In this document: in pieces, positions 1-64,000 of the stretch
Layout of the letters: the number at the start of each line of letters is the position of its first letter
Numbering within the stretch: position 1 is the first letter of the stretch
NCBI GenBank assembly: GCA_963649395.1
Contig: CAVJHW010000001.1
Span: forward strand, 241-64,240
Source: Coriobacteriaceae bacterium
Lineage (GTDB): Bacteria > Bacillota > Clostridia > Lachnospirales > Lachnospiraceae
Length of the DNA stretch: 64,000 bases
Reading direction: 5' to 3'
Notes under the pieces: generated by a model
What the model saw: only the letters and a program-made list of their open reading frames with translations
Databases searched by the model: none
What the model was told of the DNA's origin: nothing
Position numbers and translations under genes: made by a program

Positions 1-3000
1 CGTACAACAGCGGAGCGCAAGAGCTGGTTTGATACCTTCTGGAATACCTTGATCGAGAAGCAGCCGGTGGTGGGGCAATCCGTTGCCAGCTATCTGACAG
101 ATACCGAGAAGAAAGAATTGCGGGAGGCCATGAATACCCTGATTGATGTAGTTTTGCGCCTTGTTGAGGTGGATTACAACAATTATGTGGCAGATTGGAA
201 CAAGAGTAAGGCTTTGGACGGAGATGTCACCACCAGAATCACGGATGGCATTACCAATACCAATGAAAACTATGTTGACAACTACCCCTGGCAGGTGGTA
301 GTTGGTACCCTGGCTAATAATGTAACAGCGATTGCTCAGGCTCATTATCCGGAGGTCAATTACGCATGGCTGCGCTCCTATGACAGCTTCTATACCGCGG
401 AAACCAACAAGACTTATCAGATTGTGACAGACGTGGTACCCTCTGTGGAAGACAAGCTGGAGGAGGACGGTACTACATTGACCTTGCGTACATCCACCAA
501 GGGAGCCGGTATTTATTACCGGATGAAGAAGTCCGGGGATGCCGACTATGGGGACTGGAAGCCCTACAATAAGCCCATTACCCTAGCCTCTGACCCGAAT
601 GCGGATGTTGTATATGAGGTGCAGATGACTGCCGTATATTGCGGAAATACCTCTGATGTCGTAACCAAGACCTACACGATCGGCAGAACCTACAGTGTGA
701 AGGTCAATGGAGAGGTAGTTGGCAGCTATCGTGCCGGACTTGCGGTGGAGATTGACGGAACAGGAACAGATACCACCAAGGCCTTCAAGGCTTGGACCAA
801 GGCAGTTTCTGTGAAGGGCGATGAGGTTAAGGATATTACATTGGCAGATATGACCAATGTGGTGGCAAGCTTCACCATGCCGGAGGCAGATGTAGAACTG
901 ACAGCGGATTATGTTACCCGCATCAGCAGTCTGACTTTGACGGTGGATAAGCCGGTAGCGAATACAGCCTTTGCCGAAACAGGAGTCCTTTCCTGGATAG
1001 GTTCCGATGGAAATGAGAAAACAGCAACCGTACCGGTACTCTGGAAGGAGATCAAGGAGGACAGCAGTCGTCTGGTTACCGGAAAAGCCGATTATGGCAC
1101 CACTTATGCGGTTGTACTTTCCCTGGCTTCGAATGTGCAGGAGGATCTGGTATTTGCCTATGACCTTTCTAAGGAAAATGCCCAGGTAGTATACAGTGGT
1201 GAGGCAGCCCAGCAGGCAGCAAGCGTTTCTGTGGATGACAAGGGCAAGCTTCAGCTGGAAGGAAATACCATTGTAACGGATAAGGCGAAGATTACCGAAG
1301 TGCCGGATCTTACCTTGGATGTTACCGATGACACTACAGAAACAGCCCTGAGGGCATTGATTCCCCAGAATACGGTGGTTCTGACCGAGATTGGGGACAG
1401 AAGCATACCTCTTGACCTTTCCAACCTGGATTTGTCCGCTTTCCTGGTGGACGGTATCGTGAAGACCGGAGGAAGCTTCACCCTGCCGCTGGATCTCTCA
1501 GCAGTGACGGATCTGCAGGCGGAGGAAGACAAGCAGAATTTGAAGGTGAATCTCAACGTACATGCGAAGCCGGTAACGGCGGCTCCGGTGATTGTAACAG
1601 AGAGCGGCACCTATGATCAGACAACATTGACTATTACCATGACCTGTGAGACGGAGGGGTCGACCATCTATTATCAGGTGAATGGCAGTGCACCTCGGGT
1701 TTATACAGAAGGCAGCGTGGTATTGACCGGTGAGGAGGGCAGAAAGTCCAGCTTCTTTGTGACAGCCTGGGCAGAAAGTGATCTGGGAGGCAAATCGACC
1801 GGGACATCGGCAGCCTATGTGTTGAATAATCCCTTCACCTTGTCCATCAATGGGAAGGATACCGGCTTCAAGACCGAGGGCCTCTGGGATACTCCCAAGA
1901 CCTACTCCTATTACAAGGGTGACAAGGTGATCATTGTAGCTCCCAGCGAGGGCGGTGAGCAGTTCGAGCAGTGGGAGTCCATTCCGGCGGGTGTCAGCGG
2001 AGACAAGACCAGCGATACGCTGACCATTGACAGACTGACCGGCAATGTGGAATTGACAGCTATCTACAATCCCATTGTTGCACAGCTGGATCTGACGATG
2101 GAAGCCCCGACACTGGGAAGAGAGCTGGCAGAAAGCGTTACCCAGGCTTATGCTACGGTAGAGCAGCAATATGATATCACAAAGTATATCAAGAAGCTTG
2201 TATGGACACCCAATGACAGCATGCCCACCTATGACACGGCTTATACAGCCAAGCTTGCCTTTGACACAGAGGCCGGAGAGGCAACCATGAAGTATATTCT
2301 CTCCGACAAGCTGGTGGTGAAGGTAAAGGATACCAGCGGAGAGACAGTAGAGGTGAGTGCAAGAGTGGCCAAGGAGGGGGATCAGGAAGTCCTCTATGTG
2401 ACCTTCCCCAAGACAGCTAAGGCTAAGCTTATCTCCGTGGATCAACCGGGCAGCATCGGCGTCTCCAGAGAGGATGCGGCGGTTGGCAATTGGAACCTGC
2501 CGATGGAGACCAACCTTATCCTGTCGGATAATACCTCGGTGAAAACGGCCATTACCTGGACGTCAGAGCCGACCTTTGATGCCTCTAATTTGGAGGCCCA
2601 GACCATGACCATTACAGGCACGGTTGCCATACCGGAGTATGTGGATCCGGGTCAGGTATCTACCGAGGTCAGTCTGACAGTAATTATTGAGTCCGCACCG
2701 TCGGTTGTTATGCCGGAGGCATCCCTGGCGGAGGGTACTTATACAGAAGCGCAATACGTGCGGCTGAGCTGTGAGACAGAAGGAGCAAGGATTTATTACA
2801 CCCTGGATGGCTCTGAACCCACAGAGGCAGAGAGTGAGACCTGCAAGCTTTATCAGGAGGGCGAGACCATCAAGGTTCTGGATGGCACTCAGACTACTAC
2901 CCTGAAGGCGATTGCTGTGAAGGAAGGATTCTGGTCCAGCGGGACGGCGGAATATGTCTATCAGAAGCAGGAGCCGACACCGACTCCGACTCCGACTGAG

Positions 3001-3285
3001 ACGCCGACCCCAACTGAGACACCGACTCCAACTGAAACACCGACTCCTACCACGACCCCGGATGGACAGAAGCCGAGCATTACTCCGGATGGACAGACCC
3101 CAACGGCTACGCCGACCGGCTCTGCGAATTCCGGCAGTAAGACCTCCGGAACCAGCAAAACAGCGAAGAATGTGAACACGGGAGATACCACGAATTCCCT
3201 GCCCTGGGTGATTGCCCTGGTGGTATGCTGCGGAGCTTTGGGAGGCCTGGTGGTCTATCGGGTCAAAAAGAAAAGTAAGAAGTAA
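1..3285 (+). CDS. Large sortase-anchored cell-surface protein (5'-partial), with repeated chitobiase/beta-hexosaminidase C-terminal (Fn3-associated) domains and a Pro/Thr stalk
   Basis: Frame is open from base 1. Repeated 'L-x-CETEGAxIYYTxDGSxP'-type motifs, PTPTET repeats, and a C-terminal VNTGD sorting motif followed by a hydrophobic helix and KKKSKK tail. Confidence 0.8.
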   Translation, partial: RTTAERKSWFDTFWNTLIEKQPVVGQSVASYLTDTEKKELREAMNTLIDVVLRLVEVDYNNYVADWNKSKALDGDVTTRITDGITNTNENYVDNYPWQVVVGTLANNVTAIAQAHYPEVNYAWLRSYDSFYTAETNKTYQIVTDVVPSVEDKLEEDGTTLTLRTSTKGAGIYYRMKKSGDADYGDWKPYNKPITLASDPNADVVYEVQMTAVYCGNTSDVVTKTYTIGRTYSVKVNGEVVGSYRAGLAVEIDGTGTDTTKAFKAWTKAVSVKGDEVKDITLADMTNVVASFTMPEADVELTADYVTRISSLTLTVDKPVANTAFAETGVLSWIGSDGNEKTATVPVLWKEIKEDSSRLVTGKADYGTTYAVVLSLASNVQEDLVFAYDLSKENAQVVYSGEAAQQAASVSVDDKGKLQLEGNTIVTDKAKITEVPDLTLDVTDDTTETALRALIPQNTVVLTEIGDRSIPLDLSNLDLSAFLVDGIVKTGGSFTLPLDLSAVTDLQAEEDKQNLKVNLNVHAKPVTAAPVIVTESGTYDQTTLTITMTCETEGSTIYYQVNGSAPRVYTEGSVVLTGEEGRKSSFFVTAWAESDLGGKSTGTSAAYVLNNPFTLSINGKDTGFKTEGLWDTPKTYSYYKGDKVIIVAPSEGGEQFEQWESIPAGVSGDKTSDTLTIDRLTGNVELTAIYNPIVAQLDLTMEAPTLGRELAESVTQAYATVEQQYDITKYIKKLVWTPNDSMPTYDTAYTAKLAFDTEAGEATMKYILSDKLVVKVKDTSGETVEVSARVAKEGDQEVLYVTFPKTAKAKLISVDQPGSIGVSREDAAVGNWNLPMETNLILSDNTSVKTAITWTSEPTFDASNLEAQTMTITGTVAIPEYVDPGQVSTEVSLTVIIESAPSVVMPEASLAEGTYTEAQYVRLSCETEGARIYYTLDGSEPTEAESETCKLYQEGETIKVLDGTQTTTLKAIAVKEGFWSSGTAEYVYQKQEPTPTPTPTETPTPTETPTPTETPTPTTTPDGQKPSITPDGQTPTATPTGSANSGSKTSGTSKTAKNVNTGDTTNSLPWVIALVVCCGALGGLVVYRVKKKSKK
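2974..3060 (+). repeat. Coding tandem repeat (PTPTET units) forming the cell-wall stalk
   Basis: Degenerate 6/18-bp repeats such as ccgact and ccgactgagacgccgacc. Confidence 0.85.
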
Positions 3286-3310
3286 GCAGAAGTAAGCGAT
3301 AAGTAACCCT

Positions 3311-3378
3311 GGTTACAGGGTCAAAAGCCTAAGCCCTGTGGGATTTCTCTATCCCACAGGGCTTTTGACATGGTAACC
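3311..3378. repeat. REP/MITE-like element: two inverted copies of the 17-bp motif flanking a hairpin
   Basis: GGTTACAGGGTCAAAAG (3311-3327) ... CTTTTGACATGGTAACC (3362-3378). Confidence 0.65.
3331..3366 (+). terminator. Intrinsic terminator after the surface-protein gene
   Basis: AAGCCCTGTGGGAT-ttctct-ATCCCACAGGGCTT followed by TT. Confidence 0.75.
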
Positions 3379-3387
3379 AAAGATATT

Positions 3388-3417
3388 TTGACACTCCCGC
3401 GGAATCTATGCTATACT
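3388..3417 (+). promoter_or_regulatory. sigma-A promoter for the holB operon
   Basis: TTGACA-18-TATACT with TG extended -10. Confidence 0.6.
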
Positions 3418-3491
3418 GTAGGATGAAATTGCTTCCGGGAGCGGAGATGGAATCCCCAGCCGAGGAAGCTGTATTTCGGGAGGTGAATGAG

Positions 3492-4505
3492 ATGGAGGAT
3501 TTGGGAGTGACCAAGGGCTTTGCGGGCGTTGTAGGCCATGAGGAGATCATCGCTCACCTGCAACATGCCATTTGCAGGGACAAGGTGTCCCATGCATATA
3601 TTTTCAGCGGGGAACAGGGTTCGGGCAAGAAGCTGCTGGCTTCCTTATTCGCCATGACCTTGCAATGCCGGGACAGGGGTCAGGAGGCAGAGCCCTGTAT
3701 GGAGTGTATTTCCTGCAAGAAGGCTTTGACAGGGAATCAGCCGGACATCCTCTGGGTGACCCATGAGAAGCCCAATTCCATCGGCATAGATGAGATTCGC
3801 AATCAGGTCGTCAATGACATAGCCATTAAGCCCTATGAGAGTCCTTACAAGATCTATATCATCGATGAGGCGGATAAGTTGACCTTGCAAGCCCAGAATG
3901 CCCTCCTGAAAACCATCGAGGAGCCCCCTGTTTACGGGATTCTCCTGCTGCTGGCGGATAATCCGGAGGCTTTGCTGCCTACCATTACCTCTCGCTGCGT
4001 GCAGCTGAATCTGAAGCCGGTGGGGGATAGTCTGGTGAAGGAATATCTGATGGACCAGATGCATATTCCTGATTACCAGGCGGAGGTACAAGCTTCCTTT
4101 GCCCAGGGGAACGTGGGTAAGGCCAGACAGATCGCCGGTTCGGCAGAATTCGGGGAGCTGACGGACAATGCTTTGCGCCTGCTGAAGCATTCTCGGGAGA
4201 TGGAGGTCTATGAGCTGGTGGATGCGGTGAAGGTCATGTCTGCCGATAAGCAGAATATTCAGGATTATCTGAACCTCTTCCTTATCTGGTTCCGAGATGT
4301 CCTTCTGTTCAAGGCCACCAGAGAAGTAGATCATCTGGTATTTAAGGAAGAGATTAATTCTATCAAGGAACGGGCTGCCATCAGCTCCTATGAGGGCCTG
4401 GAACGGATCCTTGAGGCAATTCATACAGGGGACAGCCGCCTGCGGGCCAATGTGAATTTTGACCTGACTATGGAACTGCTGTTCCTGACAATCAGGGAGA
4501 ACTAG
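3492..4505 (+). CDS. holB: DNA polymerase III subunit delta'
   Basis: SHAYIFSGEQGSGK, Zn-binding CxxCxxC, IIDEADKLTLQAQNALLKTIEEP and SRC motifs. ATG at 3492 follows SD GGAGGTGA. Confidence 0.92.
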   Translation: MEDLGVTKGFAGVVGHEEIIAHLQHAICRDKVSHAYIFSGEQGSGKKLLASLFAMTLQCRDRGQEAEPCMECISCKKALTGNQPDILWVTHEKPNSIGIDEIRNQVVNDIAIKPYESPYKIYIIDEADKLTLQAQNALLKTIEEPPVYGILLLLADNPEALLPTITSRCVQLNLKPVGDSLVKEYLMDQMHIPDYQAEVQASFAQGNVGKARQIAGSAEFGELTDNALRLLKHSREMEVYELVDAVKVMSADKQNIQDYLNLFLIWFRDVLLFKATREVDHLVFKEEINSIKERAAISSYEGLERILEAIHTGDSRLRANVNFDLTMELLFLTIREN

Positions 4506-4507
4506 GC

Positions 4508-5698
4508 ATGATCAGAATCATTGGAGTTAGATTTAGAAATGTGGGGAAGGTCTATTATTTTGACCCCACATCCCTGGATATTAAGGCTGGGGACTCTGTC
4601 ATTGTAGAGACAGCCCGTGGGGTCGAGTATGGCAGGGTGGTGCTGGGCCCCAGGGAGGTGGAGGAAGGAAAGGTCCTCCAGCCTTTGAAGGCGGTATTGC
4701 GGATCGCCACCCCCAAGGATCAGGCAAGGGAAGAGAATAACCGTCAAAAGGAGAGAGAGGCCTTCCAGCTGTGCCAGGAGAAGATTCGCGCCAGGAATCT
4801 GGATATGAAGCTGATCGATGCGGAATATACCTTTGACAACAGTAAAGTACTATTTTATTTTACCGCAGACGGCCGGGTGGATTTTCGGGAGCTGGTGAAG
4901 GATCTGGCTTCTGTCTTCAAGACCCGGATCGAGCTGAGGCAGATTGGCGTGAGGGATGAGACCAAGATCCTGGGGGGCATAGGCATCTGCGGACGCCCCC
5001 TTTGCTGTCATACCTATTTGTCGGATTTTATCCCTGTTTCTATCCGGATGGCCAAGGAGCAGAGCCTGTCCCTGAATCCGGCCAAGATATCCGGAACCTG
5101 CGGACGATTGATGTGCTGCCTGAAGAATGAGCAGGATACCTATGAGTACCTGAATAAGCAGCTTCCCCGGGTGGGGGATCTGGTCCTTACTCCGGAAGGG
5201 GTAAGGGGAGCCGTGCATTCGGTCAATGTCCTTCGCCAAACCGTAAGAGTTTTGATTGAAGAAGGGGACGAGAAGGAATTGCAGGATTATCCTGTAGGAG
5301 ACCTGAAGATAAGACCAAAGACTCGGAAGAACCCCGCAGAACACTCCCAGGCCAATTCAGAAGAGGCAGGGGAGGAGAGGGGCAAGACCCGGGGAAAAGA
5401 GGAGTCGGAGAGAAAGGCAGACGGTAAGGCCGGTTCCGAGAAGCAAAAGGAGAGAGAAAAAAACAAGGGCAGGGACCGCAACAAGAGTCGAGGCAAGGAG
5501 AATGCCAAAGACCGAGACAGGAATCCAGAGAAGAACCATGCCAAGGAGCACGGTAAGGAACACAATCCGGAGACAGCGGAGCCGGGAAGGGGACCGGGAA
5601 GAGATCCGGGAAAAGACCTGGGAAAAGACCTGGGAAAAGAACGAAGACGCAGCAAAGAGCGGAGAAAAGCCCGCAACAGTGAGCAGGAGGGTTTGTAA
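4508..5698 (+). CDS. ricT: PSP1-domain protein RicT/YaaT with a long charged low-complexity tail
   Basis: FYFTADGRVDFRELVKDLA, GICGRPLCC and KISGTCGRLMCCL motifs; canonical position after holB. Confidence 0.9.
   Translation: MIRIIGVRFRNVGKVYYFDPTSLDIKAGDSVIVETARGVEYGRVVLGPREVEEGKVLQPLKAVLRIATPKDQAREENNRQKEREAFQLCQEKIRARNLDMKLIDAEYTFDNSKVLFYFTADGRVDFRELVKDLASVFKTRIELRQIGVRDETKILGGIGICGRPLCCHTYLSDFIPVSIRMAKEQSLSLNPAKISGTCGRLMCCLKNEQDTYEYLNKQLPRVGDLVLTPEGVRGAVHSVNVLRQTVRVLIEEGDEKELQDYPVGDLKIRPKTRKNPAEHSQANSEEAGEERGKTRGKEESERKADGKAGSEKQKEREKNKGRDRNKSRGKENAKDRDRNPEKNHAKEHGKEHNPETAEPGRGPGRDPGKDLGKDLGKERRRSKERRKARNSEQEGL
5582..5641 (+). repeat. Five 12-bp tandem repeats in the RicT tail (PGRG/PGRD/PGKD/LGKD/LGKE)
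   Basis: c(c/t)gggaa(a/g)... units at 5582, 5594, 5606, 5618 and 5630. Confidence 0.8.
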
Positions 5699-5699
5699 C

Positions 5700-6440
5700 G
5701 TGCAGGAGATATTGAGGGAGCATGAAAGCCTAGATGATCTGCAAAATGGCTTCTTCATTATCCAGTCGGAGGAAGGCTTCCGCTATGGCATAGATGCCGT
5801 TCTTCTGTCGGGCTTTGCCAAAGTGAAGGCAGGGGAAAGGGTTCTGGATATGGGAACCGGAACCGGAATTCTCCCTATCCTTCTGGCGGCTAAAACCCAG
5901 GGAGAGTCCTTTACAGGCCTGGAGATTCAGGAGAAAAGTGCCGATATGGCTGCCAGAAGTGTGAGATATAACGGCCTGGAGGACAGAATCCGAATTGTAC
6001 AGGGAGATATGAGAGAAGCCGCCGCCATCTTTGGCCCGGCTTCCTTTGATGTGGTGGTCAGCAATCCCCCTTATATGACAGGCAATCATGGCCTTTTGAA
6101 TCCTCAGGCGGCTAAGGCTATCGCAAGACATGAGATTTTGTGTAACCTGGAGGAACTGGTGAGGGAGACAGCTGCTGTTCTGACCTCCCGGGGACGATTC
6201 TATCTGGTACACCGCCCCTTTCGTCTGGCAGAGATTATGGGGATGCTGATGAGATATGGTCTGGAACCCAAAAGGATGCAGCTGGTCTATCCCTATGTGG
6301 ACAGGGAGCCCAACCTGGTTCTGCTGGAAGCTTGCAAGGGGGGGAATCCCCGCATTCGGGTGGACAAGCCCCTGATCGTTTATGAAAAACCGGGGGTCTA
6401 TACGCAGGATATTCGGGATATCTATGGAGACGGGCGATAG
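5700..6440 (+). CDS. yabB: tRNA1(Val) adenine-N6 methyltransferase (YabB/TrmN6 family)
   Basis: VLDMGTGTG SAM-binding motif, VVSNPPY and AIARHE. Probable GTG start at 5700 after AGGAGG. Confidence 0.88.
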   Translation: MQEILREHESLDDLQNGFFIIQSEEGFRYGIDAVLLSGFAKVKAGERVLDMGTGTGILPILLAAKTQGESFTGLEIQEKSADMAARSVRYNGLEDRIRIVQGDMREAAAIFGPASFDVVVSNPPYMTGNHGLLNPQAAKAIARHEILCNLEELVRETAAVLTSRGRFYLVHRPFRLAEIMGMLMRYGLEPKRMQLVYPYVDREPNLVLLEACKGGNPRIRVDKPLIVYEKPGVYTQDIRDIYGDGR

Positions 6441-6541
6441 GAGGGATTCCGTAGGCTATGGAGCTGCCGTGTCCGGAGGAATGAGAAGAATCGGTTGGGC
6501 TGAAAGTGGGCGAAAAGGACGGAGAGCAAGAGGAAGACGAG

Positions 6542-7387
6542 ATGGCAGGAACCTTATATTTGTGTGCAACTCCCATCGGGAATCTGGAGGATATGACCTT
6601 TCGAGTGGTGCGGATCCTGAAGGAAGTGGATCTGATAGCGGCGGAGGATACCAGGAACAGCATCAAGCTGCTGAACCATTTTGATATTCATACTCCCATG
6701 ACCTCCTATCACGAATATAATAAGATAGACAAGGGTCGGGCTTTGGTGGAGAAGCTGAAGGAGGGAAAAAGCATAGCCTTGATTACGGATGCCGGCATGC
6801 CGGGGATCTCGGATCCGGGGGAGGAGCTGGTGGCCTTTGCCTGGGAGGCCGGGATTCCGGTGACGGTTCTGCCGGGTGCTTCTGCCTGTGTCACCGCTCT
6901 GGCTTTGTCGGGTCTTCCTACCCGGCGCTTCGCCTTTGAGGCCTTCCTGCCTTCGGATAAGAAGGAGCGTAGAGAGATTCTGGAGGAGCTGAAAGAAGAA
7001 ACCAGAACCATCATCCTCTATGAGGCTCCCCATAGACTTTGTAAGACCTTGGAGGAATTGCAGGAAAGTTTGGGTCGGGAGCGGCTGGTGACGGTCTGTC
7101 GGGAATTGACCAAGAAGCATGAGACGGTCCTTCGCACTACCCTGGGTCAGGCTTTGGATTATTATCAGGCAGACCCTCCTAAGGGAGAGTGTGTGCTGGT
7201 TTTAGCCGGAAAGCCCCGGGAGGAGAAGATCCGAGAACAACAGAAAACCTGGCTGGAGATGCCTCTGGAAGAGCATATGGCCTACTACATCCAACAGGGC
7301 ATGGAGCGAAAGGCCGCTATGCGGCAAGTGGCCAAGGATCGAGGCTGTTCCAAGAGAGAGATATATCAGGAAATCATGAAGAAATAA
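6542..7387 (+). CDS. rsmI: 16S rRNA (cytidine1402-2'-O)-methyltransferase
   Basis: LYLCATPIGNLEDMT, AAEDTR, DAGMPGISDPG, YEAPHR and RELTKKHE motifs. Confidence 0.95.
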   Translation: MAGTLYLCATPIGNLEDMTFRVVRILKEVDLIAAEDTRNSIKLLNHFDIHTPMTSYHEYNKIDKGRALVEKLKEGKSIALITDAGMPGISDPGEELVAFAWEAGIPVTVLPGASACVTALALSGLPTRRFAFEAFLPSDKKERREILEELKEETRTIILYEAPHRLCKTLEELQESLGRERLVTVCRELTKKHETVLRTTLGQALDYYQADPPKGECVLVLAGKPREEKIREQQKTWLEMPLEEHMAYYIQQGMERKAAMRQVAKDRGCSKREIYQEIMKK

Positions 7388-7409
7388 AAAAGAATAGAAG
7401 GGAAGGTGT

Positions 7410-9035
7410 ATGGTCATGGGAAGCTTTATCAATTCCAGAGCCCCTGTAGTGAAGTTCGCAGCCTCCGTCACAGATCCCTACTTTGTGGATAAAACGGAGA
7501 TATTGAATGACATTTTCCCCTTGTTGACCAGTTATGATAATAGCATCTGTGTGACACGTCCCAGAAGGTTTGGGAAAACCATGGCTGCTGTCCTGATCGC
7601 TTCCTTCTTTATGAGGGAGACAGATTCCCACTCCTTATTCCATTCCCTGAAGATTGCTGATTCTGCCATTTATGAGCAGGAGATCAACAGCAGAAATGTC
7701 ATCTATATTGATTTCAGTGAAATCTTCCCTGGCGTTGCGGATTATTCGGCGGGAATTCGCCGCTTTATGGGGCGCTTGCGGAGAGATATCAGAAAATATT
7801 ATCCGACGGTGGAGATTACGGAGGAGGATACGGCGGGAGATCTGTTACAAAATGTTTTCGATGAGACCGGCGATCGCTTCCTTTTTGTGATAGACGAGTG
7901 GGATGTTCTGTTTCACCTGCCCTATGCGACCCATCAGAATAAGGCGGCCTATCTCCTCTTTCTGCGAGATCTGCTTCGCGGAAGAGCCTATGCATGTGCT
8001 ATTTATATGACGGGGATTCTGCCGATTGCCAAGTACAGTTCCGGCTCTGATCTGAACACTTTTCGTGACTATACCATGGCCAATCAGGAGCGATTCAGTA
8101 CCTGCTTTGGTTTCACCGACCAGGAGGTGGATAGCCTGTATCAACGGTATCTTCGATTAGAAAAGGCTCCGGCTCTTAGCCGGGAAGACTTGACCAGGTG
8201 GTACGATGGCTATGCCTCCGCCGCAGGGGTCAAGCTCTATAATCCCCGCTCCATTGTGAATGCATTGCACGAAAATAAGATTGCTAATTATTGGACCTCT
8301 ACCGGGCCCTATGATGAAATTGCTTATTATGTAAAAAATGATGTAGACAGCGTCAAAAAAGATATGGCTCTTCTGGTTGCCGGTGAAAAAATCAGGACGA
8401 ATGTAGACGAATATAGCTCGACCTCCCTGTCGCTGGACAGCCGGGAAAGGATTTTGTCAGCTATGGTGGTATATGGTTTTCTCACCAGCACAGGGACAGA
8501 AGTCTATATTCCTAATTGCGAGCTGATGGAGAAGTTCGAGAATCTGTTAAAGACGGACAGATCCCTGGGATATGTCTATCGTTTGGCAGAAAGGTCTGAG
8601 AGAATGTTACGGGCAACTCTGGCAGGAGATACGAAGACCATGGAAGAGATTCTTGCCTATGCCCACAATACAGAGACTCCGATTCTGAGTTACAATCATG
8701 AGACAGAATTATCCGCAGTGGTGAATCTTGTTTATCTGGCAGCAAGAGACCTCTATGAGGTGCATCGGGAGGATAAGGCGGGAAAGGGATTTGTTGATTT
8801 CATCTTTTACCCGCAAAGGCAGACAGAGGACGGAATGATCCTGGAATTGAAGGTGGATCATTCGGCGGAGGAAGCTATTGCGCAGATAGAAGAGAAGGAA
8901 TATATTCTTGCCTTTGATGGAAAACCGGGTGAGAAAAAGAAGTATACAGGCCGAATTCTTGCGGTGGGAATCGGCTACAACAGTAAGACGAAAACGCACG
9001 AATGTGCCGTGAGAATTCTTCGAGAGAAAAGATAA
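7410..9035 (+). CDS. AAA-ATPase-like protein with a C-terminal PD-(D/E)XK nuclease domain
   Basis: YFVDKT, TRPRRFGKT (Walker A), FVIDEWD (Walker B), WYDGY, YNP and C-terminal GKGFVD...ILELK. Start may be the ATG at 7416. Confidence 0.85.
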   Translation: MVMGSFINSRAPVVKFAASVTDPYFVDKTEILNDIFPLLTSYDNSICVTRPRRFGKTMAAVLIASFFMRETDSHSLFHSLKIADSAIYEQEINSRNVIYIDFSEIFPGVADYSAGIRRFMGRLRRDIRKYYPTVEITEEDTAGDLLQNVFDETGDRFLFVIDEWDVLFHLPYATHQNKAAYLLFLRDLLRGRAYACAIYMTGILPIAKYSSGSDLNTFRDYTMANQERFSTCFGFTDQEVDSLYQRYLRLEKAPALSREDLTRWYDGYASAAGVKLYNPRSIVNALHENKIANYWTSTGPYDEIAYYVKNDVDSVKKDMALLVAGEKIRTNVDEYSSTSLSLDSRERILSAMVVYGFLTSTGTEVYIPNCELMEKFENLLKTDRSLGYVYRLAERSERMLRATLAGDTKTMEEILAYAHNTETPILSYNHETELSAVVNLVYLAARDLYEVHREDKAGKGFVDFIFYPQRQTEDGMILELKVDHSAEEAIAQIEEKEYILAFDGKPGEKKKYTGRILAVGIGYNSKTKTHECAVRILREKR

Positions 9036-9066
9036 AGACCCCGACTGCTTGTCGGGGCTTTTCTTT
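9034..9066. terminator. Bidirectional terminator between convergent genes
   Basis: AAAGACCCCGAC-tgctt-GTCGGGGCTTTTCTTT. Confidence 0.75.
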
Positions 9067-10306
9067 ACAGTGTTGCGGGGTGAATGGCTTGCTTGTCTCT
9101 TTTTCCCAGCAGGGCAAGCCACAAAGTCAAAACCAATGCCGCAGCGGAACAGATCCCCGCGAAGATCAGGGCTGCCGTATAATGTCCGGTACTGGACTTC
9201 AAGGCGGTTGCTGCCATGGGTCCCACCACTGCAGCAATGCCGTAGGCGGTGAAGACGATGCCGTAGTTGATCCCCATATGCTTGCTTCCGAAGCTATCTG
9301 ATACAATGGAAGGATAGGTGGCCAGTACACCGCCGAAGGTGACCCCCACCAGGACGATGGCCACCAGGTAGGTGGGGAAGGAATGGCTGTTGGCCATAAG
9401 AATCATATCCAGGGTGCTCCCGGCCAGACAGATCATAAGGGTGGGATAGCGTCCGATGGAATCAGACAGGCTTCCCATGATCATTCTGCCTCCGAAATTG
9501 GCCAAAGCCAGGATTCCTACCAGCATAGCTGCCTGTCCGGCATTGATGCCCGCCAATTCCTGCCCGATGGCGGAGGCATGACCGATGAGCATCAATCCGG
9601 CAACGCAGCTGCCCAGGAATACCATCCAGAGCAGGTAAAACTTGCCGGTTTTCATCATTTCCTGCCAGGTACAGCTGTTGCCTGGCTTTATCTCTGCCCC
9701 CGCCTGGGGGGTGGTCATCTTCTCCGGAGCATAATTCTCCGGCGGGGCGTCTACCGGCAGTGACGCAAGAAGAGAGATAACGAAGAAAATCAGCCCCAGG
9801 ATTCGGAAGGCCGCCAATACGTTGAACTGTACCAGCAAGGCATTGGCCACCGGCGCCAGAATCAGGGGAGCCAGACCCATGGCTCCAAGGACCAGGCCGG
9901 AGGCGAATCCCTTCTTATCCGGAAACCACAGGGTTGCCGTGGTTACGCAGGGATTGTAGCGAAGACCGCAGCCGATGCCGCAGCAGACGCTGAAGAAGAG
10001 ATACAAAAGGGGCGTGTTGGAGGCGAAGCCCGTCATCAGCCAACCGCCGCCAAACAGGACGCTGGAGACCAGCAGAAGCTTCCTGGGTCCCACACGATTG
10101 ATCAGCTTGCCTCCCGGAATTCCGAAAAAGGCATTAATCAGAAGATAGAGGGAATAGGCCAGGGTTACCATCCCATAATCCCATCCTCTGGCATTGGATA
10201 AGGGAAGAGCAAATACACTCCAGGCGTAAGCGCCTCCCAAACAAAAAGAATTTACGAACAGTCCACTGAGAATCAGATAACGGTTTTTGGTTTTTTTCTC
10301 TCCCAT
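9065..10306 (-). CDS. MFS transporter, oxalate:formate antiporter (OFA) family
   Basis: About 12 TM helices; YAWSVF, WFPDKKGFASG, GRMIMGSLSDSIGR and FGSKHMGINYG motifs. Confidence 0.85.
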   Translation of the reverse strand: MGEKKTKNRYLILSGLFVNSFCLGGAYAWSVFALPLSNARGWDYGMVTLAYSLYLLINAFFGIPGGKLINRVGPRKLLLVSSVLFGGGWLMTGFASNTPLLYLFFSVCCGIGCGLRYNPCVTTATLWFPDKKGFASGLVLGAMGLAPLILAPVANALLVQFNVLAAFRILGLIFFVISLLASLPVDAPPENYAPEKMTTPQAGAEIKPGNSCTWQEMMKTGKFYLLWMVFLGSCVAGLMLIGHASAIGQELAGINAGQAAMLVGILALANFGGRMIMGSLSDSIGRYPTLMICLAGSTLDMILMANSHSFPTYLVAIVLVGVTFGGVLATYPSIVSDSFGSKHMGINYGIVFTAYGIAAVVGPMAATALKSSTGHYTAALIFAGICSAAALVLTLWLALLGKRDKQAIHPATL

Positions 10307-10398
10307 AGCTTTTCCTTCCTTCCTTTCTTTCTTTCCTCTATTGTAGTCCTCCCGTGGAGTTTTGGCATTATTCACAGTGGCTAAGTTGACCGTTGGAT

Positions 10399-10416
10399 TT
10401 TGTCAAAATAGACAAA
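10399..10416. promoter_or_regulatory. Palindromic operator candidate upstream of the MFS gene
   Basis: TTTGTC-AAAATA-GACAAA. Confidence 0.4.
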
Positions 10417-10420
10417 GTGG

Positions 10421-10437
10421 CTTTTGACCCTGTAACC
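10421..10437 (+). repeat. Copy of the dispersed 17-bp motif
   Basis: CTTTTGACCCTGTAACC. Confidence 0.7.
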
Positions 10438-10603
10438 AATTTTACTTTTTTTTAAGGTTTTGTCCTGGCGATTTATGCTATAATACCCCTAACTATCACG
10501 AAAAACACCGGAGAGGGGCTGACAGGTGGGAAGAAGCTGTCGCTGTTGTCTGGGCATGGCTGCGGCAGCCAGTAAAATTATGCGTGCAAAAGGGGGTATT
10601 TTT

Positions 10604-11308
10604 TTGTCTTCCTATGTGGAATTAAGAGAGGTTACCAAGGTTTATAAGATGGGAGAGGTTACGATCAAGGCCTGCGACGGCATTGATTTTGAGATCCAAA
10701 AAGGGGAATTTGCTGTGATCGTGGGACCCTCCGGAGCCGGTAAGACCACGGTGCTTAATATCTTGGGAGGTATGGATACGGCTAGCGGCGGCCTGGTGCG
10801 GGTGGACGGCTACGACGTGTCCGGCCTGAAAGGGCGGCAGCTGATCCAATACCGCCGGGAGGATATCGGCTTCGTCTTCCAGTTTTATAATCTGATGCAG
10901 AATCTGACAGCCCTGGAGAATGTGGAGCTGGCCTTGCAGATTTGCAAGAATCCCCTGGATGCGGATCAGGTCTTGGGGGAGGTAGGACTGGGAGAGCGGA
11001 AGAACAACTTTCCGGCCCAGCTGTCCGGCGGTGAGCAGCAACGGGTAGCCATTGCCCGGGCCTTGGCCAAGAATCCCAAGCTCCTGCTCTGTGATGAGCC
11101 TACGGGTGCTTTGGACTATGTGACGGGCAAGTCCATTTTGAAGCTGCTGCAGGATACCTGTCGGCAGAGGGGTATGACGGTAATTGTCATCACCCATAAT
11201 ACGGCTCTGACTCCCATGGCGGATCGGGTCATTCATATCCGCAGCGGCAGAGTCAGCGGGATGGAGGTTAACTCCCACCCGATTCCGGTAGAAGAGATTG
11301 AATGGTAA
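10604..11308 (+). CDS. ABC transporter ATP-binding protein (LolD/MacB type)
   Basis: [22 protein letters not shown] and [11 protein letters not shown] motifs. TTG start at 10604 after AAGGGGG. Confidence 0.9.
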
Positions 11309-11314
11309 GAGCCC

Positions 11315-14300
11315 ATGAAAAATATGCTTAGAAAAGATTTTTTCCGAGAGATAGGCAGGAATGCGGGACGCTTTATCTCTATCTTCTTCATCGTTTTGCT
11401 GGGAACAGCCTTTTACGCGGGCATCCGTTCCTCCAGCTACGATATGAAGTACTCGGCAGACTGCTACTATGACGAGGCCAGGCTGATGGATATCCGGGTG
11501 CTGGGCAGTTTGGGACTGACCGACCAGGATCTGGAGGATATGAGGGCAGTTTCGGGGGTGAAGTCTGTAACAGGCGGTCATACCCAGGAGGTCCTCTGTG
11601 ATACCCAGGACCAGGAACTGGTATTGAAAATGATTGCCCTTACGGAGGATGTGAATTGTCTGACCCTGCAGCAGGGGCGGCTGCCGGAAAAGGAAGATGA
11701 GTGCGTAGCGGATGTGGTTCTGCTGGAGCAGAAGGGATATCAGATCGGTGATACCATCACGGTGGAATCCGGCACGGAAGATTCTCTGGAGGATTCCCTG
11801 ACCCAATTGACTTATACCATTGTAGGTGCAGGCAATCTCCCTTATTATGTGGATTTGACCCGAGGCGTGGGTTCCATCGGAGACGGCTCGATAGACGCCT
11901 TTTTGGTGGTTCAGCCCCAGGTATTCAAGCAAGAGGTTTATACAGAGGCTTATGTGCTGGTTCAGGGAGCCGAGGAGCTCTTAAGCTATAGCGATTCCTA
12001 TGAGGACCTGGTGGAGGAGGCTGTGGACAGGCTGGAGGCCATCAGCGACAAGGCAGTAGACCGCCGCTACCAGGAGGTATATGCGGAGGCAGAGGAGGAG
12101 CTGGAGGATGCCCGCAAGAAGGTAGAGGATGGTCAGAAGGAGCTAGACGATGCCAAAGCAGAGCTGGAGGATGGTCAAAGGCAGCTGGCAGAGGCGGAGA
12201 CCACCTTGCAGGACAAGGAGCAGGAACTAAAGGACGGCCAGGCAGAGCTGGCCCAGGGGGAGGAGGAGCTGGCCGACAGCCGTCAGCAGCTGGAGGATGG
12301 CCGCCGCCAGATTCAGGAAGCAGAAGATCAGCTGGCCCAGTCGGAGCAGACCCTGGCCGATGGCTGGGCCCAATATCAAGCCGGGTTGGCTCAATATGAG
12401 GAGAATAAGGCTTCCTTTGATCAGAAAAGGGCAGAATATGACCAGGGGTTGGCAGCTTATACTGCCGGAGAGACCCAATATGAGCAGCAATATCAAGCTT
12501 ATCAGGCAGCGGCAGCCCAATACCAGGCCATGGGGCTGGATCCGGCAAGTGATCCCCAGCTTCAGGAGGCTAAGGCGCAGTTAGATGCTGCCCGGCAGGA
12601 GTTGGATGGGACAAAGAGCCAGCTGGATGCCGCTGCTCTTCCGATAGGAGAGGCAGAAGCTCAGCTGACGGCGGCCAAGGCGACTTTGGATGCTACCGAG
12701 ACTCAATTGGCCCAGGGGCAGGCCGCCCTGGAATCCGGCAGACAGGAGCTGGAGGCTAAGAAGGCAGAGCTGACCTCGGGAGAAGCTCAGATTCAGTCGG
12801 GAGAGGCAGAGCTGGCCCAGGCCAGGGCTCAGCTGGAAGATGGACAAAAGCAGCTGGAGGATGCCCGTCAAGAGTTGGAAGATAAGAAGCAGGAGCTGGC
12901 CCAAGGGCAGGCAGATTACCAGGAGGCCTATGCCGAAGCACAGCCGGAGCTGGAGGATGCCAGACAGCAGATTGCAGACGGTCAGAAGGAGCTGGAGGAG
13001 CTGGAAGCAGGTCAGTGGTATGTGCTGGACCGCAATAAAATTTCCTCCTGTGCCAGCTATGGCCAGGATGCGGAGCGGATGAAGAATCTGGGCCAGGTAT
13101 TTCCCGTTATGTTCTTCCTGGTGGCAGCCTTGGTAAGTCTGACAGCCATGACCCGTATGGTGGAGGAACAGAGACTGCAGATCGGAACCCTAAAGGCTTT
13201 AGGATATAAGAATCGCACCATTGCCATGAAATATTTCAGCTATGCCATGCTGGCCACGGTCAGCGGCAGCATAGTGGGAGTTTTGCTGGGGGAACAGCTC
13301 CTGCCCTATGTGGTGCTGGATTCCTATCAAATGATGTATACCGGTATGCTGGAATGCCGAACCCCCATCAACTGGGATCAGGGAATCATGGCTCTGGCGG
13401 CTGCGGCTGCCAGCACAGGAATCGCCACCCTGGCAGCCTGTCTGAATCAGCTGAGAGCCAAGCCTGCGGAGCTGATGCGGCCGGAGGCTCCCAAAGGGGG
13501 AAAAAGGGTCTTTCTGGAAAGGATCACCTTCTTGTGGAAACGCCTGTCTTTTACCCACAAGTCCACCCTGCGGAACCTGATCCGCTATAAGAAAAGATTC
13601 TTTATGACCATCATCGGCATCGGGGGCTGTATGGCTCTGATGCTGGTGGGCTTTGGCCTGGAGGATTCCATTACGGAGATTGCCAAACGCCAATATGTGG
13701 ATATCTTCACCTACGATGCCTCCGTGACCCTCAACAGCAAGGCCACAGACCAGGATCTGGAGGCCTTTACGGAGGCGGTAGAAGACAAGGAGGAGGTGGC
13801 CGGATGCCTTCCGATCTACCAGACCAGTGTGGATCTGGAGGCCGGGGACAATACCCGAAGCGCCTACCTTTACGTGCCCTCCGATACCCAGAAAATCGCT
13901 GCTTATCTGACCCTCAAGGATCGAAAGACCGGGGAGGGATATGCCTATCCCCAGGAGGGAGTGGCATTGGCGGAGAAGACGGCCAAAATGCTGGAGGTTT
14001 CTGTGGGAGATACCATAGAGATCAAGACCAGCGAGGACAGCAGTCCGGTATCGGTTCAGGTGACAGAGATTGTGGAGAATTACATTCAGCATTATGCCTT
14101 CCTGTCTCCGGCTACCTACGAAGACCTATTTGGCGAGAAGCCGGACTATAATACCATGTATATCAACTACAAGGAGGAGGATAAGGAAGACCAAACGGTG
14201 CAGGAACAGAAGCTGGGCCGGGAGCTCATGGGCTGGAAGGCCTGCTCCGGGGTATCCTTTGTCTCTGAGCTGGAGGGTCAGATCCAGGATATGCTCCAGA

Positions 14301-14704
14301 GCCTCAATATCGTCATTTATGTCCTCATCTGTTCCGCCGGTCTTCTGGCCTTCGTGGTTCTCTACAACCTGAACAGCATCAATATCACCGAGCGCCAGCG
14401 AGAGCTGGCCACCCTCAAGGTATTGGGCTTCTATGACGGGGAGGTAGCCTGGTATGTCTACCGGGAAAATATCCTCCTCACCATCATAGGCATTCTGGTG
14501 GGTGCCGGTATGGGAGCCGCCCTGCATCGGGTCACCATCCTGACTGTAGAGGTGGATCTCATGATGTTCGGCCGCGTGATCAGTTTCCTGAGCTATCTGA
14601 AAAGCGGGATCATCACCCTCTTCTTTTCCGTTCTGGTCAACGGCGTCATGTTCTATCGCCTGCGACGGATTAACATGATAGAATCTCTCAAGAGTGTAGA
14701 ATAG
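11315..14704 (+). CDS. FtsX/MacB-like ABC permease with a long extracellular coiled coil
   Basis: Two FtsX modules (RMVEEQRLQIGTLKALGY; NITERQRELATLKVLGF) and a Q/E/A-rich heptad region. Confidence 0.88.
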   Translation: MKNMLRKDFFREIGRNAGRFISIFFIVLLGTAFYAGIRSSSYDMKYSADCYYDEARLMDIRVLGSLGLTDQDLEDMRAVSGVKSVTGGHTQEVLCDTQDQELVLKMIALTEDVNCLTLQQGRLPEKEDECVADVVLLEQKGYQIGDTITVESGTEDSLEDSLTQLTYTIVGAGNLPYYVDLTRGVGSIGDGSIDAFLVVQPQVFKQEVYTEAYVLVQGAEELLSYSDSYEDLVEEAVDRLEAISDKAVDRRYQEVYAEAEEELEDARKKVEDGQKELDDAKAELEDGQRQLAEAETTLQDKEQELKDGQAELAQGEEELADSRQQLEDGRRQIQEAEDQLAQSEQTLADGWAQYQAGLAQYEENKASFDQKRAEYDQGLAAYTAGETQYEQQYQAYQAAAAQYQAMGLDPASDPQLQEAKAQLDAARQELDGTKSQLDAAALPIGEAEAQLTAAKATLDATETQLAQGQAALESGRQELEAKKAELTSGEAQIQSGEAELAQARAQLEDGQKQLEDARQELEDKKQELAQGQADYQEAYAEAQPELEDARQQIADGQKELEELEAGQWYVLDRNKISSCASYGQDAERMKNLGQVFPVMFFLVAALVSLTAMTRMVEEQRLQIGTLKALGYKNRTIAMKYFSYAMLATVSGSIVGVLLGEQLLPYVVLDSYQMMYTGMLECRTPINWDQGIMALAAAAASTGIATLAACLNQLRAKPAELMRPEAPKGGKRVFLERITFLWKRLSFTHKSTLRNLIRYKKRFFMTIIGIGGCMALMLVGFGLEDSITEIAKRQYVDIFTYDASVTLNSKATDQDLEAFTEAVEDKEEVAGCLPIYQTSVDLEAGDNTRSAYLYVPSDTQKIAAYLTLKDRKTGEGYAYPQEGVALAEKTAKMLEVSVGDTIEIKTSEDSSPVSVQVTEIVENYIQHYAFLSPATYEDLFGEKPDYNTMYINYKEEDKEDQTVQEQKLGRELMGWKACSGVSFVSELEGQIQDMLQSLNIVIYVLICSAGLLAFVVLYNLNSINITERQRELATLKVLGFYDGEVAWYVYRENILLTIIGILVGAGMGAALHRVTILTVEVDLMMFGRVISFLSYLKSGIITLFFSVLVNGVMFYRLRRINMIESLKSVE

Positions 14705-14709
14705 AATCA

Positions 14710-14738
14710 TTGCATTTGGGACCGACAATTGATATAAT
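14710..14738 (+). promoter_or_regulatory. sigma-A promoter for hpf
   Basis: TTGCAT-17-TATAAT with TG extended -10. Confidence 0.65.
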
Positions 14739-14804
14739 GGAACTAAATTACAGAACGGGAGAAGGCAAGCGTCTGTAAAATAATTAAGCAAAGGGGTTGA
14801 TGTT

Positions 14805-15332
14805 ATGAATATCACCATCAGCGGCAAGAATATTGAGATAACACCTGGTTTGAAAAGCGCCGTAACAGAGAAGTTAGGGAAGTTAGAGCGGTACTTTACA
14901 CCGGATACCAAGGTTATCGTTACCCTCAGTGTTGAAAAAGAAAGACAGAAGATAGAAGTTACCATCCCTGTGAAGGGCAATATCATTCGGTCCGAGCAGG
15001 TCAGCAATGATATGTATGTATCCATTGATCTGGTGGAAGAGGTGATTGAGCGGCAGCTTCGCAAGTATAAGAATAAGATTGTAGACAAGAAACAGTCCAA
15101 TGGCAACTTCCAGAAGGCTTATATCGAGAACGATTACCTGGAGAATGAGGAGATTCAGATCCTCCGAACCAAGAAGTTCGACATCAAGCCCATGTATCCG
15201 GAAGATGCCTGCGTACAGATGGAACTGCTGGGACATAACTTCTTTGTATTTTGCAATGCGGAGACAGAGAAGGTCAATGTAGTCTACAAGAGAAAAGGCA
15301 ATACCTACGGTTTGATCGAGCCGGAGGCATAA
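14805..15332 (+). CDS. hpf: Ribosome hibernation promoting factor, long form (RaiA/HPF)
   Basis: MNITISGKNIEIT...DMYVSIDLV...QMELLGHNFFVF...VVYKRKGNTYGLIEP. Confidence 0.95.
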   Translation: MNITISGKNIEITPGLKSAVTEKLGKLERYFTPDTKVIVTLSVEKERQKIEVTIPVKGNIIRSEQVSNDMYVSIDLVEEVIERQLRKYKNKIVDKKQSNGNFQKAYIENDYLENEEIQILRTKKFDIKPMYPEDACVQMELLGHNFFVFCNAETEKVNVVYKRKGNTYGLIEPEA

Positions 15333-15417
15333 AGCAGAGAAAACATAGAAAGCGATGCTGTGGCGGCATGAGCCGCCAGGCTGCTTCCTATTGGCAGGCT
15401 ACCATCTCCATTGACAG

Positions 15418-15448
15418 AGGCGGTTGTCCCAAGGGGACAATCGCCTTT
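15418..15448 (+). terminator. Probable terminator after hpf
   Basis: AGGCGGTTGTCCC-aag-GGGACAATCGCCT-TT. Confidence 0.6.
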
Positions 15449-15553
15449 CGGTTTGCGCGCCATGGCGGAAGGGCGGATTTACATGTGTTGTGAAACGTAA
15501 CGGTGTGCAGCCTGGAGGGTTACTTTCAGAAACAGACAGGGAGAACAGGAAGG

Positions 15554-16096
15554 ATGGATAAGTACAAGGGAAGACCAAAGGATTGCTCCGGAAGAGAGGC
15601 AAGAGAGGTGGCAGTCTATGATCTGCTGGATGATTTGCAGGTGGAATATGAGCGGGTGGATCATGAATCGGTGATGACCATGGAAGGGTGTCAGGCCATT
15701 GACCAGGCTCTGGATGTGGTCATGTGTAAGAACCTCTTCCTTTGCAATCGCCAGAAGACCAACTACTATCTGCTGCTGATGCCGGCAGACAAATCCTTTA
15801 AGACCAAAGAATTTTCAGCAAAAATGGGCTGCGCCCGGGTTTCCTTTGCCCATGAGGAGGCTCTGGAGGCTTATCTTGGCCTTCGCCCCGGGGCAGTTAC
15901 AGTTCTGGGATTGATGAATGACAAGGACAAGCATGTACAGCTGGTGATTGATAAGGATGTTGTAAACAGCCCCTACCTGGGCTGCCATCCCTGCGTCAAC
16001 ACCTCCAGCCTGAAGATTGGGGTGCAAGATCTCCTGGACAAGATCCTACCGGCGGTTGACCATGCATACACCCTCCTGGAGCTTACCGGCCAATGA
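15554..16096 (+). CDS. YbaK/ProX-family aminoacyl-tRNA editing protein
   Basis: CKNLFLCNRQK, PGAVTVLGLMND and GCHPCVNTSS motifs. Confidence 0.88.
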   Translation: MDKYKGRPKDCSGREAREVAVYDLLDDLQVEYERVDHESVMTMEGCQAIDQALDVVMCKNLFLCNRQKTNYYLLLMPADKSFKTKEFSAKMGCARVSFAHEEALEAYLGLRPGAVTVLGLMNDKDKHVQLVIDKDVVNSPYLGCHPCVNTSSLKIGVQDLLDKILPAVDHAYTLLELTGQ

Positions 16097-16109
16097 CTTT
16101 GGGGGACAG

Positions 16110-16126
16110 CTTTTGACACTGTAACT
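16110..16126 (+). repeat. Copy of the dispersed 17-bp motif
   Basis: CTTTTGACACTGTAACT. Confidence 0.7.
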
Positions 16127-16265
16127 ATGGTATGTTCATGAAAAATTTATTGTTTAATGGCGGATAAAGTGCTAGAATAGGGAGAGCGTAACCAGATTCC
16201 TTGGCTGCCGATGATGGCGCAGCCGTGTTTTTTAAGGAGAATCCGTTTCAACAGGAGCAATTAGA

Positions 16266-18839
16266 ATGAAATTATCTGAGAGATTATTTGGCACTCACAG
16301 TGCCCGTGAGTTAAAGAGAATCAAGCCCTTGGTGGACAAGATAGAATCTCTTCGACCGGACATGCAGAAGTTGTCAGATGAGGAGCTGCGGGGCAAGACC
16401 AAAGAGTTCCGGGAGAGGCTGGCTGCCGGGGAGACCTTGGACGACCTGCTGCCGGAGGCTTTTGCGGTGGTGCGGGAGGCGGCTAAGCGTGTCCTGAATA
16501 TGGAGCATTATCGAGTGCAGCTCATCGGAGGCATTATCCTGCATCAGGGCCGTATCGCTGAGATGAAGACCGGAGAAGGTAAGACTTTGGTATCCACTCT
16601 TCCCGCATATCTGAATGCATTGGCCGGTAAAGGCGTGCATATCGTAACCGTCAATGATTATCTGGCCAGCCGTGACGCAGAATGGATGGGCAAGGTACAT
16701 GAATTCTTGGGTCTGACGGTGGGCGTTGTCCTGAATCCCATGAAGAATGACGAGCGTCGGGCAGCCTATGCCTGCGATATCACCTATGTTACCAACAATG
16801 AGCTGGGCTTCGACTATCTGCGGGACAACATGGTCATTTACAAGGAACAGCTGGTACAGAGGGATCTGTCCTATGCCATCATCGATGAGGTGGACTCGGT
16901 CCTGATCGACGAGGCCAGAACTCCCTTGATTATCTCCGGTCAGAGCGGCAAGTCTACCAAGCTCTATGAGACCTGCGATATTCTGGCTCAGCAGCTGCAG
17001 AAGGGCGAGGCCTCCGGGGAAATGACCAAGATGACCGCCATCATGGGCGAGGAGATCGTGGAGACGGGAGATTTCATTGTCAATGAAAAGGACAAGGTGG
17101 TCACCCTGACGGAGGAAGGGGTCAAGAAGGTTGAGAAGTTCTTCCATATAGAGAACCTCTCGGATCCGGAGAATCTGGAGATTCAGCACAATATCATCCT
17201 GGCTTTGCGGGCCCACAATCTTATGTTCCGGGACCAGGATTATGTGGTGAAGGACGATGAGGTTCTCATCGTTGACGAATTTACCGGCCGTATTATGCCG
17301 GGCCGCCGTTATTCCGACGGCCTCCACCAGGCCATCGAGGCCAAGGAGCATGTGAAGGTCAGAAGAGAGAGCAAGACTCTGGCTACCATTACCTTCCAGA
17401 ATTTCTTTAATAAATACGAGAAGACGGCAGGTATGACCGGTACGGCCCTGACGGAGGAGCAGGAATTCCGGGATATCTACGGAATGGATGTCATTGAGAT
17501 TCCCACCAATAAGCCGGTCATCCGTGTGGACTATGAGGATGCGGTCTATATGACCAAGAAGGAGAAGTTCCATGCGGTGGTTCGGGAGATTATTGAGGCT
17601 CATGAGGAGAAGCAGCCGGTGCTGGTGGGTACCATCACCATCGAAACCTCGGAATTGCTGAGCAAGATGCTCAAGAGGGAGGGGATCCCCCACCAGGTAT
17701 TGAATGCCAAGTTCCATGAGCTGGAGGCGGAGATTGTATCCCATGCCGGAGAGGCAGGTACGGTTACCATCGCCACCAATATGGCCGGTCGTGGTACCGA
17801 TATCAAGCTGGATCAGGAGGCCAAGGCCGCAGGCGGTCTGAAGATCATCGGTACAGAGCGCCACGAGTCCCGACGGATCGACAATCAGTTAAGAGGCCGT
17901 TCCGGCCGTCAGGGAGATCCCGGAGAGTCCCGCTTCTATATTTCCCTGGAGGACGATCTTATGCGCCTCTTCGGATCTGAGAAGCTCATGGGTATGTTCC
18001 GAGCTATGGGGGTGGCGGAGGATGAGCAGATCGAGCATAAGATGCTTACCTCAGCCATTGAGAAGGCGCAGAAGAAGATTGAGGGCAATAATTACGGAAT
18101 CCGGAAGAATCTGCTGGATTACGACAGGGTCAACAATGAGCAGCGTGAGATCATCTATAAGGAGAGAAGGCGGGTTCTGGATGGAGAAGACATGCGGGAT
18201 GCCATTTTCAAGATGATCTACGATACAGTGGACGGCACGGTGGATATGTGCATCGGTGAGGATGCGGACAGCGAGGAATGGGATCTGACAGAATTGAACC
18301 GGCTCCTGCTTCCCATTATTCCCCTGAAGCCTTTGACCGGGGAGCAGGTGAAGGGAGTCCGCAAGGACCAGCTGAAGCAGAAGCTGAAGGAAGATGCCAT
18401 CAAGCTTTATGAGGAGAAGGAGGCAGAATTCCCCCAGACAGAGCAGATCCGTGAGCTGGAACGTGTCATTCTCCTTAAGGTCATTGACCAGAAATGGATG
18501 GATCATATCGACGATATGGATCAATTGCGCCAGGGAATCGGCCTGCAGGCCTATGGCCAGAGGGATCCTAAGGTGGAATATAAGATGACTGCCTATGATA
18601 TGTTCAATGAGATGACCAATTCCATCCAGCAGGATACCATCCGTCTCCTCTATCATGTAAGAATTGAGCAGAAGGTGGAGAGGGAGCAGGTAGCCAAGGT
18701 AACCGGCACCAACAAGGACGACAGCGGTCCCAAGAAGCCGGTACAAAGGGAGAATAAGAAGATCTATCCCAATGACCCCTGCCCTTGCGGCAGCGGAAAG
18801 AAATACAAGCAATGCTGTGGGCGTAAGCCTATCAAATAA
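16266..18839 (+). CDS. secA: Preprotein translocase ATPase SecA
   Basis: [36 protein letters not shown] and C-terminal [17 protein letters not shown]. Confidence 0.98.
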
Positions 18840-18876
18840 GTGATCCAAATATAAAAATAAGAAAGTGGGTGAAACT

Positions 18877-19987
18877 GTGGTTGAATTAGATCAGTTCAAA
18901 GCTGAATTGAATTCCTACGAGGGACCATTAGTGGAAGTGAGGGATTCACTTTGACCTCGCGAATAAGGAGCAGAGGATCGAAGAATTAGAGAGGAAGATG
19001 GAAGAGCCCGGATTCTGGGATCAGCCGGAGAAGGCACAGGAACAGATGAAGGAGCTGGGAAGTCTCAAGGAGGATCGGGACACCTATCGTCAGCTTATTT
19101 CAGCCAAGGAGGATATGGAGACCCTAATCGAGATGGGCTACGAGGAGAACGATGCCTCCGTCATTCCGGAGATTCAGGAGATGCTGGATGAATTCAAGGC
19201 CAAGTTTGAAAGCATCCGGATCAAGACTCTTCTGTCCGGGGAATATGACCGCTGCAATGCCATCCTGAAGCTGAATGCAGGAGCCGGTGGGACGGAGGCC
19301 ATGGATTGGTGCGGCATGCTCTACCGGATGTATACCCGTTGGGCAGAGAAGAAGGGATTTTCCGTGGAGGAGCTGGATTTCCTGGAGGGAGATGAGGCCG
19401 GAGTCAAGTCCGTCACCTTCCAGGTGAACGGAGAGAATGCCTATGGCTATCTCAAGTCTGAGAAGGGGGTACACCGCCTGGTTCGGATCTCTCCTTTCAA
19501 TGCCAATGGCAAGCGGCAGACTTCCTTTGTATCCTGCGATGTCATGCCGGATATAGAGGACGATATCGACATTGAGATCAAGGATGAGGACATCCGGATC
19601 GATACCTATCGGTCCAGCGGTGCCGGGGGTCAGCATATCAACAAGACCTCCTCTGCTATTCGAATTACCCATTTCCCCACCGGAATTGTGGTAACCTGCC
19701 AAAATGAGAGATCCCAGCACATGAACAAGGACAAGGCCATGCAGATGCTGAAGGCCAAGCTCTACATGCTGGCCCAGGAAGAACAGGCGGCCAAGCTGTC
19801 GGGCATTCGAGGCGAGGTCACAGATATCGCCTGGGGCAACCAGATCCGGTCCTATGTCATGCAGCCCTATACCATGGTCAAGGATCATCGCACCAACGAG
19901 GAGCGAGGCCAGGTAGACGCGGTTATGGACGGGGACATTGATCCCTTCATCAATGCCTATCTCAAGTGGATTGCCTTGAAGAAATAA
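18877..19987 (+). CDS. prfB: Peptide chain release factor 2, with programmed +1 frameshift
   Basis: GTG at 18877 reads to CTT TGA C (18949-18955). The +1 frame joins ORF 18998..19987, which has SPF and GGQ motifs. Confidence 0.95.
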
Positions 19988-19996
19988 GAAAAAACA

Positions 19997-20026
19997 AGGG
20001 CGGAAGCGAATGCTTCCGCCCTATTT
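19997..20026. terminator. Terminator after secA-prfB
   Basis: AGGGCGGAAGC-gaat-GCTTCCGCCCT-ATTT. Confidence 0.75.
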
Positions 20027-20035
20027 CTGTATGTA

Positions 20036-20290
20036 TTACTCTGCCAGGCTGATGCCAAAGGTCATGGTTCTGGTGTAGCTTACACCCGGCTCAAGGTTCT
20101 GACCCTTTACTCCGATGACGGGCTTCACTATCATCTATGGTGATCAGATATTTAAAATAGCAATCATTGTCCTGGGGATTAGCCAGGGTGATCTTCCAGC
20201 TCGTCTCATTTGCTGCAACCGTCAGTTCGCCGTATCCCGGAATCTTTATCCCTTTGGTTTCCGGGCCGGAGGTATCCATCAGCATCAGGT
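20036..20290 (-). pseudogene. Fused remnants of two probable secreted/surface protein genes
   Basis: One frame gives IKIPGYGELTVAANETSWKITLANPQDNDCYFKYLITIDDSE. A second frame then gives VIGVKGQNLEPGVSYTRTMTFGISLAE*. No credible start or RBS. Confidence 0.5.
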
Positions 20291-20370
20291 AAAATTTTGT
20301 AAAGATTGGGTTAATGATATTTGGCTGCGTCTTTGTAAATATCGTTAGGCTGGGTGTAGAGGAAGAGAAT

Positions 20371-20462
20371 CCGAAAAATTCAAAACAAAAGTCCAGAAAA
20401 AGCTCAAACAAAACACTCGAAAAATTCAAAATAAAAGGGCCGAAAAAACAAAAATAAAATTG
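20371..20462 (+). repeat. Four degenerate 23-bp A-rich direct repeats
   Basis: ccgaaaaattcaaaacaaaagtc / cagaaaaagctcaaacaaaacac / tcgaaaaattcaaaataaaaggg / ccgaaaaaacaaaaataaaattg. Confidence 0.75.
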
Positions 20463-20488
20463 AAGGAGTCCAGATCTTCTGCTATAAT
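20460..20488 (+). promoter_or_regulatory. sigma-A promoter for the AAA_14/DUF4143 gene
   Basis: TTGAAG-17-TATAAT with TG extended -10. Confidence 0.65.
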
Positions 20489-20502
20489 GTCAGGGAAGGA
20501 GT

Positions 20503-21819
20503 GTGATATGTTTGGATTATGTAAGGAGAATTGCGGATACTGTTATAGATCAGAGAATTCAGGCATTTAACGCCATAAGTATTGTAGGTCCCAAGGGTTG
20601 TGGGAAGACTCGCACAGCGAAGGAACGCTGTAAAACTGTGATAGAATTTCAAGATGAGGAAAAAAGAGACGGGTATCTGGCGGTAGCGGAAACATCTCCT
20701 AAACTATTTCTGAAGAATCCTAAGCCCATTTTATTTGATGAATGGCAGGATGCGCCGAAAATATGGGGAACTATTCGAAAGGATTGTGATGATGATCCGG
20801 AGAGTGTAGGACAATATTTTTTGACGGGCTCTACCAGCAGGAAGGTCAACACCCCGCATACAGGCACGGGAAGGATTACAGAGCTCACCATGCTGCCTAT
20901 GTCTTTGTGGGAAACCGGGGAGTCCAACGGAAGGGTCTCTCTTCACAGAATTATTGAGGAAGAGGATTATGATTATGATGGGGCGACTTCAGACCTTTCT
21001 TTGGAAGAACTTTTCTTTGCTGCCTGTCGAGGGGGCTGGCCCCGCTGCCTGGCTTTGCGGCAAGATGAGGCGAAGTTGGAGATTGCCAGAGATTACTATC
21101 GCCAGATCTTTCAGAAGGACGTCAGCGCGGTGGATGGTGTCAGGAGAAATCCGGAGTGGGCGAGAAACCTGCTGTGGTCCTTTGCCAGAAATATGGCCAC
21201 AACGGCCAAACGAGCTAGTATTTATGCCGATGTAAAGGCTACCCAAAATGTAACAGATGCCACCCTTGCTTCCTATGTTGAAGTGCTGAAAACTTTGTAC
21301 GTTTTGCAGGATCTGGATGCTTGGACGCCACAGATCCGATCTAAAACAGCAATACGGTCTGCCAAAAAACACATTTTTATTGATCCATCCATCGGAATTG
21401 CAGCTTTGGGGCTGGGACCGGAGTATTTCTACAACGATCTGGATCTATTCGGACATGTCTTCGAAAATATGGTTTTGCGAGACTTGCTGGCTTATGCGCA
21501 AGCCCATAATGCAAGAGTGCTGCATTATACGGATGATACGGGGCTGGAGGCGGATGCAGTCTACCAACTGGAAAATGGAACATATGCACTTGTGGAGATT
21601 AAGGTGGGAGCAAACAGGATTCCGGAGGCAGAGAAGTCTCTCCTTAGATTCCGAGAGGTGATCTGCAGACACAATGAGGCAGCCTTGCAAAACCCGGAAC
21701 ATCCGAGAGCTTGCTACTGGGAACCGTCTGCCTTGATCATTATATGCGCAAACGCACCTATGGGTTATACGACAGAAAATGGCGTGAAGGTTGTCCCCGT
21801 AGGATGTTTAAGAGATTAG
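20503..21819 (+). CDS. ATP-binding protein, AAA_14 + DUF4143 (C-terminal PD-(D/E)XK-like)
   Basis: GPKGCGKT, LFDEWQ, FLTGS, HTGTGRI, GGWP, GHVFENMV and EADAV...LVEIK motifs. Confidence 0.85.
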   Translation: MICLDYVRRIADTVIDQRIQAFNAISIVGPKGCGKTRTAKERCKTVIEFQDEEKRDGYLAVAETSPKLFLKNPKPILFDEWQDAPKIWGTIRKDCDDDPESVGQYFLTGSTSRKVNTPHTGTGRITELTMLPMSLWETGESNGRVSLHRIIEEEDYDYDGATSDLSLEELFFAACRGGWPRCLALRQDEAKLEIARDYYRQIFQKDVSAVDGVRRNPEWARNLLWSFARNMATTAKRASIYADVKATQNVTDATLASYVEVLKTLYVLQDLDAWTPQIRSKTAIRSAKKHIFIDPSIGIAALGLGPEYFYNDLDLFGHVFENMVLRDLLAYAQAHNARVLHYTDDTGLEADAVYQLENGTYALVEIKVGANRIPEAEKSLLRFREVICRHNEAALQNPEHPRACYWEPSALIIICANAPMGYTTENGVKVVPVGCLRD

Positions 21820-21841
21820 AAGGGTAATATTTTCTATACAG

Positions 21842-21887
21842 AAAAAAGCATCCAGACATTATATTGCTGTCTGGATGCTTTTTTTTT
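21842..21887. terminator. Bidirectional terminator
   Basis: AAAAAAGCATCCAGACA...TGTCTGGATGCTTTTTTTT. Confidence 0.85.
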
Positions 21888-21915
21888 CGTGGACCTGCGC
21901 AGGCTGCTATGGACC

Positions 21916-23451
21916 TTATTCACTCAGCACCACGGAATTCACAGATTCCATCAGGTCTACCACCTGGCTTCTGGGTACCAGGGCTACGGATTCCCCGTCT
22001 ACCTGGGCCAGACAGGTTTCACCGTCCTGGCGATAGAAGGTGAGAGTCACGGAGGGGAAGTCCTCATTGTCCAGATGGACGGTCAGGGAAATCTCCTCCT
22101 GGCCTTGTGCCGCATCCTGGGTGAAGGAGGCAGCGGTTATCTCCTGCAGGTTGTCACGCAGGTCGTTGACAGAGAATTCGGTGCCCTTGTAGGACCATTT
22201 CACTTCATTACTGTCTTCTGCGGAGTTAGAATTCTTGGTGGAAGCCTTGCCCGTATCCACCGGGGTAAAGGTATAATCCTGACCATCCAGGGTCACATCA
22301 ATGGAGGTGGCGGTGGTGAAGTCAGCGGTAAAGAGCTTCTGATGACGCAGACTATCATAGGAGGCATCGGTCAGAGTATCGTAGCTATCCTGTGAGATGG
22401 TGTAGATAATCTGAGAATTACCAATTCTTGCGTAGCAGGTAACAGAGGGGAGTTCTGCATCCTGGTCATCGCCGGCCTCTTCCACTGCCTTATTGTAAGC
22501 AGCCAGTTCCTCCGGGTTCTGGGACAGATGGATGACGAAGGTCTCCTCGGAACCGGATCCCTTACCGGCGTCAGAGGAGGAAGTGTCAGCTGAGGAGCTT
22601 GCTGCCTTGCCTGCGCTGCTCGTGCTTGCAGAGTCTGAGGAATCCTTGCTGTCCTTAGCGGGGGTATATTCCAGGGTGACGGTCAGGGTGGGATCATCCA
22701 ATCCGTAGGTCTTCAATTCCTCCTCGGTGGCATTGTAGGTGACATAGTCTCCCAGGGACAGGTTTTGCAGGTTGGACAGGTAGCTGTCCACGTTGTCGGT
22801 ATCCAGGGGCTTGTCGTCACTGAAGTACACATCATCCTGGCAGATGGACTTGCCCTCCTCATTCCGGGTGATGGTATAATCCTGGCTGCCGGAGAAGGTG
22901 ATGGTTTTGGCAGTATCCATAGAGGGCAGGCTGTCATCCAAGATCATATCGGCCAGGACGGCATCGAAGTCTTCCGCCGGGTCGTTTTCTGCCAGATAGG
23001 CCTTGCCGTCGCCCATGGAGAAATACCGCTGCTGGTCCATCTTGCTGAAATCCCCCAGTTGGATGCTAGTTGTCCCATCCGCTGTGGTGATCTCGATGGT
23101 ATAAGCCGGGTCATCCAGGCCATATTGGCTATAATCCTCCACATCGTCGATAACGAAGGAGGCGGTGAAGGATTGGAAGATCTCCAGCAAATGGTCAATC
23201 TTTTCCGTATCAACCGGAAATGCCTCATCCTCGTCATAGGTCCAGGTATCCTCCCCCTTGGTGAAGGAGAAGGTGCCATTTTCGTTGGTCCAGGAAAGGG
23301 CGGTGACTTCCTCTGTGGGGATCTCCAGGACAACCTCTCCGCTGTTCTTAATCTGCTCCTTTTTCTCCTCGTGCCGGCTGACGGCGAAGGCGGCGATACA
23401 GATGACCACCAGGACGCCCAGCATGATATAGAGATTCTTCTTCTTACGCAT
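21916..23451 (-). CDS. DUF4340-domain membrane-anchored protein
   Basis: N-terminal TM after MRKKKN, repeated 'YGLDDP' motifs, and position in a Gld-like ABC operon. Confidence 0.75.
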   Translation of the reverse strand: MRKKKNLYIMLGVLVVICIAAFAVSRHEEKKEQIKNSGEVVLEIPTEEVTALSWTNENGTFSFTKGEDTWTYDEDEAFPVDTEKIDHLLEIFQSFTASFVIDDVEDYSQYGLDDPAYTIEITTADGTTSIQLGDFSKMDQQRYFSMGDGKAYLAENDPAEDFDAVLADMILDDSLPSMDTAKTITFSGSQDYTITRNEEGKSICQDDVYFSDDKPLDTDNVDSYLSNLQNLSLGDYVTYNATEEELKTYGLDDPTLTVTLEYTPAKDSKDSSDSASTSSAGKAASSSADTSSSDAGKGSGSEETFVIHLSQNPEELAAYNKAVEEAGDDQDAELPSVTCYARIGNSQIIYTISQDSYDTLTDASYDSLRHQKLFTADFTTATSIDVTLDGQDYTFTPVDTGKASTKNSNSAEDSNEVKWSYKGTEFSVNDLRDNLQEITAASFTQDAAQGQEEISLTVHLDNEDFPSVTLTFYRQDGETCLAQVDGESVALVPRSQVVDLMESVNSVVLSE

Positions 23452-24859
23452 GGCGTTTTCTTCTCCTTTCCACCACAGTGATAATTCCATAGACGACAAA
23501 GATGGCGGGAACCACACCAATCATCCAGGCCTTCAGGAAGGAGGCATTGGAATCGCTGATGGTCAGGTAGTTATAATTAAGGCTCTTGCTGCGGATGGAT
23601 ACCGCATCTCTCTCTCCGATGAGGGAGGACATGGCATTCATGGCAAGGTTCAGATTGGCACCGGAGGAATAGGAATTATAGGTCTCATCCAGGAAGGTGC
23701 CGGAGGTAAACCAGATCAGCTGGCCCTCATTGCCGGTGCTTGCTGTCACTCCCAGGGCGAAGGAGCCGTCCCTATCTCCCTCCTCCTTGTCATAAGTGGT
23801 GAGGTTGTAGCCTGCTGTCTTGCTGTAGGCCTCTGTTGAGGTCTCTAAAAGGGCTGTAGCTGAGCTGGAGCTGTCAATGGTCAGACCCTGAGCCAGGGGG
23901 AAGATGACATAATAGTTATCCTCGATGAGGGGGTCGGTAATATCGCTGGATTGAATCTCCGGCAGGAGGATATAGGGATATCCGAAGGCATATTTGGTGC
24001 TGTCTCCTTCAATGACAAAGCCTTCTGCAGCGGAGACGCCATAATTCTCCAGAACACTGTAGAGGTTGGTAAGACTCCCATTCTTCGTCGGACCTGCCAT
24101 TACCAGCAATTTACCCCCATTTTCCAGGTAATCCTTCAGGATAGAGGCTTCCTCTTCGGAAATATCGCTGGCGGGGGAGAAGATCATGAGACAATCGGCA
24201 TCCTCCGGCACTTGGTCGGCGCTGACCAGGGACAGGGTTTCCAGTTCCATATTTTCCTTCTCGATCTGATTGGAGAATTCATCGGGAAGGTCGGCTTCCC
24301 CGTGGCCCTCCAGAGTATAGACCTTGGGCAGCTCTTCGGAAATGACATAGTTGATGGCTGAGGTCAGGCAGCCTTCTCCGTCGAAGGAATAAGAATAGGA
24401 ATAGGTATTATAATCCACATCCTGCAGATAGATCTTATCATAGCTGATATAACGGCTCTTGTCGCCACACTCCACAATGAGACTGTTGTTGGGGACATCT
24501 TCGTCGGTATATTGGGCAGTGAAGGTGGGATAGACATCCGGATTCTTCTTCACTACCGAAATATGGCTGGACAGGCTTTCGTACTTGCTCAGCAGATTCT
24601 CAATCACCGAATTCTCCTGATCTGCCTGGACCACCCAATAGATGGTGACATCTTGATCCAGGGCATTGACCACGGCCTTGGTGGAGCTTGTGATGGAATA
24701 GAGGCGGGTGGCACTGATGTCCTGCTTCATCAGGGAAGAGGGGAGAGCCCCTGCTAAGACATTGATTGCAATGAGGATGGCCAATACGATGGCTGTGGCT
24801 GCCAGGGAATAGGCGCCTCCCTTCGATGCAATGCGGCTGCTGATCTTTGTCTTTTTCAT
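23444..24859 (-). CDS. GldG-family ABC transporter auxiliary protein
   Basis: DISATRLYSIT, YTLEGHGE, YLENGGKLL and a C-terminal TM followed by RRRKR. Confidence 0.8.
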   Translation of the reverse strand: MKKTKISSRIASKGGAYSLAATAIVLAILIAINVLAGALPSSLMKQDISATRLYSITSSTKAVVNALDQDVTIYWVVQADQENSVIENLLSKYESLSSHISVVKKNPDVYPTFTAQYTDEDVPNNSLIVECGDKSRYISYDKIYLQDVDYNTYSYSYSFDGEGCLTSAINYVISEELPKVYTLEGHGEADLPDEFSNQIEKENMELETLSLVSADQVPEDADCLMIFSPASDISEEEASILKDYLENGGKLLVMAGPTKNGSLTNLYSVLENYGVSAAEGFVIEGDSTKYAFGYPYILLPEIQSSDITDPLIEDNYYVIFPLAQGLTIDSSSSATALLETSTEAYSKTAGYNLTTYDKEEGDRDGSFALGVTASTGNEGQLIWFTSGTFLDETYNSYSSGANLNLAMNAMSSLIGERDAVSIRSKSLNYNYLTISDSNASFLKAWMIGVVPAIFVVYGIITVVERRRKRHA

Positions 24860-25722
24860 CAGTTGTACCTCCGTTTCTCAAGTGACTGCACAGTTAAAAA
24901 CAGGCCAAAGGCAATGACGGAAGCATAGAAAATGATGGCTCCTATGTCAAAGACCCCATTTACGAAGGTGGTAAAGCGGCTGAAGAGGGACAGTTTCTTC
25001 ATCAAATCCGGCAGCAGGTCGGAGAAGGTGTCACCGACCACAAAGCGGGCCACAATCGTCGCAAGGATAAGGACACCGGCGACTCCGTAGCCGATGATGG
25101 CATTCTTGGTCAGGGCCTTGACGATCAGACCGATGATAACCGAGAAGACGAAGAAGGCAAGCATGGTTCCCATGACGGTGGCAGAGATCTGCTCCGCCAG
25201 CTTGACGCTGTAATAGTTAAATAGAAATAATACAATTGCAATACCAGCCGCAAATCCTTGATTGTCGGTGATGGAGGAAATGAACATGCCCAGGGAAATG
25301 AGGGCGATCCCCATCACAAAGAAAGCTACCAGGGAGCCGTAGGATCCCGGCAGATAAACTTCCCCGTAGCGGGAGAAGATCAAGGGGTAGAAGGCAATGA
25401 TGATCATCGGCAGGAAGAAGGTTCCTACCAGGGACAGGAACTTGCCCATGACAATCTGCCAGGTGGTCAGAGGCAGAGAATAGAGCAGCTGATCGGTCTT
25501 CTGCCTGCGCTCCTCGGCAAAGGACCGCATGGTCAGGATGGGAATGAAGAAGACCAGACCGATGCTGACAAAATTCAGCACATATTCAAAGTTGGCCACG
25601 GAGGCCTGGATATTGTAGAACATGGCGCCGATGCCTACAAAGCACAGAAGCGCCGCACAAAACAGATAGACTGTCAGGGAGTGGAAGATACTCCCTAATT
25701 CATGCTTCAGTACCGCTTTCAT
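24859..25722 (-). CDS. ABC-2 type permease (GldF-like)
   Basis: TMRSFAEERRQKTDQLLYSLP and IVMGKF motifs; multiple TMs. Confidence 0.85.
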   Translation of the reverse strand: MKAVLKHELGSIFHSLTVYLFCAALLCFVGIGAMFYNIQASVANFEYVLNFVSIGLVFFIPILTMRSFAEERRQKTDQLLYSLPLTTWQIVMGKFLSLVGTFFLPMIIIAFYPLIFSRYGEVYLPGSYGSLVAFFVMGIALISLGMFISSITDNQGFAAGIAIVLFLFNYYSVKLAEQISATVMGTMLAFFVFSVIIGLIVKALTKNAIIGYGVAGVLILATIVARFVVGDTFSDLLPDLMKKLSLFSRFTTFVNGVFDIGAIIFYASVIAFGLFLTVQSLEKRRYN

Positions 25723-26840
25723 TCGTCTTTTGCCTCACTTTCCTTTGTTCTGTCGCCAGAACCTGCTTTCCCGGTGGCATCTTCCAGCAGATCCGCCGCA
25801 CCGACCTCCCCGGCGGCATCCTCTGCCGAATCCGCTGCACCGACCTCCCCGGTGGCATCCTCCGCCGGGTCCGCTGCACCGGCCTCTGTCAGTTCCAGGA
25901 AGACGTCTTCCAGGTTGGCCTTTTTGGTGGTCATCTCGAAAATGGGAAGGCCCTCAGAGGCGAAGGCCAGGGTCAGCTGGCCACAGATGGCCTGGACATT
26001 CGAAGCTTCCATCCCCTCTGCGGTTTCTGTGGAATTCTCCAGGTTGGCGGTGATATGGCAGATACCTGCTTCCTCCTGGATGGTCCAGCCGGACAAACCC
26101 TGAACACGGGGCAGGATGGCCTCAGCCTGGTCTTTGCCCGCCTGTACCCGGAAGGTGATGCCGCTGGAGGCGGTGAGCAGCTTCTCCAGGTTCTCCGGGG
26201 TGTCGAAGGCCACCAGCTTGCCCTTGGAAATGATCAGCACCTGCTCACAGACCGCCTGCACCTCGGATAGAATATGGGAACTCAGGATCACGGTATGGCT
26301 TTTGCCCAGCTCCTTGATGAGGGTTCGAATCTCAATGATCTGGATGGGGTCCAGACCGACGGTTGGCTCATCCAGGATGATGACCTGGGGATTGCCCATC
26401 AGGGCCTGGGCGATGCCCACCCGTTGGCGATAGCCCTTGGAAAGAGCTCCGATGAGGCGGTCGCTGACCTCTGTGATGCCGGTGCTTTCCATGACTGCGT
26501 CCAACTGGTCTGCCAGCTCCTTTTTCTTCAAACCCTTGGCTTCCCCTACGAAGGTCAGATATTCCAGGGGAGTCTCATTGACATAGACAGGGGGCTGCTC
26601 CGGCAGGTAGCCGATGAGAGCTTTGGCCTGCTCCGGCTGCTCCAAAATGTCAAAATCACCGATCTTGACAAATCCTTCCGTGGGGGAGAGACAGCCGGTC
26701 ATAATGTTCATAGTGGTGGATTTCCCGGCTCCGTTGGGTCCCAGAAAGCCGTAGACATGTCCGTCTTCAATCTCGAAGGACAGGTCATTGACAGCCAGAA
26801 AGTCGCCATAGTATTTGGTTAAATGCGAAACCTGAATCAC
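25719..26840 (-). CDS. ABC transporter ATP-binding protein (GldA-like) with an acidic repeat tail
   Basis: GPNGAGKST, LSKGYRQR and ILDEPTVGLDP motifs. Confidence 0.9.
   Translation of the reverse strand: MIQVSHLTKYYGDFLAVNDLSFEIEDGHVYGFLGPNGAGKSTTMNIMTGCLSPTEGFVKIGDFDILEQPEQAKALIGYLPEQPPVYVNETPLEYLTFVGEAKGLKKKELADQLDAVMESTGITEVSDRLIGALSKGYRQRVGIAQALMGNPQVIILDEPTVGLDPIQIIEIRTLIKELGKSHTVILSSHILSEVQAVCEQVLIISKGKLVAFDTPENLEKLLTASSGITFRVQAGKDQAEAILPRVQGLSGWTIQEEAGICHITANLENSTETAEGMEASNVQAICGQLTLAFASEGLPIFEMTTKKANLEDVFLELTEAGAADPAEDATGEVGAADSAEDAAGEVGAADLLEDATGKAGSGDRTKESEAKDE
25771..25887. repeat. Three 39-bp tandem repeats encoding the 13-aa unit EVGAAD(P/S/L)(A/L)EDA(T/A)G
   Basis: Units start at 25771, 25810 and 25849 (ccgg(t/c)ggcatc...gcaccg(a/g)cctc). 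Confidence 0.85.
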
Positions 26841-26960
26841 TTGCGTTTCCTCCTTCTTGATGGTCGCAGGGCCTTTTGAGCCCTAATTGTCACAAGTATA
26901 ACAGTTAATTGTGTCCAAATGATGTTTGAGGTTGCCAACTTTGAGAAAATAATATATTAT

Positions 26961-26977
26961 GGTTACAGTGTCAAAAG
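26961..26977 (-). repeat. Copy of the dispersed 17-bp motif (reverse orientation)
   Basis: GGTTACAGTGTCAAAAG. Confidence 0.7.
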
Positions 26978-27064
26978 GCCGAGTCCGCGACATGCTTGCG
27001 ACGCAAGGCCGGTCCCTTTAGGGGCAGGTCGGCCCACCGGAGCTGGGGAAAGGAGTAGGAGAGA

Positions 27065-28198
27065 TTGGTTTCTTCACGAATCGTATGTAATATGATGAAT
27101 GAGCTGCATGAGATTACCAGAACAGAGATCAGCCTCTGGGACAAGAAGGGTACCTTGCTTGTATCCACAGATCCGGAAGAGAAGGGAGAAAGGTCGGAGA
27201 ATCAGGAAAAGCGGATGATACAGGAAATGCAGGAATTTCTCGCTTCCTCTGCGGATAGTCAGGTGCTGCAGAATCGGCATTTTTTCAAGATATACAAGGA
27301 AGAGACCGTGGCATATCTCCTGGTGACCCGGGGAAATGATGCTTATCTGACCGGTCGAATTGCCGTCAGCGAGATCCGGAACCTCCTGTTGGCCAGCCGG
27401 GTACGCCTGGATAAGGACCATTTTATGCAAGAGCTCTTATCCGGTCAATTGCAAGAAAGGGATCTGAGGGAGAAGGCGGGAAAGCTTCGCATCGAGGAGA
27501 GGACCAAACGAGCCCTTTATGTGGCTCGAACCAAGGAAGAGAAGGATGCGGCAGCCCTGGAAACGATTCGGATGCTATTCGGAGCGGAGACAGGGTATTT
27601 TGTGGTGGAGATGGATGACCATCATATCGTCCTGGTGGGGGAATTGAAGGGGAAGGAGCCGGAGATCCAGCTGCAGCAAACGGCCCACACCCTGGTGGAT
27701 ACCCTGAATATGGAGGCTATGTCCTCCGTGCGGGTGGCTTACGGGGCACCGGCCCAGACGCTGAGAGATCTTCCCCGTGCCTACCAGGAGGCCAGGATGG
27801 CTTTGGAGGTGGGGCGAATCTTCTATTCCGACCGGAAGGTCATTTCTTATGAGAATCTGGGGCTTGGCAGGCTGATCTACCAGCTTCCCCAGCCCCTGTG
27901 TCAATTATTTCTGCAGGAAACCCTCAAGGGCAAGACTCTGGCAGATCTGGATGAGGAGACCTTGACCATTATCCGTCGTTTTTTTGAAAATAATCTGAAT
28001 ATCTCGGAGACGGCCAGACAGCTCTATCTCCATCGCAATACTTTGGTTTATCGACTGGAGAAGATTGAGAAGCAGCTGGGACTGGACATCCGCCGCTTCG
28101 AGGAAGCTCTGACTCTGAAAATCGCTATGATGGTAGAAAGCTACCTGAAAGATATAAGGGAGAATCCCGGATCTACAACGAAGGAGGAAACAAAATGA
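27065..28198 (+). CDS. CdaR/PucR-family transcriptional regulator
   Basis: GGDEF-like middle region and C-terminal [26 protein letters not shown]. Confidence 0.88.
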
Positions 28199-30480
28199 TT
28201 CAGTTGTTTAACAGCGGTGCATACCTGGTGGATGGGAATCAGGTGATTCCGGCAGATGCCGATGCCGCAGCTAAGCTGCAGGCAGCAGCAGGGGTCAGCC
28301 CCAGCCCGGAGGAGGCCAGGAAGAATACCATTGCCTACGGAATTCTGGAGAGTCACAACACCTCAGGCAATATGGAGGAATTGCAGATTAAGTTCGACAA
28401 GCTGACCTCCCATGATATTACCTTTGTAGGCATTATCCAGACAGCCCGGGCTTCCGGATTGGAGAAGTTTCCGGTACCCTATGTTCTGACCAACTGTCAC
28501 AATTCCCTGTGCGCCGTGGGCGGGACCATCAATGAGGATGACCATATGTTTGGTCTGACCTGTGCCAAGAAGTACGGTGGTGTCTATGTACCGCCTCACC
28601 AGGCAGTCATCCACCAATTTGCCCGGGAAATGCTGGCAGGGGGCGGCAAGATGATTCTGGGTTCTGACTCCCATACTCGTTACGGAGCCCTGGGAACCAT
28701 GGCCATGGGCGAGGGCGGTCCGGAGCTGGTAAAACAGCTGCTGAACAAGACCTATGACATCTCCATGCCTGGGGTGGTTGGCATCTATCTGACCGGTGCT
28801 CCCCTTCCGGGAGTAGGTCCCCAGGACGTGGCCTTGGCCATCATCGGGGCGGTATTTGCCAATGGATATGTGAAGAATAAGGTGATGGAGTTTGTAGGTC
28901 CCGGCGTAGCCAGCCTAAGCGCTGATTTCCGAATCGGCGTGGACGTTATGACCACAGAGACCACCTGCCTGTCCTCCATCTGGAAGACGGATCAGAAGAT
29001 CGAGGAGTTCTATGACATTCATGGCCGCAGCGAGGATTATAAGGAGCTGAATCCGGGGGCAGTGGCCTATTACGACGGCATGGTTTTGGTGGAGCTGGAC
29101 AAGATCAAACCCATGATCGCCATGCCCTTCCATCCCAGCAATACTTATACCATCGAAGAAGTGAACCAGAACCTGGGGGATATCCTGGAGGATGTGGAGA
29201 AGCGGGCTTTGGTATCTCTGGGAGGCAAGGTGCCCTATAGCCTGAAGAATAAGGTTCATAATGGAAGACTTCTGGTAGACCAGGGAATCATCGCGGGCTG
29301 TGCCGGTGGCGGCTTCGAAAATATCTGTGACGCAGCGGATATCCTGCGGGGTCACAGCATCGGATCCGACGCCTTTACCTTAAGCATATATCCCGCCAGC
29401 ACCCCCATTTACATGGAGCTGGCTAAAAATGGCATTTTGGCAGACTTGATGGAGACCGGCGCCATTGTCAAAACCGCCTTCTGCGGACCCTGCTTCGGTG
29501 CGGGGGATACCCCGGCCAACAATGCATTTTCCATCCGTCATTCTACCCGCAACTTCCCCAACCGGGAGGGCTCCAAGATCCAGAACGGTCAGATTTCTTC
29601 CGTGGCTCTTATGGACGCCCGATCCATTGCGGCTACGGCAGCCAACAAGGGTTATCTTACTCCGGCTACGGAATTTGCAGGAGAGTACAGACATCCGCTG
29701 TACCACTTTGACAGCAATATCTATGCCAACCGTGTCTTCGACAGCAAGGGGGTAGCGGATCCCTCTGTGGAGATTCAATTTGGCCCCAATATTAAGGACT
29801 GGCCGTCTATGCCCAAGCTGGCAGAGAACCTGGTCCTGAAGGTGGTATCGGAGATTCATGATCCCGTCACCACTACAGATGAACTGATCCCCTCCGGTGA
29901 GACCTCTTCCTATCGGTCTAACCCCCTGGGATTGGCAGAATTCACCCTGTCCAGAAAGGATCCGGCTTACGTAGGCCGGGCCAAGGAAGTGCAGCAGGCA
30001 GAGAAGGCTCTGGAGGAAGGCAAGAATCCGGCAGAGGCTTTGGCTGAGCTGCAGCCGGTATTGGACCGGATCACGGCAGAGGATCCCGCTGTATCCCATG
30101 AGAATCTGGGCATCGGCTCCACCATCTTTGCGGTAAAGCCCGGAGATGGCTCTGCCCGTGAGCAGGCAGCCTCCTGCCAGAAGGTTCTGGGGGGATGGGC
30201 CAATATCGCCAATGAATATGCCACCAAGCGCTATCGGTCTAACCTCATCAACTGGGGCATGCTGCCCCTGCTGATTCCCGCCGGGGATCTGCCCTTCCAA
30301 AATGGCGATTATATCTTCCTGCCCCGGATCCGCCAGGCTGTGGCAGACAAGGCAGAGACCATCACCGCCTATGTGGTCAAAGACGGCCTGCATAAGTTTG
30401 ACCTCAAGCTGGGAGACTTGACCGACGACGAGAGAGAGATCATCCTCAAGGGCTGCCTCATCAATTACTACAGAGGTTGA
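28195..30480 (+). CDS. Aconitase-family hydratase (YbhJ-like)
   Basis: [46 protein letters not shown] and GSAREQA motifs. Confidence 0.88.
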
Positions 30481-31267
30481 CAGGTGGGCTCATCCGAAAA
30501 GACGCGAAGGCGCTGCCCTTGGGCACAACCTGATATTCCAGTTTCTTACCTGTGCTGGGATGGTGAAAGGCTAGGCGATAAGCACAGAGAGCCAGAGCGG
30601 CAGAGGTCGAGCTCCTTGCAGCCCTGCCGCAGGCAGAAGGATTTTCTGTATTCTCGGGAGCCCTTGTCGTATCACCCCTGTCTGGGTCCGGATGGTACTT
30701 GCAATCCCCCACCAGGGGCAGGCCGGCATGAGCCAGCTGTACCCGGATCTGGTGGTGGCGTCCGGTGACCAGATGGATCTTCAACAGGGACTGATTTCGT
30801 GTAGGGTCAGTCTGCAGGCAGGTGTAGTTAAGAATTGCCTTTTTGGCTCCTTGGGTGCCTGGCTTCACCACCGCTGACCGATTCTGACGCCCGTCCCGCA
30901 GCAGATGATCGGTGAGGGTGCCTTCCTTTGCCGAAGGGATTCCGTCCACAACTGCCAGATATTCCTTGGAGAGGGAATCAGAGGAAAGCTGGGCCGACAG
31001 GGAGGCCGCAGCCTGTTTTGTTTTGGCAAAGACCAGAAGTCCCTCCACCGGCTGATCCAGCCGATGCACGACACCCAGATAAGGAAGGGCCCGATGGACG
31101 CTTGGCATCCTGGACTGGCTCAAAGACAAGTAATTCAAGAGCAGGTGCTCCAGATCCATGGCACCTGCTCCTTTGCTTTGTACAGCGACTCCGGCGGGCT
31201 TGCAGACCACCAGAAGATCGTCATCTTCATCCATAATATCCTGGGGATTTAATGTTATTCTACGCAT
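30461..31267 (-). CDS. RluA-family pseudouridine synthase
   Basis: VVCKPAG, catalytic [12 protein letters not shown], and [24 protein letters not shown]. Confidence 0.9.
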
Positions 31268-31290
31268 GGTTCCACTATAGTACCAAGGAC

Positions 31291-31322
31291 AAAAAAAAGC
31301 AACCCTGAGAGTGGGGCTGCTA
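31291..31322 (-). terminator. Intrinsic terminator of the putative large ncRNA
   Basis: Minus strand AGCAGCCC-cacucuca-GGGUUGCU-UUUUUUU. Confidence 0.8.
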
Positions 31323-31990
31323 TTCCAAGAGGACGCTCTGACAGCCGCCCTACCAAACATTCATCTGATAAAACGGCTGTCCTAGTGTTCTTCTTTATTC
31401 AATTTTAATCCTCATATCTAATGAAACTTTGTTATTGTCGGCTACTGTCCATTCCCTGCCTCGTAAGACTTCTGTCCTTTCCTATGGAATCCAAGGTTCC
31501 TCACGGAATTCACTGCTTACTTAGAAAGTTCATATGATTCTCTATATAGATAATAAAAAGTTTTCAATCATAATTCTCCCATTATGATATCCCAACCGTT
31601 CTGACTTATAACCTCTTCATGCAGATTACTTCAAATGCACTATCGAAAATAAAAGACTCATACTTTGACTACCTGTACCTGCAATTCCGACTCATAAGAA
31701 AGAAGGGCTTTTCTCTTACCGTTTCTTTACACGGTTTGAAAAATCTTCCTATTATTGTTGTGGTATGTATTCAATACGAGTGCCAGCTTCATATTACCTT
31801 TTGCTTATCATCATCTCCACTGGATGACGATCCTCTTCGCATCTTCTTCTTAAAAGGTCTCTCTAGCGGGGAACTGCTGTGCAATACCACTCTCATATTG
31901 AAGGATAGATTCTGACTGTACCATTGGACCATACCTCCTTCTTTTATTTTCCTGATCTTCTTATCAGGTTCCCCTTGTCTCTCTTGGGTT
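31291..31990 (-). ncRNA. Putative large (~700 nt) structured non-coding RNA, family unidentified
   Basis: Bounded by a promoter and a terminator, with no long ORF. Has 5'/3' end pairing, long-range G-U-rich helices and GNRA/UNCG tetraloops (see findings). Confidence 0.72.
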
Positions 31991-31996
31991 GACTTT

Positions 31997-32025
31997 ATAA
32001 TAGCAGAAGTGGGATGATTTGTCAA
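31997..32025 (-). promoter_or_regulatory. Strong sigma-A promoter for the putative ncRNA
   Basis: Minus strand TTGACA-17-TATTAT with TG extended -10 and AT-rich upstream sequence. Confidence 0.8.
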
Positions 32026-32152
32026 CACTTTTTTGAAAAACATGTAAATATTTTTTGCTAACAGAAAAATAAAATAGGATGAAAATACGCAAATATATAT
32101 ACAATATAAAATATTCAGATAATAATAGGGAAAGAAGGGAGGGAGTTTTTAC

Positions 32153-32181
32153 TTGCAAAAGGAGTTTCCCTGTACTATACT
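32153..32181 (+). promoter_or_regulatory. Divergent sigma-A promoter for the sugar-binding protein gene
   Basis: TTGCAA-17-TATACT. Confidence 0.65.
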
Positions 32182-32214
32182 GAGGCAGAGTGAGGGAAAT
32201 GGAAAGGATATAAG

Positions 32215-33330
32215 ATGCAGGGAACGTCAAGAGGAAGAGTAAGAGGGATTCTGAGCCTTTGCCTGGCAGCATCAATCTGTACGGCCTGTGGGGGAGGTGC
32301 AGCTGAGTCCCTGTCCGGAAGTGAGGCGGTGGTTTCGGAGACCAGTATTTCCACAATGGAGCAGGAGATCACTCTGCCGGAGGATCAGAAGCTGACGGTG
32401 GATTATACCGATGTCACCGGCGTAGAGGTGGAGGCGGGTGCCAGTCTGGCCGTGGTGGTAAAGGGGCTGGACAGCAGCTACTGGAAGGCAGTGAAGGAGG
32501 GAGCTGCGGCAGCCCTTGATGCGATCAATGAATATCTGGGATACAGGGGATCGGATAAGGTTCAGATGACCTTCGAGGGACCGGCCAGTGACACGGATGT
32601 GGACACTCAGATCAATACCATAGATGCCGTATTGGCAGAGAATCCCACGGCTCTTTGCCTGGCGGCCATTGATAGGAATTCCTGTCAGGCCCAGCTGGAG
32701 AGCGCCCGGGAAAGTGAGATACCGGTGGTTATGCTGGATTCCGGTGTGAAGAGTGATCTGGCGGTATCTTCCTGCCTGACGGATAATGAGGCCGCAGGGG
32801 CTTGTGCGGCGCAGAAGCTTTGCCAGGCCCTTGGAGATTCGGGAGAGATCGCAATTGTGGCACATATGAAGAATACGCAGACAAGTGCGGACCGTGTGTC
32901 AGGCTTTCGGCAGGAGCTGGATCAGAACCATCCTCAGGTTTCCGTGGCGGAGATCCTCTACGAAAATGAGGATGAGACCCTGGCCGAAGCTTTGTCTTAT
33001 CTGCTGGAAGCCTATCCCGACTTAGATGGAATCTTCTGTACCAATGAGACTATGGCGGAGGAGACTCTGGATGTTCTTGCTGATAGGGAAAGAGAGGACA
33101 TTTCATTGGTTGGCTTTGACGCAGGCAAGAAACAGATCAATGCTATCCGGGAAGGCAGGGAATATGGAAGTGTCTGCCAGAATCCTTATGGTATGGGCTA
33201 TGTCTCTGTTATGGCAGCCCTTCGGGCGGCAGCCGGACAGACGGTGGATTCCTACATTGATTCGGGCTATCAATGGATTGACCAGACCAATATAGATCTG
33301 GAGGAAAATCAGAAATATTTGTACCAATAG
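32215..33330 (+). CDS. Sugar ABC transporter substrate-binding lipoprotein (RbsB-like), orphan
   Basis: Lipobox-like CTAC; YWKAVKEGA, TDNEAAG, LVGFDAG and QNPYGMGY motifs. Confidence 0.85.
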   Translation: MQGTSRGRVRGILSLCLAASICTACGGGAAESLSGSEAVVSETSISTMEQEITLPEDQKLTVDYTDVTGVEVEAGASLAVVVKGLDSSYWKAVKEGAAAALDAINEYLGYRGSDKVQMTFEGPASDTDVDTQINTIDAVLAENPTALCLAAIDRNSCQAQLESARESEIPVVMLDSGVKSDLAVSSCLTDNEAAGACAAQKLCQALGDSGEIAIVAHMKNTQTSADRVSGFRQELDQNHPQVSVAEILYENEDETLAEALSYLLEAYPDLDGIFCTNETMAEETLDVLADREREDISLVGFDAGKKQINAIREGREYGSVCQNPYGMGYVSVMAALRAAAGQTVDSYIDSGYQWIDQTNIDLEENQKYLYQ

Positions 33331-33336
33331 ACAGGC

Positions 33337-33370
33337 GGCTGGTTTAACGCGGAAGGTTAAACCAGCCTTT
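33337..33370. terminator. Terminator between convergent genes
   Basis: GGCTGGTTTAAC-gcggaag-GTTAAACCAGCC-TTT. Confidence 0.7.
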
Positions 33371-33396
33371 GCTGTTTGCAGAGAGAGATGATCTGG

Positions 33397-34335
33397 TCAG
33401 GGTTCGGAAGAGTGCTCTTCCTGATAGATGGCGGACACCTCCTGGGACAGTTGGTCACGGATATCTGTAAGGTCAGGAAGTCCAGATGGAGAGTCGGCCG
33501 GGGCTTGGGAAGAGGAGGAGTTGGCGGCCCCAGGTCTGGCTGTGCTTCCGGAGGAAGAAGAGGCAGGGGTCGATGTTCTCATTGGGCTTTTGCCGCCCTT
33601 ACTTTGCTCTTTGTTCCCCTTTTGACCTTTCGCTTTTTTGCTTTTGCTTTTCCGTGTCCTTCTTCGCTCTTTTTTTCTTCTCCTTCTCTGGTTTCTTCTT
33701 TCTTTCCTTCTTTTTCTTCTCTGTTTCTCTTTTTCCCTTTCTCTCTCGTTCTCAGATTGCCAAAGGTCTCGATCCCGCCAGGGCTTCAGCTGGACCAAGA
33801 TGCCCAGTGCAGCCAGCAGGAGAGTCACGAGAACCAGAATGAGAGGGTGATGGAGGCCGCAGAGCTGGCAGAAGAACCAAGCGGAAGCCCAGGCTCCTCC
33901 CAAGGCTGTGGCCAGGGATACGGTGAACCGTTCCTTGACCAGGGCAAATAGGCCGGCGCAGCATCCAACCAAGATGCAGATGATAAGGGTGGTTGGATTG
34001 TGGAAGGGAAGAAGCTTCCACACAAAGAAGCCGGCAAGCCCGCCGCACAGGAAGAAGAGTCCCAATCGATAGAGGAGAAAGGCAAGAAGAGCCCATAGAA
34101 AGCCCAGCCCCAAAGCCAGGCAGACGGCTAGCTTGCCGCTATATTGCTGGTGGATTGCCAAGGCTAACCCTCCCCCTGCTCCCAGGAGAAGGCCGAAGAG
34201 AACTCCCCACAGCTTCCGCAGTCGGTAGCCGAAGAAGCAATTCAGCAAAGCCAGCACTAAGCCCCCGATCCATAGATAGCGCTGAAAGCCCTCCAGAAGA
34301 TGCAATACTTCGTAAACAGTAGATAATCTATCCAT
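33397..34335 (-). CDS. DUF4203/TM7S3-TMEM198-like membrane protein with a basic tail
   Basis: LNCFFGYRL, TALGGA, about 7 TMs and an R/K-rich C-terminus. Confidence 0.65.
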   Translation of the reverse strand: MDRLSTVYEVLHLLEGFQRYLWIGGLVLALLNCFFGYRLRKLWGVLFGLLLGAGGGLALAIHQQYSGKLAVCLALGLGFLWALLAFLLYRLGLFFLCGGLAGFFVWKLLPFHNPTTLIICILVGCCAGLFALVKERFTVSLATALGGAWASAWFFCQLCGLHHPLILVLVTLLLAALGILVQLKPWRDRDLWQSENEREREKEKQRRKRRKERRNQRRRRKKERRRTRKSKSKKAKGQKGNKEQSKGGKSPMRTSTPASSSSGSTARPGAANSSSSQAPADSPSGLPDLTDIRDQLSQEVSAIYQEEHSSEP

Positions 34336-34372
34336 AATTGTCCTCCAGGTTCAGTCATCGGTGGATGACCGG

Positions 34373-34891
34373 TTATTGGTTGCGGATCAGAATTCCAAGT
34401 TGGTTCAGTTCCTCACAGACTCTTTGATAGCTTTCGTCATCCGGACATTCCAGGGTATGCAGGTGAATGTCATTGGTCAGTTCGCAGAGGGAGTGGGCCT
34501 TATTTTTCTCAAAAAGCTCGATGAATTGCCGCACGTCATACCGGGTAGACAGGAGCAGCTCTCCCGTAAGCTGCCCATAGAGGGGGTGTTCTACGATAAC
34601 ATTGAGCACCCGGCAGCCGTTGTCCACGCAGATATTGAGTTCGGTTTCCGTTTGTCCGGAGGCGTGCTTGCAAGCGATGGTGCGTATGTTTTTAGAAGGG
34701 GAATTATGCTGGTATAGGTAGCCCCGGGGACTGGCATAGATGGAATGCCCCTGGGCCCTGAGGAGGGCAATGTCCCCTACAATGATCTGGCGGCTGACCT
34801 GGAAGCTTGCGGCCAGCCAGGAGGCGCTTAAGGGTTTGTCGCTTTCCTTCAACAGGATAATGATTTGTTGACGTCTTTCCTCTGCTTTCAT
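34373..34891 (-). CDS. niaR: Niacin-responsive repressor NiaR (HTH_11 + 3H domain)
   Basis: VSRQIIVGDIALLR, VEHPLYG and IHLHT motifs. Confidence 0.88.
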   Translation of the reverse strand: MKAEERRQQIIILLKESDKPLSASWLAASFQVSRQIIVGDIALLRAQGHSIYASPRGYLYQHNSPSKNIRTIACKHASGQTETELNICVDNGCRVLNVIVEHPLYGQLTGELLLSTRYDVRQFIELFEKNKAHSLCELTNDIHLHTLECPDDESYQRVCEELNQLGILIRNQ

Positions 34892-35051
34892 GGTAGGAAC
34901 CCCTCCATCCTAATCAAATATCCTTTGCGGCGGCAGCCGTGCGGGAAGTTACGCGTTGCTTGGTAAGGAGTGTATCACATTTTCCATGGAAAAGGAATCT
35001 CCAAACTCACTGGTTTAGCTGCTTTTCTGACTGCCCTAGCTTCCTTTGACC

Positions 35052-35079
35052 TTGACATCTCATATTTTATTGCTATAAT
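35052..35079 (+). promoter_or_regulatory. sigma-A promoter for the transporter gene
   Basis: TTGACA-16-TATAAT with TG extended -10. Confidence 0.7.
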
Positions 35080-35085
35080 GAAGAG

Positions 35086-35097
35086 GTGTCTTGACAC
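35086..35097. promoter_or_regulatory. Probable NiaR operator
   Basis: Palindrome GTGTC-TT-GACAC at the transcription start, next to divergent niaR. Confidence 0.7.
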
Positions 35098-35192
35098 ATG
35101 ATTTGACATATATGGGGTTGGGCGCATGTATGGAAAATACCCATGGCGGCTAGGGCCGCCTCCACTACGAAGGAAAGTCAGGAGAGCAGAGT

Positions 35193-36287
35193 ATGAGTGG
35201 TTTTAAGGCATTTTTAAAGAAGAAGAATATTATTTTCTCTGTAAAGAGGTATGGGGTGGACGCTTTGGGGGCGATGGCGCAGGGCTTGTTCTGTACCCTT
35301 CTGATTGGTACGATTCTGAATACCCTTGGGACTTCCTTTGGTATCGGGATCTTTACCATGGCGGTCTGCACCATCCATGATACTGCTTATACCGTGGGAG
35401 CCCTGGCTTCGGCTATGGTAGGACCGGCCATGGCAGCAGCGATCGGTTATGCCCTTCAGGCACCGCCTTTGGTGCTTTTCTCCCTGATCCCGGTGGGATA
35501 TGCGACCAATATTATCGGCGGTGCCGGTGGCCCCCTGGCGGTTCTGGTGGTAGCGATTGTAGCATCAGAATGTGGGAAATTGGTTTCCAAAGAGACCAAG
35601 GTGGATATTCTGGTCACTCCCATCGTGACCATTCTGTCCGGAGTAGGGATTGCGGCCTTGGTGGCGGCTCCTATCGGCTCCGCCGCTTCTGCCTTTGGCC
35701 AGATGATCATGTGGGCGACGGAATTGCAGCCCTTCCTGATGGGGATCCTGGTTTCCGTAGCAGTAGGCGTGGCTTTGACCCTGCCCATCTCCTCGGCGGC
35801 TATTTGTGCGGCCTTGGGTCTCACCGGATTGGCCGGTGGAGCAGCGGTGGCGGGCTGCTGCGCTCAGATGGTGGGATTTGCGGTTATGTCCTTCCGGGAA
35901 AATGGAGTAGGCGGCCTTGTATCCCAGGGAATTGGAACCTCCATGCTGCAGATGCCCAATATTGTCAAGAATCCAAGAATATGGATTGCCCCCACTTTGG
36001 CTTCTGCCATCACAGGCCCATTGGCTACGTGCGTATTTAAGCTGACTATGAATGGGTCACCGGTTTCCTCCGGCATGGGGACCTGTGGTTTGGTAGGTCA
36101 GATCGGTGTATATACCGGCTGGCTCAACGAGATCACGGAAGGGACAAGGGAAGCCATCACCGCCTTTGACTGGACAGGTCTTATTCTGATCTGCTTCCTA
36201 CTTCCGGCCCTCCTGAGCAGCCTTTTCTGTCAGATGGAACGGAAGGCAGGCTGGGTGAAGGAGGGGGATCTGAGACTTCCCCAGTAA
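35193..36287 (+). CDS. PTS_EIIC_2/PfoR-like membrane protein, candidate niacin transporter (NiaY-like)
   Basis: DALGAMAQGLFCTLLIG, LTLPISSAA and QGIGTSMLQ motifs; NiaR context. Confidence 0.7.
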   Translation: MSGFKAFLKKKNIIFSVKRYGVDALGAMAQGLFCTLLIGTILNTLGTSFGIGIFTMAVCTIHDTAYTVGALASAMVGPAMAAAIGYALQAPPLVLFSLIPVGYATNIIGGAGGPLAVLVVAIVASECGKLVSKETKVDILVTPIVTILSGVGIAALVAAPIGSAASAFGQMIMWATELQPFLMGILVSVAVGVALTLPISSAAICAALGLTGLAGGAAVAGCCAQMVGFAVMSFRENGVGGLVSQGIGTSMLQMPNIVKNPRIWIAPTLASAITGPLATCVFKLTMNGSPVSSGMGTCGLVGQIGVYTGWLNEITEGTREAITAFDWTGLILICFLLPALLSSLFCQMERKAGWVKEGDLRLPQ

Positions 36288-36348
36288 GGGTCTATCTTGC
36301 ACGCTGTCCGGCACCACCTTGCAGGAAAGCCAGTGCTGCACTTTGTTT

Positions 36349-36376
36349 GGCTCGGGTCCTAGGCCCGAGCCTTTTT
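36349..36376 (+). terminator. Intrinsic terminator
   Basis: GGCTCGGG-tcctagg-CCCGAGCC-TTTTT. Confidence 0.75.
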
Positions 36377-36560
36377 GACGGGTTTTTCGAACTAGTGCAC
36401 AAAAGCCCCCCCTGATTTTTTTGGAATTTCTGGTTGCTGATTTTACGTAAACCGATTACAATAGAATCGACGACAAAGAGTGTCACGAACCGGCAGGGGA
36501 AGAAGGGGAATTCCTCAGGGGTTGGTGGCTTTTGATGATATACAGGGGAGCAGTATTATC

Positions 36561-39014
36561 ATGAAAAAATTTTTCTGCAGGGCGGGCATATTGGCCGGTG
36601 TATTTGTGGTGGGAGTACTTATTTTCAGCCACCTTCTGAACAGGAAGGAAGCGACGAATACCAAGGAGATGGAGGCTCCGGTATTGCCGGTGATGTATAT
36701 GAAGGTGGCGGATACCACTGTGAATCGGATGGAGGGTTACCGCCAGGAGGTGGAGGAGGCCACAGAGAGGGAGAGCCTGACCCTTTTGCCGACGGATCGC
36801 AGCCTGACCCTGGAGATACAAGCTTACGATTGCAAGATCCGGGGCATTGCTTATCAGGTCACCTCCTTGACGGACGGTTCCCTGGTGGAGAATGGGAAGA
36901 TTAAGAATCTGGCAGAGGAGGGCAGCCTTCAGACGGCGGATTTTCAGCTGGAGACACCGATTCTTATGAATCAGGAATATATGCTTCGCTTTTCCGTGGA
37001 CATCGGAGAGGAGACTCCAGTATATTATTATACCAGGCTGGTACAAAGGGGTGCTTTGAACGTCAGTGCCTATCTGGAATTTGTACAGGATTTCTACGAG
37101 ACCTGTTTGAATAAGGACAATGCCAAACAGTTGGCCTCGTATCTGGAGTCAGACAGCTCAGCCAGTAATCGCAGCTTCCATACCGTTACCATTCGTTCCA
37201 GTCTGGACCAGGTGACCTGGGGCAGCTTGTCGCCTGTATTGGTGAAGAAGGCGGTGCCGACCATTAAGGAAGCCAATGACGTTACTGTCAGCATCTCCAT
37301 GGAATATCTAATCAGTGCCCAGGACTCGGAGGATCATACGGAATACTATACGGTGCAGGAATTCTACCGGATGCGAACCTCCCAGGGGCAGATCATCCTC
37401 CTGGATTTTGAGAGAACGGCGGAGCAGATCTTTGATGGGAACCTGTCCGTATTGACGGATTCTGGCATCAACCTGGGTGTGGTAGGCAAGGATGTCCAAT
37501 ATGTCAGCAATCAGAGCGCGGATATGGTGGCCTTTGTGACGGCAGGTGAGCTTTGGCTCTACAATCGCAGTGCCAACAAGGTGACCAGACTCTTTGGTTT
37601 CCGCAGCGGCAGCCAGGCAGATGAGAGAACAGAGAATCTGGATTACGACATTCAGATTTGTCGGGTGGACGAGACGGGAGATACCTCCTTTGTGGTATAT
37701 GGATATATGAGTGCCGGTGATCACGAGGGAAGGCTGGGATTGTCTGTATATAACTACAATGCGGAACAAAATGTGGCGGAGGAGAGACTCTTCCTGCCCC
37801 TGTCCGTCGGTTGGGAGGTTGCCAAGCAGAATCTCTCCCAATTAACCTATGTGAATTCGGCCGATCAGCTCTATCTCTATCTGGGGGATTCCCTCTATCA
37901 GGTGAATGTGCAGGACGCTTCCTGCACCCGGCTGCAGGAGGGTATGAATCCAGATTGCTTTGTGACATCGGAGAGCCAGAAGAGTTTGGCCTGGATGGAG
38001 GAGATGGAGGAAAATGGCTCTTCCCGGGTGACGGTGATGAATCTGGAAACCGGGGAGACCATGGAGGTATCCGCCTCTTCCGGTGAGCGGATCAAGGCCC
38101 TGGGCTTTATCAATGAAGATTTTATCTATGGGCTGGCCAAAGAGGAGGATATTGTAAGCGATTCTGCAGGTAATGTTACCTTCGCCATGTACAGGATCTG
38201 CATTCAATCCATCAAGGGTCAGGTGGAGAAGGAATACCAAAGGGAAGGCATTTATGTAACCCACGTGATCCTCAAGGAGGGCTTGCTGGAGCTGGAGCGG
38301 GTCAGCCGCGGCGAGACCGGATTCCAGACCATAGAAAATGATCATATTATGAATAATGTGCAGGCTGCAGAGGATAGTATTTCTGTCCGGCTGACGGTCA
38401 GCGAGCGCAAGGGAACTCAGGTGGTCCTGGATTTCACAGTAAGCGGAACTACCAAGAACCTCCTGTCCCTGAAAAGCCAATACCTTGTCCAGGATCAAGT
38501 GCCGCAGGCCCAGGTGGAATTCTCGGGGATTGGCGAAAATACCTATTACATCTATGGAAAGGGTCATCTCCAGGGAATGACCTCCAAGGTCAACGAGGCC
38601 ATTCAGGAGGCAGATGACCAGGTGGGAGTTGTATTGAACGGACGTCAGCAATATATCTGGGAGCGAGGCAATGTGGAGAGCTCCATCACCCTGGATGTAG
38701 CCACCTTGCCGACGGAGATCCTTCAAGCACCCTTGGATGAGACCTGGCTTCAGCAAGCTTTGGGTGACTCCTATACCGTCCTGAATCTCAGCGGATGCAG
38801 CCTGAGCAGCCTGCGCTATCAGATCAGCAATGGTTATCCGGTGGTGGCCAAGGTATCGGATACGGGAACCACCCTGATGGTGGGTTATGATATATACAAT
38901 GTCTGGCTGTATGACGCAGCCACGGGGAATGTGTCAGCCATGGCTCTGGAGGACGCAGAAGCCCTGTTTGCTTCCGCAGGCAATATTTTCGTGAGCTATC
39001 GGGAGGCAGCATGA
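36561..39014 (+). CDS. Membrane-anchored extracellular hypothetical protein (probably beta-rich)
   Basis: Long ORF with host-like codon usage, N-terminal TM after MKK, and SD AGGGGAG. Confidence 0.8.
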   Translation: MKKFFCRAGILAGVFVVGVLIFSHLLNRKEATNTKEMEAPVLPVMYMKVADTTVNRMEGYRQEVEEATERESLTLLPTDRSLTLEIQAYDCKIRGIAYQVTSLTDGSLVENGKIKNLAEEGSLQTADFQLETPILMNQEYMLRFSVDIGEETPVYYYTRLVQRGALNVSAYLEFVQDFYETCLNKDNAKQLASYLESDSSASNRSFHTVTIRSSLDQVTWGSLSPVLVKKAVPTIKEANDVTVSISMEYLISAQDSEDHTEYYTVQEFYRMRTSQGQIILLDFERTAEQIFDGNLSVLTDSGINLGVVGKDVQYVSNQSADMVAFVTAGELWLYNRSANKVTRLFGFRSGSQADERTENLDYDIQICRVDETGDTSFVVYGYMSAGDHEGRLGLSVYNYNAEQNVAEERLFLPLSVGWEVAKQNLSQLTYVNSADQLYLYLGDSLYQVNVQDASCTRLQEGMNPDCFVTSESQKSLAWMEEMEENGSSRVTVMNLETGETMEVSASSGERIKALGFINEDFIYGLAKEEDIVSDSAGNVTFAMYRICIQSIKGQVEKEYQREGIYVTHVILKEGLLELERVSRGETGFQTIENDHIMNNVQAAEDSISVRLTVSERKGTQVVLDFTVSGTTKNLLSLKSQYLVQDQVPQAQVEFSGIGENTYYIYGKGHLQGMTSKVNEAIQEADDQVGVVLNGRQQYIWERGNVESSITLDVATLPTEILQAPLDETWLQQALGDSYTVLNLSGCSLSSLRYQISNGYPVVAKVSDTGTTLMVGYDIYNVWLYDAATGNVSAMALEDAEALFASAGNIFVSYREAA

Positions 39015-39067
39015 AATAGTAGGAAGCAGGCGACGGCCCGACAGGGCGGAAGGGAATAGGTGACAGC

Positions 39068-40462
39068 ATGGAGCACTTGACAACAGTGAGGGAGATCTAC
39101 AGGGAGCCGGATCGGTATTTGGGCCAGTCTCTTAGGGTAGGGGGCTGGGTGCGAAGTATCCGGGATTCCAAGAACTTTGGCTTCCTGGTTCTGCATGATG
39201 GTTCGTTTTTTGATACCTTGCAAGTGGTATATGAGGATAAATTGGACAATTTTGCGGAGATCTCCCGGCTGAATGTGGGGGCGGCTGTTCTGGTGAGGGG
39301 GCAGCTGGTGGCAACCCCCCAGGCGAAGCAGCCCTTTGAGATCCAGGCGGAGGAGATTCGATTGGAGGGACCTTCCGCAGGAGACTATCCCCTGCAGAAG
39401 AAGAGGCATTCCCTGGAATATCTTCGGACAATATCCCATCTGCGAGCCAGAACCAATACCTTCCAGGCAGTTTTTCGGGTTCGGTCCCTGATCGCCTATG
39501 CGATTCATACTTTTTTTCAAGAGAGGGGCTTTGTCTATGTCCATACTCCCTTGATCACAGGCAGCGATTGCGAGGGAGCGGGGGAGATGTTCCAGGTGAC
39601 AACCCTGGATCTGAGCCGGGTACCCAAGGGGGAGGCGGGGGCTGTGGACTATAGTCAGGACTTCTTCAAGAAGAAGACCAGCCTGACGGTCAGCGGGCAG
39701 CTGAATGGGGAGACCTTTGCCCAGGCCTTTCGGAAGATCTATACCTTCGGACCTACCTTTCGGGCAGAGAATTCCAATACCACCCGTCATGCGGCGGAGT
39801 TCTGGATGATTGAGCCGGAGGTGGCCTTTGCCGATCTGGAGGATAATATGGAATTGGCGGAGGATATGTTGAAATATATCATCCGCTCTGTATTGGAAAA
39901 GGCTCCGGAGGAGATGCATTTCTTCCAATCCTTTGTGGACAAGACCTTGCTGGACCGCCTGCGGCATGTGGAAGAGTCGGATTTCGGCCGGGTGACCTAT
40001 ACGGAGGCCATAGATCTCTTGGAGCCCCACAATGGGGAATTTACCTATAAGGTCTCCTGGGGCTGTGACCTGCAGACGGAGCATGAGCGCTATCTGACAG
40101 AGAAAATCTTCCAAAAACCGGTTTTTGTCACAGATTATCCCAAGGAGATCAAGGCTTTCTACATGAAGCAGAATCCGGACGGGAAGACGGTGGCGGCCAT
40201 GGATTGTCTGGTACCGGGGATCGGGGAGATCATCGGAGGAAGCCAAAGAGAAGAGAATTACGACAAGCTGGTTGGCCGCATGGAGGAGCTGGGGATGAAT
40301 CCCCAGGAATATAACTTCTACCTGGATTTGCGTCGTTATGGGACGACTCGTCATGCAGGCTTCGGCCTGGGATTTGAACGCTGTGTCATGTACCTGACCG
40401 GCATGGGGAATATTCGGGATGTGATCCCCTTCCCCAGAACCGTGGGGAATTGTGAATTGTAA
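39068..40462 (+). CDS. asnS: Asparagine--tRNA ligase
   Basis: [28 protein letters not shown] and GFGLGFER motifs. Confidence 0.97.
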
Positions 40463-40489
40463 GAAAAAGGACAGGGGTGGGGAGAAGAG

Positions 40490-41545
40490 ATGCGGCTGAT
40501 TCATACGGCAGATATTCATTTGGGAGCTTCGCCGGATCCGGGATCTCCCTGGAGTGGCAGACGGCAGGAGGAGATTTGGAACAGCTGGAGGCGTTTGATC
40601 GACCAGGTCAGACAGGAGAGGGCGGATCTGCTGGTGATTGCCGGAGATCTCTTTCATCGTCAGCCCCTGGTGAGGGAGCTTAAGGAGGTGAATTACCTCT
40701 TTTCCACCATTCCGGATACCACTGTGGTATTGATGGCGGGGAACCATGACTACATAGGAAGGGGTTCCTATTATCCGGACTTCCCCTGGAATCCCAATGT
40801 GATAGGCTTGTGGGATTCCAGGTGTCAACGGGTAGAGATTCCCCGGAAGAATACCTGTGTCTATGGCTGCAGCTATCATCAGCGGGAGGTCAGGGACAAT
40901 CTATATGCCGGGGTCAGACCCCAGGGACGGGAGGCCTACCATATTTTGGTAGCTCACGGTGGGGATGACAGGCACAGCCCCCTGGACCGGAGGGAACTGG
41001 CAGCGGCAGGCTTCGATTATGTGGCTTTGGGACATATCCATAAGCCTCAGGTTCTGGTGGAGAATCGGGTGGCCTTTTCCGGTGCCCTGGAGCCCATTGA
41101 CCGAAATGATACGGGGATTCATGGCTACCGCCGGGTGACACTCTCGGCTGAGGGAGGGAGGGAGGAATTTGTGCCCTTTGCCTGTCGGTCTTATCTGGAT
41201 CTGGATGTGCAGGTGGAGGAATCCACGACCCAATTTCAGCTGGAGGAGGAGATCCGTGCCAGGATGGAGGAAGAGGGGCGGGAGAATATCTTCCGGCTGA
41301 GATTGGCGGGGCAGAGGGATGCAGAGATGGAATTCTCCCAAGACCGCCTGAGGCAGCTGGGGAATATCTCGGAGGTGGAAGATAGAAGTCAACCGGCCTA
41401 TGACTTGAAGCAGCTGGCGGAGACCTATGAGGGCAGCCTGATCGGCGCCTATATCCGGCATTTTGCCGACAGCAAGGATCCGGTGGAGCAGAAAGCATTA
41501 TTTTATGGTATCAGAGCCTTGCTGGATGCCAAGAGGGACTTATGA
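40490..41545 (+). CDS. Mre11/SbcD-like metallophosphoesterase (YhaO-like)
   Basis: HTADIHLG, AGDLF, GNHD and ALGHIHK motifs. Confidence 0.88.
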   Translation: MRLIHTADIHLGASPDPGSPWSGRRQEEIWNSWRRLIDQVRQERADLLVIAGDLFHRQPLVRELKEVNYLFSTIPDTTVVLMAGNHDYIGRGSYYPDFPWNPNVIGLWDSRCQRVEIPRKNTCVYGCSYHQREVRDNLYAGVRPQGREAYHILVAHGGDDRHSPLDRRELAAAGFDYVALGHIHKPQVLVENRVAFSGALEPIDRNDTGIHGYRRVTLSAEGGREEFVPFACRSYLDLDVQVEESTTQFQLEEEIRARMEEEGRENIFRLRLAGQRDAEMEFSQDRLRQLGNISEVEDRSQPAYDLKQLAETYEGSLIGAYIRHFADSKDPVEQKALFYGIRALLDAKRDL

Positions 41546-43086
41546 AACTGCGAGAATTGAAGATCAAGAACTTTGGGAAATTTCAACATCGCTCCATACT
41601 CCTGGAGGAGGGGCTGAATCTGATCTGCGGACAGAATGAAAGCGGGAAGTCAACGGTCCATACCTTCATTCGGAGCATGCTCTTCGGAATACGCAGGCAG
41701 AGGGGCAGGGCTTCCAGAAATGATCTTTACAGCCGCTACCAGCCCTGGGAGGATCCGACCAATTATGGGGGAGAGCTCCGCTTCGACAGCGGAGGCAAGA
41801 CCTTTCGATTGTCCCGGAATTTCGGACAGGGGCAGGCAGGCAGCCAGCTGATCTGTGAAACGGACGGGGAATGTCTGTCGGTGGAGGACGGGGATCTGAA
41901 GATGCTTCTGGGAGGGGTCAGTGAGAACCAATATGACAATACGGTTTCCATTGGTCAGCTCAAGGGGGTGACGGATGAGGGTTTGGCCACGGAGTTAAAG
42001 AATTATATGGCCAACTACCAGGGAACCATAGACGGGACCTTGGATCTGGAGGCAGCGGCAGGGCAGCTCAAGGAGAAGAAGAGGGAAAGAGAGCGGCAGA
42101 TCCGGGAGGAGAAGGCAGGTCAGGAGATCCGGCAGCAGGCTCTTTCCGCTCGGGTAGATTATGCCAGACAGGAATGCCGTCAATGGGAGGCCAATTGCAA
42201 GACCACGGAGGAGGCGCTGAATCAGGCTATTTTCCATCGAGAGGTTTCCCATAAGGACATGAAGAAGGTTCTGAAGGAATCCATGGAGAAGTCTGGCCGC
42301 AAATGGGTGCGGGTGGCCTGGATTCTGGCTATTATATCCTTTCTCATGTTCTTGTCCGTGCTCTTCTTCTTCAAGGTGCCTTCCCGCTTGATCCGAACCG
42401 GGCTGGCTATCTCCATATTGGCCTTGTTCTGGCTGGTGCTGCATGAGCTGCGACACCGAAAGCAGTCGGTTCTGGTGGAGGAGCCGGATGGGGAGGAGGA
42501 GAGGATCCAGAAGTTGCAATGGAACCTGGAATATCTGCAGCAGGAATTCTCTGCCAAGAAGACGGAGGTGGAGAATCTGGAGTTGGAATACCGGGAATAT
42601 TGCCTCTCCTGCGGGAACAAAAGCAGGCTGCAGGAGGATGTGAAGGCCCTGGAATTGGCTTTGGAGACCCTGGAGACCTTGTCAGGGGAGCTGCAAAGGC
42701 AGGTGGGAAGGGGATTGAAGGATCGCATGTCAGAGATCCTGTCTCAGATTACAGGGGGAAGGTATGAGGCCGTATCCCTGGATGGGGAGATGAAAATGGG
42801 TTTGCACAGTCGGGATCAATACCTGCCCCTCACCCAGGCCAGCAGGGGAACCGTGGAGCAGACCTATTTTGCCCTGCGCATGGCAGCGGCAGACCTTCTG
42901 TGTGCCGAGGAAGACCTGCCGATTCTATTGGATGAGGTCTTTGCTATGTATGACGACCAGCGGCTGACCCAGGTTCTGCATTGGCTTAGCCGCCAGAAGC
43001 GCCAGATTCTTCTCTTTACCTGTCACAGCCGGGAGGAAAGACTGCTGGCGGAGCAGGGGATCCCCTTCCACAAGGTGGCCTTGTAG
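41542..43086 (+). CDS. Rad50/SbcC-like ATPase (YhaN-like, AAA_27) with central TM helices
   Basis: GQNESGKST, coiled coil, SRGT signature, LLDEVF and FTCH motifs; ATGA overlap with the upstream gene. Confidence 0.85.
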   Translation: MKLRELKIKNFGKFQHRSILLEEGLNLICGQNESGKSTVHTFIRSMLFGIRRQRGRASRNDLYSRYQPWEDPTNYGGELRFDSGGKTFRLSRNFGQGQAGSQLICETDGECLSVEDGDLKMLLGGVSENQYDNTVSIGQLKGVTDEGLATELKNYMANYQGTIDGTLDLEAAAGQLKEKKRERERQIREEKAGQEIRQQALSARVDYARQECRQWEANCKTTEEALNQAIFHREVSHKDMKKVLKESMEKSGRKWVRVAWILAIISFLMFLSVLFFFKVPSRLIRTGLAISILALFWLVLHELRHRKQSVLVEEPDGEEERIQKLQWNLEYLQQEFSAKKTEVENLELEYREYCLSCGNKSRLQEDVKALELALETLETLSGELQRQVGRGLKDRMSEILSQITGGRYEAVSLDGEMKMGLHSRDQYLPLTQASRGTVEQTYFALRMAAADLLCAEEDLPILLDEVFAMYDDQRLTQVLHWLSRQKRQILLFTCHSREERLLAEQGIPFHKVAL

Positions 43087-43132
43087 GACAGGGAGGAACC
43101 TCGGTTATCGCGCCAGTCAGGTACCAGTCAGG

Positions 43133-43909
43133 TCAGTCCTTACAGCAGGCCAGAACCTTTTGAAAGTCCAGGGAACCGCCGAAGAGGTCCAGCGCGCTTC
43201 CTACGGTTACATCTACCACATTTTTGCCCGCTTTCTTGAGGAGGCGGAGATCTTCATAGCTTCCCACGCCCCCGGCGTAGGTGACGGGGAAGCCCTTCAG
43301 ACCGGCCAGGAGCTCTACCAGGCTGACTTCAATGCCTGCGGCCTTGCCCTCCACGTCTGCCGCATGAATCAGGAATTCATCACAGCAGGAGGACAATTCC
43401 TGAAGAATCTCCGGATCCAGCCGGACATCGGTAAACTTCTGCCAGCGGTCGGTGACGATATAGTAAGCGCCATCCCTGCGGCGGCAGCTCAGATCCAGAA
43501 CCAAATGCCTTCGGCCTACAGCCTGGATCAGACCTTGAAGATTTGCCCGATTGATCTGTCCGTCTCGGAAGACATAAGAGGTAACAATGACATGGCTGGC
43601 TCCGGCATCCAGGAAGGCAGCGGCATTGTCTGCCGTGACGCCGCCCCCCAGCTGCAATCCTCCCGGCCAGGCTTGCAAGGCAGCCATAGCCTGGGCCCTG
43701 GTGGCAGGGTAATAGGGAGAATCCCCAGGGTTCAGAAGGATGACATGGCCGCCGGTCAGACCCATTTTCCGATAGAGGCGGGCATAGAAGGGGGCGTCCT
43801 GGTCTGAGACAAAGTTTTCCGAGGCCTGGTTGCCCACATCTGACAGGCTGCCGCCTATGATTTGCTTGACTTTTCCATTATGGATATCTATACAAGGTCG
43901 AAATCTCAT
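43133..43909 (-). CDS. hisA: ProFAR isomerase (His6/eukaryotic-type HisA)
   Basis: MRFRPCIDIHNGKVKQIIGG, LVLDLSCR, TDRWQ and VGSALDLFGG motifs. Confidence 0.9.
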   Translation of the reverse strand: MRFRPCIDIHNGKVKQIIGGSLSDVGNQASENFVSDQDAPFYARLYRKMGLTGGHVILLNPGDSPYYPATRAQAMAALQAWPGGLQLGGGVTADNAAAFLDAGASHVIVTSYVFRDGQINRANLQGLIQAVGRRHLVLDLSCRRRDGAYYIVTDRWQKFTDVRLDPEILQELSSCCDEFLIHAADVEGKAAGIEVSLVELLAGLKGFPVTYAGGVGSYEDLRLLKKAGKNVVDVTVGSALDLFGGSLDFQKVLACCKD

Positions 43910-44185
43910 AAATCAATACAATCCTTTCGCTGCGTTCAATGGTATTCTCATTGTATCTTAAAAATGAAAAGGTATCAACCGCAAACAGATGAAGGGGGCT
44001 TATCGGTGAATCGGACAGCAGACCAGGGGGCCGCCCCGTTTTTTTTTACTATTGATTGATGTTTTGAGCAAAAGGTGGTAATATGCAAGTGCTTGACCAA
44101 TGCCCGGGAAGTCGGGGCAGGCTGGCGTCAAGGATAGAACGGTAGGTCATGGGGGAGGAAGAGTCCGAAAGGAGTACATATCATT

Positions 44186-44749
44186 ATGAAGACAAGAAAA
44201 CTATCGACCAAGGAAATTGCCTTGATTGGCCTTATGGCAGCGATCCTGTGTCTGGCGGCGCCCTTTTCCGTCCCCATAGGACCGGTGCCTATCTCTTTGG
44301 CAACCCTGGCGATCTATTTCACTATCTACTTATTAGGAGCCTTTTGCGGCACCCTCAGCTGTTTGATCTACCTCTTGCTAGGCTTGGTGGGACTGCCGGT
44401 CTTCTCCGGCTTTAGCAGCGGCCCGGAGAAGCTGCTGGGGCCTACGGGCGGCTATCTGATTGGTTACCTGCTTATGGCCTGGATCGGGGGTATTTTCCTT
44501 GATAGATATCGGAAGAATATTCTGCTGCAATTCCTGGGTCTGGTCCTGGGAACGGCTGCTTGCTATATTCTGGGCACCGCCTGGCTGGCTCAGCAGGCGA
44601 GTCTGAGCCTGAGGGCGGCTCTCTGGGCTGGGGTAATCCCCTTTATTCCGGGAGATTTGATTAAAATCGTTGCTGCCATGGCAGTGGCACCTCAGATTCG
44701 CAGGCAGCTGGATCGCTTTCGTCCGCAAGATCAGAGGATTTCCAGGTAG
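44186..44749 (+). CDS. bioY: Biotin ECF S-component BioY
   Basis: GPVPISL, GLPVFSG, GPTGGYLIG and PFIPGDLIK motifs. Confidence 0.92.
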   Translation: MKTRKLSTKEIALIGLMAAILCLAAPFSVPIGPVPISLATLAIYFTIYLLGAFCGTLSCLIYLLLGLVGLPVFSGFSSGPEKLLGPTGGYLIGYLLMAWIGGIFLDRYRKNILLQFLGLVLGTAACYILGTAWLAQQASLSLRAALWAGVIPFIPGDLIKIVAAMAVAPQIRRQLDRFRPQDQRISR

Positions 44750-44779
44750 TTTCAGATTGTTGATAAGAGAGGAAGGAAC

Positions 44780-46123
44780 ATGAACCATCTATTTTCCAAC
44801 AGGGATCTGAAGAGGCTGCTGTTTCCTATCGTGATTGAGCAATTGCTGAATTCCTTGATGGGAACTGCGGATACCATTATGGTCAGCAACATCGGATCGG
44901 AGGCTATCTCTGCGGTATCTCTGGTGGATTCCATCAATGTGCTGATGATCCAGGCCTTTGCCGCTTTGGCTGCCGGAGGAACCATTGTTTGCTCCCATTA
45001 CGTAGGGAGCCGTAAGATGAAGGAGGCCAATCATTCGGCCCAGCAGCTTCTGCTGACTGTGACGGTGCTGTCCATGGCCATCATGGGCGTTTGCCAGCTC
45101 CTTCGCAATCCCATGCTTTCCCTGATTTTTGGTCAGATCGAGGAGGCTGTGATGGTCAATGCCCGGATCTACTTCTTCTATACGGCTTTGTCCTTTCCCT
45201 TTATTGCCATGTACAATGCGGGAGCTGCTATTTTCCGATCCCAGGAGAATACCCGATTGCCTATGCTGATCTCGGTGGCATCCAATTTCCTGAATATCGG
45301 GGGCAATGCCATCTTAATCTGGGGTTTTCGTATGGGGGTGGCCGGTGCGGCGATCCCTACCCTTGTCTCCCGTATCTTCTGCGCAGTGATGGTTCTGGCT
45401 TGTTTGCATCGTTCCAAATACCAGATTCAGATTAGGGACTATCGTAAGATTCGACCGGATTGGCCGGCGATTCGGAAGATTCTGTCCATCGGAATTCCCT
45501 CCGGTGTGGAAAATAGTATGTTCCAGCTGGGCAAGCTGGCAGTCCAGTCTACGGTATCTACCCTGGGGACTACAGCCATTGCCGCTCAGGCTATGACCAA
45601 TATTCTGGAGGGGCTGAACGGAGTTGCCGGGATGGGGATCGGAATCGGCCTCATGACGGTGGTAGGGGAATGTCTGGGAGCCGGGCGACAGGATGAGGCA
45701 GTCTACTATATCAAGAAGCTTTCCCTGGTGGCAGAGGTCGCTGTTGCAGCCTCCTGCCTCCTGGTTCTGGCTCTGACCAAGCCGATCACCTGGATCGGAG
45801 GCATGGATCCGGCCAGTGCCAACCTTTGCTTCCAGATGGTGGTAGCCATTACGGTGGTGAAACCCCTGCTCTGGGTCCTCTCCTTTGTACCAGGATACGG
45901 AATGCGGGCGGCGGGAGATGTGAGATTCTCCATGATCCTATCCTGTGCCTCCATGTGGACCTTTCGAGTGGTGACCTGTATCATACTTTGCCGTTATATG
46001 GGATTTGGACCCATGGGGGTCTGGATTGCCATGTTCCTGGATTGGGGCTTCCGGGCTTTCAGCTACAGTCTGCGCTTTCGAAGCCGTCGCTGGCTCCTGC
46101 ACAAGGTCATAGACAAGGAATAA
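44780..46123 (+). CDS. MATE family efflux transporter
   Basis: ADTIMVS and GVAGAAIPT motifs; about 12 TMs. Confidence 0.88.
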   Translation: MNHLFSNRDLKRLLFPIVIEQLLNSLMGTADTIMVSNIGSEAISAVSLVDSINVLMIQAFAALAAGGTIVCSHYVGSRKMKEANHSAQQLLLTVTVLSMAIMGVCQLLRNPMLSLIFGQIEEAVMVNARIYFFYTALSFPFIAMYNAGAAIFRSQENTRLPMLISVASNFLNIGGNAILIWGFRMGVAGAAIPTLVSRIFCAVMVLACLHRSKYQIQIRDYRKIRPDWPAIRKILSIGIPSGVENSMFQLGKLAVQSTVSTLGTTAIAAQAMTNILEGLNGVAGMGIGIGLMTVVGECLGAGRQDEAVYYIKKLSLVAEVAVAASCLLVLALTKPITWIGGMDPASANLCFQMVVAITVVKPLLWVLSFVPGYGMRAAGDVRFSMILSCASMWTFRVVTCIILCRYMGFGPMGVWIAMFLDWGFRAFSYSLRFRSRRWLLHKVIDKE

Positions 46124-46206
46124 AGCAAAAGCATAGCTTTTCTTTTGATATAAATGTGGTATAATGCAAGCAAAATATTGACTTTAGGGAGGGTAATCAG
46201 GTAGTC

Positions 46207-47565
46207 ATGCAGATTTTGATTGTTGGCTGCGGGAAAGTGGGAAGAGTCCTGGCGGTTAAGCTATCCAAAGAGGATAACAATGTAACGGTAGTGGATATGA
46301 ATCCGGAGGTGGTTCGGAGCATATCCACTGCATATGATGTAATGGGGGTTGTGGGAAATGGCGCCAGCTACAGTGTCCTGTCGGAGGCTGACCTAGAACA
46401 TACGGATATTCTCATTGCAGTGACCCACAATGATGAGGTGAATCTTCTCTGCTGTGTGGTGGCCAAGAAGGCGGCCAATTGCCATACTATTGCCAGGGTT
46501 CGAAATCCCATCTATTCCACCGAGAGGGAGTTCCTTCGCCGGGAACTGGGGCTGTCTATGATCATCAATCCAGAATGGGCAGCGGCTCATGAGATTTCCC
46601 GCCTGCTGCGCTTTCCCTCGGCCATTGAGATTGACAGCTTTTCCAAGGGACGCATTGAAATGCTCCGCTTTAAGGTGCCCAAGGATTCCCTGATGGTCGG
46701 CCATGCTTTGAAGGAAATGCCCCACAAGCTGCAGCTGGAGGTTTTGGTATGCGCAGCAGAGCGCAAGGGTCAGGTCCTTATCCCGGACGGTAATTATGTG
46801 GTGCAGGAGGGGGATACCCTATCCATCGTGGCAAAGCCTCAAAATGCCAATGTTTTCTTCAAGAAGATCGGCATCCGGACCAACCAGGTGAAGAATACCA
46901 TGATCATTGGGGGCGGCTCTATCACCTTCTATCTGACCCAGATGCTGGAGACCATGGGGATCCAGGTTAAGATTGTGGAGATCAGGAGAGAACGGTGCGA
47001 GGAGCTCAGCGAGCTCCTGCCCAAGGCAACCGTAATCTGTGGAGACGGCAGTGATCAGGAGCTCTTGCAGGAGGAACATCTGGAGCAGATGGACTCCCTG
47101 GTGGCCTGCACGGGGATGGATGAGGAGAATATTATCCTATCCCTCTATGCCAAGGATAAGGTTCGCTCCAAGGTGGTGACCAAGATGAACCACTTGGACT
47201 TTAATGATGTGATTCACAGCTTGAATCTGGACAGTCTGGTCTATCCCAAGAATATTACGGCGGAGACCATCCTCCAATATGTCCGGGCTATGGCCAACAC
47301 GGTGGGAAGCAATGTAGAGACTCTCTACAAGCTGATGGATGACCGGGTAGAAGCCTTGGAATTCATCATCAGTCCCAAGGCTACCATTACCGGAATTTGT
47401 CTGCAGGATATGCGATTTAAGAAGGGGCTCCTGATTGCGGGTATCATGCGAAAGGGCAAGTTTATCATACCCGGCGGCCAGGATGTCTTCCAGGTGGGGG
47501 ACTCGGTCATTGTTGTGACGACGAACAGCGGTTTTCAGGATGTCTATGATATCCTGGAAGAGTAA
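46207..47565 (+). CDS. trkA: Trk potassium uptake NAD-binding subunit
   Basis: Two RCK N/C repeats; GCGKVG and IIGGG motifs. Confidence 0.92.
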   Translation: MQILIVGCGKVGRVLAVKLSKEDNNVTVVDMNPEVVRSISTAYDVMGVVGNGASYSVLSEADLEHTDILIAVTHNDEVNLLCCVVAKKAANCHTIARVRNPIYSTEREFLRRELGLSMIINPEWAAAHEISRLLRFPSAIEIDSFSKGRIEMLRFKVPKDSLMVGHALKEMPHKLQLEVLVCAAERKGQVLIPDGNYVVQEGDTLSIVAKPQNANVFFKKIGIRTNQVKNTMIIGGGSITFYLTQMLETMGIQVKIVEIRRERCEELSELLPKATVICGDGSDQELLQEEHLEQMDSLVACTGMDEENIILSLYAKDKVRSKVVTKMNHLDFNDVIHSLNLDSLVYPKNITAETILQYVRAMANTVGSNVETLYKLMDDRVEALEFIISPKATITGICLQDMRFKKGLLIAGIMRKGKFIIPGGQDVFQVGDSVIVVTTNSGFQDVYDILEE

Positions 47566-47577
47566 GGGAGGGGCAGG

Positions 47578-49020
47578 ATGAATTATTCAATGATTCGCTA
47601 TATTCTGGCCTGGGTGTTGAAGGTAGAGGGAGCTCTGATGGGGCTCCCCTGTATCATTGCGTTGATTTATGGAGAAAGGGAGGGGTATGCCTACCTTTTC
47701 TGTATGGCTGTCTGTCTGGCAATCGGATTTCTGGGTTCTTTTAAGAAGCCGGAGAATACGGAGATCTACCAGAAGGATGGCTTTGCTGCCGTGGCTTTGG
47801 CCTGGATTGTCCTAAGTCTCTTCGGAGCCATTCCCTTCATGCTGACAGGGGAGGTAAAATCCTATGTGGATGCCCTCTTCGAGATTGTATCCGGCTTCAC
47901 CACAACGGGGGCTTCCATTCTGAAGGATGTGGAGGCGGTCTCCCATGCCACCCTTCTGTGGAGAAGCTTCTCCCACTGGGTAGGGGGCATGGGGGTTTTG
48001 GTTTTTATCCTGATGCTGATTCCCGTGAAGAATGGATCTCAGATGAACCTGATGCGGGCAGAGAGCCCCGGGCCCTCCGTATCCAAGTTTGTGCCCCGGG
48101 TTCGGAATACGGCGATTATCCTCTATAAGATCTACGTGGTCATGACCATCCTGCAGATCCTCCTCCTGCTCATCAGCAAGATGAATTGGTTTGATGCCCT
48201 TTGTATGTCCTTTGGAAGTGCAGGTACGGGGGGCTTCAGCATCCTCAATACCGGCTGTGCCTCTTATACCCCGGTGCAGCAGTGGATTATCACGGTCTTC
48301 ATGATCCTCTTCGGAGTGAATTTCAGCTTCTATTATCTCATCCTCTGCAAAAAGGCAGGGGCTGCCCTGAAAATGGAGGAGGTTCGGGCCTATTTTATCA
48401 TTATTGGGGTGGCCATCCTCCTGATTACCTGGAATATCAGCAGCCGGTACGCATCCATGGGACATGCCCTGCGGGATGCCGCCTTTCAGGTGGGAAGTAT
48501 CATCACTACTACCGGATATTCCACCACAGACTTTAACCTGTGGCCGGAGCTGTCCAAGTATATCCTGATCCTTTTGATGTTTATCGGGGCTTGCGCAGGC
48601 AGCACCGGCGGGGGCATCAAGGTATCCCGAATTGTGATATTATGCAAGTCTATTGGCAAGGAGATGCAGGTGATTGCCCACCCCAGAGGCATTCAGAAGG
48701 TCAAGATGGACGGAAAAACGGTGGAGCATGAGATCCAGCGGTCCATCAATGTATTTTTCATTGCCTATATGGTGATCTTTGCAGCCTCCGTCCTGGTCAT
48801 CAGTTTTGACGAATTTTCCTTTGAGACCAATTTCACGGCGGTAGCAGCTACATTGAACAACATAGGTCCCGGCATGGACATGGTGGGACCGGCGGGGAAT
48901 TTTGCCGCCTATAGCCCCATTTCCAAGATTATGCTGACCTTGGATATGCTGGCAGGAAGACTGGAGCTCTTCCCCTTCCTGATCCTCTTCTGCCCTTCCA
49001 CCTGGAAGGGGCAGGGCTGA
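47578..49020 (+). CDS. trkH: Trk potassium uptake permease
   Basis: SGFTTTGA, GTGGF, TTTGY, GSTGGGIK, NNIGPG and GRLE motifs. Confidence 0.93.
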   Translation: MNYSMIRYILAWVLKVEGALMGLPCIIALIYGEREGYAYLFCMAVCLAIGFLGSFKKPENTEIYQKDGFAAVALAWIVLSLFGAIPFMLTGEVKSYVDALFEIVSGFTTTGASILKDVEAVSHATLLWRSFSHWVGGMGVLVFILMLIPVKNGSQMNLMRAESPGPSVSKFVPRVRNTAIILYKIYVVMTILQILLLLISKMNWFDALCMSFGSAGTGGFSILNTGCASYTPVQQWIITVFMILFGVNFSFYYLILCKKAGAALKMEEVRAYFIIIGVAILLITWNISSRYASMGHALRDAAFQVGSIITTTGYSTTDFNLWPELSKYILILLMFIGACAGSTGGGIKVSRIVILCKSIGKEMQVIAHPRGIQKVKMDGKTVEHEIQRSINVFFIAYMVIFAASVLVISFDEFSFETNFTAVAATLNNIGPGMDMVGPAGNFAAYSPISKIMLTLDMLAGRLELFPFLILFCPSTWKGQG

Positions 49021-49095
49021 TCCCTTTTGACTTTTAGCTGCGGCGGACTTTCACTTGGGCAGCAGAAGTGTTTGATTTGAGAGGAGATGTACGAT

Positions 49096-50151
49096 ATGAG
49101 TGACTGGAGAGACAAGGTGCGAAGAGTTGTCCCCTATGTGCCGGGGGAGCAGCCGGATCAGCCGGATATGATTAAATTGAATACCAATGAAAATCCTTAT
49201 CCACCGGCTCCTGGCGTGAGGAAGGCCCTGGAGGCTTTTGATACAGACCGTCTTCGTCTGTATCCGGATCCCAAGGCTGGGGTGCTGACCCAGGCATTGG
49301 CGGACTACTATGGGGTCAAGCCCACTCAAGTCTTTGTAGGAGTGGGATCTGACGATGTCCTGGCCATGTCCTTTTTGACCTTTTTCCATTCAGACAAGCC
49401 CATCCTCTTTCCGGATATCACTTATTCCTTCTATGATGTGTGGGCAGAGGAATTTCGGATTCCTTATGTCACCAAGGCGCTGGATGACAACTTCCACATA
49501 GTGCCGGAGGATTATTTCGGGGAGAATGGAGGAGTCATCTTCCCTAATCCCAATGCTCCCACCGGTGTGGAGCTGCCCTTGTCAGCGATCGAGGACATTT
49601 TGCAGCATAATCGGGATGTGGTGGTGATAGTGGATGAGGCCTATGTGGACTTCGGCGCCAGGACTGCCCTTCCCCTGCTGGAAAAGTATGACAACCTTCT
49701 GGTGGTGCAGACCTTTTCCAAGTCCCGGTCTATGGCGGGAATGCGGATCGGCTTCTGCATAGGCAATGAGGAGCTGATCTCCTATCTGAATGACGTGAAA
49801 TATTCCTTCAACTCCTATACCATGGATCAGCTGACTCTGGCTTTGGGGACGGAGGCATTGAAGGATCAAGCTTATTTTCAGGAGACGGTAGACAAGATTG
49901 TAAAGACTCGGGAATGGACCAAGAAGGAGCTGAGACGGCTGGGATTTACCTTCGAGGATTCCAAGGCCAATTTTATTTTCGCCAGTCATGAGACCATACC
50001 CGCTGGCCAGATCTTCCAGGCCTTGCGGGAGAGACATATCTATGTCCGCTATTTTGACAAACCCAGGATTGACAACTACCTGCGCATTACCATAGGAACC
50101 CGGGAGGAGATGGAGACGCTGATCGAGTTCCTGGACCACTTGTTAGCATAG
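49096..50151 (+). CDS. hisC: Histidinol-phosphate aminotransferase
   Basis: KLNTNENPY, PNPNAPTG, DEAY and TFSKSRSMAGMRIG motifs. Start at 49096 or 49087. Confidence 0.92.
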   Translation: MSDWRDKVRRVVPYVPGEQPDQPDMIKLNTNENPYPPAPGVRKALEAFDTDRLRLYPDPKAGVLTQALADYYGVKPTQVFVGVGSDDVLAMSFLTFFHSDKPILFPDITYSFYDVWAEEFRIPYVTKALDDNFHIVPEDYFGENGGVIFPNPNAPTGVELPLSAIEDILQHNRDVVVIVDEAYVDFGARTALPLLEKYDNLLVVQTFSKSRSMAGMRIGFCIGNEELISYLNDVKYSFNSYTMDQLTLALGTEALKDQAYFQETVDKIVKTREWTKKELRRLGFTFEDSKANFIFASHETIPAGQIFQALRERHIYVRYFDKPRIDNYLRITIGTREEMETLIEFLDHLLA

Positions 50152-50180
50152 TTGGATAGAAAAGAGGATAACAAAGAACC

Positions 50181-51146
50181 ATGGACGAGAATGAAGTAGA
50201 TGTGCCGGTGTACCTGATCACCGGCTTTTTGGAAAGTGGAAAGTCCACATTTATCGATTTTACGGTGCAGCAGGAATATTTCCAGATTGACGGTCCCACC
50301 CTGCTTTTGTCCTGCGAGGAAGGGGAAGTGGAGTATGACGAGAAGATGTTGCACAGGCATTTGACGGTTTTAGAAAAGATCGAGGAGCCGGAGGATTTTA
50401 CCCTGGAGAGATTGAGAACCTTGCAAAGAAGGTATCAGCCGGAGCGGGTGATTCTGGAGTACAATCCCCTGTGGAGTGTCCAAAAGCTGGAGACCATGGA
50501 GCTGCCGGAGGGCTGGGGTATTGTCCAGCATATCGTTACGGTGGATGGAAGCTCCTTCCAGGTCTATAGGAATAATATGAAGTCCCTTTTTGTGGAAATG
50601 GTGAAGAATGCGGATATGGTCATGTTCAACCGCTGTTCCATGGAATTGCCCCTGGCTAACTTTCGCCGAAGCATCAAGGTGGTGAACCCGGGCTGTGAGA
50701 TCCTTTTTGAGGATTCCAGCGGGGAGTTGACGGATATTTTCGAGGATTCGCTTCCTTATGATCTGGAGGCGGAGGTCGTAGAGATTGAGGATGTAGACTT
50801 TGGCATTTTTTATGTGGATGCGGGGGAACATCCGGAGCGTTACCAGGGCAAGACCCTTCGATTGAAGGGCATGGTGCTGAAGAGCCGGGGAGCCGGGGCA
50901 GATTATTTCGTCCCGGGACGCAAGGCTATGACTTGCTGCGCGGATGATACCACCTTCATCGGTTATCTATGCCGGGGGAAGAATGCTAAGGAGGTAGAGG
51001 ATCTGGACATGGGCAGCTGGGTGGAGGTGACGGCAGTCATCGACTACCGCTATGAGAAGGTCTACCATGAGACGGGTCCGGTTCTTCTGGCTCAGGAGAT
51101 TAAGCCCGCCCAGGCGCCGGAGTCGGAGCTGGTTTATTTCAATTGA
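50181..51146 (+). CDS. CobW/G3E-like GTPase domain fused to a DUF1980-like C-terminal domain
   Basis: ITGFLESGKST, CEEGEVE and C-terminal MTCCADD motifs. Confidence 0.7.
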   Translation: MDENEVDVPVYLITGFLESGKSTFIDFTVQQEYFQIDGPTLLLSCEEGEVEYDEKMLHRHLTVLEKIEEPEDFTLERLRTLQRRYQPERVILEYNPLWSVQKLETMELPEGWGIVQHIVTVDGSSFQVYRNNMKSLFVEMVKNADMVMFNRCSMELPLANFRRSIKVVNPGCEILFEDSSGELTDIFEDSLPYDLEAEVVEIEDVDFGIFYVDAGEHPERYQGKTLRLKGMVLKSRGAGADYFVPGRKAMTCCADDTTFIGYLCRGKNAKEVEDLDMGSWVEVTAVIDYRYEKVYHETGPVLLAQEIKPAQAPESELVYFN

Positions 51147-51230
51147 TGGCATGGAAGGGTAGCGGACGCTTGTGATTGTTTATGCAGTCGGGCCAAGGAA
51201 CGAAAGACAGCAGCATTCGGGGGAAAAGAT

Positions 51231-51836
51231 ATGTATTTGATAGTAGGTTTGGGGAACCCGGGGCGAAAGTATGAGGGAACCAAGCATAATGTGGGCTTTG
51301 ACACCATCACTTACCTGGCGGATGAGTATCGGATTCCCTATTCCGGGATCCAGCTGAAGGCTATGGTAGGGAAAGGGGTCATGGCAGGTCAGAAGGTTCT
51401 TCTGGCCAAGCCCATGACTTATATGAATCTAAGCGGGGAGGCTGTGGGAGCTCTGGTCCATTATTATAAGCTGGATCCGGAGCAGGAGCTGGTGGTCATC
51501 TACGATGACATCAGCCTGGAGCCGGGGGCGATTCGGGTGCGGAAAAAGGGCAGTGCCGGAGGACACAATGGCATGAAGAATATCATCAGCCATCTGGGGA
51601 CGGACCATTTTCCCCGTATCCGCATCGGAATCGGAGAGAAGCCTGCCAATTGGGATCTGGCGGACTATGTCCTGTCTCCCTTCTCCCGGGAGGACAGAGG
51701 CAGGGTGGAGGAAGCCGTGGAGGATGCGGCCAAAGCCTTGCAGCTGATTCTGGAGGGAAGCATGGATGAGGCCATGAATCGCTATAATAAAAAGGCAAAA
51801 GAGAGTGCAAAGGCCGGTAAGGGGAATCTGGAATGA
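51231..51836 (+). CDS. pth: Peptidyl-tRNA hydrolase
   Basis: GLGNPG, HNVGF, KPMTYMNLSG and GGHNG motifs. Confidence 0.96.
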   Translation: MYLIVGLGNPGRKYEGTKHNVGFDTITYLADEYRIPYSGIQLKAMVGKGVMAGQKVLLAKPMTYMNLSGEAVGALVHYYKLDPEQELVVIYDDISLEPGAIRVRKKGSAGGHNGMKNIISHLGTDHFPRIRIGIGEKPANWDLADYVLSPFSREDRGRVEEAVEDAAKALQLILEGSMDEAMNRYNKKAKESAKAGKGNLE

Positions 51837-54800
51837 GAGCTTTTATGCAGCCATTGGAGGAAATGGCGGGTATGGAAGACCTGAAGAGGCTGCTGGTTGG
51901 CAATCGGGGCCTGATTACAGTGACCGGATGTCTGGAATCCCAGAAGGCTCATCTGGCTGCGGGGCTGGCGGAGGGGTGTCCGACTCTTCTGTTGGTGGCG
52001 GAGAACGAGCTGAAGGCCAAGGAGCTCTATGAGGATTATCGCACCTATGATCCGGACCTAATCTTCTATCCCGCCAGGGATTTGATCTTCTATCAGGCTG
52101 ATCTGTCAGGCAACCTGCTGACCAGGCAGAGAATGAAAGTCATACAGGCATTGATGGAGCGGAAGAGAGTTACTGTAGTCACCAGTACCGGGGGCTGCAT
52201 GGACTACCTTCTGCCTCTTCGTGTGCTGAAAAAGCATATCCGACTTCTGAAAAATGACAGCAGGCTGGATCTGGAGGAATTCAGTCGCGATCTGACTGCC
52301 ATGGGCTATGAGCGGTGTGCCCAGGTGGAGGCCTCCGGCCAATTCTCTATTCGCGGGGGTATCCTGGATCTCTTTGCCCTCACGGAGGAAAATCCCTGGA
52401 GAATCGAGCTTTGGGGCGATGAGGTGGACTCCATCCGCAGCTTTGATGTGGAGAGCCAGCGATCGATCGAAAACCTCACGGAGATCACGGTCTATCCGGC
52501 TACCGAGGAGATTGGCCGGGAGGAGGAGGGATTTTATCAGAGACTGACGGATACCTTGCTGGATTATTTCCCGGAAAAGACCAGAATTTTCCTGGATGAG
52601 CCGGGTCGAATTCTGGAAAATGCCCGGGTCCTGTCTGAGGAATATCGGGAGTGTGTCATCCACAGGCTGGAGAAGGGTCAGATGAAGGCGGAGGAGGGCA
52701 ATCGCCTCCTGACACCGGAACAGCTGACTTATGAGATGAACCGGCGCAATTGTATCGGTCTTAGCCTGATGGAGCTGCGCAAGGGAGCTTGGGAGATTCG
52801 AGACCATTATAGCGTGACGGTCAAGCCCGTCAGTTCCTACAACCATCAATTTCCCCTTCTGGTGGAAGACCTGCGCAAATGGAAGCAGGCCGGTTACCGG
52901 GTGATTCTTTTGTCTGCCTCCCGTACCCGGGGCAATCGGCTGGCCAGGGATCTGCAAGAAGAGGGGCTGAATGCCTTCTACAGTGAGGAGAAGGATCGGC
53001 TCTTAAGTCCCGGGGAGATTTTGGTGGTCTATGGCTATGCCGGCCGGGGATTTGAATATCCCATGCAGAAGTTTGTTCTTATTACAGAGACGGATATCTT
53101 CGGAAAAGAGCAGAAAAGGAAGAAGAAAAAGCCGGAATACAGTGGGCAGAAGATTCAGGACTTTGCGGAACTGACTCTGGGGGATTATGTGGTGCACGAA
53201 AGCCATGGTTTGGGCATTTATCGGGGCATCGAGAAGGTCAAGGTAGACAATACCCTCCGGGATTATATCAAGATTGAGTATGCGGGAGGCAGCAATCTCT
53301 ATGTGCAGGCTACCCAGCTGGACCTTTTGCAAAAATACGGAGGCGGCACCGGCGGGGAGGTGCGAAGGCCCAAGCTGAATCAGCTGGGAGGCCAGGAATG
53401 GATCAAGACCCGCAATAAGGTCCGCAAGGCAGTGGCAGATATTGCCAAGGATCTGGTTGCCCTCTATGCGGCCCGTCAGGGAAGCTCCGGCTATCCATTC
53501 GCTCCGGATACGGTTTGGCAGAGGGAATTCGAGGAAATGTTCCCCTTTGAGGAGACGGCAGACCAGCTGGCGGCCATCGAGGCTACCAAGCGGGATATGG
53601 AAAGCCCTAAGATCATGGATCGCCTGATCTGCGGAGATGTGGGCTATGGCAAGACGGAGATCGCCATCCGGGCTGCCTTCAAGGCGGTACAGGAGAGCAA
53701 GCAGGTGGTTATCCTGGTACCTACCACGATTCTGGCGCAGCAGCATTATAATACCTTTACCCAGAGGATGAAGGATTTCCCGGTGCGGATTGACCTGCTT
53801 TGCCGCTTCCGGTCTCCGGCTCAGCAAAAAAAGACCCTGCTGGATCTGAAGAAGGGTCAGGTAGATATCCTCATTGGTACCCATCGGGTTCTGTCCAAGG
53901 ATGTGGTCTTCAAGGATCTGGGCCTTCTGGTGGTGGATGAGGAGCAGCGATTTGGGGTAACTCATAAGGAGAAAATCAAGAGATTGAAGCAGAATGTGGA
54001 TGTATTAACCTTGACTGCCACTCCTATCCCCAGGACCCTTCATATGAGCCTTATCGGTATCCGGGACATGAGCGTGCTGGAGGAGCCGCCCCTGGATCGG
54101 GTTCCCATCCAGACCTATGTAATGGAATACGATGAGGAGCTGGTGAGGGAGGCCATCAGCCGGGAATTGGCCAGAGGCGGCCAAGTCTACTATGTCCATA
54201 ACCGGGTGAATACCATTTTGGATCTGACCAACCGGATCTCCGCCCTGGTGCCGGAGGCCAATGTGGCCTATGCCCATGGCCAGATGAAGGAGCGAGAGCT
54301 GGAGAAGATCATGTACAGCTTTATCAACGGGGAGGTTGACGTTCTGGTCTCCACCACCATCATAGAGACAGGAATGGACATTTCCAATGTCAATACCATC
54401 ATTATCCACGATGCGGATCAGATGGGCCTGGCTCAGCTCTACCAGCTGAGGGGACGGGTGGGCAGAAGCAACCGCACCGCCTATGCCTTCCTGATGTACC
54501 GCCGCAACAAGATGCTGCGGGAAGAGGCGGAGAAGCGACTCATGGCCATTCGGGAATTCACAGATCTGGGCAGCGGGGTTAAGATTGCCATGCGGGATCT
54601 GGAAATCCGGGGTGCCGGCAATCTCCTGGGGGCGGAGCAGCATGGTCATATGGAAGCCGTAGGTTATGATCTCTACTGTAAGATGCTCAGCAAAGCTGTC
54701 CGGGATGCCAAGGGAGAGAAGCAGGAAGAGGAGGACTTTGATACGGTCATTGACCTGGTGGTGGACGCCTATATTCCGGAGGCTTATATCACGAATGAAG

Positions 54801-55201
54801 GTCAGAAGCTGGATATTTACAAACGAATCGCAGGGATAGAGACAGAGGAAGAAATGGAGCAGATGCTGGAGGAGCTGCTGGACCGCTTCGGAGAGCCCCC
54901 CCGCTGTGTTCGGAACCTGGTGGCTGCAGCCCAGCTGAAGGCCATGGCTCACCGCCTCTATCTCACAGAGATCAAGCAGGCAGGGAAGGAAATCCGCTTC
55001 TTCTTCTATGAAAAAGCCAGAATCGACGTGGGGGGAATCCCCCATCTTCTGGAGGAATACGGGCGCAAACTGCGTCTCCAGAAGGACAAGAAAATCGGCT
55101 TCCTCTACCAGCCCGGGAAAGCAGAGAAAAAGGGCGAAAATATCCTGACCCAGGTGGTCAGCTTCCTGGAAAGTATGGAAAAATACCTTTTGACACTGTA
55201 A
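51833..55201 (+). CDS. mfd: Transcription-repair coupling factor
   Basis: GDVGYGKT, DEEQRFG, TATPIPRT, QLRGRVGR and DLEIRGAGN motifs, plus a TRCF domain. Confidence 0.97.
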   Translation: MRAFMQPLEEMAGMEDLKRLLVGNRGLITVTGCLESQKAHLAAGLAEGCPTLLLVAENELKAKELYEDYRTYDPDLIFYPARDLIFYQADLSGNLLTRQRMKVIQALMERKRVTVVTSTGGCMDYLLPLRVLKKHIRLLKNDSRLDLEEFSRDLTAMGYERCAQVEASGQFSIRGGILDLFALTEENPWRIELWGDEVDSIRSFDVESQRSIENLTEITVYPATEEIGREEEGFYQRLTDTLLDYFPEKTRIFLDEPGRILENARVLSEEYRECVIHRLEKGQMKAEEGNRLLTPEQLTYEMNRRNCIGLSLMELRKGAWEIRDHYSVTVKPVSSYNHQFPLLVEDLRKWKQAGYRVILLSASRTRGNRLARDLQEEGLNAFYSEEKDRLLSPGEILVVYGYAGRGFEYPMQKFVLITETDIFGKEQKRKKKKPEYSGQKIQDFAELTLGDYVVHESHGLGIYRGIEKVKVDNTLRDYIKIEYAGGSNLYVQATQLDLLQKYGGGTGGEVRRPKLNQLGGQEWIKTRNKVRKAVADIAKDLVALYAARQGSSGYPFAPDTVWQREFEEMFPFEETADQLAAIEATKRDMESPKIMDRLICGDVGYGKTEIAIRAAFKAVQESKQVVILVPTTILAQQHYNTFTQRMKDFPVRIDLLCRFRSPAQQKKTLLDLKKGQVDILIGTHRVLSKDVVFKDLGLLVVDEEQRFGVTHKEKIKRLKQNVDVLTLTATPIPRTLHMSLIGIRDMSVLEEPPLDRVPIQTYVMEYDEELVREAISRELARGGQVYYVHNRVNTILDLTNRISALVPEANVAYAHGQMKERELEKIMYSFINGEVDVLVSTTIIETGMDISNVNTIIIHDADQMGLAQLYQLRGRVGRSNRTAYAFLMYRRNKMLREEAEKRLMAIREFTDLGSGVKIAMRDLEIRGAGNLLGAEQHGHMEAVGYDLYCKMLSKAVRDAKGEKQEEEDFDTVIDLVVDAYIPEAYITNEGQKLDIYKRIAGIETEEEMEQMLEELLDRFGEPPRCVRNLVAAAQLKAMAHRLYLTEIKQAGKEIRFFFYEKARIDVGGIPHLLEEYGRKLRLQKDKKIGFLYQPGKAEKKGENILTQVVSFLESMEKYLLTL

Positions 55202-55203
55202 CC
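55187..55203 (+). repeat. Copy of the dispersed 17-bp motif overlapping the mfd stop codon
   Basis: CTTTTGACACTGTAACC; TAA at 55199-55201. Confidence 0.7.
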
Positions 55204-55239
55204 AATTATGTGAAAAAAGTTTGAAATCTGTGAAAAAGA

Positions 55240-55268
55240 TTGCCTGAAAAGGGAAAAAAGGATATACT
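55240..55268 (+). promoter_or_regulatory. sigma-A promoter for the prsA-like gene
   Basis: TTGCCT-17-TATACT. Confidence 0.55.
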
Positions 55269-55421
55269 GGGAGACAAAGTGCGGTCGAAGGCCCAAAGGC
55301 AGACGGGTAAGTCGGCTTTTCCTATGCGCACTGCGAAACATTGGGTCGGGTATCAAGAGACCTAAACCTGTGATTGCCGGAGTTGGGCCGGTAATAAAAT
55401 AGAATGGATTTGGAGGTTGTT

Positions 55422-56597
55422 ATGAAAAGAAGGAAAACATTTGCCCTTTGCGGGGTTTTATCCCTGACTATGGCAGCAGCAGGATTGACAGGCTGCAGCA
55501 GCAAGGTGGACGGAACAGCCACTGCTTTGGTGGTTGGCGAGGAAGAAGTCAGCCTGGGAACTGCTAATTTTATCCTGCGTTATCAGCAGGCGGAGACCCT
55601 TTACATGATGCAGAACTATGGCATGGTATCCGAGGGCAGCAGCATGTGGGATTCTACGGTGGACAGCGGTACCTACGGAGAACAGTTTAAGGATAATATC
55701 AAGGATGATATTGTGGAAATGGTTCTTCTGCGCCAGCATGCCTCGGAATATAATGTAACGATTTCTGACGAGTATCAGGAACAGATTGAGAGTGCGGCCA
55801 AGACTATTATGGAGAGCAATGCGGATGCCATGGATCAGATTGGGGCCACCCAGGAGAATGTAGAGGAGATGATGGAGCTCTATACCTACAAGACCCTGAT
55901 GAAGGATCCTATGGTGGAGGATACAGACCGGGAGGTCTCGGATGAGGAGGCAGCTCAGACCAGAATTACCTACTCCCGTATCAAGCTGACGGGCACGGAC
56001 GATGATGGCAATACTACGGACCTGACCGATGAGGAGAAGGCCAGCCTGAAGGAGGAGTGCCAGGAATTGCTGGATCAGGTGCAGGCTTCCGCCGATCCTG
56101 CCAATGAGGATATTTCCACCCTGGCAGAGGCCATTGACGAGGACTTCCTGACCAGCGGTGTGAACTACAGTACCAATGATGAAGAGGATACAACGATTGA
56201 TGATGCGGTGAAGGAAGCTGTGAGCACCCTGTCGGATGGTCAGGTATATGATGGCATCATTGAGACGGATGACTATTATTATGTAGTACGTCTGGATCAT
56301 AAGTTTGACGAGGATGCCACCGAGACCAAGAAGCAGTCCATCATCAGCGAGCGGGAAGATGATAATTACGACAGCAAGGTGCAGGAGTGGAAGGATGCCA
56401 CAAGCATCGAGGAGAAGAGCCCCTGGAAGAAGCTGAAGGTAACCGATAAGGATGCCTATGTGGTGAAGACAGCAGATAGTACCGCTACTTCTACCTCCTC
56501 TGAGGACGCCTCTTCTGCCTCCAGCTCTTCTGTCAGCACGAGTTCTGCTGGCACTGAGAGCACCAGCGCTGCCTCCAGCTCTTCCAGCGAATCATAA
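55422..56597 (+). CDS. PrsA/SurA-like foldase lipoprotein
   Basis: Lipobox LTGC, parvulin-like IIETDDYYYVVRL, Ser-rich tail, and typical position after mfd. Confidence 0.7.
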   Translation: MKRRKTFALCGVLSLTMAAAGLTGCSSKVDGTATALVVGEEEVSLGTANFILRYQQAETLYMMQNYGMVSEGSSMWDSTVDSGTYGEQFKDNIKDDIVEMVLLRQHASEYNVTISDEYQEQIESAAKTIMESNADAMDQIGATQENVEEMMELYTYKTLMKDPMVEDTDREVSDEEAAQTRITYSRIKLTGTDDDGNTTDLTDEEKASLKEECQELLDQVQASADPANEDISTLAEAIDEDFLTSGVNYSTNDEEDTTIDDAVKEAVSTLSDGQVYDGIIETDDYYYVVRLDHKFDEDATETKKQSIISEREDDNYDSKVQEWKDATSIEEKSPWKKLKVTDKDAYVVKTADSTATSTSSEDASSASSSSVSTSSAGTESTSAASSSSSES

Positions 56598-56712
56598 GGA
56601 TTGTAGGAGTGCGTAGCCCGGAACAAGCTGTGCAACCAGAGATTTGGGCGTTTTGACATCCGAACCAGGGATTAGGGATGCGCAAACAAGCAAGGGAGGA
56701 GGGGTATCATAT

Positions 56713-57591
56713 ATGGAAAGGCAGGAATTTGAGAAGCTGACAAAGGACAGGATCACCTACCTGGACGGCGCCTTCGGCTCCAATATGGTGAAAAAGGGAA
56801 TGCCAAAGAATGTATGTGTGGAAGCCTGGCTTCTGGACCATAAGGAGTGGGTGACCAGCCTGCAGGAGCAATACCTGGAGGCAGGCAGCCAGATCATCTA
56901 TGCCCCTACCTTTTCTGCTAATTGCATCAGCCTGCGCAAGCATGGCAAAGAGGCAGATACGGGGAAGCTGAATCGGGAGCTGGTGGAGCTGACCCTGGAA
57001 AATGTGAAGGGACGGGCTTGGGTAGCTGGGGATCTGACCACCTCCGGAGAACTCCTGGATCCCCTGGGGGATCTGACGGAGGAGGAGCTGTATGAGGCCT
57101 ATTGCCAACAGATAGAGGCCCTTGCCCAGGCCGGAGCCGATCTTCTGGTGGCGGAGACCATGCTGAGCCTGCCGGAGACGGAGGTTGCCCTGCGGGCGGC
57201 CCTGGATACCTGCCAGCTGCCCATGATCTGCACATTGACGGTCGGAGAGGAGGGCAGAGCCCTCTTTGGGGGAACCGCAGCTGAGGCGGTGGAGACCCTG
57301 CAGGCTCAGGGAGCTTCCGCAGTAGGCGTGAATTGCTCTGTGGGACCCGATCAGCTGCAGGATGTGGTGAAGGCCATGAAGGCCTGTGCCAAGCTTCCCC
57401 TTGTGGTAAAACCCAATGCAGGCTTGCCCCTGATCAATGAAGAGGGAGAAGCCATCTACCAGATGAGTCCCCAGGACTTTGCGGCCCATATGGCAGACCT
57501 GGTGGATCTGGGAGCCAATCTGATTGGCGGCTGCTGCGGAACCACACCGGAATATATTCGGATTCTAAGAGAGCAGATGGAAAGACGATAG
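56713..57591 (+). CDS. Stand-alone homocysteine S-methyltransferase domain protein (MetH N-terminal-like)
   Basis: LDGAFGS, AETM, GVNCSVGP, KPNAGLP and IGGCCGTTPEYI Zn ligands. Confidence 0.88.
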   Translation: MERQEFEKLTKDRITYLDGAFGSNMVKKGMPKNVCVEAWLLDHKEWVTSLQEQYLEAGSQIIYAPTFSANCISLRKHGKEADTGKLNRELVELTLENVKGRAWVAGDLTTSGELLDPLGDLTEEELYEAYCQQIEALAQAGADLLVAETMLSLPETEVALRAALDTCQLPMICTLTVGEEGRALFGGTAAEAVETLQAQGASAVGVNCSVGPDQLQDVVKAMKACAKLPLVVKPNAGLPLINEEGEAIYQMSPQDFAAHMADLVDLGANLIGGCCGTTPEYIRILREQMERR

Positions 57592-57649
57592 GCTGTGCAC
57601 CTGGCTGTTCGGGCGGCAGAGGCTGTGCAGGTGACCATAGGAGACAGAT

Positions 57650-58480
57650 ATGTACAATGATTTACTGACCATTGGGCCTTTTACTATCCATGGATATGGA
57701 TTAATGACGGCCATAGGGATTCTGGCGGCCTATTTTACGGCAGAAAACCGGGCAAAGAAGAAGGGGCTGCAGCCGGAACGGGTCTTTGGCCTGGTTTGCT
57801 GGTGTGTGGTCCTGGGCTATATCGGCTCTAAACTCTTATATCTGTGCACCATTTTGCCGGATCTGATGGCAGACCCTGGTATCTTCTGGCGGTCTTTGGG
57901 AGATGGATGGGTAGTATTTGGGGGCATCCTGGGGGGCATCCTGGGGGGATATCTCTATTGCAGGCGCAGCAAGCTGGAGGCCTGGAAATACTTTGACCTA
58001 GGGCTGGCCAGTGTGGCCCTGGCCCAGGGCTTTGGCCGAATCGGTTGCTTCCTAGCGGGTTGCTGCTATGGGGTGGAGACGGACTGCCCCTTGTCGGTGA
58101 ACTTTACCCATTCGGACTTTGCTCCTCCGGGAAATAGAGTCCCTACCCAGCTGATCTCCAGCGGGCTGGACTTTCTTCTCTTTTTCTTTCTCATCCTCTA
58201 TGACAGGAAATGGAAGAAAAGGGATGGAGAGGTAACCGCCTGGTATCTGATTTTCTACAGTGCCGGACGTTTCCTCCTGGAATTCTGGCGAGGCGATGCT
58301 GCTAGAGGCTCCGTAGGCGGTCTGTCCACCTCCCAATTCATCGGGATCTTCACCCTGGCGGCGGGGCTTGTGCTGCTGGCTCTGCGGCGAAGAAGTCCGG
58401 AGAAGGCCGAGGAGAAGGTCGCGGAGGATATCAAGAAGAAAGTCGAGGAGAGTCCGGAAGAGAGTAAGAGCCAGGATTGA
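57650..58480 (+). CDS. lgt: Prolipoprotein diacylglyceryl transferase
   Basis: YG, GWVVFGG, QGFGRIGCFLAGCCYG, PTQL and RFLLEFWR motifs. Confidence 0.88.
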   Translation: MYNDLLTIGPFTIHGYGLMTAIGILAAYFTAENRAKKKGLQPERVFGLVCWCVVLGYIGSKLLYLCTILPDLMADPGIFWRSLGDGWVVFGGILGGILGGYLYCRRSKLEAWKYFDLGLASVALAQGFGRIGCFLAGCCYGVETDCPLSVNFTHSDFAPPGNRVPTQLISSGLDFLLFFFLILYDRKWKKRDGEVTAWYLIFYSAGRFLLEFWRGDAARGSVGGLSTSQFIGIFTLAAGLVLLALRRRSPEKAEEKVAEDIKKKVEESPEESKSQD

Positions 58481-58514
58481 GACAGGGAAGAAGCAGTCCA
58501 GGAGATGACCAAGG

Positions 58515-58551
58515 AAAAGGCATTCGGAAGTGGGTCCGGAATGCCTTTTTT
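58515..58551. terminator. Bidirectional terminator
   Basis: AAAAGGCATTCGGA...TCCGGAATGCCTTTTTT. Confidence 0.8.
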
Positions 58552-58590
58552 ATGTTTGGCCGGAAGCTCTTGCATCAAGGTGTCAATACA

Positions 58591-60126
58591 CTAGGTTGTC
58601 AATTCTTTTTTCAGATTCATCATCCGGAAGGAGATCATCAGATAGAAAAGCATATCTTCATTTTCAAAATCCACATTAATGAGCTCCCGGATCCGATCCA
58701 GGCGGTAGAGGAAGGTGCTACGGTGGATGAAGAGCTTTCGGGAGGCCTGGACGGCGTTCAGGTGGGTCTCCAGGTAGACCTTGAGGGTTTCACAATATTC
58801 GGAATTATGTCTGATATCATAGGCCTTGAGGGTTAGCAGTTTCTGGGAGCAAGCCATATGGATAGGCAGGTCCCGGCTGCAGCATTCCATCAGATAATAG
58901 AGGGAGATGTCCTCGAAGCGGTGAACCCAGCGGTAGCTCTGGTATTTGCTGCCGATGTCCAGGGCGATCTTGGCCTGCAGATAGCAATAGTGTAGATCTC
59001 TGGTGCCGACAATGGGATTGCTGACTCCGGTTTTCAGAAAGCTGTCTCGTAGGAAGACGGTGGTGCTGTTCAGCAGCTGGTCGACGGAGCCATCATAGCG
59101 GGACAAATTGACGAAGACCACCAGGTCATCCTCATAGCGGAAGGCACAGGAGCCGGACACAATGTCCTCAAAATGATGGCAGAGATAGTTGCTGGTCAGA
59201 TTTTGCTGGTCCAGGGAGGCAATTTTCATGCACATGGTACAGTAGCTGTGGGAGGAGGACCAACCAAAATCCGTGAGCCGATTGTCTATGACGGAATAAT
59301 CTGTCTCCTTGCCCATAATGATGTCCCCCAGCAGGTGCTCCAGAGAGTAGACGGTGTCGGAGGATTCAGCATCCAGATGATTCAGCACCAGCTGCACATA
59401 TCCGGCCAAATGCTCCAGCATAGGCGCCAGCTCCTCCTGGATCTCCGTTTGCGCTTCCACCAGAATCAGGCGATGAGAGTAATTTTGGTGCTGAAAGAGG
59501 TTCATGCACAGCTCCCGGAAGCCGGAGAGATACTCCGGAAGAAAAAAGGGCTTGGTATAATTCCGGGCCTCATTGTAGAGGGGGTTTAGCTTGCAGGTTG
59601 TCAAAGTTTCATAGGAATATTCCGCGTCAATCAGATGCGCCAGAGAAGGGGTGGCATCAATGATGCTGGAATAGGAAAGCATGAAGAAATCAGCCGCCCG
59701 CAGGATCAGGGGATTCCTAAAGATGGGATAACTGGCATCCAGGAGGTTCTGGAGGGTGCCATCCGTACGGATCAGCTCCTTGAGGGCATTGTCCCATTGA
59801 TCATATTTGTCGAAAAGCTGCTGCAGCTGGTTGAATAATTCCGGAAGCTTGCAGGACAGAGGAATTTCAAACATTTTGTTGGACACAGGATGAAAACCGG
59901 GAGCTTCAAAGGAACGGTAGAGAACCAGGATATCCTCCGGAAGGGCTTCCTTGCGCAGGTAGTCCGGGACAGCGTTGCAGATGCAGACATGTCCCTTGGG
60001 CCAGTGAGCCTGAGAGGACAGGAAAATAGGCCGCCCCAGGGTCAGAGCCGGGGAGAGAGAGGGATCGATTCCCAGGGAAAAGACCTGGTTTAGGTGCTGG
60101 ATAATGAGCTGGGGACTTAGATTCAT
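58591..60126 (-). CDS. PucR-family transcriptional regulator
   Basis: C-terminal HTH_30 NAVQASRKLFIHRSTFLYRLDRI. ATG at 60126 follows GGAGG. Confidence 0.85.
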   Translation of the reverse strand: MNLSPQLIIQHLNQVFSLGIDPSLSPALTLGRPIFLSSQAHWPKGHVCICNAVPDYLRKEALPEDILVLYRSFEAPGFHPVSNKMFEIPLSCKLPELFNQLQQLFDKYDQWDNALKELIRTDGTLQNLLDASYPIFRNPLILRAADFFMLSYSSIIDATPSLAHLIDAEYSYETLTTCKLNPLYNEARNYTKPFFLPEYLSGFRELCMNLFQHQNYSHRLILVEAQTEIQEELAPMLEHLAGYVQLVLNHLDAESSDTVYSLEHLLGDIIMGKETDYSVIDNRLTDFGWSSSHSYCTMCMKIASLDQQNLTSNYLCHHFEDIVSGSCAFRYEDDLVVFVNLSRYDGSVDQLLNSTTVFLRDSFLKTGVSNPIVGTRDLHYCYLQAKIALDIGSKYQSYRWVHRFEDISLYYLMECCSRDLPIHMACSQKLLTLKAYDIRHNSEYCETLKVYLETHLNAVQASRKLFIHRSTFLYRLDRIRELINVDFENEDMLFYLMISFRMMNLKKELTT

Positions 60127-60285
60127 GGAGACCTCCCGCCTTCTGTGGTGCAAAGCAGCTGGCTTTCCTCTGTGGTGCCGACGTCGGGGCTGCCCCTTGT
60201 CGGTTGGAAGAGCTGCAGCCCTTTGCAACTGTCTGCATGCCTGGGAACTTGTCCGGCATTTCGTTCTCAAAAAGTATTCATACAC

Positions 60286-60314
60286 ATTGTAGGAAAAAGC
60301 ATTTGAAAAGTCAA
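60286..60314 (-). promoter_or_regulatory. sigma-A promoter for the PucR gene
   Basis: Minus strand TTGACT-17-TACAAT. Confidence 0.6.
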
Positions 60315-60399
60315 TAGTTTTGCGGATACTGTGAAGGATTTTTTTTTGTTATAATGGGCACAGTCAAATTAGAATTCTATTTTGGAGGTATCTGAAACT

Positions 60400-61203
60400 A
60401 TGATTATTATTGGTGAGAAGATTAATGGATCTATCCCGTCCATAGCAGAAGCCATTGCCAACAGGGATGCAGATCTCATTAAGCAGCGTACCATTGCCCA
60501 GGCAAATGCAAACGCAACTTTTATTGATTGTTGTGCCTCTGTTCCGGAAGCAGAAGAGGTTGAGACTCTCAAGTGGATGATCGACTGCATCCAGGAAGTT
60601 ACAGACCTGCCCATCAGTGTGGACAGCCCCAGCCCGGATGTATTACTGGAAGCTTATAAGTTCTGTAAGCGTCCCGGTCTGATTAACTCTGTATCCATGG
60701 AAGGCGACAAGATTGATAAGATCTTCCCGGTTATCGCAGATACGGATTGGCAGGTAGTAGCACTTTGCAGTGATGATACCGGTATCCCCAAGACTGCTGA
60801 AGACCGTCTGCGGGTATTTAATAATATCATGGCTAAGGCTAAGGAATATGGCATTAAGCCCAGCCGTCTCCATATCGATCCCCTGGTAGAGATGCTTTGT
60901 ACCTCTGAGGATGGAATCGCTATGAATGAGGAGGTAATCAGCACCATTCGTCAGCAGTATCCGGATATCCATATCACAGCTGCTGTCAGCAATATTTCCT
61001 TCAATCTGCCGGTTCGTAAGATTCTGAACATGAGCTTTACCGTACTGGCTATGAAGGCTGGTCTGGACAGTGCCATCCTGGATCCCACCAACCGCGATAT
61101 GCTGGGCATCATCCTGGCTACCGAGGCTATGCTGGGCATGGATGATTTCTGCATGGAGTATATTGATGCCTATAGAGAGGGGCTCTTCGGACCCAAGAAG
61201 TGA
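60400..61203 (+). CDS. Methyltetrahydrofolate:corrinoid methyltransferase (AcsE/MT-II, pterin-binding domain)
   Basis: MIIIGEKING, ISVDSP, LINSVS, IDPLV, VSNISFNLP and LDSAILDP motifs. Confidence 0.88.
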   Translation: MIIIGEKINGSIPSIAEAIANRDADLIKQRTIAQANANATFIDCCASVPEAEEVETLKWMIDCIQEVTDLPISVDSPSPDVLLEAYKFCKRPGLINSVSMEGDKIDKIFPVIADTDWQVVALCSDDTGIPKTAEDRLRVFNNIMAKAKEYGIKPSRLHIDPLVEMLCTSEDGIAMNEEVISTIRQQYPDIHITAAVSNISFNLPVRKILNMSFTVLAMKAGLDSAILDPTNRDMLGIILATEAMLGMDDFCMEYIDAYREGLFGPKK

Positions 61204-61303
61204 TGAGCTGTCATGACTTTCTTATATCAGATTAATATGGGCTTCAGCGGAAAGAGGCCTATATTATATATAACTAATCATAACACAAACGGAGGAAAAG
61301 GTT

Positions 61304-61936
61304 ATGTCGAAAATTGATGATGTTGCTGCATTGGTAGAAAAAGGTAAGGCAAAACAGATTGGTGCTGCTGTACAGGCTGCTATTGATGACGGATGTGATC
61401 CCACCGAGATCCTGAACAAGGGTATGATCGATGCCATGGGCGTTGTAGGTGAGAAGTTCAAGAACAACGAGATCTTCGTTCCTGAGATGCTGGTTGCAGC
61501 CAAGGCCATGAAGAAGGGTGTTGAGGTTCTGAAACCCCATCTGTCCAGTGGTACTACAGGTGCTCTTGGAAAGGTTATCATTGCTACCGTAGCAGGCGAC
61601 CTGCATGATATCGGTAAGAACCTGGTAGCTATGATGATTGAGTCCGCAGGTTTCGAAGTGCTTGACCTGGGCGTGGATGTTCCGATTGACAAGATCATTG
61701 CTGCTGTAAATGAGAATCCTGACACTAAGATCGTTGCTCTGTCCGCTCTGCTGACAACTACAATGCCGTCTCTGCGCGACACTGTTGCTGCCCTGAACGG
61801 TGCTCCTTTCCGCAGCAATATCAAGATCATGGTTGGTGGTGCTCCCATTACCCAGGCATTTTCTGATGAGATTGGTGCTGACGGATATTCCGAGGATGCA
61901 GCTTCCGCAGCTACTCTGGCTAAATCATTGGCATAA
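61304..61936 (+). CDS. Corrinoid (cobalamin-binding) protein
   Basis: EIFVPEML cap domain; DLHDIGKN (DxHxxG), SALLTTT and MVGGAP motifs. Confidence 0.93.
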   Translation: MSKIDDVAALVEKGKAKQIGAAVQAAIDDGCDPTEILNKGMIDAMGVVGEKFKNNEIFVPEMLVAAKAMKKGVEVLKPHLSSGTTGALGKVIIATVAGDLHDIGKNLVAMMIESAGFEVLDLGVDVPIDKIIAAVNENPDTKIVALSALLTTTMPSLRDTVAALNGAPFRSNIKIMVGGAPITQAFSDEIGADGYSEDAASAATLAKSLA

Positions 61937-61979
61937 TAAAGATTTGGGTGCTTTGATACCCAGACCAAGTTTGAGAGTG

Positions 61980-62018
61980 AGCACCCCAGCGCTGAAGCTT
62001 CAGCGCCGGGGTGCTTTT
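61980..62018 (+). terminator. Internal terminator/attenuating hairpin
   Basis: AGCACCCC(a)GCGCTGAA-gc-TTCAGCGC(c)GGGGTGCT-TTT. Confidence 0.75.
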
Positions 62019-62038
62019 GCTTGCGAGGGATGACGGAT

Positions 62039-63646
62039 ATGGACAAGAAGTATAGGGTTACATTTCTGCCGCAAAATATCCTACAGGAAGTAGGAGAGGG
62101 AGTAAGTATTTTGGAGGCAGAGCAGATGGCCGGACTGGAGCCGGACGCTCCCTGCGGCGGCAAGGGAAATTGCGGCAAATGCAAGGTGAATATCCTTGCC
62201 GGAAAGCAGCTAGGTGTAGTTCTGGCCTGTCAAACCATGATCGACTGTGATATGAAGGTGGATACCCTGTCACAGGAAAAGGTACAGAAGATCCTGACCG
62301 AAGGCTCCACCCGACAGGTGGAGATGGATCCGGGCGTAGGATTTGTCAAAGGAGAAGAAGATAAGCCATTTTATCTCATGGCTTTTGATATAGGAACTAC
62401 CACGGTGGTGGGCTATCTGTTGGATGGTCATACCGGGGCGGAGCTGAGCGTCGCCAGTATGATGAACCCCCAGCACCAATTTGGTGCCGATGTGATTTCC
62501 AGGGCCAATTATGTCCTGGAGCATGGGGGGCAGGAGATGCAGGCGGTCATTCATCGGGCCTTGAACCAGCTGATCGCCCAGGCTTGCAAGGATGCAGGCA
62601 TCAAGAAGGAGGAGATCTTGCAAGTGTCGGTGGTGGGAAATACCTGTATGCACCACCTCTTTCTGGGAATTTCCCCGGATTCCCTGGTGCATGCTCCCTA
62701 TCTGCCGGCGGTAAAGGATGGGATGATTCTGGAGGCAGCTGACCAGGACATTCATATTGGTCCGGGGGGCAAGCTGCTGATGCTGCCCAATATCGCCGGA
62801 TTTGTAGGGGCGGATACCGTAGGCTGTATGCTGTCGGTGGCCTTCGACCAGCTGGATCCCATCACCTTGATGATCGATATCGGAACCAACGGCGAGCTGG
62901 TTATGGGAAATAAGGACCGCATGGTTGCCACCTCCACCGCCGCCGGGCCCGCCTTCGAGGGAGCCAAGATCGAATGCGGTATGCGGGGGTCCAAGGGGGC
63001 CATCAGCCATGTGACGGTGGGACCCAAGGGTCTGGAGCTGGAGGTCATTGAGAATGTCAAACCCATCGGCATCTGCGGCTCCGGTCTGATCGATATTGTG
63101 GCCTTTATGATCCGCTATGGATTTGTAGATAATTACGGCAGTCTCTGTGACGCAGAGGATCTGGAGGATCCATTTGCCAAAAGTCAGGCCTATCGCATTC
63201 AGGAAAAGGACGGAAAGGCGGTCTTTGTTCTGGCCTTTGCAGAGGAAACAGGCAGCGGAAGGGATGTCTACATCAGTCAGAAGGATATCCGAGAGGTGCA
63301 GCTGGCCAAGGGAGCTATTGCAGCCGGGATCCAGATTATGGCAGCCAAGCTGGCCATCCGCCCGGATCAGATTCAGCAGGTCTTCCTGGCAGGTGCCTTC
63401 GGTAATTACATGGATGCGGGAAATGCTTGCGAGATCGGCCTGATTCCCTATGAGCTGCGGGACCGGATCCTTCCCATTGGAAATGCTGCCGGAGAGGGGT
63501 CCAAGCTGGCGGTGATGAATCGGGGCGAGTACAAATACGCCTGCGCCTTAGCCAAAAAGGCGGAATTCGTCGAACTGGCCACGGAAAGCTGCTTCCAGGA
63601 TACCTTCGTAGATGAATTAGAGTTTGCACGGGCGGTAGAAAGGTGA
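62039..63646 (+). CDS. ATP-dependent reductive activator of corrinoid enzymes (RACE/ASKHA, N-terminal 2Fe-2S)
   Basis: CGGKGNCGKC...LAC, DIGTTT, DIGTNGE, AAGPAFEG, GICGSG and LAGAFG motifs. Confidence 0.9.
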   Translation: MDKKYRVTFLPQNILQEVGEGVSILEAEQMAGLEPDAPCGGKGNCGKCKVNILAGKQLGVVLACQTMIDCDMKVDTLSQEKVQKILTEGSTRQVEMDPGVGFVKGEEDKPFYLMAFDIGTTTVVGYLLDGHTGAELSVASMMNPQHQFGADVISRANYVLEHGGQEMQAVIHRALNQLIAQACKDAGIKKEEILQVSVVGNTCMHHLFLGISPDSLVHAPYLPAVKDGMILEAADQDIHIGPGGKLLMLPNIAGFVGADTVGCMLSVAFDQLDPITLMIDIGTNGELVMGNKDRMVATSTAAGPAFEGAKIECGMRGSKGAISHVTVGPKGLELEVIENVKPIGICGSGLIDIVAFMIRYGFVDNYGSLCDAEDLEDPFAKSQAYRIQEKDGKAVFVLAFAEETGSGRDVYISQKDIREVQLAKGAIAAGIQIMAAKLAIRPDQIQQVFLAGAFGNYMDAGNACEIGLIPYELRDRILPIGNAAGEGSKLAVMNRGEYKYACALAKKAEFVELATESCFQDTFVDELEFARAVER

Positions 63647-63683
63647 TAAGATAGAACTGGAGAATAAACCAGGAGGCCGTCTT

Positions 63684-64000
63684 ATGCCTTATGATCAGAT
63701 AGAAAATGCACTTATGCAAGGGAATCCCCGTTTAGCCGCCCGGCTGATTCGGGAGGCGCTGGACCGAGGAGAAAAAGCAAGAGATATACTGGAGGGAGGG
63801 CTCTTAAGTGCCATGCGCCAGATGGGGATGGATTTCCAGGAGGATGAGGGAGACATCGCCAAGGTTTTGGCTTGTGCCAGAGCCATGAAGGCCGGGCTGG
63901 CGGAGCTGGAGCCCTACCTGGAGAATGACAAAGGGGAATGTAAGGGAAAGGTGATTCTGGGAACCGCTGGAGGCGATCTCCATGATTTGGGGAAGAATAT
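63684..64000 (+). CDS. Second, divergent corrinoid protein (3'-partial)
   Basis: Hand translation gives MPYDQIENALMQG...KGKVILGTAGGDLHDLGKN; SD AGGAGG. Confidence 0.85.
   Translation, partial: MPYDQIENALMQGNPRLAARLIREALDRGEKARDILEGGLLSAMRQMGMDFQEDEGDIAKVLACARAMKAGLAELEPYLENDKGECKGKVILGTAGGDLHDLGKN

Follow-up and report, generated by a model that had tools for sequence, protein, structure and literature searches.

The question raised by this locus is whether a stretch of about 700 nt between housekeeping genes, in a window of 64 kb (the whole stretch of Lachnospiraceae DNA that was analysed), encodes a structured RNA, whether such an RNA belongs to a known class, and what it might do. An earlier note, made from the letters of the window alone, had described a promoter-to-terminator unit with the architecture of a large ornate non-coding RNA and suggested a new class. 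The core of that proposal, a multi-domain structured RNA with its own promoter and terminator outside the known classes, holds because no Rfam family matches it, its homologues are widespread and its helices carry many compensatory changes.

The sequence signals of the unit were found where they had been read on the minus strand (Table 1). The promoter letters TTGACA-17-TGcTATTAT (32025-31997) match the consensus at 11 of 12 positions, and the 3' end of the unit carries the terminator stem (31321-31298) and its T-run to 31291. As signals of an independent gene, the arrangement TTGACA / N16-18 / TGnTAnnnT was found upstream in 42 homologues and a strict terminator in 28, out of 52 in each case; the length of the unit among homologues is 450-1101 nt. 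From the position of the promoter, the RNA would start near 31990 on the minus strand. The near-consensus promoter, recurrent as it is among the homologues, is also the one feature that suggests the high expression claimed previously.

The low G+C content (39.3% for 31291-31990 vs 55.0% in the flanking genes) and the absence of a conserved long ORF on either strand of the unit also agree with the earlier description. A plus-strand ORF of 98 aa was rejected as a gene: it is only 39-56 aa long in the closest relatives and has no match in NCBIfam. The predicted folding energy of the minus strand was equalled by none of 20 shuffles (z -4.26), and the corresponding value for the plus strand was z -2.24. 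The locus is present in a single copy in its own genome.

Table 1. Features of the RNA unit and of its downstream neighbour (positions in the 64-kb window)
Feature	Position	Strand	Description
Promoter	31997..32025	minus	TTGACA (32025-32020), 17-nt spacer, TG-extended -10 TGCTATTAT (32005-31997)
Hairpin P0	31951..31968	minus	5'-proximal, CCTGAT / ATCAGG; RNAalifold, 10 genus sequences; 2 pairs compensatory
Shine-Dalgarno	31934..31940	minus	AAGGAGG; 9 nt ahead of start codon, ~50 nt from inferred RNA start, past P0
Hairpin P1	31918..31929	minus	small, ATG (31924-31922) in loop; stem weakly supported, 66.7% of cells paired
Mini-ORF	31850..31924	minus	24 codons + stop; crosses 5' strands of helices a, c, b, strand J, helix d
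Helix a, 5' strand	31892..31901	minus	TCAATATGAG; pairs with 31780-31771; both-side changes in 6/10 pairs (52 sequences)
Pseudoknot c, 5' strand	31885..31890	minus	GTGGTA; in bulge between helices a and b; pairs with 31765-31760
Helix b, 5' strand	31876..31883	minus	TGC-A-CAGC, bulged A; pairs with 31787-31781; both-side changes in 4/7 pairs (29 sequences)
Strand J	31859..31873	minus	X = TTCCCCGC (31873-31866), Y = AGAGAG (31864-31859); most conserved 'internal loop' of 5' domain
Helix d, 5' strand	31852..31858	minus	ACCTTTT; pairs with 31802-31796; encloses variable hairpin region 31851-31803
Helix d, 3' strand	31796..31802	minus	AAAAGGT; alignment test and genus RNAalifold
Helix b, 3' strand	31781..31787	minus	GCTGGCA; partner of 31883-31876
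Helix a, 3' strand	31771..31780	minus	CTCGTATTGA; partner of 31901-31892
Pseudoknot c, 3' strand	31760..31765	minus	TACCAC; 5 nt past helix a
Helix e, 5' strand	31745..31755	minus	ATAATAGGAAG; long-range, pairs with 31560-31550; core of earlier note's pairing 3
Long hairpin D	31709..31743	minus	loop GTAAAGAA (31730-31723); both stems covary
Middle domain	31566..31698	minus	helix g 31698-31693/31610-31605, helix h 31683-31679/31624-31620, hairpin i 31589-31582/31573-31566
Helix e, 3' strand	31550..31560	minus	CTTTTTATTAT; partner of 31755-31745
Blocks F and G	31452..31528	minus	F CTTTCT (31528-31523), G GCAGGGAA (31459-31452); flank hairpin GTAAG 31520-31516 / CTTAC 31467-31463
Block H	31390..31404	minus	single-stranded, AATTGAATAAAGAAG; <=3 mismatches in most subgroup-A sequences
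3' hairpin	31340..31381	minus	G-T-rich (earlier note's pairing 5); conserved, covaries
Intrinsic terminator of window copy	31291..31321	minus	8-bp stem 31321-31298 + T8 ending at 31291
RluA-family pseudouridine synthase	30461..31267	minus	downstream neighbour, outside RNA; 268 aa; Pfam PF00849, E 1.1e-31

A search of Rfam and a collection of homologues had both been proposed in the earlier note. The models of Rfam 15 (4227, including OLE, ROOL, GOLLD, raiA, HEARO, tmRNA, RNase P, 6S, T-box and riboswitches) gave no match at gathering score in the 64-kb window or in 59,607 bases from 20 homologous loci. When the filters were relaxed and E values up to 10 accepted, the RNA region returned only 9 noise matches, the best of them to a snoRNA (E 0.38, 19.8 bits vs a cut-off of 40). 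Relatives, on the other hand, are widespread in Lachnospiraceae. Within the genus, 7 of the 8 other genomes gave a homologue by BLAST, as did 2 of 28 further Lachnospiraceae genera, and an exact-pattern scan located 23 loci in named Lachnospiraceae genomes, with Fusicatenibacter and Lachnospira hominis NSJ-43 among the carriers, and 55 loci in metagenomes. A covariance model of 100 positions from the 5' half of the RNA (R1) had matches in 38 of 150 further genera of Lachnospiraceae, in 28 with E<=1e-5, and gave only 2 weak matches among 139 genomes beyond the family.

We found no earlier description of this RNA in the literature. Within the main-text terms and Table S1 of Fremin & Bhatt 2021, no look-alike was present among the 4 Fusicatenibacter candidates and the first 12 of the 13 PseudoU_synth_RluA rows; the candidates compared there are 27-73 bp long and lie in other contexts. 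This statement excepts candidate HMP2_8889 of the same table, a 39-bp Coprococcus motif near RluA-like genes.

Before counting, duplicates were removed (L011-L015, of L006, L008, L009 and L010; L098 and L100, of L009 and L010), as were L109 and L123, in which no copy of the 17-mer with 5 or fewer mismatches turned up. The 52-sequence counts leave out L050, whose copy is truncated, and L111, which lacks convincing partner strands; the counts for the pairing of strand J leave out L114, and L124-L128 stand outside all counts.

The 5' half of the RNA holds a pseudoknotted core whose pairs are maintained by compensatory changes. In a MAFFT alignment (29 sequences, unfitted) 92.6% of the cells pair, vs 35-44% with slid partners, and a test for the same fold gave 9 pairs with double changes and a covariation score reached by 0 of 500 shuffles; for helix a and pseudoknot c in 52 sequences the values are 99.4% vs 25-53%, with double changes in 9 of 16 pairs and again 0 of 500 shuffles, controls that ignore relatedness among the sequences. 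Pseudoknot c alone is paired in 100% of its cells and shows changes on both sides in 3 of its 6 pairs (e.g. in L104, L106 and L121), and helix d is paired in 94.1%, with such changes in 2 of 7 pairs. Genus-level RNAalifold (10 sequences) predicted 101 pairs, 21 of them compensatory. The pairs are kept on one strand, and this RNA strand must be the minus strand, since many G-T pairs would become A-C on the opposite one. Instead of helix b and pseudoknot c, RNAalifold proposed two local hairpins, GTGG/CCGC and TTGC/GCAG; we rejected them because L008 and L090 break them yet keep helix b, and because pseudoknot c covaries.

A second long-range interaction joins strand J to blocks F and G, segment X of J pairing with G and segment Y with F. 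Here 89.3% of the cells are paired, a value reached by 0 of 1000 partner shuffles, although the strands have few variable positions and 85.0% of the cells still pair with shuffled partners. The pairing is further backed by compensatory changes in L030, L077, L097 and L106 and by matched one-base deletions in L010, L022, L031 and L033, while the tip of the hairpin between the two blocks varies in length. RNAalifold paired F with G instead; we regard this as less likely, given that L030 and L077 have a C-to-A change in F with a matching change in J, and it could be an alternative state. Strand J, with its partners ~340-420 nt downstream, would thus form a second pseudoknot with the layout of a three-way junction.

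Further elements lie on both sides of the core. Hairpin P0 shows a compensatory change (CTGGT/ACCAG vs CTGAT/ATCAG), the complementarity of helix e is maintained with other letters at the equivalent place in other genera, and the loop of hairpin D, GT[AG]AAGAA (GTRAAGAA), is kept in subgroups A and B. Within the middle domain, helices g and h and hairpin i each carry compensatory changes (RNAalifold, genus level only). No pairing partner was found for the conserved block H. The counterpart of the 3' hairpin in other genera is followed by a T-run and acts as a terminator. At the level of sequence comparison, we regard the two-pseudoknot core, the domain closed by helix e and the 3' hairpin as established.

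All six pairings that the earlier note listed are present as letters in the window, and three of them (3, 5 and 6) covary in the homologues, whereas 1, 2 and 4 are not conserved. The long-range helix of pairing 3 survives as helix e (31755-31745 with 31560-31550), and the hairpin of pairing 5 (31381-31340) is both conserved and covarying. The pseudoknot proposed as pairing 6 is likewise conserved and covarying (31890-31885/31765-31760), but what it crosses is helix a rather than the helix of pairing 2. The helix thought to close the whole molecule (pairing 1) is missing even in L002, a relative of 84% identity. The GGGGAAC strand of pairing 2 is unconserved, and its supposed 3' partner pairs with a distant conserved block instead. 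Pairing 4 is not conserved in the homologues, nor is the UNCG hairpin placed within it, whose CTTAC pairs with GTAAG (31520-31516).

A Shine-Dalgarno site (AAGGAGG) followed by an ATG, absent from the earlier note, lies behind hairpin P0. Within its GGAGG core, G15 and G18 are invariant in 29 of 29 rows; across 54 sequences the core is intact in most and weakened in a minority, and a start codon (ATG, TTG or GTG) occupies the corresponding place in 53 of the 54. The frame that it opens in these 53 sequences has 2-3 codons in 9, 6 in 1, 15 in 25, 16-18 in 3 and 24-35 in 15. Of 52 distinct linkers, 47 place helix a 23, 26, 29 or 20 nt from the start codon, and all 5 out-of-phase linkers belong to frames already shortened to 2-3 codons. 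Stops occur in frame in the linkers of 10 of 53 sequences, vs 21 and 17 for the other two frames, and no three-base periodicity of variation was found in the linker. The lack of periodicity, together with the 9 frames of 2-3 codons, suggests that translation past initiation is not needed everywhere. The earlier designation as a non-coding RNA is right as to the structured RNA, and needs a qualifier as to 'non-coding', since this mini-ORF has conserved initiation signals, a ribosome-binding site and a start codon.

The neighbours of the unit in the window are an RluA-type synthase, an aconitase, a sugar-binding protein and a PucR regulator, and no transposase was seen among them. The synthase, which scored 150.5 bits against the NCBIfam model rluA_subfam, under its cut-off of 192.7, begins only 23 nt from the T-run (31291 to the ATG at 31267). 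Across the homologues, a PF00849 synthase is the next downstream gene on the same strand in 27 of 54 loci by Pfam (26 of 54 by tblastn): in 22 of 30 loci of the first set, where the two longest frames per side were searched, and in 5 of 24 later loci, where the 53 longest of 92 open frames were. A TPR protein takes this position in 9 further loci, and at least 13 downstream gene types were seen, including a GTPase, a phosphatase, a Na/Ca exchanger, an AraC regulator and DUF6273. Nearly all share the orientation of the RNA; those of L096 and L110 are opposite. The presence of the synthase in half of the loci, with the TPR protein in 9, could mean a role in cis. Several genera have a separate promoter-like element between the RNA terminator and the synthase gene; in the window it is TGGTACTAT at 31285-31277.

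The neighbourhood of OLE with oapA-type genes is conserved, and ROOL and GOLLD frequently lie in a phage or tRNA-cluster context. As noted previously, neither context applies here: no oapA-type genes were found next to the RNA in the window or in the homologues, the flanks carry housekeeping genes that vary across homologues instead of a phage or a tRNA cluster, and the Rfam models detected no tRNA or other Rfam RNA in the 64-kb window.

Based on these observations, we suggest, with somewhat more confidence than doubt, that the locus encodes, in a single copy, a minus-strand RNA of ~700 nt (~31990-31291), which represents an uncatalogued family confined to Lachnospiraceae as far as searched, acts in trans and carries a ribosome-loading module at its 5' end. 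In this fold helices a and b stack, and the bulge between them pairs with the tail past helix a (pseudoknot c). Strand J and blocks F and G would be arranged around their hairpin as the three-way junction, long-range helix e encloses the middle domain, including the long hairpin with the invariant GTRAAGAA loop, and the conserved G-T-rich 3' hairpin closes the molecule. The RNA might then work as an abundant structured RNA, e.g. as a protein-binding scaffold or an RNA-only assembly, rather than as a leader of a single gene. A trans-acting scaffold is the default reading for such RNAs, and we adopt it as such.

The 5' module (hairpin, strong Shine-Dalgarno site, start codon and a frame of 2-35 codons) would load a ribosome near the 5' end, and the loaded ribosome may shield the RNA against 5'-to-3' decay. 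As the frame crosses the 5' strands of a, c, b and J, every passage of a ribosome would briefly unfold the core and couple the folded state to translation. It is conceivable, though we would not lean on it, that this is a new double-pseudoknotted class built for ribosome engagement, i.e. a translation-gated riboregulator or a ribosome-associated RNA that reports or responds to translational capacity. The ribosome would be set at a fixed, phase-kept distance before the core, from where the mini-ORF would drive it through the strands of both pseudoknots, and once folded, the RNA might act as an RNA-protein scaffold or form multimers like those recently seen for ROOL, GOLLD and OLE.

Two other explanations would shift the function to a protein or to the neighbouring gene. 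The unit might be a dual-function RNA or a small-protein mRNA, in which a peptide of 15-30 aa (M-x7-QYESGIA in subgroup A, MD..QYVSGMA..S.R.SLY..RR in subgroup B) is functional and the structure regulates how the peptide is made or how stable it is, or contributes a second function at the RNA level. The conserved initiation signals, the preserved phase with exceptions only among shortened frames, in-frame stops about half as frequent as in the other frames and the mutual resemblance of the subgroup B peptides (24-35 aa) all speak for it. However, the nucleotide blocks downstream are unchanged even where the frame has 2-3 codons, and the conserved 'codons' are strands of helices a, c and b, whose changes go with changes in the non-coding partners and do not follow synonymous choice. 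Variation in the variable linker is not concentrated at third positions, conserved structure continues for ~500 nt past the stop codon, and the window copy has lost the usual stop, so that its peptide of 24 aa has a different tail; we therefore consider this reading unlikely. Quite unlikely, in our opinion, is a giant cis leader, in which regulated read-through of the 3' hairpin/terminator controls the downstream gene, here the RluA-family synthase, with the synthase or the translational state as a possible signal. The recurrence of the synthase in both sets of loci beside varying upstream genes, the gap of 23 nt and the shared orientation fit such a leader. Against it stand the TPR protein and the other gene types downstream, two of them on the opposite strand, and the separate promoter-like elements before the synthase; no alternative anti-terminator pairing was noticed, and the order aconitase-RNA-synthase may be inherited gene order. 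The downstream genes do not form the constant class expected under control of such a leader.

The remaining explanations concern the novelty of the RNA and its very existence. A diverged member of a known large class (OLE, ROOL, GOLLD, raiA, HEARO or another) might have been missed by the models, and the size, the host phylum, the own promoter and terminator and the ornate multi-helix fold are indeed similar; it seems highly improbable in view of the Rfam results, which even at E up to 10 gave nothing but snoRNA-type noise in the region, and of the different gene contexts. That the unit is a non-functional A+T-rich spacer, or the remnant of a decayed gene or mobile element with chance pairings, can hardly be believed. 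Three of the six pairings found by hand were chance, as such a spacer would allow, but the blocks are conserved across genera whose flanking proteins have diverged to ~40-60% identity, compensatory changes are numerous, the promoter is conserved, and the locus exists in a single genomic copy in a transposase-free neighbourhood.

To our knowledge, a ribosome-binding site and a mini-ORF over the core have not been described for OLE, ROOL or GOLLD. These large ornate RNAs have been studied by cryo-EM (PMC12286853). The RNA described here resembles them in its size range (0.5-0.8 kb), its occurrence in Firmicutes, its own transcription unit, its many helices, long-range pairings and pseudoknots and its absence from the majority of genomes in its clade. 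It differs from them in that it matches none of their models, lacks oapA, phage or tRNA context and has the conserved ribosome-binding site with a mini-ORF overlapping the core.

RNAIII of S. aureus (delta-haemolysin) and SR1 of B. subtilis (SR1P) are dual-function small RNAs. Like these, the present RNA combines structure, its own promoter and terminator and a short frame. However, its frame lies within pseudoknot strands, whereas theirs lie in a separate hairpin region, 9 of the 53 members have it reduced to 2-3 codons, and the RNAs are not homologous. In leaders of the erm and cat type and in trp-type attenuators, the position of the ribosome on a short upstream frame remodels the downstream RNA. 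Here too, translation of a short frame would have to unfold particular downstream helices, but the target is a double-pseudoknot fold of 500 nt instead of an adjacent terminator/anti-terminator pair, the downstream genes are inconstant, and the peptide is not conserved apart from the RNA.

STAB-SD and the aprE leader are 5' mRNA stabilisers of Firmicutes, and STAB-SD is not known to need a start codon. On the hbs mRNA of B. subtilis, ribosomes initiating at a strong Shine-Dalgarno site are described to block RNase J1 (PMC5737220). The present RNA is similar to this case in having a 5' hairpin (P0) and a strong Shine-Dalgarno site near its inferred 5' end and in its length and presumed stability, and the site is conserved even where almost no codons follow. 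The known stabilisers protect mRNAs of normal proteins, whereas here a structured RNA would be protected and the start codon is also conserved.

Few classes of large ornate bacterial RNAs are known, and each of them has yielded new RNA biology and structures. The present RNA occurs in about a fifth to a quarter of the sampled genera of Lachnospiraceae, a gut family to which common commensals like Fusicatenibacter and Lachnospira belong. Its architecture, with two pseudoknots, a three-way junction over ~400 nt and an invariant hairpin loop, can be put to the test, as can the unusual built-in link to translation that we propose from the sequence. As cultured carriers exist, its expression, structure, ribosome binding and knock-out phenotype are open to direct study, and the present alignments could seed a covariance model for genome annotation.

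Comparison of the homologous loci shows the ~700-nt RNA to be a conserved minus-strand unit running from promoter to terminator, present in one copy in its own genome, with a predicted double-pseudoknot fold, a ribosome-binding site and a start codon. Its promoter matches 11 of 12 consensus positions and is the top promoter match in the scanned 2.2 kb. The 700 nt between promoter and terminator are A- and G-rich, with 39.3% G+C versus 55.0% in the adjoining genes. Relative to dinucleotide shuffles, folding of the minus strand has z = -4.26 (0 of 20 shuffles were equally stable) and that of the plus strand of the same region z = -2.24.

Features of the RNA unit and its neighbouring genes (window positions)
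Feature	Position	Strand	Remarks
-35 box TTGACA	32025-32020	minus	followed by 17-nt spacer
-10 box TATTAT, TG-extended	32005-31997	minus	17 nt after TTGACA
5' hairpin P0	31968-31951	minus	
Shine-Dalgarno AAGGAGG	31940-31934	minus	3' of P0
Small hairpin, ATG in loop	31929-31918	minus	followed by 21-nt variable linker
Helix a	31901-31892 with 31780-31771	minus	
Pseudoknot c	31890-31885 with 31765-31760	minus	GTGGTA (six bases between a and b) with TACCAC (just 3' of a)
Helix b	31883-31876 with 31787-31781	minus	one bulged A
X:G pairing	31873-31866 with 31459-31452	minus	X TTCCCCGC, G GCAGGGAA; one constant mismatch
Y:F pairing	31864-31859 with 31528-31523	minus	Y AGAGAG, F CTTTCT
Helix d	31858-31852 with 31802-31796	minus	encloses variable hairpin
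Long-range helix e	31755-31745 with 31560-31550	minus	RNAalifold
Long hairpin D	31743-31709	minus	loop GTAAAGAA; RNAalifold
Helices g, h and hairpin i		minus	middle domain; RNAalifold
Stem GTAAG/CTTAC	31520-31516 with 31467-31463	minus	RNAalifold
3' hairpin	31381-31340	minus	RNAalifold
Terminator	ending 31291	minus	8-bp G+C-rich stem, T8 run
Extended -10-like element TGGTACTAT	31285-31277	minus	right after RNA terminator, ~10 nt before synthase ATG (31267)
RluA-family pseudouridine synthase, 268 aa	31267-30461	minus	immediately downstream of RNA
Aconitase	28195-30480	plus	converges on synthase gene
PucR-type regulator	27065-28198	plus	4-nt overlap with aconitase start at 28195
Periplasmic sugar-binding protein	32215-33330	plus	upstream of RNA, divergent

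BLAST against relatives located the RNA region in seven of the eight other genomes of the genus (67-84% identity) and pieces of it in two of 28 further genera within the family. An exact-pattern scan with the most conserved block found 55 metagenome loci and 23 loci in named genomes, Lachnospiraceae throughout, including Candidatus Scatomonas, Fusicatenibacter, Lachnospira hominis, Candidatus Egerieimonas and MAGs labelled Ruminococcus or Eubacterium. After removal of duplicates, the homologue set formed 30 clusters at 94% identity. R1, a covariance model built on the first 100 nt, was run on one genome from each of 150 other genera of the family and had matches in 38 of them (28 at E<=1e-5). 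Outside the family but within the order, 139 genomes yielded two weak matches (28.1 and 23.5 bits). One Lachnospiraceae genome, G145, had two R1 matches (contigs C12 and C7; 91.4 and 43.5 bits), the other carriers listed having one each.

Conserved blocks alternate with stretches variable in length and sequence, which is the pattern expected for a structured RNA, and the units are 450-1101 nt long, mostly ~700. The family comprises two subgroups. Subgroup A, to which the window's RNA belongs, has the full architecture and its usual place is between aconitase and an RluA-type synthase. Subgroup B, found upstream of a TPR-protein gene in nine loci, retains the 5' domain, hairpin D and the 3' hairpin; even in this divergent group the D loop (GT[AG]AAGAA) and the AGCCGTT...AGCGGCT type of 3' hairpin are kept, and helix d encloses, in an otherwise variable stretch, a conserved AATCGGAGA motif (L105-L121). 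One metagenome copy (L050) keeps the 5' part, i.e. the Shine-Dalgarno site, the mini-ORF and the 5' strands of a, c and b, and then continues into unrelated sequence without the partner strands; this copy is either truncated or rearranged.

The fold of the 5' domain is supported by covariation. In a MAFFT alignment of 29 sequences made without fitting to any structure, 92.6% of its cells are paired versus 35-44% with partners slid by 1-3 columns; nine pairs have changes on both sides, and the covariation score was reached by 0 of 500 shuffles. Helix b is re-formed with entirely different letters in L036 and L008, and the distant homologues found with R1 vary strands that are otherwise invariant. 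In an alignment of 52 sequences, double changes occur in 6 of 10 pairs of helix a and 3 of 6 pairs of pseudoknot c (GTGACA/TGTCAC in L106, GTGGCG/CGTCAC in L104, GTGATA/TATCAC in L121), and 99.4% of the cells of a and c are paired versus 25-53% when slid (0 of 500 shuffles). The shuffles in both alignments make no correction for relatedness. The slid controls, together with how many distinct pair types occur, speak for a real signal. Block H (AATTGAATAAAGAAG, 31390-31404, minus strand) was seen by eye to have ATTGAATA in common with 31766-31775, the helix a 3' strand and its tail; H could therefore be an alternative partner of the helix a 5' strand.

For the rest of the molecule, RNAalifold applied to the ten sequences of the genus predicted 101 pairs, and 21 of these carry compensatory changes. 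At the corresponding place in other genera, helix e keeps its complementarity in different letters, as judged from the best duplex per search interval, a measure that leans towards pairing. Within the 5' domain, the most conserved 'loop' is strand J, located between helices b and d; its parts X and Y have complementary matches, correct in order and polarity, in blocks G and F, which flank the GTAAG/CTTAC hairpin. Such pairing would create a three-way junction and a second pseudoknot, and is supported by several observations, though not as firmly as a, b, c and e. Among 30 sequences with 21 distinct combinations, 89.3% of the J:F/G cells are paired versus 85.0% with partners shuffled among sequences, and 0 of 1000 shuffles attained the 89.3%. 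Compensatory changes are seen in L030 and L077 (G-C to T-A), L097 (A-T to T-A, C-G to T-A) and L106, and matched one-base deletions in L010, L022, L031 and L033. Pairing of F with G instead of J, as modelled by RNAalifold, is a possible alternative.

Three pairings that the earlier note had drawn by eye, pseudoknot c, helix e and the 3' hairpin, proved right. Its remaining pairings fared worse: the helix said to close the whole molecule lies outside the conserved body and already differs in letters in L002, the GGGGAAC/GUUCCCC helix has an unconserved 5' strand and X as its 3' strand, and the helix enclosing a GNRA and a UNCG hairpin conflicts, as does the UNCG hairpin, with Y:F and GTAAG/CTTAC.

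In 53 of 54 sequences (the exception is L009), a start codon (ATG, TTG or GTG) follows AAGGAGG or a close variant at a distance of 8-9 nt. In 25 sequences the mini-ORF opened there runs for 15 codons (M-x7-QYESGIA) and stops inside the helix b 5' strand; it has 16-18 codons in three, six in one and only 2-3 in nine. Frames of 24-35 codons are found in 15, which are mostly subgroup B members with similar peptides but include the window's own copy, in which CAG replaces the usual stop. The start codon lies 23 nt from helix a in 35 linkers, 26 in ten, 29 in one and 20 in one; 47 of 52 distinct linkers are in phase, and the five out-of-phase ones all occur in frames already cut to 2-3 codons. Of 53 sequences, 10 have a linker stop in frame, versus 21 and 17 for the other two frames; codon periodicity, looked for in the linker, was not found. 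What is conserved as 'codons' corresponds to the strands of a, c and b, where changes are matched in partner strands that are not translated. From these sequence patterns we conclude that ribosome binding and initiation appear to be under selection, and that in most lineages ribosomes probably translate into the core; for the peptide itself, selection is not clear.

A PF00849 gene lies downstream and co-oriented in 22 loci of a first set of 30 and 5 of a later set of 24, and tblastn located the RluA-type synthase in 26 of 54. Other members are followed by genes for a GTPase, a phosphatase, an exchanger, an AraC regulator and others, and in two loci the next gene is opposite in strand. The RNA may have a cis effect on the neighbouring gene via read-through. 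However, these varied downstream genes, the recurrence of the promoter (TTGACA / 16-18 nt / TGnTAnnnT, 42 of 52 homologues) and strict terminator (hairpin plus T-run, 28 of 52), and the promoter-like element before the synthase favour an independent RNA gene retained in an inherited gene order. Such an element was read between RNA end and synthase gene in several genera; given its position in the window, the synthase mRNA might be leaderless or almost so. The aconitase gene, here beyond the synthase, lies directly upstream of the RNA and co-oriented in many relatives, which points to a local rearrangement within this lineage. A 312-aa ORF at 33397-34335 (minus strand) has an extremely A-rich coding strand (plus-strand AT skew of -0.65 to -0.77 at 33500-33799). 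Its Pfam matches (TM7S3/TM198-like domain, Rrn6 K-rich tail) are all weak or sub-threshold, and its product resembles a membrane protein whose tail is rich in lysine.

In line with the novelty suggested in the earlier note, no family of Rfam 15 (tRNA, riboswitch and T-box included) reached gathering score anywhere in the 64-kb window; permissive filters gave only noise in the RNA region (best E 0.38), and 20 homologous loci contained no Rfam family. Literature searches found no prior description, and the searched parts of the text and table of the large automated catalogue of Fremin & Bhatt hold nothing recognisable. One row of their Table S1 (2021), HMP2_8889, is a 39-bp candidate structured RNA of Coprococcus (Lachnospiraceae), and 52 of its instances have RluA-like synthase domains no more than 5 kb away; it could be a fragment of the family, e.g. 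the 3' hairpin. The RNA is similar in kind to OLE, ROOL and GOLLD but differs from them in sequence, structure and context. As it also lacks an Rfam match and a prior description in these searches, we file it as a putative new class.

Judging by promoter quality, the RNA would be highly expressed, and we suggest that it acts in trans; obvious candidates for contact sites would be the invariant loop of hairpin D, block H and the J junction. The 5' hairpin, the strong Shine-Dalgarno site and the start codon could together form a ribosome-dependent 5' stabiliser, by analogy with the B. subtilis hbs mRNA, for which blocking of RNase J1 by initiating ribosomes is described (PMC5737220). Translation of the mini-ORF would have to melt a, c and b and, by the ribosome's footprint, J too, so that the folded state of the RNA would be coupled to translation.
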